Assembly: GCA_963842885.1 (NCBI GenBank)
Contig: CAWJIE010000008.1
Location: forward strand, 1 to 60,132
Direction: 5' to 3'
Length of the DNA: 60,132 bases
Origin: an uncultured Nitrososphaerota archaeon
Lineage (GTDB): Archaea > Thermoproteota > Nitrososphaeria > Conexivisphaerales > DTJL01
Of the stretch, positions 1 through 60,132 are shown piece by piece. A model generated the notes under the pieces. That model worked only from the letters and a program-made list of their open reading frames with translations. It searched no databases and had not been told where the DNA came from. How positions within the stretch are numbered: position 1 is the stretch's first letter; each line of letters begins with the position of its first letter. The translations under genes were made by a program, and so were the position numbers.

Positions 1-608
1 AAGACTCCACAGCCCCCCTTGAATCCAATCCTAAATAGCAATGTCGCATGTCTTTAATGTATACGCAGGAGTGTCATCAAAGAGGCGGAAGATCTGCTTG
101 CCGTCTTGTTAGGAAAGAATCCACATGCTACCTTGGCAAATGCCAAAGCGTGACATGGTTTGGCTACTTTTCGTTATGGCGCTTGACGGTGTCATATCTT
201 GGGTTCTGATGTAGTGGCTTCATCCGTCCTCCCGGCTCCATGACACCGACGGCGATAACCTATAGACCCAACCCTTTCCTCTTGCGCTCGCGGACGACCT
301 CCTTCGCGTTCCAGAGGGCAAACGTCCTCATTTCGCCCATAGCGCCTTCGATTAGCCGGGCCACAGAGAACCGGCAGCGGGTGCGGGAGCGTCGCCACCA
401 CGATGGCCGCCAAGACGGTGGAGGTGACGTTGCCGAGGAAGCGATGGTGCATCCCCTGGCGGTGGAGGACTGGACGTTGACATATCTTGTATGACTTGCA
501 ACATTTCACAGCAAGTGATAAACCTTATTAGGACATCGTGACAATAGCTGTAAAGCCCCGATAATACAAGTCCGATTCTAGTGATTCTGAAGAGAGGAGG
601 CGTCAGGA

Positions 609-1037
609 TTGCACAAGAAGCAACACAGGGTAAAGCAAGAACCGGTAGGCCCGCCTGACCTTCAGGTGGGAGCCCTCGGTGTCGTCAAGCTTCTGGACGT
701 CCAAGTCGACGGCATCACTTCCCCCAAGCTCCGCCACGTGATAAAGAGGTACGTCAAGAGGACAGGGTTCCGCGACGTGGTCTCTGACCACCTGCCTGGC
801 GAGAGCTACTCAAGCCTTCGACTTGTGGTGCGAGGTCGTCCCGTCCTCCCCGTCAGCTCGGAGCAGCTCGAAAGGACCGTCTATCTCTACGATTCTGTCC
901 TATACCTCCTCGGCAGCAGGATTGGGGGACCGCCTCCCCTCACAACGGCGGCGGACGCGGAGTCCCTGAGACTGTTGCTGGCCAAGGTGGAACCTCACCT
1001 GCGTAAGGCGTACTACATCCGACCGCCCGCGGCGTAG
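609..1037 (+). CDS. Hypothetical protein (142 aa), paralog of 40302..40718
   Basis: Shares VKLLDVQVxGI..RHVIKRYxKRxGF and LRxxLAKVEPxLxKxYY with the 40302 ORF; GGAGG just upstream of the TTG start. Confidence 0.75.
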   Translation: MHKKQHRVKQEPVGPPDLQVGALGVVKLLDVQVDGITSPKLRHVIKRYVKRTGFRDVVSDHLPGESYSSLRLVVRGRPVLPVSSEQLERTVYLYDSVLYLLGSRIGGPPPLTTAADAESLRLLLAKVEPHLRKAYYIRPPAA

Positions 1038-1308
1038 CTCGATGCTGGGTACCGTCGACTCCCTCGGAAGACCCCACCGTGAGCTCCTAGGGACCCCCTT
1101 CAAGACACGTATGTCAGCAGGCGGGAGGCAGCCGACTCGTGCCTAGCTTTCTCCTCCTAGAGGTGCCTCCACAGGGGATTCGCTGGCAGAAATGGTCTCC
1201 TTCTTGCATGGACGCACGAATTATACAGGCGGGCAACAAATGCTGGACCGATGTCGTCAACACCTACACGCGAACGGCCGAACCCCAGCTCTGGGTAAGA
1301 CCGCGTTT

Positions 1309-3009
1309 TCACGTTTGGCTGTTCGATCTGGCGTACCATTTGGCCATGTATTCCCTCACCATCCTGTACGTGTTGAACCTCGGGCCTATGGCAGCTATGC
1401 CCGCTTTGGACATCCCAAGCCATCGGCTGTGCCCCTTATAGTATGTGGGTAGGACCTGGTCCGCCAGCTTGGTGTAAAGGGCCTCCATATCCTCCGAATC
1501 ATCAGACTCGGTCAAGGCGTCCCAAGTCGGTCGTCTCCCGATCCCCCATCCATTGACCCCTTCCACGCCGCCTTCAAGCCACCATCCGTCCCACACGCTC
1601 AGGTTGAGGACGCCATTCAAGGCGGCCTTCATCCCGCTGGTCCCGCTGGCCTCCAAGGGCCGACGAGGAGTGTTGAGCCAGACATCGCATCCTGACACCA
1701 TGACCTTCGCTATCTCTATGCTGTAATCCTCTATGAACGCCACCTTGACCTTGTCCGTCTTCATCATCACTTGATTGGCCTGCTCATACATTCGAACCAA
1801 GGATTCCTTCCCCGCGTCATCCTTTGGATGAGCCTTCCCAGCGAATACCAATTGAATCCTGCCATGCTCGTCGGCTATCTTGGCAAGTCTGCCAGGATCT
1901 CCCAGCACCATGCCGTTCCGCTTGTAGGCGGTTATCCTCTTCGCCAGGCCGATGGTGAGGGGCTCTTCGGAGAAGTCCGCCGTAGACTGGGCGTCAACGA
2001 GCGAAACTAGCTTCGCCTTAGCGGAACGGTGCGCCATGGCCAATTCATCGGAAGGTATCTCATATGCGTGCACCAGCAGATGCGGCTCCGCCTCCCACGA
2101 CGGAATGTACTTGTCGAAGACGCCTTTGATTTCCTCCTGGACCCACCTCCTGTGATAGACACCGTTGGTGACGTGCTCTATGGCGTCGCTGTGCAGGATC
2201 CTTCCGGACGTAAACCTATGCTTCAAAGACACGGCGTTGGTAAGGCAACTGTACTTTGTAGCGAGATGTGAAAGGCTGATGGCGTCGCTGCCGGCTTCGG
2301 AACCCCAATCCATCCAATAATACTTCTTCAACACATCCCTCACCATCTGCAACGGAAAGGAGTCGTGCCCGCCAGCCACGGGAGTATGTGTGGTGAAGAC
2401 GCAGCGTCTCCTGACTTCTGCGAGCGATCTGTACTCCTTCAGGAGCTCCACGGTGAGCAGGGCTGCGTGGCTTTCGTTCATCTGATATAGGTCCGCGCTG
2501 ATATCCAAGGCTTTGAGGGCACGATATCCACCTACGCCCAGAATCAGCTCCTGTATCAGTCTCTCCCTCCCTTCGCTGAGATACAACCTGTCAGTTACGC
2601 TCCTGAAGGATGGTGGATTCTCTAGGACATCGGTATCCAGGAATATGACAGGAACGTCCACACGCCCCTTAACGGTGTACTGCCAGAGCTTCAGGCTCAT
2701 GACGCTGTCCTCCACTTCAAGCCTTACGACAGGGCGGAGGGGGGTCAGCCTTTCCTTGTACAGCCAGCGACACTCTAAATCCTGCTGCTGGCCACTAGGG
2801 GAGAGCTTCTGCTTTGTGTAGCCAGCTTTGTATAGCAGAGTCAGGAAGACGGCTGGTATGCCCATATCCGCGAAGGCATAGGCAGTGTCACCCGCCAGTA
2901 TCCCCAGACCCCCGCTGTATGTGGGGATATCGCTCTCGAGCCCTATTTCCATTACAAAGTAGGCCAAGGTCATAGAACAGTCCTCAGTGAACTCGCTTGG
3001 CAACCCCAT
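1309..3009 (-). CDS. glgP: Alpha-glucan (glycogen/maltodextrin) phosphorylase
   Basis: YSGGLG, MNESH, FTTHTP, AGKAHPKD and PLP-lysine motif EASGTSGMK; true start may be the MTLAYF Met. Confidence 0.95.
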   Translation of the reverse strand: MGLPSEFTEDCSMTLAYFVMEIGLESDIPTYSGGLGILAGDTAYAFADMGIPAVFLTLLYKAGYTKQKLSPSGQQQDLECRWLYKERLTPLRPVVRLEVEDSVMSLKLWQYTVKGRVDVPVIFLDTDVLENPPSFRSVTDRLYLSEGRERLIQELILGVGGYRALKALDISADLYQMNESHAALLTVELLKEYRSLAEVRRRCVFTTHTPVAGGHDSFPLQMVRDVLKKYYWMDWGSEAGSDAISLSHLATKYSCLTNAVSLKHRFTSGRILHSDAIEHVTNGVYHRRWVQEEIKGVFDKYIPSWEAEPHLLVHAYEIPSDELAMAHRSAKAKLVSLVDAQSTADFSEEPLTIGLAKRITAYKRNGMVLGDPGRLAKIADEHGRIQLVFAGKAHPKDDAGKESLVRMYEQANQVMMKTDKVKVAFIEDYSIEIAKVMVSGCDVWLNTPRRPLEASGTSGMKAALNGVLNLSVWDGWWLEGGVEGVNGWGIGRRPTWDALTESDDSEDMEALYTKLADQVLPTYYKGHSRWLGMSKAGIAAIGPRFNTYRMVREYMAKWYARSNSQT

Positions 3010-3046
3010 TCATAGCTATATTCGTTGTGGTTCGATGACCTGCCTA

Positions 3047-3327
3047 TGTTGTCCTGAAATTAGTATCACCCCCTGGTAAGCAGGATTAGAGCCAGGTGGG
3101 TATGGAGCAAGGGATACAGATACTTCGTCTACATGAAGCTGGACCCCGTCAAGGTGGAGTGGATCGTCCGACAGAAGGAGGAGGGAGCACTGACGAACAG
3201 GACCATAGCCGAGAGCATGCGGGTGTCTCCGACATGGGTGAAGGTCATGTGTAGGCGATACAGGGAGCTGGGCCGGGTCCCCGCGCTGATGAAGCCCGGG
3301 AGGGCTAGCGCCCATTTAGGTTCTTGA
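3047..3327 (+). mobile_element. Truncated IS481-like element: left end plus N-terminal HTH of the transposase (3133..3327)
   Basis: TGT-initiated end at 3047; ORF TNRTIAESMRVSPTWVKVMCRRYRELG..KPGR resembles a transposase HTH and stops abruptly with no DDE domain. Confidence 0.6.
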
Positions 3328-3442
3328 TTCGAGTTCCGGAAGCCGAGGGAGCTACTGGTGGGGTGAAAGCATAGGCTGTGAGCCCGACAGACCGATCAAT
3401 GAAGAGTGTGAGTCTATGCGTGAACTCGCGGGCTTCTAATCA

Positions 3443-4048
3443 TCATGCCCGTTCCTCCTTCTTCATCATTCCCGAAATAGCGTCTTCAACCGCATCCACA
3501 GGCGTGATCCCTTTGCTAGCAGCATAGGCGTCAACCGCTTTCGCTATGTCCTCAGGTATCTCGTAGATCCTGACCCTCTTGAACTCGAGAGCCCTAAGCA
3601 AGTCAAGCCAGTCAGGTTCAGGTATCCTGATGCAATTGAAGCCCTTTGTCTTTACTTCGTATGATTCCCAGTAGTATCTACCTGAAGACTGATCCGCATA
3701 GGTTAGCGTCAGGGCCGATCTAAGGTACATATGACGACTATCAGTCTGTTTCGACCTCAGCTCTTCCAGCCGATTGAGAGTGGATGGGGAGATCTCTAGG
3801 TAGATGGCGCCATGAGCTGTCGCATTAGAATAGAGCAATACTGGTGTCTGAAGGTGCGAAATTCCCAGAATGAAGGGAGGAAGAGGCGCTGCCGTTTCCG
3901 TTATCCCGAATGAACTGGTCACCAGCTGTGGTTGAGCATGCTGCGATGACCGTAAAGACTGAGGATAATGAATCTCGATGTTGAATTGTATGATGGGGGA
4001 AGGATGGGGACTCGCTGCGATTGCCTGGATGAAATCAGCTTCGCCCAT
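3443..4048 (-). CDS. Hypothetical protein with possible C-terminal ribbon-helix-helix (CopG-like) segment
   Basis: 201-aa ORF; tail IYEIPEDIAKAVDAYAASKGITPVDAVEDAI has an RHH-like pattern. Confidence 0.6.
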   Translation of the reverse strand: MGEADFIQAIAASPHPSPIIQFNIEIHYPQSLRSSQHAQPQLVTSSFGITETAAPLPPFILGISHLQTPVLLYSNATAHGAIYLEISPSTLNRLEELRSKQTDSRHMYLRSALTLTYADQSSGRYYWESYEVKTKGFNCIRIPEPDWLDLLRALEFKRVRIYEIPEDIAKAVDAYAASKGITPVDAVEDAISGMMKKEERA

Positions 4049-4314
4049 ATGTAAGAAAGGCTTGATGGTATCCCTTAAACCTGCCTAATGCAGGCTCTCC
4101 CAAATCTCCGTCGGATAAGTGAACCTGCCAAAAATGCTTACACCTCACGAATTGACTCCAATGTCGGGGAAAGCTCTTCTTGAGCCACAGTTGCCAACCG
4201 TCAAGCCGAGTCGATGACACAACCGCCATCCACCCAACAACCAGTTGAAGGGAATCCGATTTCTGGTGGCTTTGAGTACCCAAGTGAGGCCGAATCCCCA
4301 ATAGTGCGGACTCG

Positions 4315-4333
4315 CGCAGGTCCAAGCCTACGC
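4315..4333 (+). repeat. Intergenic repeat, box B copy 1 (CGCAGGTCCAAGCCTACGC)
   Basis: 19 nt identical to 6091..6109. Confidence 0.85.
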
Positions 4334-4407
4334 CCAAGGTTCACAGTTGGTCAGAGTCGCTTCATATAAGAACGTGAAAACCCATTGGACTGTGTGGAGG
4401 GAGACTG

Positions 4408-4722
4408 GTGCGAAAGAGGAACGCAGCAATCATCGCGTGCTTAGCTGCAGCACTGGCCCTGGTTTTCTTCTTGGCACCGATAGTTGCATTACCTATGGTG
4501 AATGGCTGCCTAGGCGGAAGCGGGCATGGCTGTACAGTTGCTGGAACGTTCAGAGTCACCAGAGTCGTCTCTCCTAGCGGCGTGCTGTTGGGGTTTGGCG
4601 AAGTCCGATACGAAGCGCAGTATGGGGAGAATTGTCCTTCAGCTGGAATCTGTCTTCCTTACGACAAGACAGGCTTCTTGTTCGCTTGGAACTGTTCCGA
4701 CTTCGCCCAGTATCTGCATTGA
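4408..4722 (+). CDS. Small secreted/membrane-anchored Cys-rich protein
   Basis: Basic N-terminus plus hydrophobic helix, several Cys; TATA-like CATATAAG upstream. Confidence 0.6.
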   Translation: MRKRNAAIIACLAAALALVFFLAPIVALPMVNGCLGGSGHGCTVAGTFRVTRVVSPSGVLLGFGEVRYEAQYGENCPSAGICLPYDKTGFLFAWNCSDFAQYLH

Positions 4723-4780
4723 CACCCTGGCTTTCTCCAGCTCCAGGCGACCTCGAAGACTAAACATGAAAAGGGTCTCC

Positions 4781-4848
4781 ATTGGTCTAACCTATTGTTT
4801 TCAATAACTTAAAGATGAACCAAGTCAGCCCATTCGCAGGTCCGAGCC
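4781..4848 (+). repeat. Intergenic repeat unit (degenerate palindrome + ACTTAAA + box B)
   Basis: GTCTAACCTA...AACTTAAA at the same spacing as the 6683 copy, followed by AGCCCATTCGCAGGTCCGAGCC (4827..4848). Confidence 0.75.
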
Positions 4849-4928
4849 AGAATCTGAGATGGCCGGTCGGGGCCGTCTTGGTGGTAACTGTCGTCGGATA
4901 AGCATCTATATACTCATCATTGGATGAT

Positions 4929-5348
4929 ATGAGACAGACGTTGGCCCCTAAGAGAACGACGGTGGCGGTTATAGCGGCGGGCCTGATTGTGGTCGCAGTA
5001 GGTGCTCTGTTGTACTTCGGTGGCATATTTGGCGGCGGTCAGAAGTTCTCCGTCAGTGGCTTGCAGATTTCCCATGGTCTCGTTCCTTTCGGAGCAGTCT
5101 CTTTCAATCTCACCAACCACAACGGCCTCCCCATTTCGTCTGTCTCCGTTAGTGTGAATCAATCTTTGGCGTCTCCACGCGGCACACCAGTCTCCAGCAG
5201 CAATCCGATTTCTCCTAATCAGTCAATGGAGCTTCTGTACGTGATGCAGGAGACCGTGGTCTCAGGCCAGAGTTACCCCGTCCAAATCACGGTCACCTTC
5301 GGAGACGGAAGTATGGCCTCCTACTCTGCGACTGTCACCGCTTTGTAG
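4929..5348 (+). CDS. Pilin-like, N-terminally anchored beta-rich surface protein
   Basis: KR followed by a hydrophobic helix, S/T/V-rich beta domain, C-terminal GQSYPVQITVTFGDGS. Confidence 0.65.
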   Translation: MRQTLAPKRTTVAVIAAGLIVVAVGALLYFGGIFGGGQKFSVSGLQISHGLVPFGAVSFNLTNHNGLPISSVSVSVNQSLASPRGTPVSSSNPISPNQSMELLYVMQETVVSGQSYPVQITVTFGDGSMASYSATVTAL

Positions 5349-5463
5349 CAACTGGCTCAGAGGACTCCGGCGTTTCAGGGATCGAGTCTCCAGAGTCTTG
5401 CGCGATGAGAACGGGGAGTAGCCGCTCCCATGAGATTAGCCTAGCCGGAAAAGGCCAATTCAT

Positions 5464-5529
5464 TTTTGTCTAACAAACAAGTTGGGCAGACTCAAAACTG
5501 AATCAAGCCCATTTCCGCAGGTCCAAGCC
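5464..5529 (+). repeat. Intergenic repeat unit (palindrome + box B)
   Basis: TTTTGTCTAAC-AAACAA-GTTGGGCAGAC, then AGCCCATTTCCGCAGGTCCAAGCC (5506..5529). Confidence 0.85.
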
Positions 5530-5546
5530 CACATTATGCAATCGGC

Positions 5547-6011
5547 CTAAGGTCGGGGTCGTGTGTACGCCTTCATGTCCAGCTCTAGGAAGACTTCGCC
5601 CATGGTCCAGTCGCCCATGAACTGCTTGAAATGATGAGCTTCATAGAGTCTCCGAGCATCAGGGCTAGCTGTGGAGGTTTTGAACCCGATAGCCCCTTTC
5701 TTGATTGAGTAGGCTATTGCTCTTTTCAGCAGCCTTGAGCCAACGCCTTTGTTGCGGAATTCCGGGTCGACGTAGAAGCTCGTAATGAAAGAGACTGGAC
5801 CGCCATCGATGATGTCCTCACACATCACGGCATGGATGAACCCTAGGACAGCGTTCTCCCCGTTGGTGGCTACAAGGAGCTCTCCGTTCTCCACCGCTCT
5901 CTTAATTGACGCTTCTCGAGGGGTCTTCCAATGCAACCAATCGATTATGCCCGACTCGATAGCCGGGGTATCCTCTAAGGTCGCTCGACGAATCGTGATT
6001 CTCTCCGACAA
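5547..6011 (-). CDS. GNAT family N-acetyltransferase
   Basis: IRRAT.ED start, acetyl-CoA motif FYVDPEFRNKGVGSRLL, ARRLYE..HF. Confidence 0.9.
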   Translation of the reverse strand: MSERITIRRATLEDTPAIESGIIDWLHWKTPREASIKRAVENGELLVATNGENAVLGFIHAVMCEDIIDGGPVSFITSFYVDPEFRNKGVGSRLLKRAIAYSIKKGAIGFKTSTASPDARRLYEAHHFKQFMGDWTMGEVFLELDMKAYTRPRP

Positions 6012-6079
6012 ATCCCACTGGTGCCTCCTCAGGTGCCAGATTCAGCTATTGCAATCTACAAAAGGCTTCTCTTTCAGCT

Positions 6080-6109
6080 AGCCCATTTTTCGCAGGTCCA
6101 AGCCTACGC
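6080..6109 (+). repeat. Intergenic repeat, box B copy
   Basis: AGCCCATTTTTCGCAGGTCCAAGCCTACGC. Confidence 0.85.
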
Positions 6110-6111
6110 AT

Positions 6112-6248
6112 AACAAGACTAGGTTTGTCTAAGGAGCCACTTCAAGACCTCAAATGAGCGACTAGTTCTGTTTGCCTAGGCTACAGGTTGGCGAAACTTA
6201 AACTCCAGAGAAGAGGGCCAAGCCTTACGGGACTCAAACCCACGTTGT
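6112..6248 (+). repeat. Full intergenic repeat unit
   Basis: 6112..6207 aligns without gaps to 6625..6720 (76/96 identical by hand count); degenerate box B near 6230..6248. Confidence 0.85.
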
Positions 6249-6263
6249 GATTTGTCGAGCGAC

Positions 6264-6536
6264 CTAAGTCGAGGGAGTGCCTACGACGAACGCATCGTAA
6301 GCGAAGGCCGTCCTTATCACAAGAGCTGAAATCTGGCTCAGTGCAAATGCAGGTTCCATAGAGGAAGTAAGAAACACATCCACGGACAGGCCGATGATTC
6401 CTCCTATGACCAACATCCAACCGAAGCGAGTCCGCCTTCGGAGATACAGATAGCCCAGACCAGGTACGACAAAGTTGCAAATCGCCGCCGAGATTCGGCC
6501 GTTCCTATCCGAATGGTCGAGGGGAATCATGTCCAA
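6264..6536 (-). CDS. Small membrane protein (TM2-like)
   Basis: AAICNFVVPGLGYLYL motif followed by two hydrophobic helices. Confidence 0.7.
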   Translation of the reverse strand: MDMIPLDHSDRNGRISAAICNFVVPGLGYLYLRRRTRFGWMLVIGGIIGLSVDVFLTSSMEPAFALSQISALVIRTAFAYDAFVVGTPST

Positions 6537-6624
6537 GCGAATTGGTAAGGCACGCTAGGTTATTGGCTCTTCGGATATGTCTCCGTCTTCTCGTAGCCCC
6601 AAGACCACCACCGGCTGGTGCTTC

Positions 6625-6753
6625 AACAAGACCTGGTTTCCCTAAGGAGACACTTCAAGCCCTTCAATAACCGACTAATAGTGTTTGTCTAACCTACAGG
6701 TTGGGCAAACTTAAAAACCACTAACGGCAGTGGGCCAGCATTCAGCCCCCGTT
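6625..6753 (+). repeat. Full intergenic repeat unit with the best palindrome
   Basis: GTTTGTCTAAC-CTACAG-GTTGGGCAAAC (6683..6710) followed by TTAAAA; ungapped match to the 6112 unit. Confidence 0.85.
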
Positions 6754-6949
6754 CAGTTATTCTATTGTTCCCAATAACATAAAGATGATTAAGTGATGGT
6801 CGACCAGGCAACTGTTCCCAAGCTCGTCCAGAGATAGCGGGTCATCAATAGACGATCGGCTTTGTGTATAGCTTATATGGGCGACAATATGAATTACGTG
6901 TCTTCGAACCCAACCCTTTTTTAGAACTCATGCCGCAACAATCATCGAC

Positions 6950-7357
6950 ATGTTCGCCCGTGGCCCTCCCAAGGTCTACCTGAAGCTGAGGGAGGGCTTG
7001 ATGGCCGAGAGGGTCTTCGAAGGCCTCACTGGCGCAGGCCTCACCGGCTCTGGCGGCCTTGTCCTAGCGTTGCTCAGCGGAGACGTGCCCCAGGATTCCC
7101 GCACGTATTTGGAGATCGCCAGGCTTCTGAGGTACCACCGCGCGGGCAGGGTCGTGAGGATCACCGTGGCGGCCGCTGAGGGAGTCGCCGCGGCGGACTT
7201 CGGGGCCTTCGTCACACTCAGGTCCCTCGCCCAGCACGATCGATTCGTCGTCTGGCTGAAGGCCCGGAACAGGTCCGCTGAATACATCATAAGCAGGTCT
7301 GGGAAGGTCATTTCAAAAAAGGAGTCAGCGTCGGCAGCTCTGGACCAGTACGCCTAG
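6950..7357 (+). CDS. Hypothetical protein
   Basis: 135-aa ATG ORF with host-like GC, convergent on and overlapping the tbp stop. Confidence 0.55.
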   Translation: MFARGPPKVYLKLREGLMAERVFEGLTGAGLTGSGGLVLALLSGDVPQDSRTYLEIARLLRYHRAGRVVRITVAAAEGVAAADFGAFVTLRSLAQHDRFVVWLKARNRSAEYIISRSGKVISKKESASAALDQYA

Positions 7358-7911
7358 TAGATCATGAGCTCTTCGGCTTCGAGGAGAGTGTGAAGGTTGT
7401 TCACTGCCTTGTAGACTTCCTCTTCCTTCTTTGCTCCTGTGCAGACCAGCTTTCCGCTGGCGAAGAGGAGGATCACCGTCTTGGGCTCCAGCATCCGATG
7501 TATCAGGCCGGGGAACTGCTCGGGCTCGTACATGCTGCGCGGAAGGGTGAGCGCCGCCTCCTCCAGCTTGACGCGGCCTCCCAGACTCGCCGAAGCGACG
7601 ATGTTCTGGATCTCCACTTCGGCCTCGTTCTCCACCTTGATTCCCGATCTCCGGAGCTTCTGGACAACCATCACCACGGCCTTGCGGGATTGCTCTTCGC
7701 TCTTTGCTCCTGTGCACACCATCTTGCCGGAGTTGAAGATCAGCGTGGCGGTCTTCGGTGCCTTGAGGCGGAAGACCAGGCCCGGGAACTGCTCCGGGTG
7801 ATACTCCACATCTGGAAAGAGCCTCGTGATTTCGTTGAGATCGATCTTCTGGTTTACGCTTGCTGAAGCCACTACGTTCTCAATCGATATAAGAGGAGTG
7901 GTTTTCGGCAT
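7354..7911 (-). CDS. tbp: TATA-box-binding protein
   Basis: Two TBP repeats: IENVVAS..YHPEQFPGL..LIFNSGKMVCTGAK and IQNIVAS..YEPEQFPGL..LLFASGKLVCTGAK. Confidence 0.99.
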   Translation of the reverse strand: MPKTTPLISIENVVASASVNQKIDLNEITRLFPDVEYHPEQFPGLVFRLKAPKTATLIFNSGKMVCTGAKSEEQSRKAVVMVVQKLRRSGIKVENEAEVEIQNIVASASLGGRVKLEEAALTLPRSMYEPEQFPGLIHRMLEPKTVILLFASGKLVCTGAKKEEEVYKAVNNLHTLLEAEELMIY

Positions 7912-7928
7912 ATAAATCGATAATCGCT

Positions 7929-8234
7929 TTATAAAGCCTGCATATAAACTTTCGATGTCGGGGTTCTGTGACGTCTGCGGTTGCTACCTTCAAAGTCATC
8001 TTCGTGTGACAAGTCGGTTGCTGTCACTCGCATCTGAATCAATTCGTCGGCTTTTTCGACAATCCTCAACAACTTCCCTTCATCCGGCACATCCATTCCG
8101 TTCTCTCTGTAATAGCTGTAGGCTTGCTCTATCAGTCCTCTGAAGGCTTCGAGTATGTCTTCGTACGCCTTCTTGTATTCCAGTGCCTTCGTATACTCCT
8201 GCAGAGCCAGCAGCTTGAGCTGATATTCAGTCAT
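7929..8234 (-). CDS. Helical hypothetical protein reading out through the element end
   Basis: ATG overlaps the end of the upstream gene; RRRHRTP is encoded by the putative TIR. Confidence 0.55.
   Translation of the reverse strand: MTEYQLKLLALQEYTKALEYKKAYEDILEAFRGLIEQAYSYYRENGMDVPDEGKLLRIVEKADELIQMRVTATDLSHEDDFEGSNRRRHRTPTSKVYMQAL
7941..7954 (-). promoter_or_regulatory. BRE-TATA promoter of tbp
   Basis: Minus strand CGAAAG-TTTATATG, 30 nt upstream of the tbp ATG. Confidence 0.65.
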
Positions 8235-8724
8235 AGGCGGATGGAATCTCCTTTTGCTTCCTCTTGGCCTCATCAATGATGTTTTTGAAAGTGTCTAATG
8301 CCTGTTTCTCTTCATTCGAGAGAACTGGTCTCTTGCCAAGCTCTTCGGATAATTCTCCAAGTTTCTGCTCATTGGACTGCATGACGGCGTTGATAGTTGC
8401 GGTAAGCTCACTCCTCAACTTCAGCACCTGATAATACAAAGATTCCATCATCATGATTGTCGTGAAGTGACCCATCGCAGCAGCAACCTCTTCATCAAAG
8501 AGCTTCATGTCTTCTGGTCTGGGCGTGTTCTGAAGCCCTTTCTCATAGAAATCGAATGTATCTACAAGTGCGTTGAGCAAGTCCCGAAATACCTCTTTGG
8601 CGAAATGATCATCGCTGAGCATCTCCAGATGCTTGTTGGAATCGACGATTTGTTTAGATGTAGTCTTTATATCTTGAAGGAACTTGATGCGCTCCGTCAA
8701 CCACACAGGCTCCTTGCGCGACAA
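8227..8724 (-). CDS. Coiled-coil/helical hypothetical protein
   Basis: 165-aa ORF starting 3 nt after the RHH gene. Confidence 0.6.
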   Translation of the reverse strand: MSRKEPVWLTERIKFLQDIKTTSKQIVDSNKHLEMLSDDHFAKEVFRDLLNALVDTFDFYEKGLQNTPRPEDMKLFDEEVAAAMGHFTTIMMMESLYYQVLKLRSELTATINAVMQSNEQKLGELSEELGKRPVLSNEEKQALDTFKNIIDEAKRKQKEIPSAYD

Positions 8725-8727
8725 AAC

Positions 8728-8883
8728 CTACTTCTTCCCTTCCTGCTTCTTTATGTAGTCGACAATAGCCTTCTCGACTAACTCTGAAAGCTCCATGTCA
8801 TTCCTTATGGCAGTTATCTTCGCTTCCTTCCAGAGTGCTGGGTCAACCTTGATTGAGGTAGCTTCCCTCTTGACTTCGGGCAT
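8728..8883 (-). CDS. Ribbon-helix-helix (CopG/Arc-like) regulator, 51 aa (absent from the ORF track)
   Basis: Manual translation MPEVKREATSIKVDPALWKEAKITAIRNDMELSELVEKAIVDYIKKQEGKK; divergent from the transposase. Confidence 0.8.
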   Translation of the reverse strand: MPEVKREATSIKVDPALWKEAKITAIRNDMELSELVEKAIVDYIKKQEGKK

Positions 8884-8977
8884 TATACCATCAGACCACT
8901 ATACCACTGCCCTCCTTATAAGAGTGGTGGTAAACGTTTAAATAACCATAGCACCATACTACTGGTAGTGCAGTAGT

Positions 8978-10081
8978 ATGATGGACAACCGCGCCGAAAG
9001 GGGTCGGATGATTGCGGAGACATTCGGACAGGTCAAGAGGCTTGACGAGACGACATACAAGGTTCGCTCTCAGACTTCAAGCGCAATCTACGAAGTGACA
9101 GGAACAGAAGCAGGTTGGGAGTGCAATTGCCCTGACTACAGGTTCAGGGCGATAACGTGCAAGCATATCTACGCGGTCAAGTTCTCTTTCGAGTTCAGGA
9201 AGGAGGTTCAGAGCGAAAGGGTCGTCGAGCCTGTCTCCGTCGAATCTTGTCTCTTTTGCGGTTCTCAGAAGTTGAAGAAGTCGGGGGTAAGGCACAACGC
9301 CAACGGAGACATTCAGAGGTTCGCCTGCCTCGACTGCCACAGGACTTTCAGCCTCAACATAGGCTTCGAAAAGATGAAGCACAACCCGCAGGCGATTACC
9401 TCGGCCATGCAACTCTACTTCAGCGGTGCGTCACTGAGGAAGACGGCTGACTCATTGAGGCTCTTGGGTTCGGATGTCTCTTACAAGACCGTCGAGCGAT
9501 GGATAACGAAATATGTCTCCTTGATGGATGGCTACGTCCAGAAGCTGCAGCCCAAGGTCTCCGACGCTTGGAGGGCTGACGAGATATTCGTCAAGTTCAG
9601 CGGGAAGATGGAATATGTCTTCGCGCTGATGGACGATGAGACTCGCTACTGGATCGCCCAACAGGTAGCCTCGACGAAGGGAATCTCCGATGTCAAGCCC
9701 ATGTTCTACGAAGGCGCGGTTATAGCTGGCAAGAACCCGAAGACGCTCATAACTGATGGAGCGCCTAACTATATAGACGGTGCGAGAGCATTTTGCAAGA
9801 ACGGACACCCGATAAACCACATAAGGGAGATTCGCCTTACCGGTCAGATACACAACAACAAGATGGAGAGAATGAACGGGGAGATAAGAGACAGGGAGAA
9901 GGTAATGCGAGGTTTGAAGGTCGAAGATACTCAAATCCTCGCAGGAGTCCAGCTATTTCACAACTACATCAAGCCACACGAAGCTCTGAATGGGAGAACC
10001 CCTGCCGAGGCTGCGGGGATTGTCGTGAAGGGAGAGAACAAGTGGCTGACGCTGATTCAGAATGCAAGTCTGTCTCAGTAA
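8978..10081 (+). CDS. IS6-family DDE transposase with N-terminal SWIM and zinc-ribbon domains
   Basis: SWIM CNCPD..CKH, CLFC..CLDC, HTH, WRADE / ITDG / NNKMERMNG catalytic motifs. Confidence 0.92.
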   Translation: MMDNRAERGRMIAETFGQVKRLDETTYKVRSQTSSAIYEVTGTEAGWECNCPDYRFRAITCKHIYAVKFSFEFRKEVQSERVVEPVSVESCLFCGSQKLKKSGVRHNANGDIQRFACLDCHRTFSLNIGFEKMKHNPQAITSAMQLYFSGASLRKTADSLRLLGSDVSYKTVERWITKYVSLMDGYVQKLQPKVSDAWRADEIFVKFSGKMEYVFALMDDETRYWIAQQVASTKGISDVKPMFYEGAVIAGKNPKTLITDGAPNYIDGARAFCKNGHPINHIREIRLTGQIHNNKMERMNGEIRDREKVMRGLKVEDTQILAGVQLFHNYIKPHEALNGRTPAEAAGIVVKGENKWLTLIQNASLSQ

Positions 10082-10192
10082 GAACCTCGATTGGTTCTGC
10101 CGAGTCCATTCCTGCGTGAAGCAGCGAGGCCATGACGGTTGGCATGAGTGTTTCTGTGGGTTCTCTTGGCGATTTGCGATTTGGTTGTGGCA

Positions 10193-10684
10193 TCAGCGAG
10201 GAGGCGCGTTCTTCCTAAGGTCAGGCGGAACGGACGCACCGAGCGCAATACTGGATTGCACAGAGTATATGGGGTCGCCGTCAGGGCCGTAGACACTCGT
10301 CTGCCTGACTGATGATATGACAAGCTTCAACTTCAGGAATGTTCCGTCGTTCAGCTTGTATTCGTTCCAAACCTCATTAGCCGTAGCTATGTCCAGTTCT
10401 TTAGTCGCCAAAGCCGCAATCTTGTCGTCAGAAGGTAGAGGCTCGGTGGGTTTTCCTCTCAGTTCGGGCGGGGCATAAGAAGCAATCGCATTATGCGTAG
10501 CGGTAGCATAAATGGGCTCTCCACTTGGAGCAAATTCATCAGTTCTGATTGCCTTTAACAGCACAACTCGGGCTCTCAATTCCACGTCTTTTTGGTCCTT
10601 AAAAGTGTAGGTATTCCATCCTTCTCGGATTATCTCAAAGTTCAAGCGCACTCCTTGAACAAGCCTCTCAGTCCTGTCAGACAT
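10193..10684 (-). CDS. Hypothetical protein made of two tandem copies of a small domain
   Basis: EGWNTY..RTDEFAPSGEPIY and EVWNEY..QTSVYGPDGDPIY. Confidence 0.75.
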   Translation of the reverse strand: MSDRTERLVQGVRLNFEIIREGWNTYTFKDQKDVELRARVVLLKAIRTDEFAPSGEPIYATATHNAIASYAPPELRGKPTEPLPSDDKIAALATKELDIATANEVWNEYKLNDGTFLKLKLVISSVRQTSVYGPDGDPIYSVQSSIALGASVPPDLRKNAPPR

Positions 10685-11045
10685 TTGGTATCAACCTCTT
10701 GATGTCTTCGGCAAGCCCAATATCGAATCCTACGGCCCTATGGTCAATCGAAAGGTATAGCTTGTAATCCGCTCCTACTCTCTCTTCACATAACTTAGCG
10801 AGCTTATCGGAAAGAAAGGTGAGCCCAATAATGTCTAATGCTTTTTGTATTTGGAAGTGTATCCCCTTCCCAGGCGTCTCCGCCCAGAGGAGTTCGTTCG
10901 GATGGTTCCGTTTCATTCGATCTCGAATGGGAAGGAAGACTGCATAATAGGCTCTACTAATAGCGGTTCTACCTTCCGCCTCGTTGTACGGAGCATTTGA
11001 AGCCAAGTTCTTGGCTACTACCAAGAAATCATCCGCATTCATCAT
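10677..11045 (-). CDS. HEPN domain protein
   Basis: RTAISRAYYAVF, IH, and ERVGADY (R-x4-Y) HEPN signatures. Confidence 0.85.
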   Translation of the reverse strand: MMNADDFLVVAKNLASNAPYNEAEGRTAISRAYYAVFLPIRDRMKRNHPNELLWAETPGKGIHFQIQKALDIIGLTFLSDKLAKLCEERVGADYKLYLSIDHRAVGFDIGLAEDIKRLIPNV

Positions 11046-11046
11046 T

Positions 11047-11643
11047 TCAACCTGGCCCTACCAAAAGGCGTATTCCGTTTCGCCGAGGACCATTCTGATT
11101 CATTGTCTCTTCGAGCTGATCCCACAGCTTCATGATTTGCTCGTCAGACTTGTCTCTAATCCTAATGTCAATAGCTAACTGCTTCAGTTCTGGGTCGTCG
11201 ATATCTGAGAGCAATTCTATTTGGGAAAGGTAGTTGACCTCAAGTTGCTCAAGCCTGCTTGCAATGTTCCGATACGCCTCCAACACGACCAATTTGTTCC
11301 TATGTTCGGCAAGGTAGTTCCAAACATTAGGGCTCCCAGCGACGTTGTCTAATCGGGGCGCCGTCATCCATTCTGACAGTACGAGTGCTTGAACAGATGT
11401 ATTCGTAAAAGCACCAAAGGAGTAGCATGCAATACTGTTTTGCGCGAAGAAATACACCGACGTCGTAACGCTAACGATGACGTACTGCCCCTGAGTTCGG
11501 GAATCCAGAGTATTGGTAACCCAACTGAATGCGAGAGACTGAGCGGAGGAGAAGAAGAAAGATGTTTCGATACCATTCTCAAGATGAGGCTTCACACTTG
11601 GTTCAGTCTGCCAACTGACGGGGACCAAATCATGACCCATCAT
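11047..11643 (-). CDS. Hypothetical protein, possible antitoxin partner of the HEPN gene
   Basis: Ends 1 nt before the HEPN start; acidic alpha/beta C-terminal part DIDDPELKQLAIDI..LWDQL; start uncertain. Confidence 0.5.
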   Translation of the reverse strand: MMGHDLVPVSWQTEPSVKPHLENGIETSFFFSSAQSLAFSWVTNTLDSRTQGQYVIVSVTTSVYFFAQNSIACYSFGAFTNTSVQALVLSEWMTAPRLDNVAGSPNVWNYLAEHRNKLVVLEAYRNIASRLEQLEVNYLSQIELLSDIDDPELKQLAIDIRIRDKSDEQIMKLWDQLEETMNQNGPRRNGIRLLVGPG

Positions 11644-11818
11644 GCCAAGTTTCTCCCTAACATAGACTTAGGATGGGTTATCAAAGCCACTAAACCTCTC
11701 GGGTTTCGCTGCTATATATGTATTGTATCAGCAGGTGCTGGTGCGTTGTCGGTTGTTTGGCTCAAGTCCATCCCTCTGTTGCATTTCGGTTGATGGCTGG
11801 ATTCTTTCAAATCTGAGG

Positions 11819-12307
11819 TCACGCTCTTCCCTTGTCAATTCTCGGCCGCTGAGCAGACTGGGGTTCCTTCAACAACTCTGGGTGTTTTCTTCCCAAGACC
11901 ATAGAGCATACCTTGATTGCCTCATCTGCGGCTTTCATCCCATCTTCCCGTTTCTTTTCGTCAGCAAACAAGGTGGTGAATTCCTCACCAGAAAAGTGAA
12001 ATAACTTGTTTCTCTTCAGTTGAAGAGGGCGAATCGTTCTATACTCGACGTTGGTTATTACTTTGAGATGTTTGAGCGTGACAATCTTCCAATCGAAACG
12101 CACTTGAGACAACAAATCGAAGAACAAGTCTGAAATTGGGTCGGCGGCAGGAAGACGAAAGATATCCCAGACGAACAGGTCAACCAAACCTTCAACATAG
12201 CCCCAGCTGGCCAGCATGTATTCTCCAAACAGCCCTTTGCGCCTCAGTTCGAATAAGTCGAGAGCCACTCGAGACTTGGACTCACTCAATTCTCTCCACA
12301 CTCGCAT
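11819..12307 (-). CDS. HEPN-like protein (RxxxxH motif)
   Basis: Helical protein with YVE near the N-terminus and KRNKLFH. Confidence 0.6.
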   Translation of the reverse strand: MRVWRELSESKSRVALDLFELRRKGLFGEYMLASWGYVEGLVDLFVWDIFRLPAADPISDLFFDLLSQVRFDWKIVTLKHLKVITNVEYRTIRPLQLKRNKLFHFSGEEFTTLFADEKKREDGMKAADEAIKVCSMVLGRKHPELLKEPQSAQRPRIDKGRA

Positions 12308-12725
12308 TCTGTATCAATGTCAGCCACTCATTCTCTGCCTCGGCCTTAATCCCTGCTGCCTCGGCTGGGGTCTTCCCGTCCAACGCCATGTGAGGGCGAA
12401 TGAAGTTGTGGAAGACCTGCATCCCTGTCAGGATTGCGGTATCTTCGTTCTTCAAACCTCTCATGACCTTCTCCCTGTCTCTAATCTCCCCATTCATCCG
12501 TTCCATCTTGTTGTTGTGAACCTTTCCCGTCAGCCTGATTTCCCGAATGTGGGTAACTCTCTGATGCGGAGTTGAGAAAGCCCTTGCTCCGTCGATGTAG
12601 TTGGGCGCACCGTCCGTAATCAAGACCCTCGGATTCTTCCCCGCTATCTCTGCACCCTCGAAGAACATGGGCTTGACATCATCAATCCCCTTCTGAGTGG
12701 CTACCTGCTGGGCGGTCCAGAAGCG
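12282..12725 (-). pseudogene. C-terminal fragment of an IS6-family transposase
   Basis: Close match to the C-terminal ~145 aa of the 8978 transposase (ITDGAPNYIDGARAF, HIREIRLTG, NNKMERMNGEIRDREKVMRGLK); N-terminus missing. Confidence 0.9.
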
Positions 12726-12755
12726 CTTCTGGAGGATCATCGCCTGGACTTGGAC

Positions 12756-13207
12756 TACACCCTCCCTACTGCCTTTTACACCCTTTTTCGGCGGATTTGT
12801 CGCCCTCCAGACGACGGACAGGTGATTTCCTTAGCTCGTCACTAGACTGTTTTGAGCTCTCCAATAGGCTGTCCAGAGCCTACATGATGGGGTTCTTAGG
12901 GTGTAAAAGGGTGTAATGACGCCGTAAGGCCAGAGTGTAGAAACGCCGTAAGGCATTAGAGCTCCAAAGGCTTTGTATCACCGCTTCAAGTGGCTATGCA
13001 CGGTGGCTATTGTCCAACATAACACCACCGTTAGAGGACGACAAGGAAAGCGACACCCCCGCAGAAGGGATTAATCCGTCCGAAAACGCCGTAAGGCAAG
13101 GCATTACGGCCTCCCAAAACGCCGTAAGGCAAGAGTCAGAACGCCGTAATGCCGATGCACCCCAAGGCTCTACGCCATCTACACCCAAGACTACACCCTC
13201 TACACCC
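12756..13207. repeat. Cluster of two short repeat families (iteron/centromere-like)
   Basis: ACGCCGTAAGGC at 12919, 12943, 13086, 13119, variant at 13141, inverted partial at 13101; TACACCC at 12756, 12777, 13180, 13192, 13201, inverted at 12899, 12909. Confidence 0.85.
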
Positions 13208-13528
13208 CAAGCCACACCCGAGCTGAAAATCCCCCTTCCCCAAGTAAACGGACCGGTTGAGCGCATCGGACCTGAAGAGGGGGAAGACATCTTGAACTTC
13301 TACGAGAAGGGAGGCCTGCCGTATGAACTTGATGCGGTCTATGGAAGCGGAAAGGAAAAGAGACTTCAGAGGCTAAAGAAGGAATACGAAGCTGGAGACT
13401 GGCCAAGTCGAGGGAGTATGGAAGAAGAAGGAGATAGTCGTCAAGAGAAACGCATCGAAAATGGGCGACCCGACCTAGGTGGCGGCCAAGGCCTCGAGGC
13501 AGTTTCGAATTGTTTGGGTTCTGTGTGA
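13010..13528 (+). CDS. Hypothetical protein with low-complexity N-terminus (possibly degraded)
   Basis: 172-aa ORF whose first half is built from the DNA repeats. Confidence 0.4.
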   Translation: MSNITPPLEDDKESDTPAEGINPSENAVRQGITASQNAVRQESERRNADAPQGSTPSTPKTTPSTPQATPELKIPLPQVNGPVERIGPEEGEDILNFYEKGGLPYELDAVYGSGKEKRLQRLKKEYEAGDWPSRGSMEEEGDSRQEKRIENGRPDLGGGQGLEAVSNCLGSV

Positions 13529-13656
13529 GTCAGCCACTCTCACTCCTCTTTCACTTCGGATTCTCGCCCTTCGGAAGGGCTCCTTCAAAGGTGCAAAGGA
13601 ACCATCGTCTTCATGTGGAATGAAGCCTTAAGTATCGGGGAACAGGACAACCGCTC

Positions 13657-13965
13657 GTGGCCGAGATAAAGACGCTCTTTCGACACTGCCCCGCCTGCGG
13701 AAGGCGTTTTGAGATCAGGCTCGTCAGCAAGAAGCCTGAGGAGACCAGAGAGGAAACGTATGTGGAGAAGCAGGCACGGCCAATTTCTGGAATAGGTAGC
13801 GGAGGGATATACGGAGGTAACGTGGGGATGTACGGCGGAATCCCATTAGTGGTCCAGGAAGAGTATCCGGTCACGATCGACGTCACGGAGTTCTCGTACA
13901 CGTATCGATGCAAGCACTGCGGCCATCAGTGGGCTGAAATGGTCACGGAAGAAGCGAAGAAGTAG
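13657..13965 (+). CDS. Small zinc-ribbon protein
   Basis: CPACG and CKHCG pairs; CTTAAG TATA-like box upstream. Confidence 0.75.
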   Translation: MAEIKTLFRHCPACGRRFEIRLVSKKPEETREETYVEKQARPISGIGSGGIYGGNVGMYGGIPLVVQEEYPVTIDVTEFSYTYRCKHCGHQWAEMVTEEAKK

Positions 13966-14165
13966 ATACAGGAGAGCGTACCGGGCAGACGTCAGGGCCT
14001 CCATCCGTTTCGCCCTTGCGCCTCAGCCCTGGCTTCGATTCCCTTCTCTCCTTCTTCGGTCGCATGTGCATCAACCTCGAAAGGGCCCCACCGCAGCCTA
14101 GGAGTTGAGTCGATGCCTTGTCTTGGGGGGAACCTACTGTATCGACACCTTCAGTTGGAGGAAAC

Positions 14166-14681
14166 TCAAGCGGACGGCGAGGGAGGAGCCGACGCGGAAT
14201 CCGCGGGCTTGGCCCCTGGACGCCCGGATTCGATGTAGTCCACCGCCAGCAGTGAGATGAGCAGCGCCGCGAGGATGTAGTTGAACGGTTGAGTAACGAA
14301 GGTGCCCAGATAGAGCACCACCATCTCCACCCTTCCGACCAGGAGGCTGCTTGTCACGGCGGCCGGGTCTGGATAGCCGTTGTTGTCACCCTTTACGGTG
14401 AGGACTATGTTGGACCCGGTTCCCTCGATCTTCACCACCCTGTGAATGACGTCGATGGGGCCATCCCTGTAGACGACGATGTCTCCGACATGGACGGTGG
14501 AGATGTTCACAGGCTGCACGACGGCCAGGTCGCCATCGACGATAGTCGGCTGCATGCTGATACCCTGAACCGGGAAGACGACGGAGAAGTAGTTGCCGAA
14601 GTTGGCCAGGAGCACGATCACAGCGAAGACGACCACCGCGTCGAAGAGGTACGAATAGGTCCTGCTCCGTCTGGTCGGCAT
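14166..14681 (-). CDS. Signal peptidase I (S26B, Sec11-like)
   Basis: SMQPT, GDIV, VIHRV, KGDNN motifs with flanking TM helices. Confidence 0.93.
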   Translation of the reverse strand: MPTRRSRTYSYLFDAVVVFAVIVLLANFGNYFSVVFPVQGISMQPTIVDGDLAVVQPVNISTVHVGDIVVYRDGPIDVIHRVVKIEGTGSNIVLTVKGDNNGYPDPAAVTSSLLVGRVEMVVLYLGTFVTQPFNYILAALLISLLAVDYIESGRPGAKPADSASAPPSPSA

Positions 14682-14790
14682 GGGCTCCAGCTACATTGTT
14701 GGCCTAGATAAGATATTCTCTCCGTTCAGCTCAGACGCCTAGGCGAGACTTCAAAGAAAGGATAAAGAACGCCGGGCCTGATGGGTTTCG

Positions 14791-15792
14791 GTGCGTTCTG
14801 AGGGCATGTCATCGGCGGTCGTCTCCGGCCTTGCAGTGAAGTGCCCCAACTGCGGCGCCTCCCTGGATTTGTCTCCCGACACGATCGTCTACGTCTGCAG
14901 GTACTGCGGGTGGAGCGGCTTCGTCACCAATGAGCAGATCGCCATCGGCGGTGTGCTGCCGCAGGACGTCAGCCTGGTCAAGGCCTCTGTGGAGTCCTTC
15001 CTGAAGAAGAGGACCGGCGGCGACTTCACCATCTCTGAGCAGAAGCTGATTATGGCCCCCTTCTGGCTCGTTAGGACCCACAACCACACGAGGTACAACG
15101 GGTACCGTAGCGAGACCAGGAGCAGAACCGTCGGCTCAGGCAAGGACCAGCACACGGAGGCCTATGCCGTCTACAGGCCGGTGAAGGGCGTCATCGACGA
15201 CGACCTCCTCCTACCCCTGTTCGCCAGACGCCATGAGAGGATGTTCGCCCTGGAGAAGGCCGAAGCGGCCGTGCAGGGATCCTCTCCAGTACAGCTCACC
15301 CAGGACCAGCTGAAGTCCCTGGCCAAGACTTGCGAGTTCCTCTCCTCCAGCATTGGACTGGACGAGGCGAAAGACTGGGCCGAGACCAAGGTCTCGGACA
15401 TTCACAGGGCCCAAGTGCAGGCGATGTGCACCAAAGTCTTCGAATGCTATACCGACGTCTCCGTCCTTTCCAGCCAGCTCGTCTTCTACCCTCTCTACTC
15501 CGTCCGGTTCCAGGACAAAGGGAGGACGTTCAGGATGCTGTTTGATGCCGCGAGGGGCAGCGTGCTTGAGGCCGAGGTGCCCCTTACCGAAGCCCAGAGG
15601 GCAGGCTTCCTCATCGCGGGTTACGGTGCCTCCGCGGCCCTCGCCGGCGCTTCATACGCCGTGGCCTTGCAGTCAGCCCAGGACGCAACGGTCCTGTCGC
15701 TGCTGCTGGGCGCCGTCGCCATAGGGCTGGCCGCCTACACTACTCTCATGGCGACTCGGTCGCAACGCGAGGTCGGAGGGAAGCAGCCATGA
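14791..15792 (+). CDS. Zinc-ribbon membrane protein (YdjG-like)
   Basis: CPNCG..CRYCG N-terminus, PFW motif, two C-terminal TM helices. Confidence 0.75.
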   Translation: MRSEGMSSAVVSGLAVKCPNCGASLDLSPDTIVYVCRYCGWSGFVTNEQIAIGGVLPQDVSLVKASVESFLKKRTGGDFTISEQKLIMAPFWLVRTHNHTRYNGYRSETRSRTVGSGKDQHTEAYAVYRPVKGVIDDDLLLPLFARRHERMFALEKAEAAVQGSSPVQLTQDQLKSLAKTCEFLSSSIGLDEAKDWAETKVSDIHRAQVQAMCTKVFECYTDVSVLSSQLVFYPLYSVRFQDKGRTFRMLFDAARGSVLEAEVPLTEAQRAGFLIAGYGASAALAGASYAVALQSAQDATVLSLLLGAVAIGLAAYTTLMATRSQREVGGKQP

Positions 15793-16748
15793 CGACCTCC
15801 TATGCCTGTCCCGTCTGCGGCAAGCAGACCGACGTCGCAGAAGGGGAGAAGGCCGTCCACTGCCCGTACTGCAACACCGACTTCCTCACCATGGAGGGGG
15901 AGGAGAGGTACGTGATGCCAGCCTACTACAACAGCAGCAGCTGCTTCGAGACCTTCATGCTGTGGGCCAAGAAGCAGGGAGGGTACGACGAAAGCACCCC
16001 CCTTCAGCTCCACATGGACTCCGCCATCCTCGACTTCTACCCCTTCTGGGTCATCTCTCTGGAGGGGACGACGACCTTCACGGGCCTCGGGCAGGACGCG
16101 GAGTACTCTTGGCCGGACGGCGGCGCCTACCGCCAGATGCGGACCTTCCTCAGACCCGAGCAGGGGACGTTCGACAGGCGCTTCGAGCTGCTCTTCCCCG
16201 CGGCCAAGGACTTCCCTCAGGAACTGAAGAGCTACGAGATCCCCGGCCGGGCCAGGAACTACTTCAGCGCGGGCCTGGTCACTGAGGCCGGCGGGATTCT
16301 GCACGGCGGTGTGCTGGAAAAGCAGGCGGCCGAGCAGATGGCGAACGACGCCGCCAAGCAGCAGTTCTCATTCCTGATTGACCGGGAGGTGGAGAGGGTG
16401 GACGCGAGGAAGGACGCCCTCAACCTGATCGAGTCCTACTACATCTACGTCCCGATATGGACCTTCGGATACAGCTTCAAGGGAAAGGGGTACAAGGCCT
16501 TCGTCGACGCCTCTACGGAGCGCGTCATATTCGCGACATACCCTCCGGACATCAGGGAGAGGGCCAGCTTCATGGGCATCGCCCTGCTTCACATCCTGGT
16601 CGGTGGGATCGTCGCCTCGCTCCTTTACCTGCAGGGGGCGCCGCTGTCCTACTTGGTCCCGTTCCCCCTCGGCCTTGCGGGGGCGGGGCTGGCATACGCT
16701 TATAGGAGCCTCCAACCCACTCGGGGTGGAGAAAGGCTGGAGGAGTAG
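15789..16748 (+). CDS. Zinc-ribbon membrane protein (YdjG-like), paralog of the preceding gene
   Basis: CPVCG..CPYC, YPFW, YVPIW..Y..KGY...VDA, two TM helices; ATGA overlap. Confidence 0.75.
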   Translation: MTTSYACPVCGKQTDVAEGEKAVHCPYCNTDFLTMEGEERYVMPAYYNSSSCFETFMLWAKKQGGYDESTPLQLHMDSAILDFYPFWVISLEGTTTFTGLGQDAEYSWPDGGAYRQMRTFLRPEQGTFDRRFELLFPAAKDFPQELKSYEIPGRARNYFSAGLVTEAGGILHGGVLEKQAAEQMANDAAKQQFSFLIDREVERVDARKDALNLIESYYIYVPIWTFGYSFKGKGYKAFVDASTERVIFATYPPDIRERASFMGIALLHILVGGIVASLLYLQGAPLSYLVPFPLGLAGAGLAYAYRSLQPTRGGERLEE

Positions 16749-16754
16749 ATAGCT

Positions 16755-17087
16755 TTGGAATTCAGAGTGTTGTTGGGGGCCATCACGCTTTTCCTTGCTG
16801 GCTTCCTGCTGTTCGCGCTGGCGCTGGGCTATGTGGACATCGCAGAGGTGGTCGGGATTGTCCTGTTGGTGGACGGCGCCATCTACGCGGGGCATGGGCT
16901 AATGCTGAACGCCGACGTCTCGTCGAAGAGGTTTAGGTTGGTCTGGGGCTCCGTTCTGGCGCTGGTGGGCGTGACCGTCCTAGCTTACCCGACATACGGG
17001 AAATCCCTGATAATCTACGTCGTTGGCGCAGCAATGGTTTTAATCGGGCTCTTTGTCCTCTATGGCGAAGCCTATGGAGGCAAGTAG
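16755..17087 (+). CDS. Small four-TM membrane protein
   Basis: Four hydrophobic segments; tight operon spacing. Confidence 0.7.
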   Translation: MEFRVLLGAITLFLAGFLLFALALGYVDIAEVVGIVLLVDGAIYAGHGLMLNADVSSKRFRLVWGSVLALVGVTVLAYPTYGKSLIIYVVGAAMVLIGLFVLYGEAYGGK

Positions 17088-17089
17088 AG

Positions 17090-17603
17090 ATGAGTGACGA
17101 GGTTCAGCAGGTTAAGGACCAGATGGGTCTCTTCCAGAAAGTGGCCTCCTACATACCCGGCTATCGGGGGTACAAGGAGAAGGAGGTCCGGAGGGAGACC
17201 GACAGGCTGGTCAGGGCCACCGCGTCAGGTTTCATGGCGAAGGCCCTGGACGAGTATCGCCGTCCCCTCGCATTTCTGGTCTTGCCGGCCCCCGACAGGG
17301 ACTCCGCGGATTCGATAATGGCCCGCCTTGACACCGTCCGTGAGAGGACGGCCAGGGCCGTAGCAGGGTACGCGGGAATCTTCGATGCGGTGAAGGTGCT
17401 CGAAGCCGAGGCTCGACAAGATGGTCGAGCTGGACGGCAACCTGGTTCAGGCGGCGCAGGACCTTCTGACCGCCTGCAAGGCAGTGGACGTCCCATCCCC
17501 CACCGTCGAAGGGTTCAGGGCTGGCTCCGCCGCGGTCTTGGGAGGCATCCAGAAGATCGAAGGGATACTGGAGGACAGAGAGGCCCTCCTCAAGAACCCG
17601 TAG
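17090..17603 (+). CDS. Helical hypothetical protein (frameshift near 17410)
   Basis: IPGYRGYKEKEVRRETD N-part joins the 17421..17603 frame (LDKMVELDGNLV) after a 1-nt shift. Confidence 0.65.
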
Positions 17604-17616
17604 AGGTGTTTGAAGT

Positions 17617-18629
17617 ATGCCACAGGTAATCGAATGGCCGACTCCGGGTGAGAACGACATCGTCTGGAGGTACCCCATCGAGGACATCACCTGGGGTGCC
17701 CAGCTGGTGGTAAAGGAGTTCGAAGCGGCGGTCTTCCTGAGGGACGGAAAGGCGTACGACGTCTTCAACGCAGGCAGGCACACGCTTACGACCCAGAACC
17801 TCCCCCTCCTGACGAAGCATACTCACGAAGATCTCGGGGTTCAACCAGACCCCCTTCAAGGCGACGGTCATCTACGTCGGGCTGAAGCAGTTCCAGGGGC
17901 TCTTCGGGCTTCAGGCGCAGTCCTCCGAGCTGGCGCCCCTGCAGACTCGAGGAAGGTACTACCTTAGGGTGGCCGACCCCAACCTGTTCGTGAACGAGAT
18001 AGTCGGAGGCCAGTCGGCCTACACGACGGAACAGGTGAGCGAGTACCTGCGCGGCTTCGTCAACGAGAAGATAATCGGCGACCTGAGCCACTATGATCTG
18101 GCGACCGTCTACACGCCAGCTGGACGACACCAGCTTCAAGGTCAAGACCTCCATCGGGGACACCTTCAAGCGCGCGGGGCTGGAGCTCATCGACCTGAGG
18201 TTCGAAGCCATCGACACTCCGCCGGAGTGGAGGGACAGGATATACTACATCAAGCAGGGCGTCACTGCCGCAGAGACCCTGAGGATGCAGACAGTGAGCA
18301 AGGTGGCCGAAGACCTGGGCAAGAGCTCCGGAGGCGGAGCCGCCATCGGAGCCGGAGCCGTGATCCTCCCGCAGATGTTCGGAGCGCAGGGTGGAGTGGG
18401 CGGCATGGCCCTGGTCGTGTGCCCCAACTGCAGGAGCCAGGTCCCTGCTAACAGCAAGTTCTGCCCCAACTGCGGCTACGACTTCACTAAGACCGCGTCG
18501 CCAGCCCAGCCTCCGTCCGCGCCGCCGCCAGCTGCGACAGGGCCCGCTGACGGGGCATTCTGCACGACGTGCGGGAAGCCTCTGAAGGCCGGCTCGAAGT
18601 TCTGCGGTTCCTGCGGCGCGCCCTGCTGA
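17617..18629 (+). CDS. SPFH/Band-7 (YdjI-like) protein with C-terminal double zinc ribbon; frameshifts near 17820 and 18115
   Basis: IVWRYP..GAQLVVKEFEAAVFLRDGK..GRHTLTTQNLP; CPNC..KFCPNCG; FCTTCG..KFCGSCG. Confidence 0.85.
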
Positions 18630-18770
18630 GCGCCTCTCTTCCTCCTTTCTATTTGGCTAATTCAGGCCCAAGCCTGGAACGGGGTCATTCGGCGGCCGTC
18701 TGACCGGTCCTATCTATGGCCGGCGGCGATAAATGGTAGGAAAGGTTATTTTCACCTCCGAGAGGGTGAT

Positions 18771-19538
18771 ATGACCGTGGAGCTGAGCCAGAAGACCCTT
18801 ATCGCGCTTCAGGAGCTGGGGCTTACCGACTACGAGGTCAAGGCGTACGTGTCGCTTCTGGAATTCGGGGCGCAGACGGCCGCCGAAGTGAGCAAGCAGT
18901 CCACCGTCCCCTACTCTAAGGTCTACGACGTCCTGGGCAGGCTGGAGGCGAAGGGGTGGGTCGAAAGCGACCTGAGCAGGCCGAGCAGGTACTACCCCAA
19001 GCCGCCCAACGTGGCGCTGGAGGCATACAAGATGCAGCAGGAGAGCGTCTACGAAGGCTACGAGAAGCTGATAGCCGACGAGCTGGTCCCGATTTACGAG
19101 AAGAGAGACATCAAGGAGAGGCCCGAGGTGTGGATAGTCAAGGGAGATGTGAACATCTTCGGCAAGCTCATGGAGGCCATGGACTCCTGTCGCCAGGAGC
19201 TGATGATAGCCCTCCCCGGCGAGCTGAAGACCTTCTCCAACGGGGCGGTCTCCATAATCAACACCCTCCTGAACAGGGGAATCTCGGTCTCGGTGCTCCT
19301 CTCCGACGAGGAGACGGCCAGGGAGATCAGGACCTCCCTCCCCAGGGCGGAGATCCGCGTCAAGGACGGCATGTTCGGTGGGGGCCTGATCTGCGACGCG
19401 AAACAGGTGGTGCTCCTCCTCGGCAGAAGCGGGGAAGGGATGCCCCACATGGCCATCTGGGCAGACCATCCTGGCCTTGCGATGTTCGGCAAGAGCTACT
19501 TCGAATCTCTCTGGACCACTTCTAGGGTCTTGATATAG
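18771..19538 (+). CDS. TrmB family transcriptional regulator
   Basis: LQELGLTDYEVKAYVSLL..VPYSKVYDVLGRLEAKGWV..RPSRY wHTH plus effector domain. Confidence 0.93.
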   Translation: MTVELSQKTLIALQELGLTDYEVKAYVSLLEFGAQTAAEVSKQSTVPYSKVYDVLGRLEAKGWVESDLSRPSRYYPKPPNVALEAYKMQQESVYEGYEKLIADELVPIYEKRDIKERPEVWIVKGDVNIFGKLMEAMDSCRQELMIALPGELKTFSNGAVSIINTLLNRGISVSVLLSDEETAREIRTSLPRAEIRVKDGMFGGGLICDAKQVVLLLGRSGEGMPHMAIWADHPGLAMFGKSYFESLWTTSRVLI

Positions 19539-19556
19539 TGTACGCTGGTCGGTCCT

Positions 19557-20012
19557 TTGGACTTGAACACGTCGCAATTCGACAGCCTAGCTGAGGAGCT
19601 TGCTGGGCTTCTCTGCTGGGGCCCGCACGTCCTCAAGGCGTATGCCTTTCTTCTCTCCAAAAGCGGGGAGACCATGAGAGAGGAGTTGACCTTCGAAGTG
19701 GGCGCCTCTGAGCAGGAGGTGGGGGAGCTGCGGGGCTCCCTGGACAGGGACGGGCTCATCCTACGCGGCCGGTCGGGTTTCTATCCGGTCCATCCGAGGC
19801 TGGGGATCAACAACGTCTATCGGCTGAGCATCGCCAAGGACTCATCCGTTAGGGCAAGGCGTCAGGAGGTGGACTCGCTCACGTCCGTACTCGCCAGCTG
19901 CCGAGACAGGGTGGAGGACAGGCGCTTCGCGGAGCCGCTCCAAGGGAGGCGAGACCGACGTCTGAGACCGGCCTTCCAAACGATTAAATGCGCGGAGGTG
20001 TCTTCGATATGA
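19557..20012 (+). CDS. Divergent TrmB-like wHTH protein
   Basis: LKAYAFLL..LGSLDRDGLI-like segment and FYPVHPR echo the TrmB N-domain. Confidence 0.5.
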   Translation: MDLNTSQFDSLAEELAGLLCWGPHVLKAYAFLLSKSGETMREELTFEVGASEQEVGELRGSLDRDGLILRGRSGFYPVHPRLGINNVYRLSIAKDSSVRARRQEVDSLTSVLASCRDRVEDRRFAEPLQGRRDRRLRPAFQTIKCAEVSSI

Positions 20013-21205
20013 GGTTGTCCGAAAGCGGAAGCGCCGAAGAACAGAAGCTGGTCGCCGCCCTCAGGGACGGCCTGGTCTCCCTGTGGAAGGAGGAGTCCGA
20101 GCATCATGTGCGCCCTGACGGCGCCTACTATCCGAGCTCGATAGGGAGCTGCCTTCGCAAGCAGTACTACCTCTACACGGTCGAGGAGAAGCCGGACCCT
20201 GAGAAGCTGGCCGTCTTCGCCACGGGAAAGGGGGTCCACGTCGCCGTCGCGGAAGCGCTTCGAAAGAGCGGCATCGTGAAGGTCGACGCCGAGGAATACC
20301 CCGTCGAGCTGAGGATAAGCGAAGAGGTCCGTCTGACGGGAAGGGTGGACATCCTCCTCGTGGAGCTCGACGGCGCCAAGGTCGTCGTCGAGGTGAAGTC
20401 CACCAGTAGGATCCCTGAAACTCCCCACGAAACCCACCTCCTCCAGCTCCAGACCTACCTCCACTCGATGTCTCTCGCCAAGGGTTTCCTTCTCTACCTG
20501 GACAAGAGGACGGGCGAGACGCGGGCGTTCCGCGTTGAGAGAGACCCCCTTTCACTACATAAGATCGGGGAACGGGCCATCATCCTGCACGAACATCTGA
20601 AGTCGGGGAAGCCTCCGTTCAAGGAGGCGGTCATGGAAAACAGGTTCTGGGAGTGCGACTTCTGCGAATACTACGGCATCTGCTCTCCATTCCTCCTCGA
20701 AGGGATGGCGAAGGGCTCCACGGTGGCGGTGTTTGGCCTAGACGGCGTGGTCGTGGACGACCGGAAGAGAGTCGAGTCCGCCCTGACAGAGCTGGGGTTG
20801 TCCCTGGGCTTCAACCCTGACGACCTGAAGGGACCACTGAGGGACAGGTTCAACTCCTTCTGCTTCGAGCCATCGCGCCTTCCTCTGGACAGACCACTCC
20901 CAGCCGGAATCCAGATGGCGCTCGCGGACAAGAAGGGAGGGGCTTACGTCGTCCTGGTCTCCGAGCGGCCGTCTTCGCTGAGGGATGAGACCGAGTCCGA
21001 GCTCAGGCGATTCAAGGTCCCGTTCGACATCCTTCTGCTGGCGCCCCCCGACTACGCGAAGCCCTTCTTCTGGAAACCCGACACGATAAGGCGTCTTCAC
21101 GACGTCTACAAGGTCAAGCACTTCGTGGATACTTCCTCGTATGCTGCGACAGAAGCGGCGAAACTGGGCATACCCGTGGAGCCTCCGCCGAGTCGCCCAG
21201 CTTAA
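20009..21205 (+). CDS. Cas4-like PD-(D/E)xK nuclease fused to a degenerate HAD domain
   Basis: PSSIGSCLRKQYY, GRVD, VEVKS, QLQTY, CDFCEYYGIC; C-terminal VAVFGLDGVVVD..LVSERP..HFVD. Confidence 0.8.
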   Translation: MRLSESGSAEEQKLVAALRDGLVSLWKEESEHHVRPDGAYYPSSIGSCLRKQYYLYTVEEKPDPEKLAVFATGKGVHVAVAEALRKSGIVKVDAEEYPVELRISEEVRLTGRVDILLVELDGAKVVVEVKSTSRIPETPHETHLLQLQTYLHSMSLAKGFLLYLDKRTGETRAFRVERDPLSLHKIGERAIILHEHLKSGKPPFKEAVMENRFWECDFCEYYGICSPFLLEGMAKGSTVAVFGLDGVVVDDRKRVESALTELGLSLGFNPDDLKGPLRDRFNSFCFEPSRLPLDRPLPAGIQMALADKKGGAYVVLVSERPSSLRDETESELRRFKVPFDILLLAPPDYAKPFFWKPDTIRRLHDVYKVKHFVDTSSYAATEAAKLGIPVEPPPSRPA

Positions 21206-21230
21206 ATAAACGCGCGCTCCATCGCAGACC

Positions 21231-21968
21231 GTGCCTGAAATAGCCCTGATGGCGGGGAGCGGGCTCGAGAAGTCGTTCAAGATAAGCAGGGACATCAAGA
21301 TCAAGACGCCCTACGGTGTCGTGGCGGCATCGGAGCTGGAGATTTTCGACATCCCAATCATCTTCATGCCGCGCCACGGCCGCGAACACAGCGTTCCACC
21401 TCACATGATCAACTATCGCGCCAACATCTACGCGCTCAAGGAGGCCGGCGTGAAGAAGGTCGTCTCAACCAACGCCGTCGGCAGCCTGAGGCCAAGCATC
21501 AGGCCCGGCGAGTACATTGTCCCCGACCAACTCCTCGAATTCACCAAGGCCAGGCCTTCGACCTTCTTTGACGGGTCCGACGGTCACGTGGTTCACACGG
21601 ACGTAACCGAGACGTACTCCCCCGAAGTGAGGAAGGCCCTGATCAGGTCGTTCTCTGGCAGGGAGATGCCCCTCCACAGGAAGGGCGTCTACGTCTGCAC
21701 CGAAGGCCCCCGCTATGAGACGCCTGCGGAGATTGCCATGTTCAGGAGGCTAGGCGGCGACGTCGTCGGCATGACCGGGTATCCCGAGGCCGTGCTGGCC
21801 AAGGAGTTGGGTCTCAAGTACGCGACGATTTGCGTCGTGACCAACTACGGGGCAGGCATGCAGCAGCGGGTCGATCATTCGGAGGTGGTGCGTCTGATGG
21901 ACAAGGCCATGGAGGATGTCCGTCACTACCTCAAGGACACCGTGCGTCGGCTTTCCAAGTCCGGCTAG
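21231..21968 (+). CDS. mtnP: 5'-methylthioadenosine/methylthioinosine phosphorylase
   Basis: GSG, PRHG..H..PPH.INYRANI, TEGPRYETPAE, VGMT, VTN. Confidence 0.9.
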   Translation: MPEIALMAGSGLEKSFKISRDIKIKTPYGVVAASELEIFDIPIIFMPRHGREHSVPPHMINYRANIYALKEAGVKKVVSTNAVGSLRPSIRPGEYIVPDQLLEFTKARPSTFFDGSDGHVVHTDVTETYSPEVRKALIRSFSGREMPLHRKGVYVCTEGPRYETPAEIAMFRRLGGDVVGMTGYPEAVLAKELGLKYATICVVTNYGAGMQQRVDHSEVVRLMDKAMEDVRHYLKDTVRRLSKSG

Positions 21969-22210
21969 CTCGGGCCTCTCTAATCATGAGCGCGCCGGCA
22001 ACCACAGATCTCTCCCCCATTCATAGTCGCCTCGAAGGGGTAGCAGGATTCCGTCGTAAGACCGAGTATTCATGGCCCTAGTCGCGCCTGAAACGCCACG
22101 TCCGATATCATAATTGAATAATATGCAAGTATATACGCAGCCGCCGGCAAACATATTATAAATACTCTAATCGACTATGTTTATATTCTCGAAGAGTGAG
22201 ATTATAACTT

Positions 22211-22807
22211 ATGTCGGGACTCTCTTGGTGGGACTCACATAAGCAGTCGTTCGTGTACGAACGCATACTGAGCCTGCCTGAGGGGAAGCGCATCTTCGAG
22301 TGCATGCAGTGCGGGACCTGCGGCGGCTCCTGTCCGGTGAGTTTCGCGATGGACGTCACTCCGAGGCAGATCATCAACCTCGTGAGGGCAGGAAGGGTGG
22401 AGGAGGCTCTGCGCAGCGACACCATCTGGCTGTGCGCATCCTGCTACAACTGCACCGCCCAATGTCCCGCCGGCATCAAGATAACCGACGTCATGTACAC
22501 GCTGAAGGTGGCCTCCACCGAGCTGGGGATTTATCACAAGAACTCGATGGGCCCCATCTTCGCCAAGACGATGGTGAAGCAGCTCGAAAAGAACGGCCGC
22601 ATAGCCGAGGTTCAGCTCATACTCGGCGTCGCGGTGCACAAGCTGAGCCTTCTCACCACCTTGAACCCCATCATCTACCTGAAGCTTTTCCGGGCGGGCC
22701 GGGTGAAGCTCGTGGGCGAGAAGGTCAAGAACATGGACCAGTTGAAGAAGATGAACGGATGGCTCATAGCTAGCGACTTCTCGCTGGAGGAGAAGGACCG
22801 CGTATGA
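22211..22807 (+). CDS. hdrC: Heterodisulfide reductase subunit C
   Basis: CMQCGTCGGSCP and WLCASCYNCTAQCP. Confidence 0.92.
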   Translation: MSGLSWWDSHKQSFVYERILSLPEGKRIFECMQCGTCGGSCPVSFAMDVTPRQIINLVRAGRVEEALRSDTIWLCASCYNCTAQCPAGIKITDVMYTLKVASTELGIYHKNSMGPIFAKTMVKQLEKNGRIAEVQLILGVAVHKLSLLTTLNPIIYLKLFRAGRVKLVGEKVKNMDQLKKMNGWLIASDFSLEEKDRV

Positions 22808-23676
22808 ACAGCTACCAGTTCTTCCCTGGTTGCTCCCTCCAGGGGTTCAACACGGCATACTATCGTAGTGCCATCGCCCTCGGTGACCTCATCGGCTACA
22901 AGCTTGACGAGATCGAGGACTGGAACTGCTGCGGCGCGACGGCCTACTTCTCCATCTCTGAGGAGAGGACCTTCCTGGCCAACGCCCGCAATCTCGCCAT
23001 CGCCGAGAAGAAGTCCAACGAGCTCACCGTGGCTTGCGGAGCATGCTTTGCCTCTCTGTCCAAGGCGGCGCAGTACTACAAGGATTCGCGCAAGCTCGCC
23101 TTCCTCATGGACAACGCCCTGAAGGAGGTGGGGCTCATGTACGACGGGAAGGTGAAGGTGCGCCACCTCCTCGAAGTCGTATTCAACGAGTACTCCATGG
23201 AGGAGATGGCTCGCAAGGTCGTCAGGCCCTTAAAGGGGATCAAGATGGCGCCGTACTACGGCTGCATGATCTTCCGCCCCGTTCCCGCGCCCATCCCCCG
23301 GGACGCCCTGGAGCAGCTCATCCGGCTGTCGGGCGGCGACGCCATCGACTTCTGGGCCAAGGACCAGTGCTGCGGCGGCATGCTCGTCAACAACAGGCCA
23401 GACGTGGGCCTGCAGTTGGTGAAGGTGCTGCTTTCGGAGATCCAGCAGAAGGGCGCCCAGCTCATTATAACGACCTGCCCGCTCTGCCAGGTCAACCTCG
23501 AGCTTTACCAAGGAGCCGTCAACAAGAAGTTCGGCACGGACTTCAAGATCCCGGTCATCTACTTCACGCAGATGCTGGGCTACTCGATGGGCGCGTCTCC
23601 GAAGGAGCTCATGCTGGGCAGCGAGCTGCTGAGCAGCCTGCCCGTGCTGCGGAGTGCGGAGTTGACCAAGTCTTGA
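22804..23676 (+). CDS. hdrB: Heterodisulfide reductase subunit B
   Basis: Two CCG domains: PGC..NCCG..CGAC and YYGC..QCCG..CPLC. Confidence 0.93.
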   Translation: MNSYQFFPGCSLQGFNTAYYRSAIALGDLIGYKLDEIEDWNCCGATAYFSISEERTFLANARNLAIAEKKSNELTVACGACFASLSKAAQYYKDSRKLAFLMDNALKEVGLMYDGKVKVRHLLEVVFNEYSMEEMARKVVRPLKGIKMAPYYGCMIFRPVPAPIPRDALEQLIRLSGGDAIDFWAKDQCCGGMLVNNRPDVGLQLVKVLLSEIQQKGAQLIITTCPLCQVNLELYQGAVNKKFGTDFKIPVIYFTQMLGYSMGASPKELMLGSELLSSLPVLRSAELTKS

Positions 23677-25629
23677 GAATAGGCGTCTACATCTGCCACT
23701 GCGGCACCAACATCGCCGGCGTCGTCGACGTCGGCAAAGTCACCGAGTACGCCGCTACGCTCCCCAACGTCGCCGTGGCCCGCGACTACAAATACATGTG
23801 CAGCGAGCCGGGCCAGAACCTGATTCAGGACGACATTCGCCAGTTCAAGCTCGACGGGGTGGTGGTGGCCGCCTGCTCCCCGACCATGCACGAGCCCACG
23901 TTCCAGACCGCCGTGTCGAGGGCGGGGATGAACCCATACATGTTCCAGATGGCAAGCATCCGAGAGCACGTCTCATGGGTGACCGTCGACAGTCGTCGAG
24001 GCCACAGAGAAGGCCAAGAAGCTGGTCGAGGCCGCCGTCTTCAGGGTGAGCCTCCAGGAGCCCCTCGAGAAGAGGAGGATCCCTGTCAAGCAATCCGTCC
24101 TGGTCGTAGGCGGAGGAATAGCCGGCATCGAAGCGGCCCTCAAGTGCGCCGACGCGGGAAAGAAGGTCTACCTGGTCGAGAAGGAGCCCAGCATCGGCGG
24201 CCACATGGCAATGTTCGACAAGACCTTCCCAACGCTGGACTGCTCGCAGTGCATACTCACACCGAAGATGGTGGAGGTCGTCCGCAACGAGAACATCGAG
24301 CTGCTCGACTACTCCGAAGTCAAGGAGATCTCCGGCCACGTTGGCGACTTCAAGGTCTCGGTCGTCAGGAAGCCCAGGTACGTGGACTCGTCAAAGTGTA
24401 CGGGCTGCGCGATCTGCTCCACCAAGTGCCCTGGGAAGGCCCCCGACGAGTTCAACCTGGGCATGACCAAGAGGAAGGCCATCTACATCCCGTTCCCTCA
24501 GGCCGTACCGCTCAAGGCCGTCATAGACAGGGAGTCCTGCCTCTACTTCCAGAAGAACATCTGCAAGGTCTGCGTCAAGTTCTGCACCGCGGGTGCCGTG
24601 GACTTCGACCAGAAGCCGGAGGAGCTCGAGCTAGACGTGGGCGCCGTCATACTCGCCACAGGATTCAAGCCCTTCGACGCGAAGAGGGTCCCTGAATACG
24701 GATACGGGAAGTTCCCCAACGTCATCACCTCCCTTGAATTCGAGAGGATGACCTCCTCTTCCGGGCCCACCGGCGGCAAGCTCGTCCTCAAGGATGGCAG
24801 GGAGCCCGAAAGCGTGGCCATCATCCACTGCGTAGGGAGCAGGAACGTCAACCACAACGTCTACTGCTCTAAGATATGCTGCATGCAGAGCCTCAAGCAC
24901 GCCCATCTCCTCAAGGAGCACATCCCCGGAGTCGCCGTCTACGAATTCTTCATCGACATGAGGGCGGCAGGGAAGGGCTACGAGGAGTTCTACAAGCGCG
25001 TAATGGGCGAGGGGACGATAATGATCAGGGGAAGACCGGCGTACGTCACCGACGTCCCGTCCAAGCCCGAGGAGAAGGGGAAACTGGTCCTCGTGGCAGA
25101 GGACACGATCCTTTCATCGATCATGCGCTATCCAGTCGACATGGTGATCCTGAGCATCGGCCTCGAGGCCGGCGAAGACGCGAAGGAGCTGGCCCACGCC
25201 TTCACCTGTTCTCGGACAGGCGACGGCTTCTTCTTGGAGAAGCATCCCAAGCTGGCCCCTGTCTCGACCCCGACCGCAGGAGTGTTCATCGCCGGAGCCT
25301 GCCAGGGCCCTAAGGACATCCCCGACTCCGTCGCCCAGGCGGGCGCCGCCGCCGCCGAAGCCCTGGCCATGATGGGGAAGGGATACTTCGAACTCGAGCC
25401 GTACGTGGCCCGGGTGAACGAAGACCTGTGCTCAGGCTGCGGCATATGCCTGAACCTCTGCCCCTACAACGCACTGGAGCGCGTCGCCGAGACGGGGCTG
25501 ACGAAGGTCGTGGAGGCCCTGTGCCAGGGTTGCGGCGCCTGCGTCGCCGCCTGCCCGGCCAACGCCCTGGACCTTGACGGTTACAAGACGAAACAGGTCG
25601 CTGCGGAGCTGGAGGGGATCCTCGCTTGA
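23673..25629 (+). CDS. hdrA: Heterodisulfide reductase subunit A (frameshift near 23991)
   Basis: TTG start RIGVYICHCG, ACSP, GGGIAG, DKTFPTLDC, ferredoxin insert, HCVGSR..YCSKICC, GPKDIP, C-terminal 2x[4Fe-4S]. Confidence 0.93.
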
Positions 25630-26057
25630 GCGAGCAGCCGAAGGTCAAGATCGTGGCCCTCCTCTGCCGCTGGTGCTCCTACGCGGGGGCGGATCTCGCG
25701 GGCGTAAGCAGGACGAAGTATTCGCCAAACGTCCTCGCCATTAAGGTGCTCTGCAGCGCGAGGATGGACCCCCAACTGGTGCTGAAGGCGTTCTCCGAGG
25801 GGGCCGACGGCGTCCTCTTGGCGGGCTGCCATCCCGGGGACTGCCATTACCTGAAGGGGAATTACAAGGCCCTGAGGAGGTTCGGCCTCTTGAAGAAGTT
25901 CGTCGCCCAGATGGGGATCGAGGACGAAAGGCTGAGGCTCGAATGGATATCCGCCAGCGAAGGGAGCCGCTATGCCGAGGTCGTCAACGACATGACGTCG
26001 AAGGTGGCCCGGCTAGGTCCCTTGAACTGGATGAGGGAGATACAGATTGAAGCCTAA
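25626..26057 (+). CDS. mvhD: Methyl-viologen-reducing hydrogenase subunit D
   Basis: CRWCSY.GAD, CSAR, GCHPGDCHY, WISASEG. Confidence 0.95.
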   Translation: MSEQPKVKIVALLCRWCSYAGADLAGVSRTKYSPNVLAIKVLCSARMDPQLVLKAFSEGADGVLLAGCHPGDCHYLKGNYKALRRFGLLKKFVAQMGIEDERLRLEWISASEGSRYAEVVNDMTSKVARLGPLNWMREIQIEA

Positions 26058-27015
26058 GGTCGTCGCAAAGCCGAAGGTGGCCATAGCTCTGGGCGCCACC
26101 TGTTCCGGCTGCGACTATTCGTTGCTTGACCTGGGCGCCGGCCTCCTGGACGTGACGGACAGCGTGGAGATCGTCTATTGGCCCACCGCGATAGACTCCA
26201 AGCTCGAGGACCTCCAGGCCATCCCCGACGGAGGGGTCGACCTGATCCTGTTCGATGGTGCCGTCGTCAACGAGGACAACTTGGAGATGGCGCGCCTATG
26301 CAGGAGGAAGGCCAAGATGCTGGCGGCCTTCGGAAGCTGCGGCGCCTACGGCGGCATCCCGGGCCTCATCAACACCGGCAGCCCGAAGAAGATCCTCCTC
26401 GAGGTGTACCAGGACCTGCCGTCGCGATCCGACAAGGCCGAGCCTCTCCGCTTCGAAGGGGAGGATGCCCTTCCCAAGATGCTGGGACAGGCTTACGCGC
26501 TGGACCAGGTGGTAGACGTCGACGTCTACCTCCCCGGTTGCCCCCCTCCTCTCAAGCTAGTCGCGAACCTCTTCACCGACGTCCTGGCCGGGAAGGAGAT
26601 CCCCAAGGGGACCTACTACGCCTCGAACAGGGCCGTCTGCTACGAGTGCAAGAGGGTTAAGGAGAACAAGGACATAGTCGCCCTCCACCGTTACCATGAG
26701 ATACAGCCTGACGCGACGCGCTGCCTCCTTGAGCAGGGTATCGTATGCCTCGGTCCCGCTACGAGGGGAGGCTGCGACGCCGTGTGTTGCACACAGAACC
26801 AGCCGTGCAGGGGCTGTCTGGGGCCGCTCCCTAACTCGGTCGACAGCGGCTCGGAGATGATGTCCGCCCTCGCATCGGTCATGTCGCTCGACGACGAGAA
26901 CAAGGATGCCGACTATACTGGCATCTTCGACGGGCTCAACGATACGCTCGGCTCGTTCTACATGTTCACATTGCCTAAGAGCATACTGGGAAGGAGGAAG
27001 GTGGACCAAGGTTGA
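26047..27015 (+). CDS. mvhG: [NiFe] hydrogenase small subunit
   Basis: CSGC, GSCG..GG, PGCPP, VCYEC, CLLEQG..CLGPATRGGC..C..CRGC. Confidence 0.92.
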   Translation: MKPKVVAKPKVAIALGATCSGCDYSLLDLGAGLLDVTDSVEIVYWPTAIDSKLEDLQAIPDGGVDLILFDGAVVNEDNLEMARLCRRKAKMLAAFGSCGAYGGIPGLINTGSPKKILLEVYQDLPSRSDKAEPLRFEGEDALPKMLGQAYALDQVVDVDVYLPGCPPPLKLVANLFTDVLAGKEIPKGTYYASNRAVCYECKRVKENKDIVALHRYHEIQPDATRCLLEQGIVCLGPATRGGCDAVCCTQNQPCRGCLGPLPNSVDSGSEMMSALASVMSLDDENKDADYTGIFDGLNDTLGSFYMFTLPKSILGRRKVDQG

Positions 27016-28469
27016 AGAGGATAGTCATCAACCCGGCGACGAGGCTGGAGGGCCACGCCAAGATAGCCATAATCATGGACGACAAGGGAGAGGTGCAGGA
27101 CGCGCTCTTCCAGACGGTCGAATTCAAAGGCTTCGAGGGCTTCTGCCTGGGTCGGAACGCCGAGGAGCTTCCCGTCATCACCAGCAGGATATGTGGCGTC
27201 TGCCCCTGGGCCCACCACATGGCTTCGGTCAAGGCCACTGATGCCCTATTCAGCGCGCCTCCGCCGCCCACCGCGCTCAAGGTCAGGGAGCTGGCATACA
27301 ACGCCTTCATGGTACACGACCATTCGGCCGTCTTCTATGCGCTGGCGGCCCCCGACCTGCTCCTGGACCCGGACACGCCCAGGGCTCAGAGGAACATTCT
27401 CGAGCTCGTGAAGAGGATCGGAAGGGACACGGGCGCGAAGGTCCTCACCCTAAGGAAGGCCGCCGCGGACATCCTCACCATCGTCGGAGGGAGGGCCACG
27501 CATCCAATATTCGGCTGCCCCGGTGGCATCTCAAGAGGTCTGACGCCAGAGGACATCGCCAACATCAAGGAGAGGAGCCGCCAGCTGGTCGACCTGGCGG
27601 AGCTGACCAACAAGGTCTTCGAAGACAGCGTGGCGAGCAAGAAGGAGTTCGTGGACCTCTTCAACACCGATGCCTTCGTCAACAGGTCCTACTACGCTTC
27701 GCTGGTGGGCAGGGACGGGCGCATCAGCTTCCTCGACGGAGACGTCAGGGTGATAAGACCCGACGGCTCGACGTTCGAGGAGTTCAAGCCCGAGTCCTAC
27801 CTCGATCACTTCGAGGAGGCCTCCCTCCCCTGGACCTACATGAAGTTCCCATATCTGAAGAATGTGGGCTGGAAGGGCCTCCGTGAGGGCGAGGACAGCG
27901 GGGTCTACAGGGTGGGGCCGCTGGCACGGTTCAACGTAGCCAAAGGGTTCTCCACGCCGAAGGCACAGGGTAAGTTCGAGCTATTCAAGGAGACCCTGGG
28001 CAGCCCCGCGCACCAGACGCTGGCGTACCAATGGGCCAGGGTCATCGAGATCCTTCACGCCGCCGAAAGGGTGACCGAGCTGGCGGACGACGCAGAGCTG
28101 GGCGGAAAGGAGATCAGGTCCCCGCTGGGAAAGATCGGCGAAGGGGTGGGTGTCGTGGAGGCCCCCAGGGGGCTCTTGATCCACCACTACAAGGCCGACG
28201 AGCGCGGGGTCGTTACTTTCGTCAACCTCATCGTCCCCTCCACGCACAACAACTCCGGCATCTGCCTGTCCGTCAAGAAGGCAGCACAGCATCTCATCAA
28301 GGGGACGGAGATCCCCGAGCCAGTGTTCAACCGCGTGGAGATGCTCTACAGGGCCTATGACCCATGCCTCGCCTGCGGGACCCACAGCCTCCCGGGCTCC
28401 ATGCCTATGAAGTTCGAGCTCTATGACTCCTCGGGAAGGCTCTTGAAGGCCGAGGCCAGAGGCCTCTAG
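27012..28469 (+). CDS. mvhA: [NiFe] hydrogenase large subunit (group 3c context)
   Basis: TRLEGH, L1 RICGVC, EAPRG, L2 DPCLACGTH with C-terminal extension. Confidence 0.95.
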   Translation: MKRIVINPATRLEGHAKIAIIMDDKGEVQDALFQTVEFKGFEGFCLGRNAEELPVITSRICGVCPWAHHMASVKATDALFSAPPPPTALKVRELAYNAFMVHDHSAVFYALAAPDLLLDPDTPRAQRNILELVKRIGRDTGAKVLTLRKAAADILTIVGGRATHPIFGCPGGISRGLTPEDIANIKERSRQLVDLAELTNKVFEDSVASKKEFVDLFNTDAFVNRSYYASLVGRDGRISFLDGDVRVIRPDGSTFEEFKPESYLDHFEEASLPWTYMKFPYLKNVGWKGLREGEDSGVYRVGPLARFNVAKGFSTPKAQGKFELFKETLGSPAHQTLAYQWARVIEILHAAERVTELADDAELGGKEIRSPLGKIGEGVGVVEAPRGLLIHHYKADERGVVTFVNLIVPSTHNNSGICLSVKKAAQHLIKGTEIPEPVFNRVEMLYRAYDPCLACGTHSLPGSMPMKFELYDSSGRLLKAEARGL

Positions 28470-28475
28470 GCGGCC

Positions 28476-28943
28476 TTGACCCACAAGCTAGCCGTGGCAT
28501 GCCTCGGAAACCCCATACTAGGCGACGACGCTTTCGGTCTGCTCGTAGCCAAAGAGCTGGAGGGCATGGCCGGAGCCGACGTGCTTAGCCTGGAGGGAGG
28601 GGGGCTGGACGTGGCTCTGAAGCTCATCCCCTACTCCCAGGTTTTGGTCATCGACGCCATCGAGACGGCCGACGGCAAGGTCGGCGAAATCGTCTCACTC
28701 ACCGTCGACGAGCTTGCCTCCCTGAAGGGGCTCGAAGGACACGCCCTGAGCCTCGCCCAAGCCCTGGAGGCCCTCCGGCTCCTTTCCGGGGACGGCCCCC
28801 GCACCGTGGAGATTCTGGCCTGCAGGATAAGGCCAGTCGAGGCATACGGAGAGGCTATCAGCCCGGCGGTACGGTCTGCGGTCCGCCGCTGCGCCAAGAT
28901 GGCAAGAAGCTGGGTCCTGAAGAGGGTGCCGCGAAACCTTTAG
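28476..28943 (+). CDS. Hydrogenase maturation protease
   Basis: LGNPILGDDAFG, IDA, H motifs. Confidence 0.88.
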   Translation: MTHKLAVACLGNPILGDDAFGLLVAKELEGMAGADVLSLEGGGLDVALKLIPYSQVLVIDAIETADGKVGEIVSLTVDELASLKGLEGHALSLAQALEALRLLSGDGPRTVEILACRIRPVEAYGEAISPAVRSAVRRCAKMARSWVLKRVPRNL

Positions 28944-28971
28944 CTAAAGCCTCCACAATCCCGTCTCCGAT

Positions 28972-29460
28972 GTGAGAGTCGAGGGGAAAGTCCTAATCCT
29001 TGGCTGCGGGAACGTCCTTCTCGGCGACGACGGCTTCGGCCCTGCTGTAGCCGCCCGATGCCGCCGCTTCAAGCTCGGCGACTCCATCGTTGCGCTGGAC
29101 GTAGGCACTCAGCTGAGCCCTTTGACGATGGATCTCCTCTATGGCGATGAGAAACCCATCGGCTTGATAATCTTGGACGCTGCCGACGGCGGACGCAGAC
29201 CGGGCGACGTCTTTCGGGTTTCCCTCGACGACCTCGGTAGGAGGAAGACGGACACGTTCGGCCTCCACGACTTCCCATCCGTCTCCGTGTTCAAGGAACT
29301 CGAGATGTCGAAAGGGACCAGGACCGAGATAATAGCCTGCCAGCCTGCGCTGGGGATGGACATTGTCGGGATCGGTCTGTCGAAGGAGGTGAGAGAGGCC
29401 ATCCCGAAAGCGGCAAAGATGGCTGTGATTAGGGCACGTCAGATGGCCCGCGTGGACTAG
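28972..29460 (+). CDS. Second hydrogenase maturation protease
   Basis: GCGNVLLGDDGFG, LDAAD, LH, CQP. Confidence 0.9.
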   Translation: MRVEGKVLILGCGNVLLGDDGFGPAVAARCRRFKLGDSIVALDVGTQLSPLTMDLLYGDEKPIGLIILDAADGGRRPGDVFRVSLDDLGRRKTDTFGLHDFPSVSVFKELEMSKGTRTEIIACQPALGMDIVGIGLSKEVREAIPKAAKMAVIRARQMARVD

Positions 29461-29559
29461 GCTCTGAAGGCGCATCTCTGGCCTCCGTAACCCTATAATC
29501 GGCTTATTAGGCTGTTTATAACCTGCTCCGTCGCGGCACATGGCTGGGCGAGGAGGCAA

Positions 29560-30099
29560 TTGGACAAGGAGATCAAAGCAGCGTCTGATTCGAACTCCAC
29601 CAAGGTCCTGGCCGAGGCCCTGGTCATGATAGCCCTATCCGCGGGGCTGTACATGTTCAAGATCTTCACGTCCCCGGAGGGTGGCTCCATCACGCTTGGC
29701 TCGATGACTCCCATCTTCGTCCTCGCCTATAGGAGGGGGGTCAAGGTGGGCATGCTTGCGGGCGCATGCCTTGGGCTCATAGTACTCGTCATCGAGCCCT
29801 TCGTGTACAACCCCATCCAGTTCATCCTGGACTATCCTCTGCCTTTCGCTCTGCTGGGGGTGGCGGGCTTCTTCGGGAGGTGGCCCATACTGGGCGTGGG
29901 AGCGGGCATTGGAGCGCGTTTCGTCTGCCATTTCATCTCAGGCTCACTCTACTTCTGCTCCTACATGACGCCCGGGTTCACCAGCTGTCCGGTCTACTCC
30001 GCCGTCTACAACGCGAGCTACCTGATCCCGGAGTTCCTGATCAGCGCCGTGATCGTGTTCTTCCTCGCAAAAAGGAATATACTCTCGGTGAGCACTTGA
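29560..30099 (+). CDS. thiT: ECF S-component, thiamine transporter ThiT family
   Basis: PEGGSIT, QFILDYPLPF, RFVCHFISG, YSAVYNASY. Confidence 0.88.
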   Translation: MDKEIKAASDSNSTKVLAEALVMIALSAGLYMFKIFTSPEGGSITLGSMTPIFVLAYRRGVKVGMLAGACLGLIVLVIEPFVYNPIQFILDYPLPFALLGVAGFFGRWPILGVGAGIGARFVCHFISGSLYFCSYMTPGFTSCPVYSAVYNASYLIPEFLISAVIVFFLAKRNILSVST

Positions 30100-30144
30100 G
30101 CGGCTGGGGGACAGGGCGCGACAGCGAGAGATCACCGTCAAGAT

Positions 30145-31197
30145 TTGGATGTGGGCTATGGCAAGCCGTCCGAAGCGACCATGGAGGAGATCCTCAAGCA
30201 CCTCGGGTCCAAGGCCGCCGACCTCATCGTCCCCCCCGCCAGAGGGTTCGACAACGGCGTACTCAGACTGGGCAGCGGCCGGGTGCTGGTTTTCACCGCG
30301 GACCCCATCTCCTTCATCCCATCCATTGGAGCTAGGCTATCGGCCTGGCTGAGCATCCACCATCTGGCCTCGGACCTAGCCACGAGCGGGGTCCTCCCCA
30401 GATACGCCGTCGTCGACTACAACCTCCCCGTCGACTTCAGCGACAGTAGCCTCAGAGCCTACACCGTCGCCTTCGGACGCGAATGTAGGAAGCTCGGCGT
30501 CTCCGTCATAGGGGGGCATACCGGGCGATATCCCGGCTGCGGGCTCAGCATCATCGGCGGGGCCGTCCTCTTTGCGGAGGCAGATCGGTCAGGATTCGTC
30601 ACCCCCGCGATGGCCGCGGCGGGGGATAGGGTTGTCGTCACCAAAGGTCCAGCCCTCGAAGCCACATCCGTCTTGGCACACTCCTTCCCGCTCAAGGTTC
30701 AGGAGGCGTTGGGGCAAAGGATCCTCTCCAAGGCGAAGGGGAGGCTCCTTCAATGCTCGACCCTTGCCGATTCGTTGGTCGCCGCTTCGGTGGGCATCCG
30801 GCTCGATGGTGTCACCTCCATGCACGACTCCAGCGAGGGCGGAGTCGTGACGGCGCTAAGTGAGCTGGCGACCGCATCCGGCAAGGAAATCGCTGCTGAC
30901 CTCAGACTGATCCCGGTGCCCGAGGACGTTGGAAGGGTGTGTTCCCTGTTCGGCCTCAATCCGTTCGAAACGCTCAGCGAAGGGACTCTCGTCGTCACCT
31001 GCCGCCCGACGAAGGTGGCCAAGCTCGTCAGGGCCCTGGGAAAGAACGGGACCGAGTGCTTTGAGGTGGGAGAGGTGCGCGAAGGAAGTGTCCGCAACCT
31101 AGGGGCCAAGGGGGGCGTAAGGCTGTCTCCGCGGACGCCGCCCTACGAGAAGTACTGGGACGTCTACGCTCAAGGCATCGAGGAAGGATGGCGCTAG
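30145..31197 (+). CDS. AIR synthase-related (PurM/HypE/ThiL fold) protein
   Basis: GK, TADP, ASDLATSG, GGHT, VTKG, MHDSSEGG, SEGTL. Confidence 0.85.
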   Translation: MDVGYGKPSEATMEEILKHLGSKAADLIVPPARGFDNGVLRLGSGRVLVFTADPISFIPSIGARLSAWLSIHHLASDLATSGVLPRYAVVDYNLPVDFSDSSLRAYTVAFGRECRKLGVSVIGGHTGRYPGCGLSIIGGAVLFAEADRSGFVTPAMAAAGDRVVVTKGPALEATSVLAHSFPLKVQEALGQRILSKAKGRLLQCSTLADSLVAASVGIRLDGVTSMHDSSEGGVVTALSELATASGKEIAADLRLIPVPEDVGRVCSLFGLNPFETLSEGTLVVTCRPTKVAKLVRALGKNGTECFEVGEVREGSVRNLGAKGGVRLSPRTPPYEKYWDVYAQGIEEGWR

Positions 31198-32807
31198 GCC
31201 TGCGGCGACTCCGGAGAGAGCCGCTTCGCCATGTAGGGTCCCTTCCTGGAGTACCCCAGCTTGGCGTAGTACTCCCTCGTCCCCACCGCGCTTGTCACTA
31301 TCATCTCTTCCAATCCGAGCTCTGACTTCGCGATCCTCTCTGCCTCTGCCATCAGCCTGGCGCCGTAGCCGCGGTGCTGCCAGCCGTCGGGCGTCCTCCG
31401 ACCTACGTCCACCAGCCTACCGTAGACCCTAAGCTCCCTGATGACCGCGGAGGAAGGGCCGATCTCAGGCCTGACCACGTCCGGACTCGGAAGCCTCATG
31501 CGCGCAAAGCCGGCGATGGTCTCGTCCTCGTCCACATAGGACAAGAAGAACTCCTCTCCACCTGACGCGCCATACCGCATGACGTCCAACCTGAAGGCCT
31601 GGGAGCTTCTGGGAGAGACGGATCTGATCCCCACTTCACGGCATCTGATGCAACGGCACCTCTTGCCCTGCTCATGAAGCCTCTGGCGGGCCAACTCCCG
31701 AAGGTTGCTCGCCTTCACCCCGCCTTCGATTAAGTACGCGGGGATGTCTCTCTGCACTCTCATTATCCTGACCCAAGGAGGGGTCATCTCCTTCACCTTC
31801 GCCACCAGCTCCACGGTTTCATCCAGGGTGTAGGGGACGTACCTTCCTTCCTCGTAGACACGAAAGAGAGGGGCGGATCTCACCACCAGCGTGGGGTATA
31901 TCTTCAGCATGTCGGGCTTGAACCTTTCGTCCTCGAAGAGCGTCCGGAACGACCGCAGGTCCTTCTCGACCGACGAGCCCGGCAAGCCGGGCATCATGTG
32001 GGCGACGACCTTAAGCCCAGCGTCCTTCGCGATCTTGAAGGCATCCACCGTCTGACCGACCTCGTGGCCCCTGTTTACGTAGCGGAGGACTCCGTCGTCA
32101 AGGATCTGCACCCCTATCTCCACCCTGGTGGCGCCGTAGCCGAGAAGGAGATCCACCTCCCTCCTCCCGAGACAGTCAGGCCTGGTCTCGAAGGTCAGGC
32201 CAACGCACCTCCTGGCCGCGGTTTCGTTGGCCCTGACGGCATCCTCCAGTGAAGGAGAACGGGCCCCGTTGAGCCCTTCGTAGAGGCCCTTGACGAAACC
32301 CTCCTGATAGACGGGGTCGAAGCTCAAGAAGGTCCCACCCATGACGACGAGTTCGGCCTTTCCGGTGCTGTGGCCAATCTCCTCCAGCTGCTCCAGCCGG
32401 TTCCTCACTTCACGGAACGAGTCATAGTCGTTCTGGGACCCCCTGAGGGCCGCCGGCTCCTTCCCCGTGTAGGACTTCGGCGAGCCAAAGGCGACTCCCC
32501 CCGGGCAGTACATGCATTTGGCCTGGGGAGGGCAGGGCGCGGGGCTCGACATGGCGGCGATGACGGCGACACCTGAAAGGTTGCGTGCGGCCTTGATCGT
32601 GAGAAGCTTACGCAAAGGCCCGTCCTCGGGCCCAAGGTGTCTCATAAGATCCGAGTTGCGGGGTATCGAGGGGCTCCCCTGCTTCGAAGCCGCACGCTGC
32701 TTGATGAGCTGGACATCCTTCGACGAGGGGCTGTCCAACCTCCTGAGTTCCTCCACCGCCATCTCTGCGGCCATCTCCACCCTCTCATGCGATCGCGGCT
32801 CCTGCAA
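31194..32807 (-). CDS. elp3: Elp3 tRNA U34 carboxymethylation enzyme (radical SAM + KAT)
   Basis: CPPQAKCMYCP, SYTGKEP, ETRPD, KIYPTLV, RVQRDIP, CRCIRCRE, WQHRGYG. Confidence 0.96.
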   Translation of the reverse strand: MQEPRSHERVEMAAEMAVEELRRLDSPSSKDVQLIKQRAASKQGSPSIPRNSDLMRHLGPEDGPLRKLLTIKAARNLSGVAVIAAMSSPAPCPPQAKCMYCPGGVAFGSPKSYTGKEPAALRGSQNDYDSFREVRNRLEQLEEIGHSTGKAELVVMGGTFLSFDPVYQEGFVKGLYEGLNGARSPSLEDAVRANETAARRCVGLTFETRPDCLGRREVDLLLGYGATRVEIGVQILDDGVLRYVNRGHEVGQTVDAFKIAKDAGLKVVAHMMPGLPGSSVEKDLRSFRTLFEDERFKPDMLKIYPTLVVRSAPLFRVYEEGRYVPYTLDETVELVAKVKEMTPPWVRIMRVQRDIPAYLIEGGVKASNLRELARQRLHEQGKRCRCIRCREVGIRSVSPRSSQAFRLDVMRYGASGGEEFFLSYVDEDETIAGFARMRLPSPDVVRPEIGPSSAVIRELRVYGRLVDVGRRTPDGWQHRGYGARLMAEAERIAKSELGLEEMIVTSAVGTREYYAKLGYSRKGPYMAKRLSPESPQA

Positions 32808-32900
32808 TGTCCTCCGTAATGACGCGCACGGCTCTATATGAGTCTCCCTGAGGCAACTTGAAGAAGGTATATCTCGGCCGTATCAGAACCACCTGACGGA

Positions 32901-33830
32901 TTGACGAGGCTGGCCGACGGCGTGCACTACCTCGGGACGGTGGGGAAGCCCGAGGTGCTTTCGACATACCTCGTGGGGGAGGGCAGCGAGTACGCCCTCC
33001 TCGAGCCCGGGCCGTCGAACACGGTCGAAGAGACCCTCTCCCTCGTCCGGTCTTCAGGGGTCTCCCTGGATTCGATCAGGCACCTCGTCGTGACTCATGT
33101 CCACCTCGACCACGCGGGCGGGGCATGGAAGATGATCGACCGCCTCCCCAATGCCGATGTGGTCGTCTACAAGGGAGGCGCCAAACACATCGCCGACCCA
33201 CAGAGGTTGTCGCAGGGGGCCGAAATGGTGCTGGGGCCCCTATACAAGCTCTGGGGGGAGATGAAGGCCCTGCCGGCTGACCGGATCAGGGAGGTCGTGG
33301 ACGGCGAGATCCTGCCGGTCGGGGGCCACCACTTGAAGGTCATCTACACTCCCGGCCACTCGCCCTTCCACATGTCCGTGATGGACCTCGAGAGCCTCTC
33401 GCTCTTCACTGGAGACGCCGTCGGCATGTACGTCGGCGAGAAGGAGGCCTTGTGGCCCAACAGCCCCCTTCCCTCGTTCCGATACGAGGACTCCATGGAG
33501 ACCATCGGCGGCCTCGAATCGGAGTCCCCTCGCAGGCTCCTCATTCCGCACTATGAGCCTCAGTCCGACGTCGCCCACCTGTTCGACCTCAACAGGAGGA
33601 CGTATCAGGCGTGGCATGACCTCCTGGAGAGAGAGCCCCCTGAGAAGAGCCTGCGCGAGGTCGTGGACGACCTTCTGGGTTCCAGCGCCTCGTACAGCTG
33701 GATTCTCGCCGACGAGCTCGCAAGGTGGGTCATCACGATGCACGCCACCGGGTTCCGGCAGTACTTCCTCGACCGCAGGCCTCCTCGGTCGACGCCCTCT
33801 GACAGGCTTCCTGGGGCCCGAAGGGAGTAG
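32901..33830 (+). CDS. MBL-fold metallo-hydrolase
   Basis: THVHLDHAGG, TPGH, FTGD, PH. Confidence 0.92.
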   Translation: MTRLADGVHYLGTVGKPEVLSTYLVGEGSEYALLEPGPSNTVEETLSLVRSSGVSLDSIRHLVVTHVHLDHAGGAWKMIDRLPNADVVVYKGGAKHIADPQRLSQGAEMVLGPLYKLWGEMKALPADRIREVVDGEILPVGGHHLKVIYTPGHSPFHMSVMDLESLSLFTGDAVGMYVGEKEALWPNSPLPSFRYEDSMETIGGLESESPRRLLIPHYEPQSDVAHLFDLNRRTYQAWHDLLEREPPEKSLREVVDDLLGSSASYSWILADELARWVITMHATGFRQYFLDRRPPRSTPSDRLPGARRE

Positions 33831-33857
33831 GCTTAAAAGGCCATGGAACAAGGGTAA

Positions 33858-34523
33858 TTGGTCGCATTGTTCCGAGTAGTTTCGCTGGATTTCTCTGGCA
33901 CGCTAGTCAGCCCCGACCTCATGGACTACTTCTGGTTGGACCTCGTTCCGCTGCTGTACTCCGAGCGGCAAGGGATCTGGCTTTCCGAGGCCAAGGACGA
34001 AGTCTATGCGGCCTACGAAGATGTCGGAAAGGACGAGCTGCGATGGTACGTCCCCGACTATTGGTTCAAGAGGTTCGGCATTGCCGATCAGTTGGACCAG
34101 GCGCTGGGCGAAGCGCGGAGCCGGATGCGGGTGTACCCGGATGTTGCCTCCTTGCAGGCGCTCGCGGAGAAGTACCGCCTGTTCGTCTGCAGTAACATGA
34201 CCGACGACTTCCTGAAGGTCCTGACCCCGAATCTGGGCATCGATGCCGAGGGCTACTTCTCGGCGGTTTCAGCCTTCTCTCTGACCACGAAGAGGAAGGA
34301 GTTCTATTCAAAGGTCGCTGAGGCGCTCGAGGTCGACCCGTCGGAGATGGTCCACGTGGGAGACGACCTGAAGGCGGACTTCGAAGCGCCCATCGAGGCC
34401 GGATGGCGGGCGATCTTCCTTGACCGCCAGCGCCACCATCCTGACATCTCCCCCTCCATCACGAATCTGAGCGCTCTTCCTTCCGCGCTCGAGCGCCTTG
34501 TGATTTCAGAGCCAGTCCGCTAG
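33858..34523 (+). CDS. HAD family hydrolase
   Basis: SLDFSGTL, CSN, K, HVGDD..AD. Confidence 0.85.
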   Translation: MVALFRVVSLDFSGTLVSPDLMDYFWLDLVPLLYSERQGIWLSEAKDEVYAAYEDVGKDELRWYVPDYWFKRFGIADQLDQALGEARSRMRVYPDVASLQALAEKYRLFVCSNMTDDFLKVLTPNLGIDAEGYFSAVSAFSLTTKRKEFYSKVAEALEVDPSEMVHVGDDLKADFEAPIEAGWRAIFLDRQRHHPDISPSITNLSALPSALERLVISEPVR

Positions 34524-34577
34524 CCGAACCCATATATGGGCGGCCAGATGAAAGGGTGCCGTCGAGAGTGACCCTCT

Positions 34578-35222
34578 GTGGTGTCGTTCAATGACGCAGC
34601 CTACGGTCTGGTGCTTTTCGGCTCCATCGTCGCCGTGCTATTCCTCTCGAAGCTGATCAAGAACCCTTACGTCTCCAGGAAGTCGATTCACATGTGGGTA
34701 GGCGTGGTCATCGTGGCCATCCCCTTCCTCCTCAAGGACCCGGCGGTGGTAGGCGTCTTGGCCCTCCTACTCACGATCTTCACGATGATCCCGCACATGC
34801 GCAGCAAGGAGATCCCCTGGTTCCAGTTCAAGGAGAACTACGGTGAGGTGTATTTCGCGGCCCTGACGACGCTCCTCCTCACTGCTTCATGGCACTATGA
34901 CGTCTGGCTGGCCGTGACGGCCCTGCTGTTCATGGCCTGGGGCGACGGGGTGACCGGTATCGTAAGGAACTACGTGTACAAGAGGAGGTACAAGGGCATC
35001 GCGGGAACCTACGCCATGATCGCGGTCTCTGTTCCTGTGGGCTTCATCGTATATGGGTGGAGCCACGGCTGGGCAAACGGTTGGATAGGCATCGTCGGGG
35101 CGCTGGTCGCCAGCTATGTTGAGAAGCTGGACGTCATGGACGACAACGTCTCCATCCCGGTCTTCGGCTACGCAGTGATGTTCGTCCTCCAAAGCCTCCT
35201 TGGCGTTTCAGCCGTGGTTTAG
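34578..35222 (+). CDS. Dolichol/phytol kinase-like membrane protein (cytidylyltransferase family)
   Basis: SRKSIHM, AWGDG, KGIAGT, DDNVSIP. Confidence 0.85.
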   Translation: MVSFNDAAYGLVLFGSIVAVLFLSKLIKNPYVSRKSIHMWVGVVIVAIPFLLKDPAVVGVLALLLTIFTMIPHMRSKEIPWFQFKENYGEVYFAALTTLLLTASWHYDVWLAVTALLFMAWGDGVTGIVRNYVYKRRYKGIAGTYAMIAVSVPVGFIVYGWSHGWANGWIGIVGALVASYVEKLDVMDDNVSIPVFGYAVMFVLQSLLGVSAVV

Positions 35223-35269
35223 GAACTGACGCCACCCTTATTATGAAACTGACTTCTCTTGTCTTTCAC

Positions 35270-35507
35270 TTGTCTGCCAAAGCGTCAAGGATCCTGGACG
35301 CAAGAGGCCTTTCCTGCCCCATTCCGGTGTTTGAAGTGAACAAGAACATCGGGCAGATCGAGCATGGGGGAGACGTTGGAGGTCTTCGCTACGGATCCGG
35401 CGGCCGCACCTGACATCAAGGCGTGGGCGGAGCGTCGCGGACACCTCTTCCTGGTGGCCGAACCAAAGAACGGATGCACGAGAATAGTGGTGAAGAGGAA
35501 CAAGTAG
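35270..35507 (+). CDS. tusA: TusA family sulfur carrier (1-nt frameshift in the G-run near 35365)
   Basis: Manual translation ILDARGLSCPIPV.../GETLEVFATDPAAAPDIKAWAERRGH. Confidence 0.85.
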
Positions 35508-35518
35508 GGATCCTCCTC

Positions 35519-35860
35519 CTAGGAGGAGGTCTCCTGCTCGGGTATCTTCTTCAGCTTGACCACCGGCCCCACGGCCACGAAGACGATGGCGACTCCTGAC
35601 AAGGCCGCCTCCACGAGGATGGTGCTCTGAAGCCCTATGAACTCCCCCAGGATGCTCCCGACGAACAGCCCGAGGGTGGGGAAGGGAAGGAACGTCAGCC
35701 CGATGAAGACCCCGATCTGGAACGGATTGGCGGCGAAGAGCTTGATGGCTATGGTGGGGATGGCTATCCTCGACACTTGTGTCAGGAACTGGCTGAATGT
35801 GTCGCCGGTCCAGAACTTCAGGAAGTCGCGGTGGTGCTAGAGCTTCCCCTGCAGACGCAA
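35519..35860 (-). pseudogene. MFS transporter remnant: nonsense codon plus internal deletion
   Basis: GKL*HHRDFLKFWTGDTFSQF (TM1-2) joined directly to a last-two-TM-like segment GSILGEFIGLQSTIL..PVVKLKKIPE. Confidence 0.75.
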
Positions 35861-35981
35861 GTTGCACCCACAGTCTCCGGTGGGCTATCTGAATCTTGGT
35901 CATAGCCGGCCATGGCGTGCTCTACGTAAGAAACAGTAGCCCGGACCGACCGGAGCAGAGAGCACTCTACGCCGACTGACG

Positions 35982-36093
35982 TGGAGGTGGGGGTGGGACT
36001 TCCCGCCGCCCTGTGCCCGGAGGCCAGGCGCGGCTCTTGAACCCACGTGGACTCGCTCTGCAGGCGAGTTCGTAACCGCTCCGACACCCCACC
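35982..36093 (-). tRNA. tRNA-Cys(GCA) with a 37-nt intron at position 59/60 (35999..36035); CCA encoded
   Basis: Acceptor GGTGGGG/CCCCACC, anticodon arm CTCGC-CTGCAGA-GCGAG, T stem GTGGG/CCCAC, U73, BHB-like junction, TTTTAATTA box about 28 nt upstream. Confidence 0.93.
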
Positions 36094-36155
36094 TGCGGTG
36101 CAACCCTACGCATAGCAAGCTAATTAAAAGTTGCGTGATAGTCCGGAAACGGGCT

Positions 36156-37031
36156 CTACTTCATCCTGTTTACGTCCTTGATGAACTTCACTATGGCGGA
36201 GTAGTCCCTGTCGCCATATCCCATGTTGTAGGCGCCCAGGTAGCTGCTCCTTACCTGCTGAAGGAGCGGCAGGAAGACCTTCATCTCCTCCGCCGTCTGG
36301 TCCGTCAGGTCCAGGTCCTTGAGCATGTGCCGGAGGTAGAGGGTGGGCTCCAGGCTATCCTTGACCATTTTCATTGCCTTGATCTCGCTGAAGCTCGTCT
36401 TGAACCCGGTTGAGTTGACTATCTGCACGAACAGGGAGGGGTCCAGGCCCGCCTTCTCGACGAGGACAGACCCTTCCGCCATGGACTGGGCATAGCTGGC
36501 CGTCAGGTGGTTGAGGGCCAGCTTGATGTACATCGCGCCGGGGACCGGGCCGATGTAGAAGACCTTCGAGGCGAACGTCTTGAGGATGTCCAGGTTCTCC
36601 TCGTAGCGAGTCCTGTCGCCGGAGACGAGGGCGACGAGCTCCCCCGTCTTGGCCTGGATGGGCCCGCCGACCAGGGGGACCTCGAGGTAGTTGATGTTCT
36701 TCCTGCGCAGCTTCTCCATTATCCTCTTCGACGTCGAGGGGAGGATGTCGCTGCAGTTGATGATGGTCTTCCCCGCCGCGATTCTTTCGTACATACCCTG
36801 AGAGGAGAACATCACGTCCTCCACAGCCGTCGTATCGGACACGGCGATGACGATCGAGTCGGCCAACTCGGCGACGTCTCGCTGCGAACTGACCATCTCC
36901 GCCTTACCTCTGAGAGCGTCCTGCTTGGCCTTGGTCCTGTTATAGGCCACGAGAGAGAAGCCCGACTGCACGATCCTTCCCGCGATGGGCAGGCCCATGT
37001 TTCCAAGGCCAATCAAACCTACTTTCCTCAA
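36156..37031 (-). CDS. Beta-hydroxyacid dehydrogenase (3-hydroxyisobutyrate/tartronate semialdehyde reductase family)
   Basis: GLIGLGNMG, YNRT, PLVGG, KLALN, KDL. Confidence 0.9.
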   Translation of the reverse strand: MRKVGLIGLGNMGLPIAGRIVQSGFSLVAYNRTKAKQDALRGKAEMVSSQRDVAELADSIVIAVSDTTAVEDVMFSSQGMYERIAAGKTIINCSDILPSTSKRIMEKLRRKNINYLEVPLVGGPIQAKTGELVALVSGDRTRYEENLDILKTFASKVFYIGPVPGAMYIKLALNHLTASYAQSMAEGSVLVEKAGLDPSLFVQIVNSTGFKTSFSEIKAMKMVKDSLEPTLYLRHMLKDLDLTDQTAEEMKVFLPLLQQVRSSYLGAYNMGYGDRDYSAIVKFIKDVNRMK

Positions 37032-37167
37032 AAAACGTACACCTCGAAAAGGTATATCCGGTCCATCATAAATGAGTTTCGTAGGTCGAAGAGCCTGCTC
37101 GCTCTAAACCTCGCCTTCGTCCAGATCAGGAGGACCTCCATAAGGAGAGGCATCCCGGACAGCAAGT

Positions 37168-38115
37168 CTAACTGTTGGAGAGCTGCCCGGTGAGCTGGGA
37201 CATCTTCTCCAGGCGCCTGTAGTTGGCGTCCACTTCCCTCTTCAGGCTCTCCAGCTGAGACGCCCCCTCGGGCTTGAGCAGGTGAGAGTAGCGGCCCTGG
37301 GCCTTGAGGTAGTCCTCCACGGGCTTGGGGTTGGTCACCGGCACCGTGATCCTGTACACCCCGTCCTCCACTTCGTAGATGGGGAAGAACCGCGTCTCCA
37401 CAGCCAGCTTGGACAGCTTCAGCGTCTTGGCCGCATCGAACCTCCATCCCCTGGTGCAGGGCGCGAGCACGTGTATGAAGGTAGGGCCGTCCTTCGACAA
37501 GGCCTTCCTTACCTTGTTCATCAGGTCCTTCCAGTTGGAAATGGAGGCCGTGGCTGCGAAGGGGACGTGATGCGCCACCACGATCGACACGAGGTCCTTC
37601 TTCGTCTCGGCCTTGCCGACCCTCGCCGAGCCCACCGGAGACGTGGTGGTCCAGGCGCCCCTGGGCGTCCCTCCCGACCTCTGTATCCCAGTGTTCATGT
37701 ATGCTTCGTTGTCGTAGCACACGTAGAGGAACCTGTGTCCTCTTTCGATAGCGCCAGAAAGCGCCTGCAGTCCGATGTCGTAGGTCCCTCCGTCGCCGCC
37801 GAACACGATGATCGGATGCTCCTGCCCCTCTCCGCGCCTGGCGAGGGCCTTGAAACCGGCTTCCACCCCGGAGGCAACCGCTGCGGCGTTCTCGAAGGCG
37901 GAGTGGATCCACGGCCTGTTCCAGGCCGAATAGGGGTAGAGGGCGGTGGAGACCTCGAGGCAACCCGTGGCGTTAGCCACGACGGCGTCCTTGGGCGCCG
38001 CAAGGAGGACCTGACGAACCACGATGGAGGCGCCGCATCCGGGACAGAGGCGGTGGCCCGGCGCGAGGGGCTCGTCCATGGTGAGCTCCTTCAAGCCCTT
38101 GATGGGCTCGTACAT
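37168..38115 (-). CDS. porB: Pyruvate/2-oxoacid:ferredoxin oxidoreductase beta subunit
   Basis: GHRLCPGC, ATGCLEV, GGDGGTYDIG, DNEAYMNTG. Confidence 0.95.
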   Translation of the reverse strand: MYEPIKGLKELTMDEPLAPGHRLCPGCGASIVVRQVLLAAPKDAVVANATGCLEVSTALYPYSAWNRPWIHSAFENAAAVASGVEAGFKALARRGEGQEHPIIVFGGDGGTYDIGLQALSGAIERGHRFLYVCYDNEAYMNTGIQRSGGTPRGAWTTTSPVGSARVGKAETKKDLVSIVVAHHVPFAATASISNWKDLMNKVRKALSKDGPTFIHVLAPCTRGWRFDAAKTLKLSKLAVETRFFPIYEVEDGVYRITVPVTNPKPVEDYLKAQGRYSHLLKPEGASQLESLKREVDANYRRLEKMSQLTGQLSNS

Positions 38116-38116
38116 T

Positions 38117-39301
38117 CTAGGCCTTCACCCCATACATCACCGGCTCGGCGCTAAACGAACTGGCATGCTCGGTCATGGCGAAGACCTTTTTCGCATCCAC
38201 GAGCGAGAAGTCCCTCCCGCCTATCCCGTAGACGACGCTCAAGACCGGAGGGTTCATCCCAGCCCCCTTCAGGGCGGACTTGACGTCCTCGGCCAGTGGA
38301 CCCGATGGCGCGCCGGGGCTCAGGCTCCTGTCCATTACGGCAACCGCCTTCGCCCCTTTCAAGTGGCGGACGACCTCCAGGATTGGGAAGGGCCTGTAGA
38401 GCTTGACGGCGAGGACACCGAAGTTCCCGCCTTCGCGGTTCAACACCCGCGCGGCGGCCCTCATGGTGCCTGAGGTGCAGCCGTTGACCACGACGACGTA
38501 GTCCGCGACCTCCGTGTTGAAGGCCGACACCGCCCCGTACTTCCTACCGCTGATGGCTTCATATTCGGTCTCCACTTCGTCGAAGACGGAGAGCGCCTTC
38601 TTCATCGCCTCCAGCTGCTGAATCTTGAATTCGTAGTAGTTCTCGTGGGTGGCGATTGCGCCGAAGGTGGACGGGTCAGCAGGGTCCAGCTTCCTCTTGA
38701 ACTTGGGCCTTCCTACGAAGCCCTTCACAGACTCGTCGCTCAGGGGGCGGACACGCTCGACGTCATGTGAGAGGATGAAGCCTTCGAAGTTTATGGTGGA
38801 GGGAAGCATGACCCTGGGGTCTTCGGAGAGCCTGAACAGCTGGATGGTCCTGTCGTAGATCTCTTCCACATTCTCGGCGTAGACCTGGATCCATCCGGAA
38901 TCTCTGGAACCCATCATGTCTCCGTGGTCAGCGTTCAAGACCAAGGGAGCGCTCAACGCCCTGTTCGCGACGGCCATCACCACGGGCAGCCTCATGCCGG
39001 CCACGTTGTAGAGCATCTCATGCATCAGGGCCAGCCCTTGGCTGGAGGTGGCCGTGAAGACCCTCGCTCCCGTCGCTGAGGCCCCGAGGCAGGCTGACAT
39101 GGCGCTATGCTCGGACTCGACGGCGACGAATTCCCCGCCGAACTCGCCGTTGGCCACGAACTCGGCAAGTTTCTCCACGATTATGGTCTGCGGCGTAATG
39201 GGGTAGGCCGCCACGACGTCGACGTCACACTGCTTGACGGCCTCGGCCACGGCTTCGTCGCCGACCATGGCGACCGCCTTCAGGGTCTGGGCCTCCGTCA
39301 T
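38117..39301 (-). CDS. porA: Pyruvate/2-oxoacid:ferredoxin oxidoreductase alpha subunit
   Basis: YPITPQT, ESEHSA, TATSSQGL, NRALSAP, RPFP, YGIGGRD. Confidence 0.95.
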   Translation of the reverse strand: MTEAQTLKAVAMVGDEAVAEAVKQCDVDVVAAYPITPQTIIVEKLAEFVANGEFGGEFVAVESEHSAMSACLGASATGARVFTATSSQGLALMHEMLYNVAGMRLPVVMAVANRALSAPLVLNADHGDMMGSRDSGWIQVYAENVEEIYDRTIQLFRLSEDPRVMLPSTINFEGFILSHDVERVRPLSDESVKGFVGRPKFKRKLDPADPSTFGAIATHENYYEFKIQQLEAMKKALSVFDEVETEYEAISGRKYGAVSAFNTEVADYVVVVNGCTSGTMRAAARVLNREGGNFGVLAVKLYRPFPILEVVRHLKGAKAVAVMDRSLSPGAPSGPLAEDVKSALKGAGMNPPVLSVVYGIGGRDFSLVDAKKVFAMTEHASSFSAEPVMYGVKA

Positions 39302-39564
39302 GGCTCTTTCACCATGGTCACGGCCCTGACCGGGCATTCGGATTCGCAGATTCCGCATCCCTTGCAGTGTTCGTAGTCGATGGTGACCTTTGCCCCTTCA
39401 TGCCTGACGATGGCAGGCTCGGGGCAGTATATCCAGCAAAGGAGGCAGTTGGTGCACTTGGCTTCGTCAATGACCGGCCTGGTCACCCTCCAGCCCCTGG
39501 TATCATACTTAGCTGAGGTGCCTCCCTGGATGATGCCCGCTTCATTCAGCTCCTTCCAACTCAA
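39298..39564 (-). CDS. porD: Oxidoreductase delta subunit (2x[4Fe-4S])
   Basis: WR..RP, CTNCLLCWIYCP, CKGCGICESECP. Confidence 0.95.
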   Translation of the reverse strand: MSWKELNEAGIIQGGTSAKYDTRGWRVTRPVIDEAKCTNCLLCWIYCPEPAIVRHEGAKVTIDYEHCKGCGICESECPVRAVTMVKEP

Positions 39565-40118
39565 CCCGATTTCACTCCCTCATAGCCGAGCCGCAGCGCC
39601 TCGGCGTTGCTGGCCCCGACGTTCCCCTTGAACCTCTCGCCTAGGACCTTCTCCATCGACTCGATGGAGACGATGCCGGTGGCCTTGACCAGCGCACCGA
39701 GCATCGGCGTGTTGGGGATGTCCTTGCCCAGGGTCTTCAACGCGACCCCCGTCGCGTCAACGCAGAAGGCCTTCACGCCCTCTTCGAGGCCGAGCTTGGC
39801 CCTGATGTCGGCGGGCGACCCTTCGAAATTGCAGAGGAAGGAGCCCGTCTTCGCCAGTCCCGAAACCGTGCTCTTCAAGGTCGCCATCGAACGGTCCACG
39901 ACGACGACCAAGTCGGGGCTGTAGATGAACGAGTGAATCTCTATGGGCTCGTCGCTGAGGCGTGCATAGGCGGCGATGGGGGCCCCCGACCTCTCGGCGC
40001 CGAATTCAGGGAACGCCTGGACGTACTTTCCTTCGAGGATGGCGGCCTCGGCGATGAGCCTGGCCGCGGAAACGACGCCCTGGCCACCCCTGCCGTGCAA
40101 CCTCACTTCGAGCATCAA
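39561..40118 (-). CDS. porG: Oxidoreductase gamma subunit
   Basis: EVRLHGRGGQG, FGAERSGAP, NTPMLGA. Confidence 0.95.
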   Translation of the reverse strand: MMLEVRLHGRGGQGVVSAARLIAEAAILEGKYVQAFPEFGAERSGAPIAAYARLSDEPIEIHSFIYSPDLVVVVDRSMATLKSTVSGLAKTGSFLCNFEGSPADIRAKLGLEEGVKAFCVDATGVALKTLGKDIPNTPMLGALVKATGIVSIESMEKVLGERFKGNVGASNAEALRLGYEGVKSG

Positions 40119-40301
40119 ATCCGGCTCACCCGTTGGGTCGCACCTACGTTCAGATGAATCATTTGCACCCTCAGAATCCGGGTAAACTGATAAGGCTTTC
40201 TAGGACTCTCTGACGATCCAGACCCCTCCCCCAGTGGCACGCTGTGCGGCCCAGCGTACCGAGCCGCCGCTGGGCGTGAAATGGATCGAAAGAGTAAGTC
40301 C

Positions 40302-40718
40302 CTAGGCGATTGTATAGTAGATTTTGTTCAGGCTTGGCTCCACCTTTGCCAGCATCTGCCTGAGAAGCTCGGGGTCGGCCTTCGAGGCGTGCGGCACGTA
40401 GCCCAGCTTGTTGTGCGTAAGGGCCTGAAGCACAGACTCCTGGAGGTACTCAAGCTTGGAGAGTTGCTCCTGGGTTATGGGGGTCGACGTGTGGCCGTGA
40501 GCCAGGAGCTTCAGTGTGAACGGGCTGGCGTCCGAGACATGCTCGACCTTGAGGGTATTGAACCCAATCCTCTTGAGGTATCTCTTGATCACGTGCCTCA
40601 TCCTCGTGGGCACTATTCCATTCACCTGAACGTCGAGCAACTTGACCCACCCCGTCATGCCCAATACGGGTGATACCAGTCGGCTCGACTGCGGCACCAG
40701 AATCTGGTTTTCCTGCAA
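40302..40718 (-). CDS. Hypothetical protein (138 aa), paralog of 609..1037
   Basis: Motifs shared with the 609 ORF. Confidence 0.75.
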   Translation of the reverse strand: MQENQILVPQSSRLVSPVLGMTGWVKLLDVQVNGIVPTRMRHVIKRYLKRIGFNTLKVEHVSDASPFTLKLLAHGHTSTPITQEQLSKLEYLQESVLQALTHNKLGYVPHASKADPELLRQMLAKVEPSLNKIYYTIA

Positions 40719-40953
40719 CTCATAACGCCGTTATCCTATACCAACGACCTGTATTTATTCCTTTCTAATAGTGATTCCTACTAGCGTCTCCTTGCTGTGG
40801 GCCCCGACATGGCGCCATACTCGGTTGTTTCTCCTGCCATCGGCTTAGCGACCCCAGGCAAGACCACGCACTCAGGAATCCGTCTTCCGGCGACTGTCTT
40901 ATAAGGAGGAGCAGGCATCAAGATAACGCACTGATAACGGGGAGTGAGAGAGT

Positions 40954-41916
40954 TTGGTCCTTATTGACCGGTTCGACAGGCCCGTGACCTCATTGAGGAT
41001 CGCGGTCACTCCCGAGTGCAACTTCGACTGCGTCTTCTGTCACAACGAGGGATTCGTGGGCCATGCGAAGGATCTCCTCACCGCTACGGAGATCTCCCGG
41101 GTATCTTCCATCCTGATGCAATTCGGGGTCCGGAAGATAAAGCTCACCGGAGGCGAGCCCATGACCAGGCACGACATCCTGGAGATAACCCAGAAGCTGG
41201 GCGTCCTACATCCCGACGACCTCGCCATGACCACTAACGGCACTCGGATTGAGCGCATGGCGGCTCAGCTCAAGGATGCCGGCATGAAGCGGTTGAACGT
41301 CAGCCTTCACAGCCTGAAGGAGGAGCGCTTCAGATGGATCACCACGAACGTGAGATTCCAGGAGACCCTCCAGGCCATCAGGGCCTCTATCGACGCGGGC
41401 CTGACGCCTGTGAAGCTCAACATGGTGCTGCTCAGAGACTACAACACGGACGAAGTCTGGGACATGGTCGACTACGCCGGGTCGCTGGGCGGCAATGACG
41501 TCGCCATCGTTCAGCTCATCGAACTGGTCCCCGTCGACGTGGAGTTCTACCGCCGCTTCCATTACGACCCAGCGGCCATAGAGGCGGAGCTCAAAGAGGA
41601 GGCCGTCTCCGTCAAGGTCAGGGACCTCCAGAACAGGCCTCAGTACACCCTCCCCAGCGGCGTGAAGGTGGAGATAGTGAAGCCCGTCCACAACGTCAGC
41701 TTCTGCACCGCCAACAACCGGATGAGGATCACCCACGACGGGAAGTTCCGCCCCTGCCTGATGCGAGACGACAACATGGTGGACTTCCTGAAGGTCCTCA
41801 GGGACGGCAGCTCGGACGAAGCGATAGCCGCTCAGTTCGTCAAGAGCGTCTGGCTCAGGGAACCCTACTACAAGCTCCCCGAGGTCAAGCCCGCCCCGAC
41901 CATCACGATGAAATGA
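40954..41916 (+). CDS. moaA: GTP 3',8-cyclase
   Basis: DRFDR..LRI, CNFDCVFC, TGGEP, FC..NRMRIT.DGK..PCL. Confidence 0.95.
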   Translation: MVLIDRFDRPVTSLRIAVTPECNFDCVFCHNEGFVGHAKDLLTATEISRVSSILMQFGVRKIKLTGGEPMTRHDILEITQKLGVLHPDDLAMTTNGTRIERMAAQLKDAGMKRLNVSLHSLKEERFRWITTNVRFQETLQAIRASIDAGLTPVKLNMVLLRDYNTDEVWDMVDYAGSLGGNDVAIVQLIELVPVDVEFYRRFHYDPAAIEAELKEEAVSVKVRDLQNRPQYTLPSGVKVEIVKPVHNVSFCTANNRMRITHDGKFRPCLMRDDNMVDFLKVLRDGSSDEAIAAQFVKSVWLREPYYKLPEVKPAPTITMK

Positions 41917-42000
41917 CCGGAGCCGCAGATGGCACTTCTTCGAGTCTTCGCTAACGATTTATATAATTATCACGGCCTCGATAATGCCGGTGCACATTAG

Positions 42001-42915
42001 ATGCCTTTTGTCCAAGGCGAATTCGTCTGGATGGATGGCACGTTCGTCCCCTGGAAGGATGCGAACGTCCATGTGTTGTCTCATGCTCTCCATTACGGCA
42101 CGGCCGCCTTCGAGGGCATCAGGGCCTATCCGTCGGGCCAGCAGATGTATGTGTTCAGGCTTCCGGAACACATCAGGAGGCTCGCGAACAGCTGCAAGAT
42201 CTTCGGCTTCGACCTCAAGTACTCCGTGGCCGAGCTGACAAAAGTGACCGTCGAGACCGTCAGGAAGAACAACCTCCACGGCAAGTGCTACATCAGGCCT
42301 CTCGTCTACGTCGGATTCGGGGGGATAGGGATTAACTTCACGGGCTTCCCCATACAGGCGGCAGTCCTGGCCTTCCCCTACGAGAAGTACTTCAAGGGCG
42401 AGGGGGTCGCCGCCATGGTGTCCAGTTGGAGGAGAACCTCCGATCAGACGGGCTCCCCCCTTGCGAAGATAAGCGGGCAGTACACCAACTCCGTGCTGGG
42501 GAAGATGGAGGCCGTCAAGCATGGCTTCGACGAGTGCATCATGCTGGACCTGAACGGCAAGATCAGCGAGGGCTCAGGCGAGAACCTGTTCCTGGTCAAG
42601 GACGGGAAGCTGGTCACGCCCACGCTTTCTTCCTCCATCCTCGGCGGGATCACGAGGGTCTCCGCCATCAGGCTGGCCGCCGACATGGGCATCGACACTG
42701 TGGAGAGGGACGTCTCGCGCTCGGAGCTCTATGTGGCCGACGAGGCATTCTTCTCTGGCACCGCCGCGGAGATCACCCCGATAACTTCCGTGGATGGCAA
42801 ACAGGTGGGCGACGGGAAGGTGGGCCCGATAACCAGCAGCGTGCGTTCCGCCTTCATGAAGGCCGTGGCGGGAGAGGACCCCCGTTACATGTCCTGGCTT
42901 ACCCCCGTCTATTGA
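42001..42915 (+). CDS. ilvE: Branched-chain amino acid aminotransferase
   Basis: HALHYG..FEGIRAY, YIRP, AKISGQY, EGSGENLF, GITR, GTAAE. Confidence 0.95.
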   Translation: MPFVQGEFVWMDGTFVPWKDANVHVLSHALHYGTAAFEGIRAYPSGQQMYVFRLPEHIRRLANSCKIFGFDLKYSVAELTKVTVETVRKNNLHGKCYIRPLVYVGFGGIGINFTGFPIQAAVLAFPYEKYFKGEGVAAMVSSWRRTSDQTGSPLAKISGQYTNSVLGKMEAVKHGFDECIMLDLNGKISEGSGENLFLVKDGKLVTPTLSSSILGGITRVSAIRLAADMGIDTVERDVSRSELYVADEAFFSGTAAEITPITSVDGKQVGDGKVGPITSSVRSAFMKAVAGEDPRYMSWLTPVY

Positions 42916-42968
42916 GCGGATGGTTTAAGCGGCGGCAGCCACGACTGCCACTTGAGAGCTGATCCCCA

Positions 42969-43550
42969 GTGACACCTGTTGAGAAGAAGCTCAGGCTGGA
43001 GCTGTCCAAGGAGGCCAGGCGCATAGGCGACCTTGGCCTCTGCGAAGGAAGGGAGGGGAACATCAGCGCGCGCATGGGCGAAGTCATGCTCGTCAAGGCA
43101 ACGGGCCAGTTCCTCTCGGACGCCACCCCGAAGGACTTCGTCAAGGTCAAGCTCGCCAGTCGGGGTGCCGAGTGGAAGCGGGAGCCAAGCATCGAGGTGA
43201 ACATGCACCGTCTAGTGTACGCCAATAGGCCCGACGTCAACGCCGTCGTGCACACCCATCCTCCCTTTGTGACTGCGTTCTGTGTCGCGGGCCTTCGCCT
43301 TGAACCGGTGACCACAGAAGCCCTCTTCTACTTCCCGAAGGGGATTGACCTCCTCCCGCAGGAGGAGCCCGGAAGCCTCAAGTTGGCCGATGCGGTGTCG
43401 GAGAAGATGAAAGAGGGGGTTGACTCCCTTCTTCTTGAGAGGCACGGCTTGGTGACCTTAGGCCCCAGCCTGCATGACGCGATTCAGCTGAGCATTGCCG
43501 CCGAGAGGACGGCCCAGGTGGCCATCCTGAGCAGGCTTCTCAGAAGCTAG
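42969..43550 (+). CDS. Class II aldolase/adducin family protein
   Basis: GNIS, PSIE..MH, VVHTHP, HG. Confidence 0.9.
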   Translation: MTPVEKKLRLELSKEARRIGDLGLCEGREGNISARMGEVMLVKATGQFLSDATPKDFVKVKLASRGAEWKREPSIEVNMHRLVYANRPDVNAVVHTHPPFVTAFCVAGLRLEPVTTEALFYFPKGIDLLPQEEPGSLKLADAVSEKMKEGVDSLLLERHGLVTLGPSLHDAIQLSIAAERTAQVAILSRLLRS

Positions 43551-44124
43551 AGTCGGGCGGGCGCACGTAGCAGCTCCTGCAACGTGGTTCATAGAGCTCC
43601 TTACCTCCGACCACGACTTGGGCGCCGAAGATCTCCCTGCCTTCAGAGGTTCTCTGGGTGAAATACGCATCGTTTCCGCACTTGACGCACACAGCGGAGA
43701 GGCTATGTATCACGTCGGCCCTGGCGAGCAGCTCCATGGCGTTGCCGAAAGGCTCCCCCGTGTGGTCCCTGTTCAGCACGGAGACGTACACCCGCTTTCC
43801 CAAATAGGACATCCCCTCGAGCTGCCTGGGAAGCTCCACTTTCGTGGGCCAGAACTGTGCCTCGTCCACACCGATGACGTCCACACCTGCGCTCATGTCC
43901 GCGATGAGCTTCACTCCAGCCTTCGTGATGGGGACGACCTTGGCAGGGAGCTTGAGCCCCTTATGCGTCACCACCTCCGAAGGGCTGTAGCGGGCGTCGA
44001 TCTGAGGCTTGAAGAGCTCTATCTTCCTGCCGGCGATGAGCTCCCTTTCAAGGAGCTCCAGGAGGCGCGAGGTCTTGCCCGAGAACATCGGGCCGTCGAT
44101 GACTACGAGCTGACCGGAGGCCAA
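43540..44124 (-). CDS. tdk: Thymidine kinase
   Basis: GPMFSGKT, DEAQF, CVKCG, GG.E.Y..CRSCY; start placed at the TTG after GGAG. Confidence 0.93.
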   Translation of the reverse strand: MASGQLVVIDGPMFSGKTSRLLELLERELIAGRKIELFKPQIDARYSPSEVVTHKGLKLPAKVVPITKAGVKLIADMSAGVDVIGVDEAQFWPTKVELPRQLEGMSYLGKRVYVSVLNRDHTGEPFGNAMELLARADVIHSLSAVCVKCGNDAYFTQRTSEGREIFGAQVVVGGKELYEPRCRSCYVRPPDSSF

Positions 44125-44299
44125 TGAACCAACAATCTCCAGGCTAACTATGCCTTGACATGACCTCGCCCGTGCGTGCCTATTATACGTTTGACCAACG
44201 CGTGAGTCCACCGCCGCCGATCTTCGAATTCTGACGCATGAGGCGACGAAAAACCTTATTACCTGATTGATATACGCTTTGGATTGCGAGCGTTCTGGA

Positions 44300-44776
44300 A
44301 TGCCAGGGGCCAAGAAGTCATCTGCGATTAAGGAAGCGCAAGGCACTGGCACTGCGGCACCCTCTAGGGCCGCATCTCAGGTAAAGAAGCCCAAGGCGTC
44401 CAAGGTCGTAAAGGCCCCGAAGGCGCCCAAGCCGACGCCCGCGAAGAAGGTCCCCAAGGCAAAGGTGGTCAAGGGCGTTCTGGCAACCGCGGGCCAGCTC
44501 AAGCCTGGACCTTCGAAGAAGCGCCTGCCCGTCGAGCTCCTCTCCGGTCTAATCGGGCCCGACCATCTGACGCGTTTTGAGCTGGCCAGGATCCTGGGCG
44601 CAAGGGCGCTTCAGCTTTCATTCGGGGCACCACCTCTGATCGAAATCTCCTCCGAGCTGGTCGACGCCATGAGCATCGCCAGGGCAGAGCTGGAGAGCAA
44701 GGCCATCCCCATCTCCATAAGGAGGACGCTTCCCTCCGGAGAGTTTCAGAACATACCCATCGCAGACCTGCTCTAG
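44300..44776 (+). CDS. rpoK: RNA polymerase subunit Rpo6/K with Lys/Pro/Ala-rich N-terminal extension
   Basis: LTRFELARILGARALQLSFGAP..IPISIRR. Confidence 0.93.
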   Translation: MPGAKKSSAIKEAQGTGTAAPSRAASQVKKPKASKVVKAPKAPKPTPAKKVPKAKVVKGVLATAGQLKPGPSKKRLPVELLSGLIGPDHLTRFELARILGARALQLSFGAPPLIEISSELVDAMSIARAELESKAIPISIRRTLPSGEFQNIPIADLL

Positions 44777-44932
44777 CGCCTGGATTTCGCGGACAGGCGG
44801 ATGCGGAATGTTTAGGTTCTCTCGAGATGCCACACGGTCCCGGGAATGGAGGCCCTGCAGGCCTCCCCCGAGGCGGACGAAAAAAGTATTAATACCGAGA
44901 GAGGCCCACTTCGTTTCATTCGGTGCAAGTGA

Positions 44933-45637
44933 ATGCCGAGAAGCGCTACTAAACCCAAGTCCACGAAGAAGGCGACCCCGAAGCCCCGACGCAAGAGCAA
45001 GCCTTTGCAGCCCAAAGCAGACACGGCGGCGGAAGGGGCCCTGCAGACCGAAATCACCCAGACCATGCCCACCGCTATCCAGGCCCTGCCTGAAGTGATC
45101 GAGCCTACAGCGGAGACGGTGGAGGTCAGACCGGAGGAAGCCAGGCCTGAGATCGCGCCCGAGGAGGCGCCGCCTGCCCAGCCGGAGGTCGTGCCCGAGC
45201 TGGCGCTTGCCCCTCAGCCAGTCGTGCCCGTCGTCGAAATGGTAGAAGCGCCTCCCGCCACAGAGCCTCCCACAACCCTTCCGCCCGAGCCTTCTGGGAG
45301 CGAGGCCGAACAAGAGGAGCCAGGCGAAACGGCCATAGGCGAGGAGCTACCGCCCAGGCTGAGCGTTCCGCCGAATCACATGTTCATTGGGAAGAAGCCG
45401 GTCATGGGCTACGCTCTTTCCGCCGTGATGCAGCTCACTCAGTACGAGGAGGTTGTGCTCAGGGCAAGGGGGAAGGCCATCTCAAGGGCAGTCGACGTGG
45501 CCGAGGTTATAATGCACAGGCTGGGCAAGGGCCAGTTCGTCGCTCGATACATCAAGATAGACACGGATATCGTGGGAGAGGGCGCTGAGAAGCGCAACGT
45601 CTCGACGATAGAGATAGGCGTGGGCAGGAGAACTTGA
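44933..45637 (+). CDS. albA: Alba chromatin protein with long disordered N-terminus
   Basis: IGKKPVMGY, ARGKAISRAVDVAE, RNVSTIEI. Confidence 0.9.
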   Translation: MPRSATKPKSTKKATPKPRRKSKPLQPKADTAAEGALQTEITQTMPTAIQALPEVIEPTAETVEVRPEEARPEIAPEEAPPAQPEVVPELALAPQPVVPVVEMVEAPPATEPPTTLPPEPSGSEAEQEEPGETAIGEELPPRLSVPPNHMFIGKKPVMGYALSAVMQLTQYEEVVLRARGKAISRAVDVAEVIMHRLGKGQFVARYIKIDTDIVGEGAEKRNVSTIEIGVGRRT

Positions 45638-45661
45638 TGCGGGCCTCGCCGTCGCTGCCCT

Positions 45662-46159
45662 CTATGAAATGAACGGATAGCTCCGACTGTCGAAGTCCCG
45701 TACGATCTCAACGTCACCCTCCGGGGTCCCAGAGTAATGCAGGGAACCCAGGTACGGGAAGATCTCGGTCAAGGGAGTCCGGATGAGCACCGACGCCGGA
45801 TGGCCACCCCCCAGCATCCGCGTCGCCACCTCCTCGCTGGTCTTCCTCACCTGAGCCTCGTCCATGAACCCCAGCGAGTGAAGGTACTCGTGGAGGAGCA
45901 GCATGTAGAGAAAGGAGCTGACGATTTCGGGAGGCTCGGCGCGTCGCACCCTTTCGAGGAGCTCCTTGTTCAGTACGATCATGTTCGAGCCGACGACGTG
46001 GTAGGCGCCTATTCCGGAGGAAAGACTGGAGAGTCCCAGAGTCAGCCCTGCGCGGTGGAGACCCAATACCTCCTCGACGTGGGCCTTGACTATGGAGAAG
46101 ACTTCGTCGTAGTTGTTCGCTCCTCCGAGCTTCGAGGCCTGCCCGTCTGACGCGTTCAT
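45662..46159 (-). CDS. Putative zincin metalloprotein
   Basis: LLHEYLHSLG..DE motif. Confidence 0.7.
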   Translation of the reverse strand: MNASDGQASKLGGANNYDEVFSIVKAHVEEVLGLHRAGLTLGLSSLSSGIGAYHVVGSNMIVLNKELLERVRRAEPPEIVSSFLYMLLLHEYLHSLGFMDEAQVRKTSEEVATRMLGGGHPASVLIRTPLTEIFPYLGSLHYSGTPEGDVEIVRDFDSRSYPFIS

Positions 46160-46401
46160 AACTCTCCCCTTGACGCTCGCGCTGTGGGGCTATATGAGTT
46201 GTCCAACAATTCGTTGCAGACCTTCCCCATCAACGACCGCATCTTCGGCTCGCTAAAGACGCAGTTCTCCAGGTACACCGTCCGGCACTTCAGCCCAGAG
46301 TCGCCAAACATCATGGCGACCCTCTTCCCAGCCCCGGTCTCGAGCTTGCGCGCGCCTGCGTAGAAGGCGATACCAGGTTCTTTGGTGGCCCGAGTATTCA
46401 T
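46156..46401 (-). CDS. Small hypothetical protein
   Basis: ATG ORF whose stop overlaps the next start (ATGA). Confidence 0.35.
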   Translation of the reverse strand: MNTRATKEPGIAFYAGARKLETGAGKRVAMMFGDSGLKCRTVYLENCVFSEPKMRSLMGKVCNELLDNSYSPTARASRGEL

Positions 46402-46461
46402 AAAAGAATATTCTGAGCAATGCATAATTCTTATATCGAAGGCCGGTCGGGGATTGAAGCC

Positions 46462-47025
46462 ATGTATGAGCTGGCGGACTTGCAAAGAATGCGCAGGTCG
46501 CTCGGCCTGACTCAGTCGGAGCTGGCCTCACTTTCCGGTGTGAGCCAGTCCCTCATCGCGAAGATTGAGGCTGGCAGGGTGGACCCTTCGTACAATCGGG
46601 CCAAGAGGATATTCGAGATCCTGGAGTCGCACCAGCGGAAGGGCTGGACCCGTGCCTCCGACGTCATGGTAAAGGAGGTCATCACCGCGAGACCGGAGTC
46701 TTCTGTCGGCGACGCGGTGAAGGTCATGAACAAGATGGCCATCAGCCAGCTTCCCATCGTCAGCGGCAATGAAGTCGTCGGCTCCCTGTCCGAGAAGATC
46801 CTGGTCGAGAGGATCGCCAAGGGGTCTGGCATTGAGGACATGATGAAGCAGCAAGTCAGGGACATCATGGACCAGGCCTTCCCCTCCGTTAGCCAGGACT
46901 CGCCGCTCGACATGGTGGCTAAGATGTTGAACTACACGGGGGCGGTCCTCATCTATCAGGGAGGGAGGATGGCCGGCATCATCACGCGCTCCGACCTTCT
47001 CAAGAAGAGAGCTGAGGAGCGATAG
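46462..47025 (+). CDS. HTH (XRE) plus CBS-pair transcriptional regulator
   Basis: LGLTQSELA..GVSQSLIAKIEAGRVDP, ISQLP, GIITRSDLL. Confidence 0.92.
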   Translation: MYELADLQRMRRSLGLTQSELASLSGVSQSLIAKIEAGRVDPSYNRAKRIFEILESHQRKGWTRASDVMVKEVITARPESSVGDAVKVMNKMAISQLPIVSGNEVVGSLSEKILVERIAKGSGIEDMMKQQVRDIMDQAFPSVSQDSPLDMVAKMLNYTGAVLIYQGGRMAGIITRSDLLKKRAEER

Positions 47026-47030
47026 CAGTC

Positions 47031-48234
47031 ATGACGAATGTATTGACCGTTGAAAGGGACTCGGCGACGTCGGTGGAGAAGCATCCCACCGAATTCGTCG
47101 AGAGAAAGGGCAAGGGGCATCCAGACACCATCTGCGACAGGGCGGCCGAGGAGCTCAGCATCGCCTTGAGCAAGTACTACATGGAGGACTGCGGGCACAT
47201 ACTTCATCATAACCTGGACAAGTGCGTCCTCGTGGGCGGCCAGTCAGATGCGAGGTTCGGTGGCGGGGAGGTGTTGGAGCCTATCTACCTCCTCCTAGTC
47301 GGGCGGGCCACCGTCAACGGGAATGGTGCCCTGAAGAAGCCGGTCCCCCTGGGCACGCTCGTCCAAAGGACGACCAAGGGCTGGATGAAGGAATCCTTCC
47401 CGACCCTCGACGTGGAGACCCAGCTGATAGTCGACTACCGCATCAAGCAGGGAAGCTCCGACCTCGTCGGCAACTATAACGCGTCCCACATCCCCAGAAG
47501 CAACGACACCAGCTTCGGCGTCGCCTTCGCCCCTATGTCGGAGACGGAGACGTTGGTGTACGAGACCGAGCAGCTCCTCAACTCGACGAAGTTCAAGAAT
47601 GAGTTCCCGGCCGTCGGGGCCGACGTCAAGGTGATGGGCTTGCGGCGCGGGGAAACGATCAAGCTGACCGTCGCAGCCGCCATCGTCTCAAAGGAGGTGG
47701 ACAACGCAGCCGACTATCTGGCCGTGAAGAATGAGGTCGTGGGGAAGATTAAGGAGCATTCGGCCGGTTTCACCAATCGCGAGGTGCTCGTGGATCTCAA
47801 CGCCGCCGACGATGCCTCTAGGGGGGTGTTCTACCTCACGGTCACCGGTCTCAGCGCCGAGCAGGGCGACGACGGCCAGGTGGGACGAGGGAACAGGGCC
47901 AACGGTCTCATAACGCCCTTCCGGCCCATGACCCTGGAGGCGACCACTGGCAAGAACCCGACCAGCCATGTAGGGAAGATCTACCAGGTGGCGTCACGCC
48001 AGGTGGTTGACAGGATAGTCGAGGAGCTCCCGGACCTTGAGCAGGTGTACTGCTACATGCTCAGCCAGATAGGGAAGCCAGTGAACGAGCCCCAGTGTGT
48101 CCATGTCCGCGCGTTCGGGTCCGTTGGCGAAGACAGGGTGAGACGCGTCGCCGAACCCATCGTGGAGCAAGCCCTAAAAGACATCCCCAATCTCTGGGAA
48201 GGGTCTAGTGCAGGGGAAGTTCAGGCTGTACTAG
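47031..48234 (+). CDS. mat: Archaeal S-adenosylmethionine synthetase (1-nt frameshift near 48201 in the last codons)
   Basis: [42 protein letters not shown]; corrected end [11 protein letters not shown]. Confidence 0.95.
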
Positions 48235-48352
48235 GCCGCCGAGCAGTTCGGCATTTGATGGCACGCCGGCGATGCGGCGTGCCTTCGTGCTATTTTGGTG
48301 ATAGCCTATTATACGTCGAGCCTGAAACCTTTCAGCATCGGCAGTGGTCTCG

Positions 48353-48739
48353 ATGAGGTATAGATTGATGGACATACTGGCCTGCCCCATCTGCAAGGCC
48401 TTCCCGCTGGAGCTCCTGGTCTTAGACGCGACCAAGGGGGAACAGAAGCACAGAGACAAGGTGGGATGCGAGCTCTACTGCGTCTACAACGGCGGTACCA
48501 TAGACCACATGGTCAAGACTGAGCTCGTTAAGGACTGTGAGATTTGCTTCAGCTATGACCTCAGAGAGGCCCTCCTGACGTGCAAGAAGTGCGGGCGCTG
48601 GTACCCCGTCATGGACAGCATCCCCCACATGCTTCCCGATGACCTGAGGAAGGAGGTCGAGGACAAGCAGTTCCTAGTCAAGCATGCGGAAAAGATACCT
48701 GAACGAGTGAAGAAGGAAGGCCTTCCCTTTCACCTTTGA
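48353..48739 (+). CDS. trm112: Trm112 family methyltransferase activator
   Basis: LMDILACPICK..L.L and CKKCGRWYPV..IPHMLPD. Confidence 0.88.
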   Translation: MRYRLMDILACPICKAFPLELLVLDATKGEQKHRDKVGCELYCVYNGGTIDHMVKTELVKDCEICFSYDLREALLTCKKCGRWYPVMDSIPHMLPDDLRKEVEDKQFLVKHAEKIPERVKKEGLPFHL

Positions 48740-49545
48740 CCGAGCTTCGCTTCTATCGCGCGTAGGAGCTTCAGGTTGCCCGCCGCGACGTAGTTCAACC
48801 TGACGCTTCCGTCCAGCGGGATTGAACCCAGCTCCGGCGGCTCGATGTCCACGACTCCTCCAGCCTCGCGGACGAGGAAGATTGACGGAAGGCAGTCGAA
48901 GCTCCTCAGGTCGGCGAACGGTGCGACGAAGGCGTCCAGCCTCCCGCAGGCGACGCAAGCCGTCTCCAGGGCGGCTGTGCTGAGTATCCTCGGGTACTTC
49001 GTGGCCGCCATCAGGGAGGTGAGGCCGGCCAGCCTGTTTCCGGGGACCATGTACGCCTTGGAGTCAAACGCCATCACGGTCTCCTTGAGCCCCTTGATTG
49101 TGCTAGGCCGCGCCAGCCTCCAGTCCTCATAGACCGCGCCCTTCCTGCCCCAAATCATCCTCCTCCTGACGTGGTCGATCACCCCTGCGGCGAAGATGTC
49201 AGAGAAGAGAGGCCCTTCGGCCAGGGCAATGGAAGTGGAGTAGACAGACACGTCCCTCTTGGCGTTCGTGCTGCCGTCGACGGGGTCCATCAGCAGCGTC
49301 AACTTCGCCGAGCGGGAGGTGATGATGCCCCGCTCCTCCGAAATCACGGTCACCGGAGGGAGCCGGGCGGCCGCCAGCTGGAGCACCCGCTCTTCTACGG
49401 AGCTGTCTATTCCGTAGGTCATGTCTCCAAAGGAGCCCCTTCCCAGAGGCGTCCCTGCCGTGCCTTTCCTCGTCGTCTCCACCACCGCGTCGTTGGCCGC
49501 GAGAAGGGCGTCTCTGACGAACTGGAGGTAGAACTGGATCGTCAA
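48730..49545 (-). CDS. Inositol monophosphatase / FBPase family protein
   Basis: ISEE, DPVDGSTN, GRLDAF, FD..EAGG. Confidence 0.9.
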   Translation of the reverse strand: MTIQFYLQFVRDALLAANDAVVETTRKGTAGTPLGRGSFGDMTYGIDSSVEERVLQLAAARLPPVTVISEERGIITSRSAKLTLLMDPVDGSTNAKRDVSVYSTSIALAEGPLFSDIFAAGVIDHVRRRMIWGRKGAVYEDWRLARPSTIKGLKETVMAFDSKAYMVPGNRLAGLTSLMAATKYPRILSTAALETACVACGRLDAFVAPFADLRSFDCLPSIFLVREAGGVVDIEPPELGSIPLDGSVRLNYVAAGNLKLLRAIEAKLGQR

Positions 49546-49579
49546 TCCGAGTTACGAAAGGAGGCATGGCCGGCCCTCT

Positions 49580-50914
49580 TTAAAGGGTATGCTGGCCTCT
49601 GCGTTGTTTGAGTGTGATCGTGGCATTGGCCAGGCTCACGAGCTCGAGCCCCTCCTCAAGATCAGCCGTCTCCACCACGGAGGACCTCCTCTGCCTGGCT
49701 GTTCCCAGGGCAAGCTCCTCGACCGCGTTCCCCAGCCTCGAGCCGAAGCCCGAGAGGAACTTCGGCGCCTTGAACTTCTTGAGTTGTTCGGTCATGGCAT
49801 CAGGGAGCTCCGTCTCCATCACTTCGGACCCCAGTGTGGCCTGCAGGGCTCCCTTGGCCTCCTGCGCCGACGGCATGCCGGTTTCGACCGCTGCGTCGAG
49901 GGCCCTCTTGTCGGAGGCCTGAGGCATCCTTATGGCTAGGTCGATGAGGCCCATGAAGTCGGGGTCCAGGATCGGGGCATCCAGCTTGTCGGGCATCCAA
50001 AGGTTGAAGATGAATCTCGCCCTGACGTTGACCTCGGTCCTCTTGTTGTCATAGATGATCTTCGTCCTCCGTGTGGCTAGCAGGTCGAGGAGGATACGCC
50101 TCTCTTCTGGCGTGGCCTTCTCGAAATCGTCGATTATGACGACGCCGCCGTTCCCATTCAGCGCGATCTGCTCCTGCATCTCCCCTGGGGTGTTCCCCCC
50201 GCACAGGACATGGGCCGAAACCGGCGTGAATTCGTCCAGGAAGCTCCTCGTGAGGCTCCTGTTGTATGCCTCCTTGTCCCACAGCACCATCATGTTCAAC
50301 CTGTCACTGGACAGCATCTTCAGGTAGATCCTGCTCAGGAGCCTCAGCCCGTCGAGCGATTTCGTCCTCTCCTCGAGTTCCCCCATGAAGGTGTCGAGGG
50401 GCCATCGGGCCTCGCTCATCGGGGCCTCGCTGAGGACGGTCGCAGTCCTGACCTTCAACGCGCTCCTCAACTGCAATGCGTTGTTGCGGTACTCCATCCA
50501 CTGGGCCATCCCGAACTTCATCTGCTCAGGCTTCAGCCTGAAAAGCACCTCGTAAGCGTCCTGCCTCTCCCTCAGCTCTACGTCCACGTAGAGGTCGTAG
50601 ATCCCGAGCCTGCCTTCGAGGGCGTTCCTCGACGCGAGCCCGTCGTACGTCTTCTGGCAGGTCACTCGTATCGCGCCGGGGGTGACGTCCACCGATGTCA
50701 CGATTTCATCGGCCACGACGGCCCTGGCGTAGAGGACCCATGTGGAGAACGGCTCCCCCAATATCCGAAATCGCGGGTCGTACGGGTCGGTCCTCGCAAG
50801 GTCGGCCATGGTCCTCACGCCTTGCTCCTCCAGGAGCCTTCTGGAAAGGGACCCGAGTCCCGGCACTCTGAGCGGGGTGGAGGATCCGGTACCGTCGGCC
50901 TGGGTGTTGCCCAT
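49580..50914 (-). CDS. Degenerate MCM-like AAA+ protein with N-terminal HhH-like domain
   Basis: VPGLG..LEEQGV.T..DLA N-terminus; GGVVIIDDFEK, VNVRAR, IDL, SRL..LA...AR.R....V...D..E follow the MCM motif order; Walker A and Arg finger absent. Confidence 0.7.
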   Translation of the reverse strand: MGNTQADGTGSSTPLRVPGLGSLSRRLLEEQGVRTMADLARTDPYDPRFRILGEPFSTWVLYARAVVADEIVTSVDVTPGAIRVTCQKTYDGLASRNALEGRLGIYDLYVDVELRERQDAYEVLFRLKPEQMKFGMAQWMEYRNNALQLRSALKVRTATVLSEAPMSEARWPLDTFMGELEERTKSLDGLRLLSRIYLKMLSSDRLNMMVLWDKEAYNRSLTRSFLDEFTPVSAHVLCGGNTPGEMQEQIALNGNGGVVIIDDFEKATPEERRILLDLLATRRTKIIYDNKRTEVNVRARFIFNLWMPDKLDAPILDPDFMGLIDLAIRMPQASDKRALDAAVETGMPSAQEAKGALQATLGSEVMETELPDAMTEQLKKFKAPKFLSGFGSRLGNAVEELALGTARQRRSSVVETADLEEGLELVSLANATITLKQRRGQHTL

Positions 50915-50996
50915 TTAGAGCGCCTTACATCGAGATGTCGATAGGGGGTTTAGAGACCCGGAGTCTTGAGAAGTTCACATCGGGGTCAAGCCGGTT

Positions 50997-53900
50997 TCAG
51001 ATTCTGAGGAAGATCTTCTTCCCATCCAGGTCGGACTCGGTCCACCCATCTCCCTGAGGGGCCTCCTCAGACACGTCCACCTCTCTGACCCTGACCAGGA
51101 AGAGGAGCTCCTCCTTCCTCTTGGTGAGGAGCTCCGCCGTGGCCCTGTCGAGGCCCCTTATGGCCGCCACGGGGAGGACGTCGGTGGGGACGTAGCCGCG
51201 CTCCTTCCTGAGCGCCTGGAGGCGCCGAGCGACGTCACGGACCACTCCTTCCGCCGTCAGCTCTTCGTCCCTCGTCGAGTCCAGAGCCACGAAGTTGTCG
51301 CCGAGGCTCCCTACGGCGAAACCCTCTTGCGGTCCGACTTCAAACTCCAGCTCCTTCCTGTCGAAGGTGTATTCGCGGGTCCCGACGGAGACGCCGACGT
51401 GACCCTTCTCTCGAGCCTCAGACCAGAGGGACCACGGGTCGGTGGCTTTTACGGCGGCTACCACGGAGTTGAAATCCTGCTTCAGCCTCTTGCCGGCGAC
51501 GGCCGTGTCTAGCTTGGCCCTGAGTGTGATCGGGAGCTCCTTCGCGGGCTTGAACTCCATCCTGCGCACGTTGGCGACCTCCGCCAGCAGCTTCTCCGCG
51601 GGCGGAGATAGCCTCCTCTCCGCTGAATAGAAGCCTCTCCCAAGAGGCCATCTGCGCTTCACCTTCGCGTTCATCCTCGCCGAGTTGGCGAGGGACACGA
51701 GCTCCCACATTCTGTCATACTCCTCCTCCAACGCCGTGTCGATGAGCCCTCCATCCGGCGTCGGTTTCCGCTCCAGTATGATGCTCCGCCCTCCCTTGGA
51801 GAAGACGGCGTTGAAGAGGAAGTCCGACAGGAACGGCACGTATGGATGCATAAGAAGATCCAGAGTCCTCAGGGCTTGCGCCAGGACCGTGTAGATCACC
51901 AGCCTCCTCCCCTTGGTCTCGGGAAGGTCGTCCCAGAGCTCGCCCCTCGTGAGCGGGACGTACTCTTGGCTCAATACTTCGATTATGAAGGAATCGAAGG
52001 CCCTGGTCGCTTCGTTGAACCTCCTGTCCCTGTAGGCTTCGTCGACGACGGCCACCAGCCGCTCGAGCTTCGAAAGCAGCCAACGATCCTGCGGCTCCAG
52101 CTGCCCCTTGTCCCGGAGCCCCTTCAAGGCGGAGGCGTCCCAGACGAAGCCGTCATACCTGCTGTTGGTCCGATAGTAAAGGTGGAGGTGGTAGAGCGTG
52201 TTGAGGACCTGGAAAGGCCTTCCGTACATCTCCTTGACGTCGAAGTTCACCGAGTCGATGGGTGTCCCCTTCCACAGGAGGTAGAGACGCACAAGGTCTG
52301 CCGAGTGCTCAGAGAACAGCTTGCTGGCCTCCAGGGTGTTTCCCTTGCTCTTGCTCATCTTCTCCCCCTTCTCGTCAAGGACATGGCCTTGGAACAGGAA
52401 GGCCTTGTAGGGTGCGAGCGGCTTCCCTGACAGGATGACGTTCTCCACGAGCAATGTGTACGCCCATCCCCTCGTCTGATCTATCCCCTCTGTGAGGAAT
52501 GGAACCGGCACGAGATGGGCGTACTCTTCGTCGCTCTGCCCTGCGTAGGGGGCGGCGCCGCTGTTGTGCCAGGTGTCCAGGACAAAGGGCTCACGAAAGG
52601 CCCTGCCCCCGCACTTCGTGCACCTGACGACCACCCTGTCTATCCAGGGCCTGTGGAGCTCGAACCCAGGGCCGTCGGGGAGCTCCAGGGCAGCCTCCAG
52701 GATGGCCTTGCGGCTGAACAGCGCCGTCTTTTCCCCACACACGCTGCAGGCCCAAAGCGGAAGTGGCGCGCCCCAGATCCTTTCCCTTGTAATGTTCCAC
52801 GGCCGGGCCTCCTTGATGATTTCGAGAAACCGGTTCCTGGGCCCTTCGTAGAAGTACTCCACCTTCTCGGCCGCCTCGACGGTCTTCTCCACGATCCTGT
52901 CGACCCAGTAGAAGTACTCCCTTCTGAGCATGTAGACGAGCTTGTGATGTGACCTCCAGCAGGTGGGATATTCATGCCCGATCTTGGAATAGCCAACCAC
53001 CAGTCCCTTCTCCCTTAGGGAGGAGACCACGGCCTCGTCGGTGTCTCTGACGAAGGATCCGCCGAAGCTCCCCGCGTCGTCGGTGAACCTGACCTCGTCG
53101 TCGATGGGGTTGAAGATGGGCAGCTTCCTCCTGGAGGCGACCTCAAAGTCCTCCTCGCCGTTAGCCGGGGCCATGTGCACCACGCCGGACCCGGTGGTGG
53201 GGTCCACGAAGTCTTCGGCAACCACCATGTGGACCTTCCCTTCGGCAGCGAGGCGCGCCTGACCAGGCACGAGGTCCCCCAGGGGAGGGACATAGCGAAG
53301 CCCCTCCAACTCCGAACCCTTTACGGTCTTGAGCTTGGTCGCTCCCTCAATCTTCAGGGTGGAGATGACGTCTTCGAAGCGGGCGTCACCGATTATCCAT
53401 GTCTCGTCGCCCACCCTGACGTAGGAGTAGTCGGCTTCGGGGTGTACGCCGATGAGCTCGTCCGTGATTACGGTGAACGGCATCGTGGTCCACACAACGA
53501 GGTAGAGATCTTGATGCTCCACCTTCGCCTTGTAGTAGAGCGACGGGTCCGTGACGGTCTCGTATCCGTCGGCCACCTCCCTGTTGCTCAAGGAGGTCTG
53601 GCAACTGGGGCAGTAGGCCACCACCCTGTGACCTTCGCCCAGGAGCCCCCCGTGGTACGCGGCCTCAAGGATCTTCCACTCCCTTTCGATGTATTCGTCC
53701 CTGTAGGTCCAATAACCGTCGTAGTCGAGGAGCAGGCCGATGTAGGAATCTGCGGCCAGCCATGACTTGACGTACTTCTTCACTATCTCCTTGCAGGCGG
53801 CTACCAGTTTCTCCTCCCCGATGACCTTCAGGTTCTCGGTCTTGTTCCCCTTGAGGCCCAGCTCCTTCTCTGCCTGGAGTTCAACCGGGAGGCCCTGCGT

Positions 53901-54212
53901 GTCCCACCCGGACCTGAACAACACGAAGTTCCCATCCATCGTCTCGTGGCGATACCAGAGGTCCTTGAATATCCTCCCTCTTACGTGGCCGATGTGCGGT
54001 TCCCCATTCAAAGTGGGTGGTCCCTCCACGAACCCCATGACGTCGGCACCACGCCTGGCCTCGGCTATCTGCCTCCGGACATCTGTCGCGTGCCAAAACC
54101 CCCTAACCGCCTCCTCGATCTCTTTGGGCTCAAACCGCTGCCCAAGGACGAAATCCGGCCCATTCTTGTCGGAGGAACCCTTGCTCACTATTCGACCCTC
54201 TCGTTGACTCAT
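50997..54212 (-). CDS. ileS: Isoleucyl-tRNA synthetase
   Basis: EGPP..HIGH, GWDTQGLPVE, WTTMP, GSGVVH, EGIDQTRGW, KMSKS; start uncertain. Confidence 0.96.
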   Translation of the reverse strand: MSQREGRIVSKGSSDKNGPDFVLGQRFEPKEIEEAVRGFWHATDVRRQIAEARRGADVMGFVEGPPTLNGEPHIGHVRGRIFKDLWYRHETMDGNFVLFRSGWDTQGLPVELQAEKELGLKGNKTENLKVIGEEKLVAACKEIVKKYVKSWLAADSYIGLLLDYDGYWTYRDEYIEREWKILEAAYHGGLLGEGHRVVAYCPSCQTSLSNREVADGYETVTDPSLYYKAKVEHQDLYLVVWTTMPFTVITDELIGVHPEADYSYVRVGDETWIIGDARFEDVISTLKIEGATKLKTVKGSELEGLRYVPPLGDLVPGQARLAAEGKVHMVVAEDFVDPTTGSGVVHMAPANGEEDFEVASRRKLPIFNPIDDEVRFTDDAGSFGGSFVRDTDEAVVSSLREKGLVVGYSKIGHEYPTCWRSHHKLVYMLRREYFYWVDRIVEKTVEAAEKVEYFYEGPRNRFLEIIKEARPWNITRERIWGAPLPLWACSVCGEKTALFSRKAILEAALELPDGPGFELHRPWIDRVVVRCTKCGGRAFREPFVLDTWHNSGAAPYAGQSDEEYAHLVPVPFLTEGIDQTRGWAYTLLVENVILSGKPLAPYKAFLFQGHVLDEKGEKMSKSKGNTLEASKLFSEHSADLVRLYLLWKGTPIDSVNFDVKEMYGRPFQVLNTLYHLHLYYRTNSRYDGFVWDASALKGLRDKGQLEPQDRWLLSKLERLVAVVDEAYRDRRFNEATRAFDSFIIEVLSQEYVPLTRGELWDDLPETKGRRLVIYTVLAQALRTLDLLMHPYVPFLSDFLFNAVFSKGGRSIILERKPTPDGGLIDTALEEEYDRMWELVSLANSARMNAKVKRRWPLGRGFYSAERRLSPPAEKLLAEVANVRRMEFKPAKELPITLRAKLDTAVAGKRLKQDFNSVVAAVKATDPWSLWSEAREKGHVGVSVGTREYTFDRKELEFEVGPQEGFAVGSLGDNFVALDSTRDEELTAEGVVRDVARRLQALRKERGYVPTDVLPVAAIRGLDRATAELLTKRKEELLFLVRVREVDVSEEAPQGDGWTESDLDGKKIFLRI

Positions 54213-54315
54213 TCTTCTGTCTGTAACCCCCTTTAAAGCGTTGCCTTGGGGTTCGAGGAGGCTCTCCCAAAACGAAACGCACCTTTTTAACCACCTTTCA
54301 ACGTATATATCTGGC

Positions 54316-54885
54316 ATGAGACTGGTCGTCGCCATAACGGGCGCCAGTGGCGTGGTCTACGGCGTGCGCCTGCTGGAGGAGCTGAAGAAGTCAGGGGTGG
54401 AGACCCATGCCATCGTCTCCAACGCCGCCTACCTGACAATGAAATATGAGACGAAGTACACGCCTGAATACATTTCTGGGCTCCCCACTCGCCTCTACAA
54501 GGAGGAGGAGCTGGAGGCGCCTGTCGCAAGCGGCTCCTTCCTGACCGACGGAATGGTGATCGCTCCGTGCAGCATGAAGACGCTCTCTGGGATCGCCTAC
54601 GGCTTCGAGAACACTCTTGTCATAAGGGCGGCCATGGTGACCCTTAAGGAGAGGAGGCCTCTCCTCCTGCTCATCCGTGAGACGCCGCTTTCCTCAATCC
54701 AGATCGAAAGCATGCTGCGCTGTTCCCAGGCAGGAGCGGTCGTGATGCCCGCGTCTCCCTCCTTCTACAATGACCCCAAGGACGTCTCCGCGATGGTGGA
54801 CCAGATGGTGGGGCGGGTCCTCGACTCACTAAGGGTACCACATTCCCTGGGCAAGCGGTGGAGCGGCGCTTCGCTGCGGGGGTGA
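54316..54885 (+). CDS. ubiX: Flavin prenyltransferase UbiX
   Basis: ITGASG, ASGS, PCSMKTL, LKERR, RETP. Confidence 0.95.
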   Translation: MRLVVAITGASGVVYGVRLLEELKKSGVETHAIVSNAAYLTMKYETKYTPEYISGLPTRLYKEEELEAPVASGSFLTDGMVIAPCSMKTLSGIAYGFENTLVIRAAMVTLKERRPLLLLIRETPLSSIQIESMLRCSQAGAVVMPASPSFYNDPKDVSAMVDQMVGRVLDSLRVPHSLGKRWSGASLRG

Positions 54886-55586
54886 TCCCGGCGCTGCCAG
54901 TCCGGCTCGCATTCATTTCGGACATCCATGGCAACCTGGAGGCCCTCAGGGCCGTAGCTCCCCTGATAGATGGGCTCCCCACCTACTGCTGCGGCGACGT
55001 CGTCGGATATGGCGCCAACCCCAACGAGGTCGTGGAATGGGTCAGGCAGAACTGCGCCGGCTGCGTGATGGGCAACCACGACCAGGCCGTGGTCACGGGT
55101 GACACCGGCTGGTTCAACCCCACTGCAGCCAAGGCCATCAGGTGGACCAAGGAGAGGATGAGCGAGGCCAACCTTCGATACCTCGCCTCCCTCCCGACAT
55201 CCTTCCGCCTTCAGCCTGAGGGGAAGCGTTTCCTCATCGTCCACGGCAGTCCCGAGGACCCCCTTCATGAGTACGTCCACACGACCACGCACCAGGACCT
55301 CTTCGAGCACTATCTTACGAAGCATGAAGCCGACGTGCTGGTCCTGGGGCACACCCACTACCCCTTCGAGGCGAAGACGCCGCTTGGCACCGTCTTCAAC
55401 CCCGGGAGCGTGGGCCAGCCCCGGCATGGCATCCCCGGGGCCTTCTTCGCCATCGTCGATCTGGAAGGCGGAGCTGTGAACGTGGAGCTTCTCAGGGCCA
55501 CATATGACATATCCTCGGCGGCTTCCAAGATTTACGCAGCGGGGCTCCCACGAGCCCTGGGCGAGCGCCTCTACGAAGGCCTCTGA
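54882..55586 (+). CDS. Metallophosphoesterase (calcineurin-like)
   Basis: DIHGN, GDVVGYG, GNHD, HGSP, GHTH, NPGSVGQPR; start approximate. Confidence 0.92.
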   Translation: MIPALPVRLAFISDIHGNLEALRAVAPLIDGLPTYCCGDVVGYGANPNEVVEWVRQNCAGCVMGNHDQAVVTGDTGWFNPTAAKAIRWTKERMSEANLRYLASLPTSFRLQPEGKRFLIVHGSPEDPLHEYVHTTTHQDLFEHYLTKHEADVLVLGHTHYPFEAKTPLGTVFNPGSVGQPRHGIPGAFFAIVDLEGGAVNVELLRATYDISSAASKIYAAGLPRALGERLYEGL

Positions 55587-56945
55587 CCGTTCCCCAGAAC
55601 GAAGAGCTTCCCCGGCGGGAACTTCGACCTGTCGAGCAGGCCGCGGGCGTCAAAGGTGATCGGCTCCGTACGGGTCAACCTCTTCAGCTGGCCGTAGTCC
55701 AGCTCCCGATATGCCCTGTGGTCGGTGGCGATGATGACGAGACCGCAGCCTTCAAGGGCGGTGGCCAGGTCCGAGGTGACCGGGAAGCCCCCGGCTTCCG
55801 CCTTCTTGACGAAGGGGTCATGAACCCTGACCTTGCACCTCCCCTTCTTGAGCTCCTTCAGGAGGTCATATGTCGGGCTCAGCCTGTCGTCGGCGACGTC
55901 ACCCCTGAACGCCAGCCCGAGGACCGCCACGTCCCTGGGCGAGTCGCCGAGCAGCGACAGGGCCCGCTTGGCCACCAGCGCGGGCATGGAGCCGTTGAGC
56001 TTCCTGGCCTCCTCGGTGAGCGCGGCCTTCGACCTTCGCTTCCTCGCGGCGCCGACCACGAAGACCGGGTAGACGGGGATGCACGCCCCACCCACGCCGA
56101 GGCCAGGCCTGTGGAGGTGGTTGAAAGGCTGGCTGTTGGAGGCCCTCTGCACCTCCCAGAAGTCCACGCCCAGTTTCTCGCAGACGAGGGCCAGCTCATT
56201 GGCGAGGGCTATGTTCACGTCTCTGTAGACCCCCTCGAAGAGCTTCTCAAGCTCTGCCCCTTCGAGGCTGGACATCTCCAGCACGCCCTTCTTCGCTACG
56301 CATGAATAGAACGTCGAGACGGCCTTCAGGCTCTTCGGTCCGAAGCCGGCGACGACCTTGGGGTAGTTCTCCTCCAGGTCCTTGAGGGAGCGACCTTCGA
56401 AGATCCTCTCAGGAGAGTAGGCCAGTGCGAAGTCCCTCTCCACCTTCATGCCCTTCCCCCCTTCGAGTATGGGGAGGACGACTTCCCGGCAGGTGCCCGG
56501 AGGCACGCTGGTCTCGAGGATGGAGAGGCTTCCCTTCTGCATCCTGGACGCTATCTCCCCGAAGACCGTGACGACGCTCGAGAGGTCCGCGACGCCTTCG
56601 CGCAGGCCGACGGGGACGGCTACGATGTTGACGTCGGCCATGGCGGCCGCCTGCGAAGGGCTCGTGCGTGACGACGAACCTCCTGGACGCGAAGCCCTCC
56701 CTGAAGGTCTCATCGACGAATGGCTCGTCCGGGAAGAGCTCCTTCCCCTGGGCGATGGTGTCCACCCTCTTCCTGTCGATGTCGGCCAGGACCACCTTGG
56801 CGCCAGCCCTCAGCCATGCTGCCGCGATGGTGACGCCCACGCGCCCTGCGCCGTAGACTGCGACGTGGACTTTCCCGCTCCGGACTGCCCCCGCGATGTT
56901 CTCGCTGTGCCTTCGAGGATGTTCAAGCGCGCGTGCACACATCAA
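55571..56945 (-). CDS. Nucleotide-sugar (UDP-N-acetylmannosamine-type) dehydrogenase; frameshift near 56660
   Basis: VAVYGAGRVG Rossmann motif, ETSVPPGT, SPER, KLFEGVYRDVNIALANE, GVGGACIP; start uncertain. Confidence 0.88.
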
Positions 56946-56983
56946 CAGACTCTCGAAGGCCGTCTAAAAAGCATTCGAGGGGG

Positions 56984-57494
56984 CTACCTTCTCAGGAGCG
57001 CCGCCCTTTCGGCCAGCAGTCTTGCGACGACCTCGTCTCCCCCGATCACAGACTCCCTCTCTTCTGGCCTGATCCTGGCAGCCGCCTTCCTCCCGGGCCC
57101 TTTGCGCAAGAAGGGCTTGAGCCTGACGAGGCTCGAGATGGCCGCCAACCCCCTGCGCACCTCCTCCTCCCCTCCGAATACGACGAGGAGAGAATCGGCG
57201 CCGGGCCTGTGAGCCCGCGGCCCTGACCGCCACCGAGATCTGTCTGGTCCCCGCCACCCTGAGAAGGAAGTCCACTTCGGCCCTGTCGGCCAGGAGCTGC
57301 GATGAACCCCTCAGCTCCTCGGTTTGCTTGAGGGTCAGGAGTATGTGCATCCTCCCGCCCACGGCAGAGAGGTCAAGGGTCTGGACGGAAGCACCGGGGG
57401 CCGCCTTCCTGAAGGCCTTGAGCTGACTCGCCGGGTCGTCTCCGGACCGGTAGGATTTCATCTCGACATATGTCCCCGGGCCGACGCGCTCCAT
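56984..57494 (-). CDS. cgi121: KEOPS subunit Cgi121 (frameshift near 57210)
   Basis: EVDFLLRVAGTRQISVA and C-terminal LAERAALL in the shifted frame. Confidence 0.75.
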
Positions 57495-57749
57495 CACTGT
57501 CCACCTCCATGGGCGAAGGGGAACACGATGACCTCGTCTCCGTCGTGAAGTCGCGTCGCCAGTCCCTCCTTCGCGGAGACATCGGCTCCGCCTACGATGA
57601 TGCTCAGCTCCTTCCTCGTCGCCATCTCATTCAGCTCCTCTGGAAGCAGCCTCAGCAGCTCCTCCACAGAGGCCCCTTCTTCGATGTCGATCTCTTGCGA
57701 ATCCTCCATGAAGCCTCTTCGCCACGCCCAGCGCCCTGACCTTGATCAA
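57494..57749 (-). CDS. MoaD/ThiS/SAMP ubiquitin-like protein (frameshift near 57712)
   Basis: MIKVRALG../..SVEELL..GLATRLHDGDEVIVFPFAHGGGQ. Confidence 0.8.
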
Positions 57750-58614
57750 CTGCCCTTCTCTTCCCGCACGTAGTGGTAGAGGGGCTCTTCGTAGATGCGA
57801 CCCATGTATTCCGAGCCCGCTCGCATGTGTCACTATCCGGCTCTCGGCCACGAGGGAGGCCAGCCTTCGGTTCGCTTCTTCGACTGACAGCCCCCTCTCC
57901 ATCAGCCACCTCAGAGGAAAGGACACGCCGACGGGTCGGGCGGGGATGAGGTGCCGCGTGGACTTCGGCGGGAGGAGGTTGCGGCTCAGGCCGCTTTCCA
58001 CGACGTCGGCCTTGGAAGGCGAAGGCGGAAAGAAGACGAAGGCTCCGGCCTCGATGAGCCTCTCCGCCTCTCCCTCCGCCACTATCCTTGGCCTGATGCC
58101 GCTCCGGAGGGCCGTCTCGTCGAAGACCTTGACGAGCTCGATGCTCTCCCTGACGCTGACGAAAGGCATCAGCGACTTGAAGGACATTCCAGCCGCGAAA
58201 AGCGCGACAGGCGTCCGATGCCCCTCCACTTCGGACATCGCTTCGGCGCGGCTCACCCTGGTGAGGTCCAGCCTGACCTTCAGGTCCTCCAGGAGGGGGT
58301 TGCTGACCCCTTCGTACGCGCGGAGCCACCTTCCAAGCTTGATGGCGGCGTTGTCGTAGTCCACCCGGCAAACCAGGATCTTCGAGGCGCCCAATCGCCT
58401 TCAGCGCCTCGACCCGATGCATCCCGTCGAGGGCCACCCCGGTCTTGTCGTCCACTATGACGGGGTCCAGCTGGGCACGCGAGCGCTTCAACGAATCCTG
58501 TATGGCGCGCAGCACGTCCGCTATGACCTGTTCGTGCGGGAGAACCTCCTCGATGGGCTCCACGGACAAGACGAGAGTGATGTCACGATGCCTTATGGTG
58601 AGGGAGGGTTTCAA
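57746..58614 (-). CDS. ParB-fold SerK/SbnI-like kinase (frameshifts near 58394 and 57805)
   Basis: PHEQ, DGMHR, VDY..W, PSK.DV, PPKSTRH as in archaeal free-serine kinase SerK. Confidence 0.7.
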
Positions 58615-58874
58615 TTGGACGGGCCACTTACTGCCGCTGCAGCCTCGGCGGGGGCCGGCGGCTGCTCCTCCGATTCTGCGTTGACAGGTTCAGGCTCCTC
58701 CTTGGACTCGAGCTTGTAGTAGTGTGTGATGTACCCGATCACCTTGTTCTTCAGCTGCTTTGTGCTGAAGTGCGAGACATCTTCGACGACCTTCTTGTTG
58801 CTCTCGTAGTCGGCAGAAAACTTCCCCGGGTGTTCCTTCATGAGGAACTGGGCGATTCGTCTGACTCTGTCCAA
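58611..58874 (-). CDS. rps17e: 30S ribosomal protein S17e
   Basis: FSADYESNKK..TKQLKNKVIGYIT. Confidence 0.93.
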   Translation of the reverse strand: MDRVRRIAQFLMKEHPGKFSADYESNKKVVEDVSHFSTKQLKNKVIGYITHYYKLESKEEPEPVNAESEEQPPAPAEAAAAVSGPSN

Positions 58875-58955
58875 ACGCTGAACGCGCTCTCGACGTCTGT
58901 GTCAAACGGCTATTATAAAAGCCCTACCGTTTTCGCCTGCCTTTCTGCTCGTTCT

Positions 58956-59738
58956 TCATCGGGGCGGGGTGGCGATGGGTCTGCCCAGGTATGAGGAGGC
59001 GTTTTCCTCGATCGACCGTTCAAATTGGCGGAGATCGACTTCCTTCAAGCTCGCGGCGCGGAAGTAGACGCTTCCTATCATCATCGGCCATGACTCCCGT
59101 GATTCGAAGCAGGCCCCGTACCTCACGGGGCTGTCCGTCTCCAGGAGGAGCCTGTCGATGCGGGTGGCCAGGAGCAGCCTCTCCATCTTCTTGGAATACA
59201 CCACAGGCGGGCCGAACGATACGAAATAGCCCCTGTCCATGCTCTCCTCCAGCTCCTGCTCCGTGCCTTGGAACCAGTGGAGGAGGACTCTCAGGTCGAA
59301 CCCCGACAGGTCCTCCAAGGCCTCCCGGAGCCTCCCCCTCGTGTGTACGGACACCGGCTTCTTCCACCGGCTCGCGAGCTCCAGCTGAGCGACGAATTCC
59401 TTCCTGGACACCTCCAGGGCGATCCTCTGGTCGAGGCCGATCTCTCCTACCCCGTCCAAGTCGGAGGCGTGCGATTCGAACCAGCTGACGAAGGAGTCAA
59501 GGTCATGGCTCGGATTCGTGGGATGGAGGCCGGCGAAGAGAACCGAAAGGGCTCGGTTGCGCATGGCGAACTCGAAAGTGGGGAGGAGGTCGTCCATCCC
59601 CGTCGAGTTGTAGAAGACCACGACTCCCGGCGTCGTCGCCTCCCAGCCTGCCGCGGGGGCGGGGCCGATGTGGGCATGGGCGTCCACGAGGATCCCTGGC
59701 GGGTCCTCTGCGCCGGTGGAGGCGATTCTGGTGGGCAT
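58956..59738 (-). CDS. tatD: TatD family nuclease
   Basis: DAHAH, GLHP, GEIGLD, SVHTR, LHWF, ETDSP. Confidence 0.92.
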   Translation of the reverse strand: MPTRIASTGAEDPPGILVDAHAHIGPAPAAGWEATTPGVVVFYNSTGMDDLLPTFEFAMRNRALSVLFAGLHPTNPSHDLDSFVSWFESHASDLDGVGEIGLDQRIALEVSRKEFVAQLELASRWKKPVSVHTRGRLREALEDLSGFDLRVLLHWFQGTEQELEESMDRGYFVSFGPPVVYSKKMERLLLATRIDRLLLETDSPVRYGACFESRESWPMMIGSVYFRAASLKEVDLRQFERSIEENASSYLGRPIATPPR

Positions 59739-59803
59739 GGCGGCCTACAAACCTTAAAATGCCTCGGATTATATGTTTTGGCTCGTATTCGTGGTGTTTT
59801 GCA

Positions 59804-60022
59804 TTGAGTGAAGTCGAATTCGGTTCGGCCGCCGTGTACAGGATCCTGAAGAAGGCGGGGGCGGACAGGATAAGCGACGACGCCGTGGAGGAATTCAAGT
59901 CCTCCCTCGACGACATCGGCGTTCGCATAGGTCAGAAGGCCGTGGAGCTGGCCCTGCATGCGGGGCGCAAGACCATCAAGGCTGCCGACGTGAAGCTTGC
60001 CGTCAAGAACTTCCTGGAGTAG
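59804..60022 (+). CDS. Archaeal histone
   Basis: RILKKAGADRISDDA..HAGRKTIKAADVKLA. Confidence 0.96.
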   Translation: MSEVEFGSAAVYRILKKAGADRISDDAVEEFKSSLDDIGVRIGQKAVELALHAGRKTIKAADVKLAVKNFLE

Positions 60023-60132
60023 CGGCAGCGGGCTTCTCCGACCTGAAGGTCAGCGAACGCAAGGGCACGCCGACCTCAGTCTTTCGAGCGGAAGTCCCCG
60101 GCTGCTGCGTAAGCTGACCCTATCAGCAAAGC

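Follow-up and report, generated by a model that had tools for sequence, protein, structure and literature searches.

An array of exchangeable gene cassettes bounded by a short invariant site in an uncultured Nitrososphaerota archaeon

Background

Gene-cassette platforms are the best understood bacterial route for sampling accessory genes. Archaeal integrons have been reported as well, and in the part of that report used here these are only canonical, attC-based ones (Ghaly et al. 2022, PMC9668308). A different arrangement is seen in a soil/peat archaeon that belongs to a lineage of peat and fresh water within the non-ammonia-oxidising Nitrososphaerota (Conexivisphaerales-like). In the window, by which we mean the whole stretch of 60,132 nucleotides that was analysed, non-coding repeats on one strand alternate with small unrelated genes. 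Are these repeats the boundaries of mobile cassettes, and if so, what moves them? The best explanation is that the window contains one of many mobile gene-cassette arrays in this archaeon. In the following, G000 is the genome under study (2.03 Mb, 87% complete), C8 is the contig of the window, and G001 to G004 are other congeneric species.

Results

An invariant core with optional modules

A sequence-only reading of the window had proposed one degenerate unit recurring on a single strand. The repeats are real. The units at 6112-6207 and 6625-6720 align without gaps at 76 of 96 positions, the 19-mer CGCAGGTCCAAGCCTACGC stands unchanged at 4315 and 6091 and with 84% identity at 5516, and all repeat copies in the window are on the plus strand. 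Instead of one degenerate unit, however, there is an invariant core (box B) accompanied by optional modules. The core is the constant part, TT-CGCAGGTCCAAGCC-YACG, with copies in the window at 4315, 4835, 5516 and 6091; counted as a 16-mer family, these lie at 4313, 4833, 5514 and 6089. With up to 2 mismatches the 14-mer has 4 occurrences in the window where 0.70 would be expected, and 0 of 100 shuffles gave 4 or more. The conserved stretch around the invariant 14-mer measures about 22-32 nt. Cassettes may also carry, at their 3' end, box A, the 11-6-11 palindrome or the CTATTG..AAAGATGA box as optional modules; the palindrome box is found 3 times in the window against 0.01 expected. The features are as follows.

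4245-4314, plus strand: module M4, a conserved non-coding element directly before core copy 1; no Rfam match
4313-4332, plus strand: core copy 1; 14-mer at 4315-4328 followed by TACG; forms the left boundary of the window's array
4333-4834, plus strand: cassette 1; TATA-like box CATATAAG at about 4364, gene 4408-4722, M1 at 4792-4818
4408-4722, plus strand: gene for a membrane or secreted protein of 104 aa with 6 Cys and a hydrophobic stretch at the N-terminus; no Pfam family
4792-4818, plus strand: M1 in cassette 1; CTATTGTT..AAAGATGA at 4792 and 6762 are 89% identical
4833-4852, plus strand: core copy 2; 14-mer at 4835-4848 with one mismatch, A to G
4853-5515, plus strand: cassette 2; gene 4920-5348 and M2 at 5465-5497
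4920-5348, plus strand: gene for a pilin-like protein of 142 aa; weak match to the UpsA model, 27.5 bits against a cut-off of 130
5465-5497, plus strand: M2 (11-6-11 palindrome and CTCAAA) in cassette 2
5514-5533, plus strand: core copy 3; 14-mer at 5516-5529
5534-6090, minus strand: cassette 3; GNAT gene, no module before the next core
5547-6011, minus strand: GNAT acetyltransferase gene; Pfam Acetyltransf_1, E 2.6e-15
6089-6108, plus strand: core copy 4; 14-mer at 6091-6104
6112-6207, plus strand: box A plus M2 unit, copy 1; palindrome GTTTGCCTAGG CTACAG GTTGGCGAAAC, then TTAAA
6264-6536, minus strand: gene for a hydrophobic protein of 90 aa, bounded on either side by a box A plus M2 unit, not by a core
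6625-6720, plus strand: box A plus M2 unit, copy 2; identical to 6112-6207 at 79% of 96 nt, ungapped
6762-6788, plus strand: M1 copy not followed by a recognisable core; the array ends here on the right
8978-10081: gene for an IS6-like DDE transposase with a SWIM finger; nothing ties this transposase to the repeats

Past 6800 the G+C content rises from about 0.48-0.53 to 0.59-0.62, and the next genes are genome-typical in composition.

The intergenic units are mosaics of the optional modules (M1, box A plus M2, M3 and M4). M2, with the consensus GTTTGYCTAAS CTACAG GTTGGGCAAAC, stands in front of only about 11 of the 59 cores described below. Among 10 aligned box A plus M2 units the short hairpin of M2 is the sole helix to be conserved, and compensatory pairs number 0; since 10 of 10 copies contain T.G pairs, this hairpin folds better on one strand. 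M4 has five copies in G000, three of which stand before a core or a variant close to it (C8:4315, C2:131028 and C3:247003), and it may represent the context of a primary chromosomal site. Between CCCAT and the 14-mer lies a run of T whose length varies from 2 to 5, and M3 shows 1-nt indels. This argues against coding sequence, and the units are thus read as non-coding; ORFs of a crude longest-ORF set overlap 18 of the 59 cores.

An RNA or transcriptional identity of the core was also considered. A search of positions 3000-9000 against Rfam gave one sub-threshold snoRNA match only, and at the gathering score neither the window nor four array loci had a match. None of 31 tRNAs found by ARAGORN adjoins a core, and the core is neither a tRNA gene nor a gene 3' end. 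By crude ORF calls, the gene upstream of the core is on the same strand in 35 cases and on the opposite strand in 22, and the downstream gene in 28 and 31. M1 and M2 show only a slight bias relative to gene direction (17 same, 8 opposite). Since core orientation is independent of gene direction, the core does not fit a transcription signal, and a role as promoter or terminator is rejected.

Cassettes of the window in relatives and in metagenomes

Four gene types had been named from the sequence for the intervals between repeats. The Cys-rich protein and the GNAT stood up, the pilin-like protein has the weak UpsA match, and the TM2-like label was not confirmed, as the 90-aa protein matches no Pfam or NCBIfam family.

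Two of the three cassettes recur in G002 as discrete units. Cassette 1 (window 4315-4848) is 88% identical over 534 nt to G002:C69:302-824, with homology bounded by the left and right cores; in G002 it is preceded by a cassette that G000 carries elsewhere, at C2:33702-34027. Cassette 3 (window 5500-6108) is 90% identical over 609 nt, core to core, to G002:C93:6348-6950, where the upstream module differs. The DNA of cassette 2 (4849-5450) has no match in G002, G003 or G004, and one short weak match in G001 (63 nt, 78%, window 5097-5159).

Presence and absence of a cassette are seen at the population level. A near-identical contig from metagenome run X1 joins 5515 to 6091, so that exactly the GNAT cassette (5516-6090) is missing. 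Over 234 letters this contig has a single mismatch, and 14 letters at its joint agree with either side. In contigs from X1 and X2, moreover, 14 other letters link 6145 to 6672, which leaves one box A plus M2 unit and no 6264-6536 gene. Most other metagenome joints in the window comparison have sides of <30 nt and come from other repeat copies. Runs X2 and X4 have zero depth over 5639-5972 and were set aside, as they have no joining contig with a long enough side.

Shuffling with breakpoints in the core

Cassettes are shuffled, and the breakpoints are within the 14-mer. In a set of 258 unique junctions, sequence shared between junctions reaches the 14-mer and on the other side falls to background. 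Both flanks are common in 27 junction pairs, only the downstream flank in 60 and only the upstream flank in 45, where the pairs are not independent (several per set of related populations) and shared modules can inflate the upstream-only class. Identity in 28 ungapped downstream-only pairs is 68-100% at +1 to +12 and 11-50% (background) at -12 to -3; in 15 ungapped upstream-only pairs it is 73-100% at -12 to -1 and 33-53% from +5. The breakpoints fall within about 16 bp, even beside 45-110 nt of module homology. Many junctions have nothing in common except TT, the 14-mer and YACG. Genes travel together with their flanking cores. The site is also under selection; paralogous cassettes of G000 with 74-77% identity (about 25% diverged) have intact cores, and the 14-mer is invariant across four species.

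Arrays in the genome and phyletic range

G000 has 63 copies of the 14-mer with at most 1 mismatch, 46 of them exact, and most are in same-strand clusters. With nhmmer (>=19 bits) there are 59 cores in 18 places; ten of these places are clusters of 2 to 13 copies, and 8 of the 10 clusters keep all their copies on one strand. A further 112 metagenome stretches contain cores, up to 10 in 9.5 kb, and 49 of the 51 multi-copy stretches have them on a single strand. Exact copies occur in three of the four congeneric species, with 13 in G001, 45 in a second and 30 in G003. There are none in G004 or in 36 genomes of other genera, and a reversed control pattern gave 0 in the carrier genomes. G004 has only degenerate relics of cores and no tyrosine recombinase match; its lack of cores may be an artefact of how the genome was assembled or binned (190 contigs, 90% complete).

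The scan of this genome and its relatives, which the sequence-only reading had proposed, thus revealed a system far larger than first thought, with copies in arrays of variable cargo. It bears out the reading as a cassette array. Lone MITEs with target duplications, promoters of co-regulated genes and a gene order fixed among relatives had been named beforehand as outcomes that speak against it, and each was examined. The copies cluster on single strands, the neighbouring genes lie in either orientation, and the cassettes are shuffled with breakpoints in the core; none of the three outcomes occurred.

Cargo

The cargo is typical accessory material, and it is highly diverse: 457 cassette ORFs fall into 305 clusters. 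GNAT, ParE, AbiE and PIN proteins, ABC-2 and MFS transporters, HTH regulators and many ORFans are represented. The median cassette size is 1063 bp, with inserts of 0.13-11 kb, and 17 of 39 cassettes have one ORF. Median G+C is 0.541 in cassettes versus 0.583 in the genome. TATA-like boxes are conserved inside the cassettes, and the genes lie in both orientations. In G003, one core-flanked unit of 9.6 kb includes an integrase gene along with further genes of mobile elements.

Recombinase candidates

The sequence-only reading had found no recombinase in the window. This is correct insofar as Pfam Phage_integrase, found in 4 places of G000, has no match there; it overlooked the IS6-like transposase gene. 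The expected co-occurrence of the repeats with a tyrosine recombinase or HUH transposase was not borne out, as no recombinase is conserved across the carrier genomes G000-G003. Their tyrosine recombinases are only 23-35% identical to each other and include no orthologue common to the carriers; those of G000 at C5:9.5-12.1 kb and C3:398.6-400.1 kb have no core nearby. By NCBIfam models, none of five tyrosine recombinases from G000 and one from G003 reaches the cut-offs for XerA or integron integrases. The best scores are 28.6 bits for the integron-integrase models (cut-offs 265 and 435) and 91.4 bits for archaeal XerA (cut-off 220), the latter in an assembly 87% complete, so that the gene may lie in the missing part. 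An integrase homologue is present in 1 of the 112 metagenome stretches with cores. Cas1 (PF01867, E <=0.01) is found in 0 of 5 genomes of the genus; in the control, 7 of 14 reference genomes had a match.

Other enzymes fit no better. There is one serine recombinase copy, far from the arrays. The Y1 (IS200-like) transposase is represented by one gene in G000 and is found only in G000 and G002, not in G001 and G003 with their 13 and 30 cores. An IS110-family element with a DEDD transposase (NCBIfam model, 271.7 bits against a cut-off of 140) and no inverted termini has three copies of about 1290 bp with common ends, and 3 of 3 follow ..TCCAGCA of M3, beside cores. Because this element is not found in core-bearing G001 or G003, it is no engine of the arrays but lodges in them as a guest. 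Its 5' non-coding region shares 7-8-mers with the core at chance level (by our own estimate, about 0.1-0.4 expected). A free element with an attP was also sought; the one match in a viral collection is inside an ORF run and is read as chance.

Discussion

A possible mechanism

We lean, at somewhat better than even chances, towards site-specific insertion and excision of cassettes at the 14-mer by an enzyme acting in trans. The recombination chemistry, the enzyme and a circular intermediate are what we infer. No excised circle appears among the metagenome contigs, a form of data in which one would not show. A circular cassette would begin with the right part of the site (..YACG(T/C)C), followed by 10-30 variable bases; its middle would hold a gene or a small number of genes, promoter included, facing either way; its 3' part would comprise an optional M1, box A plus M2 or M3, usually (CAGCCCA)T2-5, and the left part of the site. 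Site-specific recombination with a crossover inside TT-CGCAGGTCCAAGCC would then insert and remove cassettes, and would therefore leave one intact copy per junction and all copies of an array in the same direction. The 18 bp CGCAGG-TCCAAG-CCYACG can be read as a core of the tyrosine-recombinase type, in which two imperfect inverted arms of 6 bp enclose a spacer of equal length. Tyrosine recombinases require an identical spacer in both partners, which would explain the invariant spacer. The 18-bp dyad is weak, with 4-5 of 6 arm positions pairing, and not significant alone, its centre and spacer length having been freely chosen. The enzyme would most likely be a divergent tyrosine integrase of integrated elements in these genomes. 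It is rather unlikely that the system is instead a cassette recombination system of an undescribed kind, with an asymmetric site of 14-22 bp that does not vary between species and an enzyme other than an integron integrase, Xer, Cas1 or any conserved recombinase that can be recognised; this could be a protein of an unrecognised family or a guide-directed recombinase.

Alternative explanations

The main rival to site-specific recombination is short-homology recombination between conserved repeats. The core and modules would then be intergenic repeats with another role, such as a host-protein binding site or an RNA element, and shuffling would be a by-product of homologous or short-homology recombination without a dedicated recombinase. 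No recombinase co-occurs with the site, recombination with very short homology takes place in Sulfolobus-type archaea, and homologous or microhomology recombination between 20-30-bp repeats could leave the same footprints. The mosaic units moreover resemble bacterial BIME and NIME repeats, and the 6264-6536 gene, which two 96-nt units of box A plus M2 enclose, is absent where there is just one such unit. We nevertheless rate this explanation as rather improbable. It does not account well for breakpoints held to about 16 bp when the adjoining modules offer far longer homology, for the many junctions that share only the core, for a 14-mer that stays intact where genes have diverged by 25% and is identical in four species, or for copies oriented independently of gene direction.

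Transposition could also yield one-strand arrays of repeat, insert and repeat, if linear cassettes were inserted into the 14-mer with target duplication, in the manner of a casposase or of CRISPR adaptation. Casposases produce target duplications of 14-15 bp, and the invariant part is exactly 14 bp, with short conserved sequences inside both cassette ends (..YACG and CCCATTT..). However, the cassette ends are without terminal inverted repeats, Cas1 is lacking in the genus as sampled, and the DDE (IS6-like), IS110 and Y1 transposases are distributed unlike the core, so that such transposition is distinctly unlikely. Still less probable, to the point of being very doubtful, is a family of MITE or REP-like elements (PATE/REPIN type) that a single-strand HUH transposase disperses and whose arrays are insertion hot spots. 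The M2 hairpin that folds better on one strand, the strict strand bias within arrays and the Y1 gene of G000 are in its favour, yet M2 is a minority module, terminal inverted repeats and target duplications are lacking, and the Y1 gene was not found in core-bearing G001 and G003. Cores placed between genes of conserved order were not seen, but the opposite was: the genes move with the flanking cores.

Comparison with known systems

The arrays resemble integrons and CALINs, as far as these are described in the part of PMC9668308 used here, in having same-orientation sites between mostly single accessory genes and a content that differs among close relatives. Most arrays in both cases are without an adjoining integrase, and GNATs, toxin-antitoxin genes and ORFans are shared cargo. 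IS1111-attC elements target integron attC sites, and the IS110-family element described above similarly targets the array repeats. In contrast to integrons, the site is a sequence-defined invariant 14-mer, not a folded attC with R''/L''/L'/R' boxes: six junctions folded as DNA on both strands gave z of -0.75 to +1.50 versus shuffles, no better than these. There is no IntI, and the genes lie in both orientations with TATA-like boxes, in arrays at no fewer than 18 places of a 2-Mb genome. The early statement that the unit is not a canonical attC is thus upheld.

The pdif/Xer modules of Acinetobacter plasmids are likewise bounded by short sites and lack the recombinase gene. However, pdif sites alternate in orientation, while all copies here are direct, with breakpoints in the 14-mer downstream of M2 and M2 itself at a minority of junctions. 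M2 does have the 11-6-11 architecture that a review, in the part used here, gives for dif sites (PMC8371274). No protein here reaches the XerA cut-off. Tandem integrative elements with a common att site form the tycheposon islands of Prochlorococcus. Integrated elements of archaea also form tandem arrays on one att site, whose short core is repeated directly between one insert and the next, as here; in the part of the survey drawn upon, thaumarchaeal att sites are short (median 17 bp) (PMC6563490). The core-flanked G003 unit with its integrase adds to this likeness. Unlike those elements, the inserts are mostly single genes without an integrase, in tens of copies at many loci and not at one hot spot. 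BIME/REP and neisserial NIME/dRS3 repeats are intergenic units of optional short modules and targets of IS110-family elements, similar to the module mosaics with 3 of 3 IS110 copies in M3, but the present repeats bound exchangeable gene units with breakpoints in one 14-mer. CRISPR arrays and casposons share same-strand repeats of about 30 nt with unique inserts, and the 14-bp unit has the size of a casposon target duplication; the inserts, however, are gene-bearing and 0.13-11 kb long, in a genus whose 5 genomes contain no Cas1. MITEs differ in their inverted termini and in being scattered singly, not clustered on one strand.

Conclusions

Within a limited literature search, the system appears to be undescribed, and no such class is listed in the part of the thaumarchaeal mobile-element survey that was used (PMC6563490). 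IntegronFinder-type searches are expected to miss it, because it has neither IntI nor an attC-like fold. The 14-mer is short and invariant, the candidate integrases are few and presence/absence variants exist in public metagenomes, which makes the proposed mechanism testable. If the enzyme were found, enzyme and site would make a compact new recombination tool. The 14-mer is a simple probe for the cassette gene pool of these uncultured archaea, in which an integron-like layout without the folded sites or the integrase of integrons gives many loci over to 14-mer-bounded cassettes. If the system should prove to be an undescribed recombination system, it would be an independent integron analogue in Nitrososphaerota, spreading single promoter-bearing genes over many chromosomal loci.

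Repeats and genes of the array

The repeats listed in the sequence-only reading are real and every copy lies on the + strand: the two 96-nt units, starting at 6112 and 6625, align ungapped at 79% identity, and the 19-mers at 4315 and 6091 are identical. The window also contains a 16-mer family (4313, 4833, 5514 and 6089), a 27-mer with copies at 4792 and 6762, and, with up to 2 mismatches, four copies of the 14-mer CGCAGGTCCAAGCC against 0.70 expected, a number reached by 0 of 100 shuffles. As that reading had it, each interval between successive repeats holds one small ORF:

4408-4722 (+), Cys-rich ORF with a hydrophobic stretch at the N terminus
4920-5348 (+), pilin-like ORF, matching the UpsA pilin model weakly
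5547-6011 (-), GNAT ORF
6264-6536 (-), 90-aa hydrophobic ORF, no family

Its gene list stood for the GNAT and Cys-rich proteins and, by a weak UpsA match, for the pilin-like one; the "TM2-like" protein could be assigned to no family. The G+C content is about 0.48-0.55 across 3400-6900 and 0.59-0.62 in the flanks.

Left of the array, around 3044-3303, is a small HTH ORF (3133-3327, +) that is probably a piece of an insertion sequence; the sister species G001 has five stretches that are 73-77% identical to its DNA. To the right is a TATA-binding protein gene (7354-7911, -), a 560-nt stretch of which matches 4 to 5 contigs (76-95%) of the sister species G002 and two each in G003 and G004, so that several paralogues appear to exist in these three species. 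ARAGORN calls a tRNA-Cys at 36019-36094; at the gathering score, Rfam gave no match anywhere in the window.

A constant core with optional modules

The source genome, G000, comprises 2.03 Mb in 11 contigs (58% G+C), the window being contig 8. It carries 63 copies of the 14-mer with up to 1 mismatch (46 exact), and a profile search recovers 59 cores scoring at least 19 bits. Aligned on the 14-mer, all copies give the consensus (CAGCCCA)T2-5, CGCAGGTCCAAGCC, YACG(T/C)C. Between unrelated junctions each of the 14 core positions is 93-100% identical, the TT at -2 and -1 is 74-79% identical and +2 to +4 are 60-68% identical, while the remaining positions stay at a background of about 25-35%. The "degenerate unit" of the sequence-only reading is therefore real in its parts but not a single element; it is a mosaic of a constant core, box B, which is the junction element, and alternative upstream modules (M1 to M3), which 28 of the 59 cores lack altogether. 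They are listed here with a further conserved element, M4:

M1, upstream of core: CAATTAACCTATTGTTTTCAATAACAYAAAGATGA
M2, upstream of core: GTTTGYCTAAS CTACAG GTTGGGCAAAC then TTAAA, with a 70-nt box A before some copies
M3, upstream of core: GATATTGATTTCTTTTCCAGCAGCGACAGATATCC
M4, conserved 70-nt element: window 4245-4314; G000 C5:34279-34347, C2:92407-92460, C2:131023-131065 and C3:246973-247016

M4 holds the hairpin GGCCGAATCCCC, merges at its 3' end into a core or near-core variant in 3 of 5 copies and has no match in Rfam; it could be the ancestral context for chromosomal attachment, or could encode a small RNA. Beside the core array of contig C4, a second local repeat family (C4:332441-341839) has five intergenic copies of GCGTCCACCTAGGTCC within a 38-nt unit. 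With its core-like sequence (TCGC..GTCCA..GGTCC), it could be a sister site of the core.

Distribution and cargo

The G000 cores occupy 18 places. Ten are clusters, with 2 to 13 copies each; eight of the ten are uniform in strand and two have one switch. At one locus (C2:103.9-104.6 kb) two arrays of 5 cores each, one on + and the other on -, face each other across 700 bp that hold a single 96-aa ORF, and GGGCGGCTRA directly follows both innermost cores. The exact 14-mer occurs 13, 45 and 30 times in three sister species of the genus. It is absent from the fourth, G004 (90% complete), where solely decayed copies are found in a core-like, box A, M2 arrangement, and from 36 genomes of other genera in the family, order and class. 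A search of 185,579 species genomes for the core with a CCATT prefix matched 41 stretches. Three MAGs labelled Conexivisphaerales or Nitrososphaerota archaeon account for 26 of them, and the other 15 were single matches in unrelated bacteria, which we read as chance. JGI metagenomes yielded 112 such stretches (589 kb, 210 cores), the densest with 10 cores in 9.5 kb; 51 have at least 2 cores, and 49 of these are single-strand.

The 39 inter-core segments of G000 measure 132 to 11,122 bp (median 1063 bp), with a median G+C of 0.541 versus 0.583 for the genome. Counting ORFs of at least 60 aa, 17 segments have one, five none, seven two and ten three or more. Most cassette ORFs have no Pfam family. 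Named cargo in G000 includes GNAT, ParE, AbiEii/AbiEi, DUF6036 nucleotidyltransferase, DUF3800, ABC-2 transporter pairs, MFS, MscL, HTH regulators (DUF7347, DUF7343) and exosortase; in G002 and G003 it includes hemerythrin, CMD, cNMP-binding proteins, aldo-keto reductase, F420H2-dependent quinone reductase, methyltransferase, NUDIX, UbiA and PIN. Clustering the 457 ORFs that lie no more than 3 kb from a core gave 305 clusters (219 singletons); the biggest, of a DUF7347 HTH protein, has 14 members at 11 loci. The copies do not behave as promoters of co-regulated genes, as genes point either way relative to the core. Since TATA-like boxes ahead of the genes are also retained in cassette alignments, the cassettes would carry their own promoters.

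Shuffling, breakpoints and population variants

Cassettes are shuffled between genomes. G002 is a close relative of G000 (95% DNA identity in the phosphorylase gene). Window 4315-4848 matches G002:C69:302-824 (88%) and 5500-6108 matches G002:C93:6348-6950 (90%), both away from the G002 contig bearing that gene. In these alignments homology runs from the left core to just past AAGCCYACG of the right core. The GNAT cassette is preceded by M2 in G000 and by M1 in G002, so the module is part of the preceding cassette. Gene order is not conserved: in G002 the Cys-rich cassette directly follows one found at C2:33702-34027 in G000 (94%). Most array cassettes of G002 and G003 have no G000 counterpart; in G002:C58:1-15000 only 1 of 8 has one. 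Three paralogous pairs within G000 are 74-77% identical with bounding cores intact, one aligning core to core over 621 nt, and the site is under selection.

To locate the breakpoints we compared 258 unique junctions, drawn from the G000 genome, from loci retrieved from G002 and G003, and from the 112 metagenome stretches. Both flanks were common in 27 pairs, the downstream flank alone in 60 and the upstream flank alone in 45, numbers that include non-independent pairs, as related populations give several each, and an upstream-only count that common modules may inflate. Downstream-only pairs ungapped to the core (n=28) are 68-100% identical at +1 to +12 and 11-50% at -12 to -3. Ungapped upstream-only pairs (n=15) are 73-100% identical at -12 to -1, 60-80% at +1 to +4, where background is already 44-68%, and 33-53% from +5. 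This loss of identity places the exchange points inside the TT plus 14-mer.

The array is also polymorphic among contigs of four metagenome runs placed on 2800-7800. A 282-nt contig of run X1 follows 5282 to 5515 (1 other letter in 234) and continues with 48 nt from 6091, 14 letters at the joint being compatible with either side; it is the array minus the GNAT cassette, which is present in run X3. In X1 and X2 there are contigs that jump from 6145 to 6672 with 14 letters of other sequence in the gap, leaving a single box A + M2 unit without the 90-aa gene.

Search for a candidate recombinase

The sequence-only reading saw no recombinase in the window, yet an IS6-like DDE transposase gene with an N-terminal SWIM/zinc finger lies at 8978-10081 (+), 2.2 kb right of the array (NCBIfam IS6 model, 89.5 bits, cut-off 125). 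Further copies are at 12297-12725 and at G000 C5:415157-416243; neither terminal repeats nor a tie to the core could be established for this transposase. Candidates elsewhere in G000 are:

C3:398624-400138 and tandem pair C5:9507-12109, three tyrosine recombinases, all intact and with a zinc ribbon at the C terminus
C4:323310-324515 and C5:357427-358485 (intact) and C5:293407-294550 (broken), second-type tyrosine recombinases
C3:189.2-190.5 kb, C7:19004-20293 and C3:1.4-2.7 kb, 1290-bp IS110-family element in three copies
others: one serine recombinase, one Y1 transposase, IS6-like DDE genes

No candidate in G000 tracks the core distribution, and the expected co-occurrence with a tyrosine recombinase or HUH transposase was not found. 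Integrases of the carrier genomes are merely 23-35% identical, and an integrase homologue occurs in 1 of the 112 metagenome stretches. The Y1 transposase was rejected as restricted to G000 and G002, and IS110 as not found in G001 or G003. In G003, however, cores at C59:12474 and 22092 enclose a 9.6-kb unit that contains an integrase gene along with other element genes and has no flanking direct repeat longer than the core, and in G004, a sample of one with a fragmented assembly, neither cores nor a tyrosine recombinase were found. These two observations point to integrases.

The 401-aa integrase ORF at C4:323310 starts VGSNPTP, which is what a translated tRNA T-arm usually gives and suggests that an element has integrated at a sequence resembling a tRNA; no tRNA is called there by ARAGORN. 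The IS110-family element encodes an RNA-guided DEDD transposase (271.7 bits; broken in one copy), and all three insertions follow ..TCCAGCA of M3, adjoining a core. They parallel IS1111-attC elements, which target integron sites.

Relation to known systems and possible mechanism

In working, the core-bounded arrays resemble integron cassette arrays or CALINs and tandem att-site islands. They are not classed as an integron because two defining features fail. The top IntI score was 28.6 bits against a cut-off of 265, and six junctions folded on both strands gave z-scores of -0.75 to +1.50, which bears out the earlier remark that the unit is no canonical attC. In ten box A + M2 units the M2 hairpin is the sole common fold, with T.G in 10/10 and no compensatory change. 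XerA reached 91.4 bits (cut-off 220), Cas1 is absent from the genus genomes searched, Rfam has no family for the repeats, and no core adjoins a tRNA. Like dif and pdif sites (PMC8371274), M2 has an 11-6-11 layout, but the exchanges do not map to M2. The published archaeal integrons described in PMC9668308 have canonical attC sites and IntI, and a thaumarchaeal mobilome survey (PMC6563490) describes five classes and names integrons among bacterial element types not seen in them. Our search of the available literature found neither Conexivisphaerales together with integrons in one paper nor anything closer to these arrays.

The site can be read as CGCAGG|TCCAAG|CCYACG, a 6-bp spacer between two imperfect 6-bp inverted arms, with 4-5 of 6 positions pairing; the small hairpin predicted from this 18-bp reading is present in the junction foldings. 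Inverted arms around a 6-bp spacer are the core geometry of tyrosine recombinases, although the dyad alone is too weak as evidence. Such an enzyme would require identical spacers in both partners, which would explain the invariance of the core. A putative circular cassette would integrate at a resident core and leave the observed direct repeats, and recombination between two cores would excise a cassette and give the X1 variant.

We regard this site-specific recombination at the core as the probable explanation, with some reserve. The breakpoints might also be read as exchange through short homology with no recombinase, which we consider unlikely, and the direct repeats as insertion with a 14-bp target duplication, which seems quite improbable. 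The module mosaic with its IS110 guests resembles BIME, REP and NIME repeats; a model scan of G000 found the copies clustered and largely single-strand, and we would be very surprised if they were a MITE or REP family. With recombination at the core as the favoured reading, and with its enzyme putative, the arrays are a real, selected and lineage-specific cassette system built on a site of a new kind.
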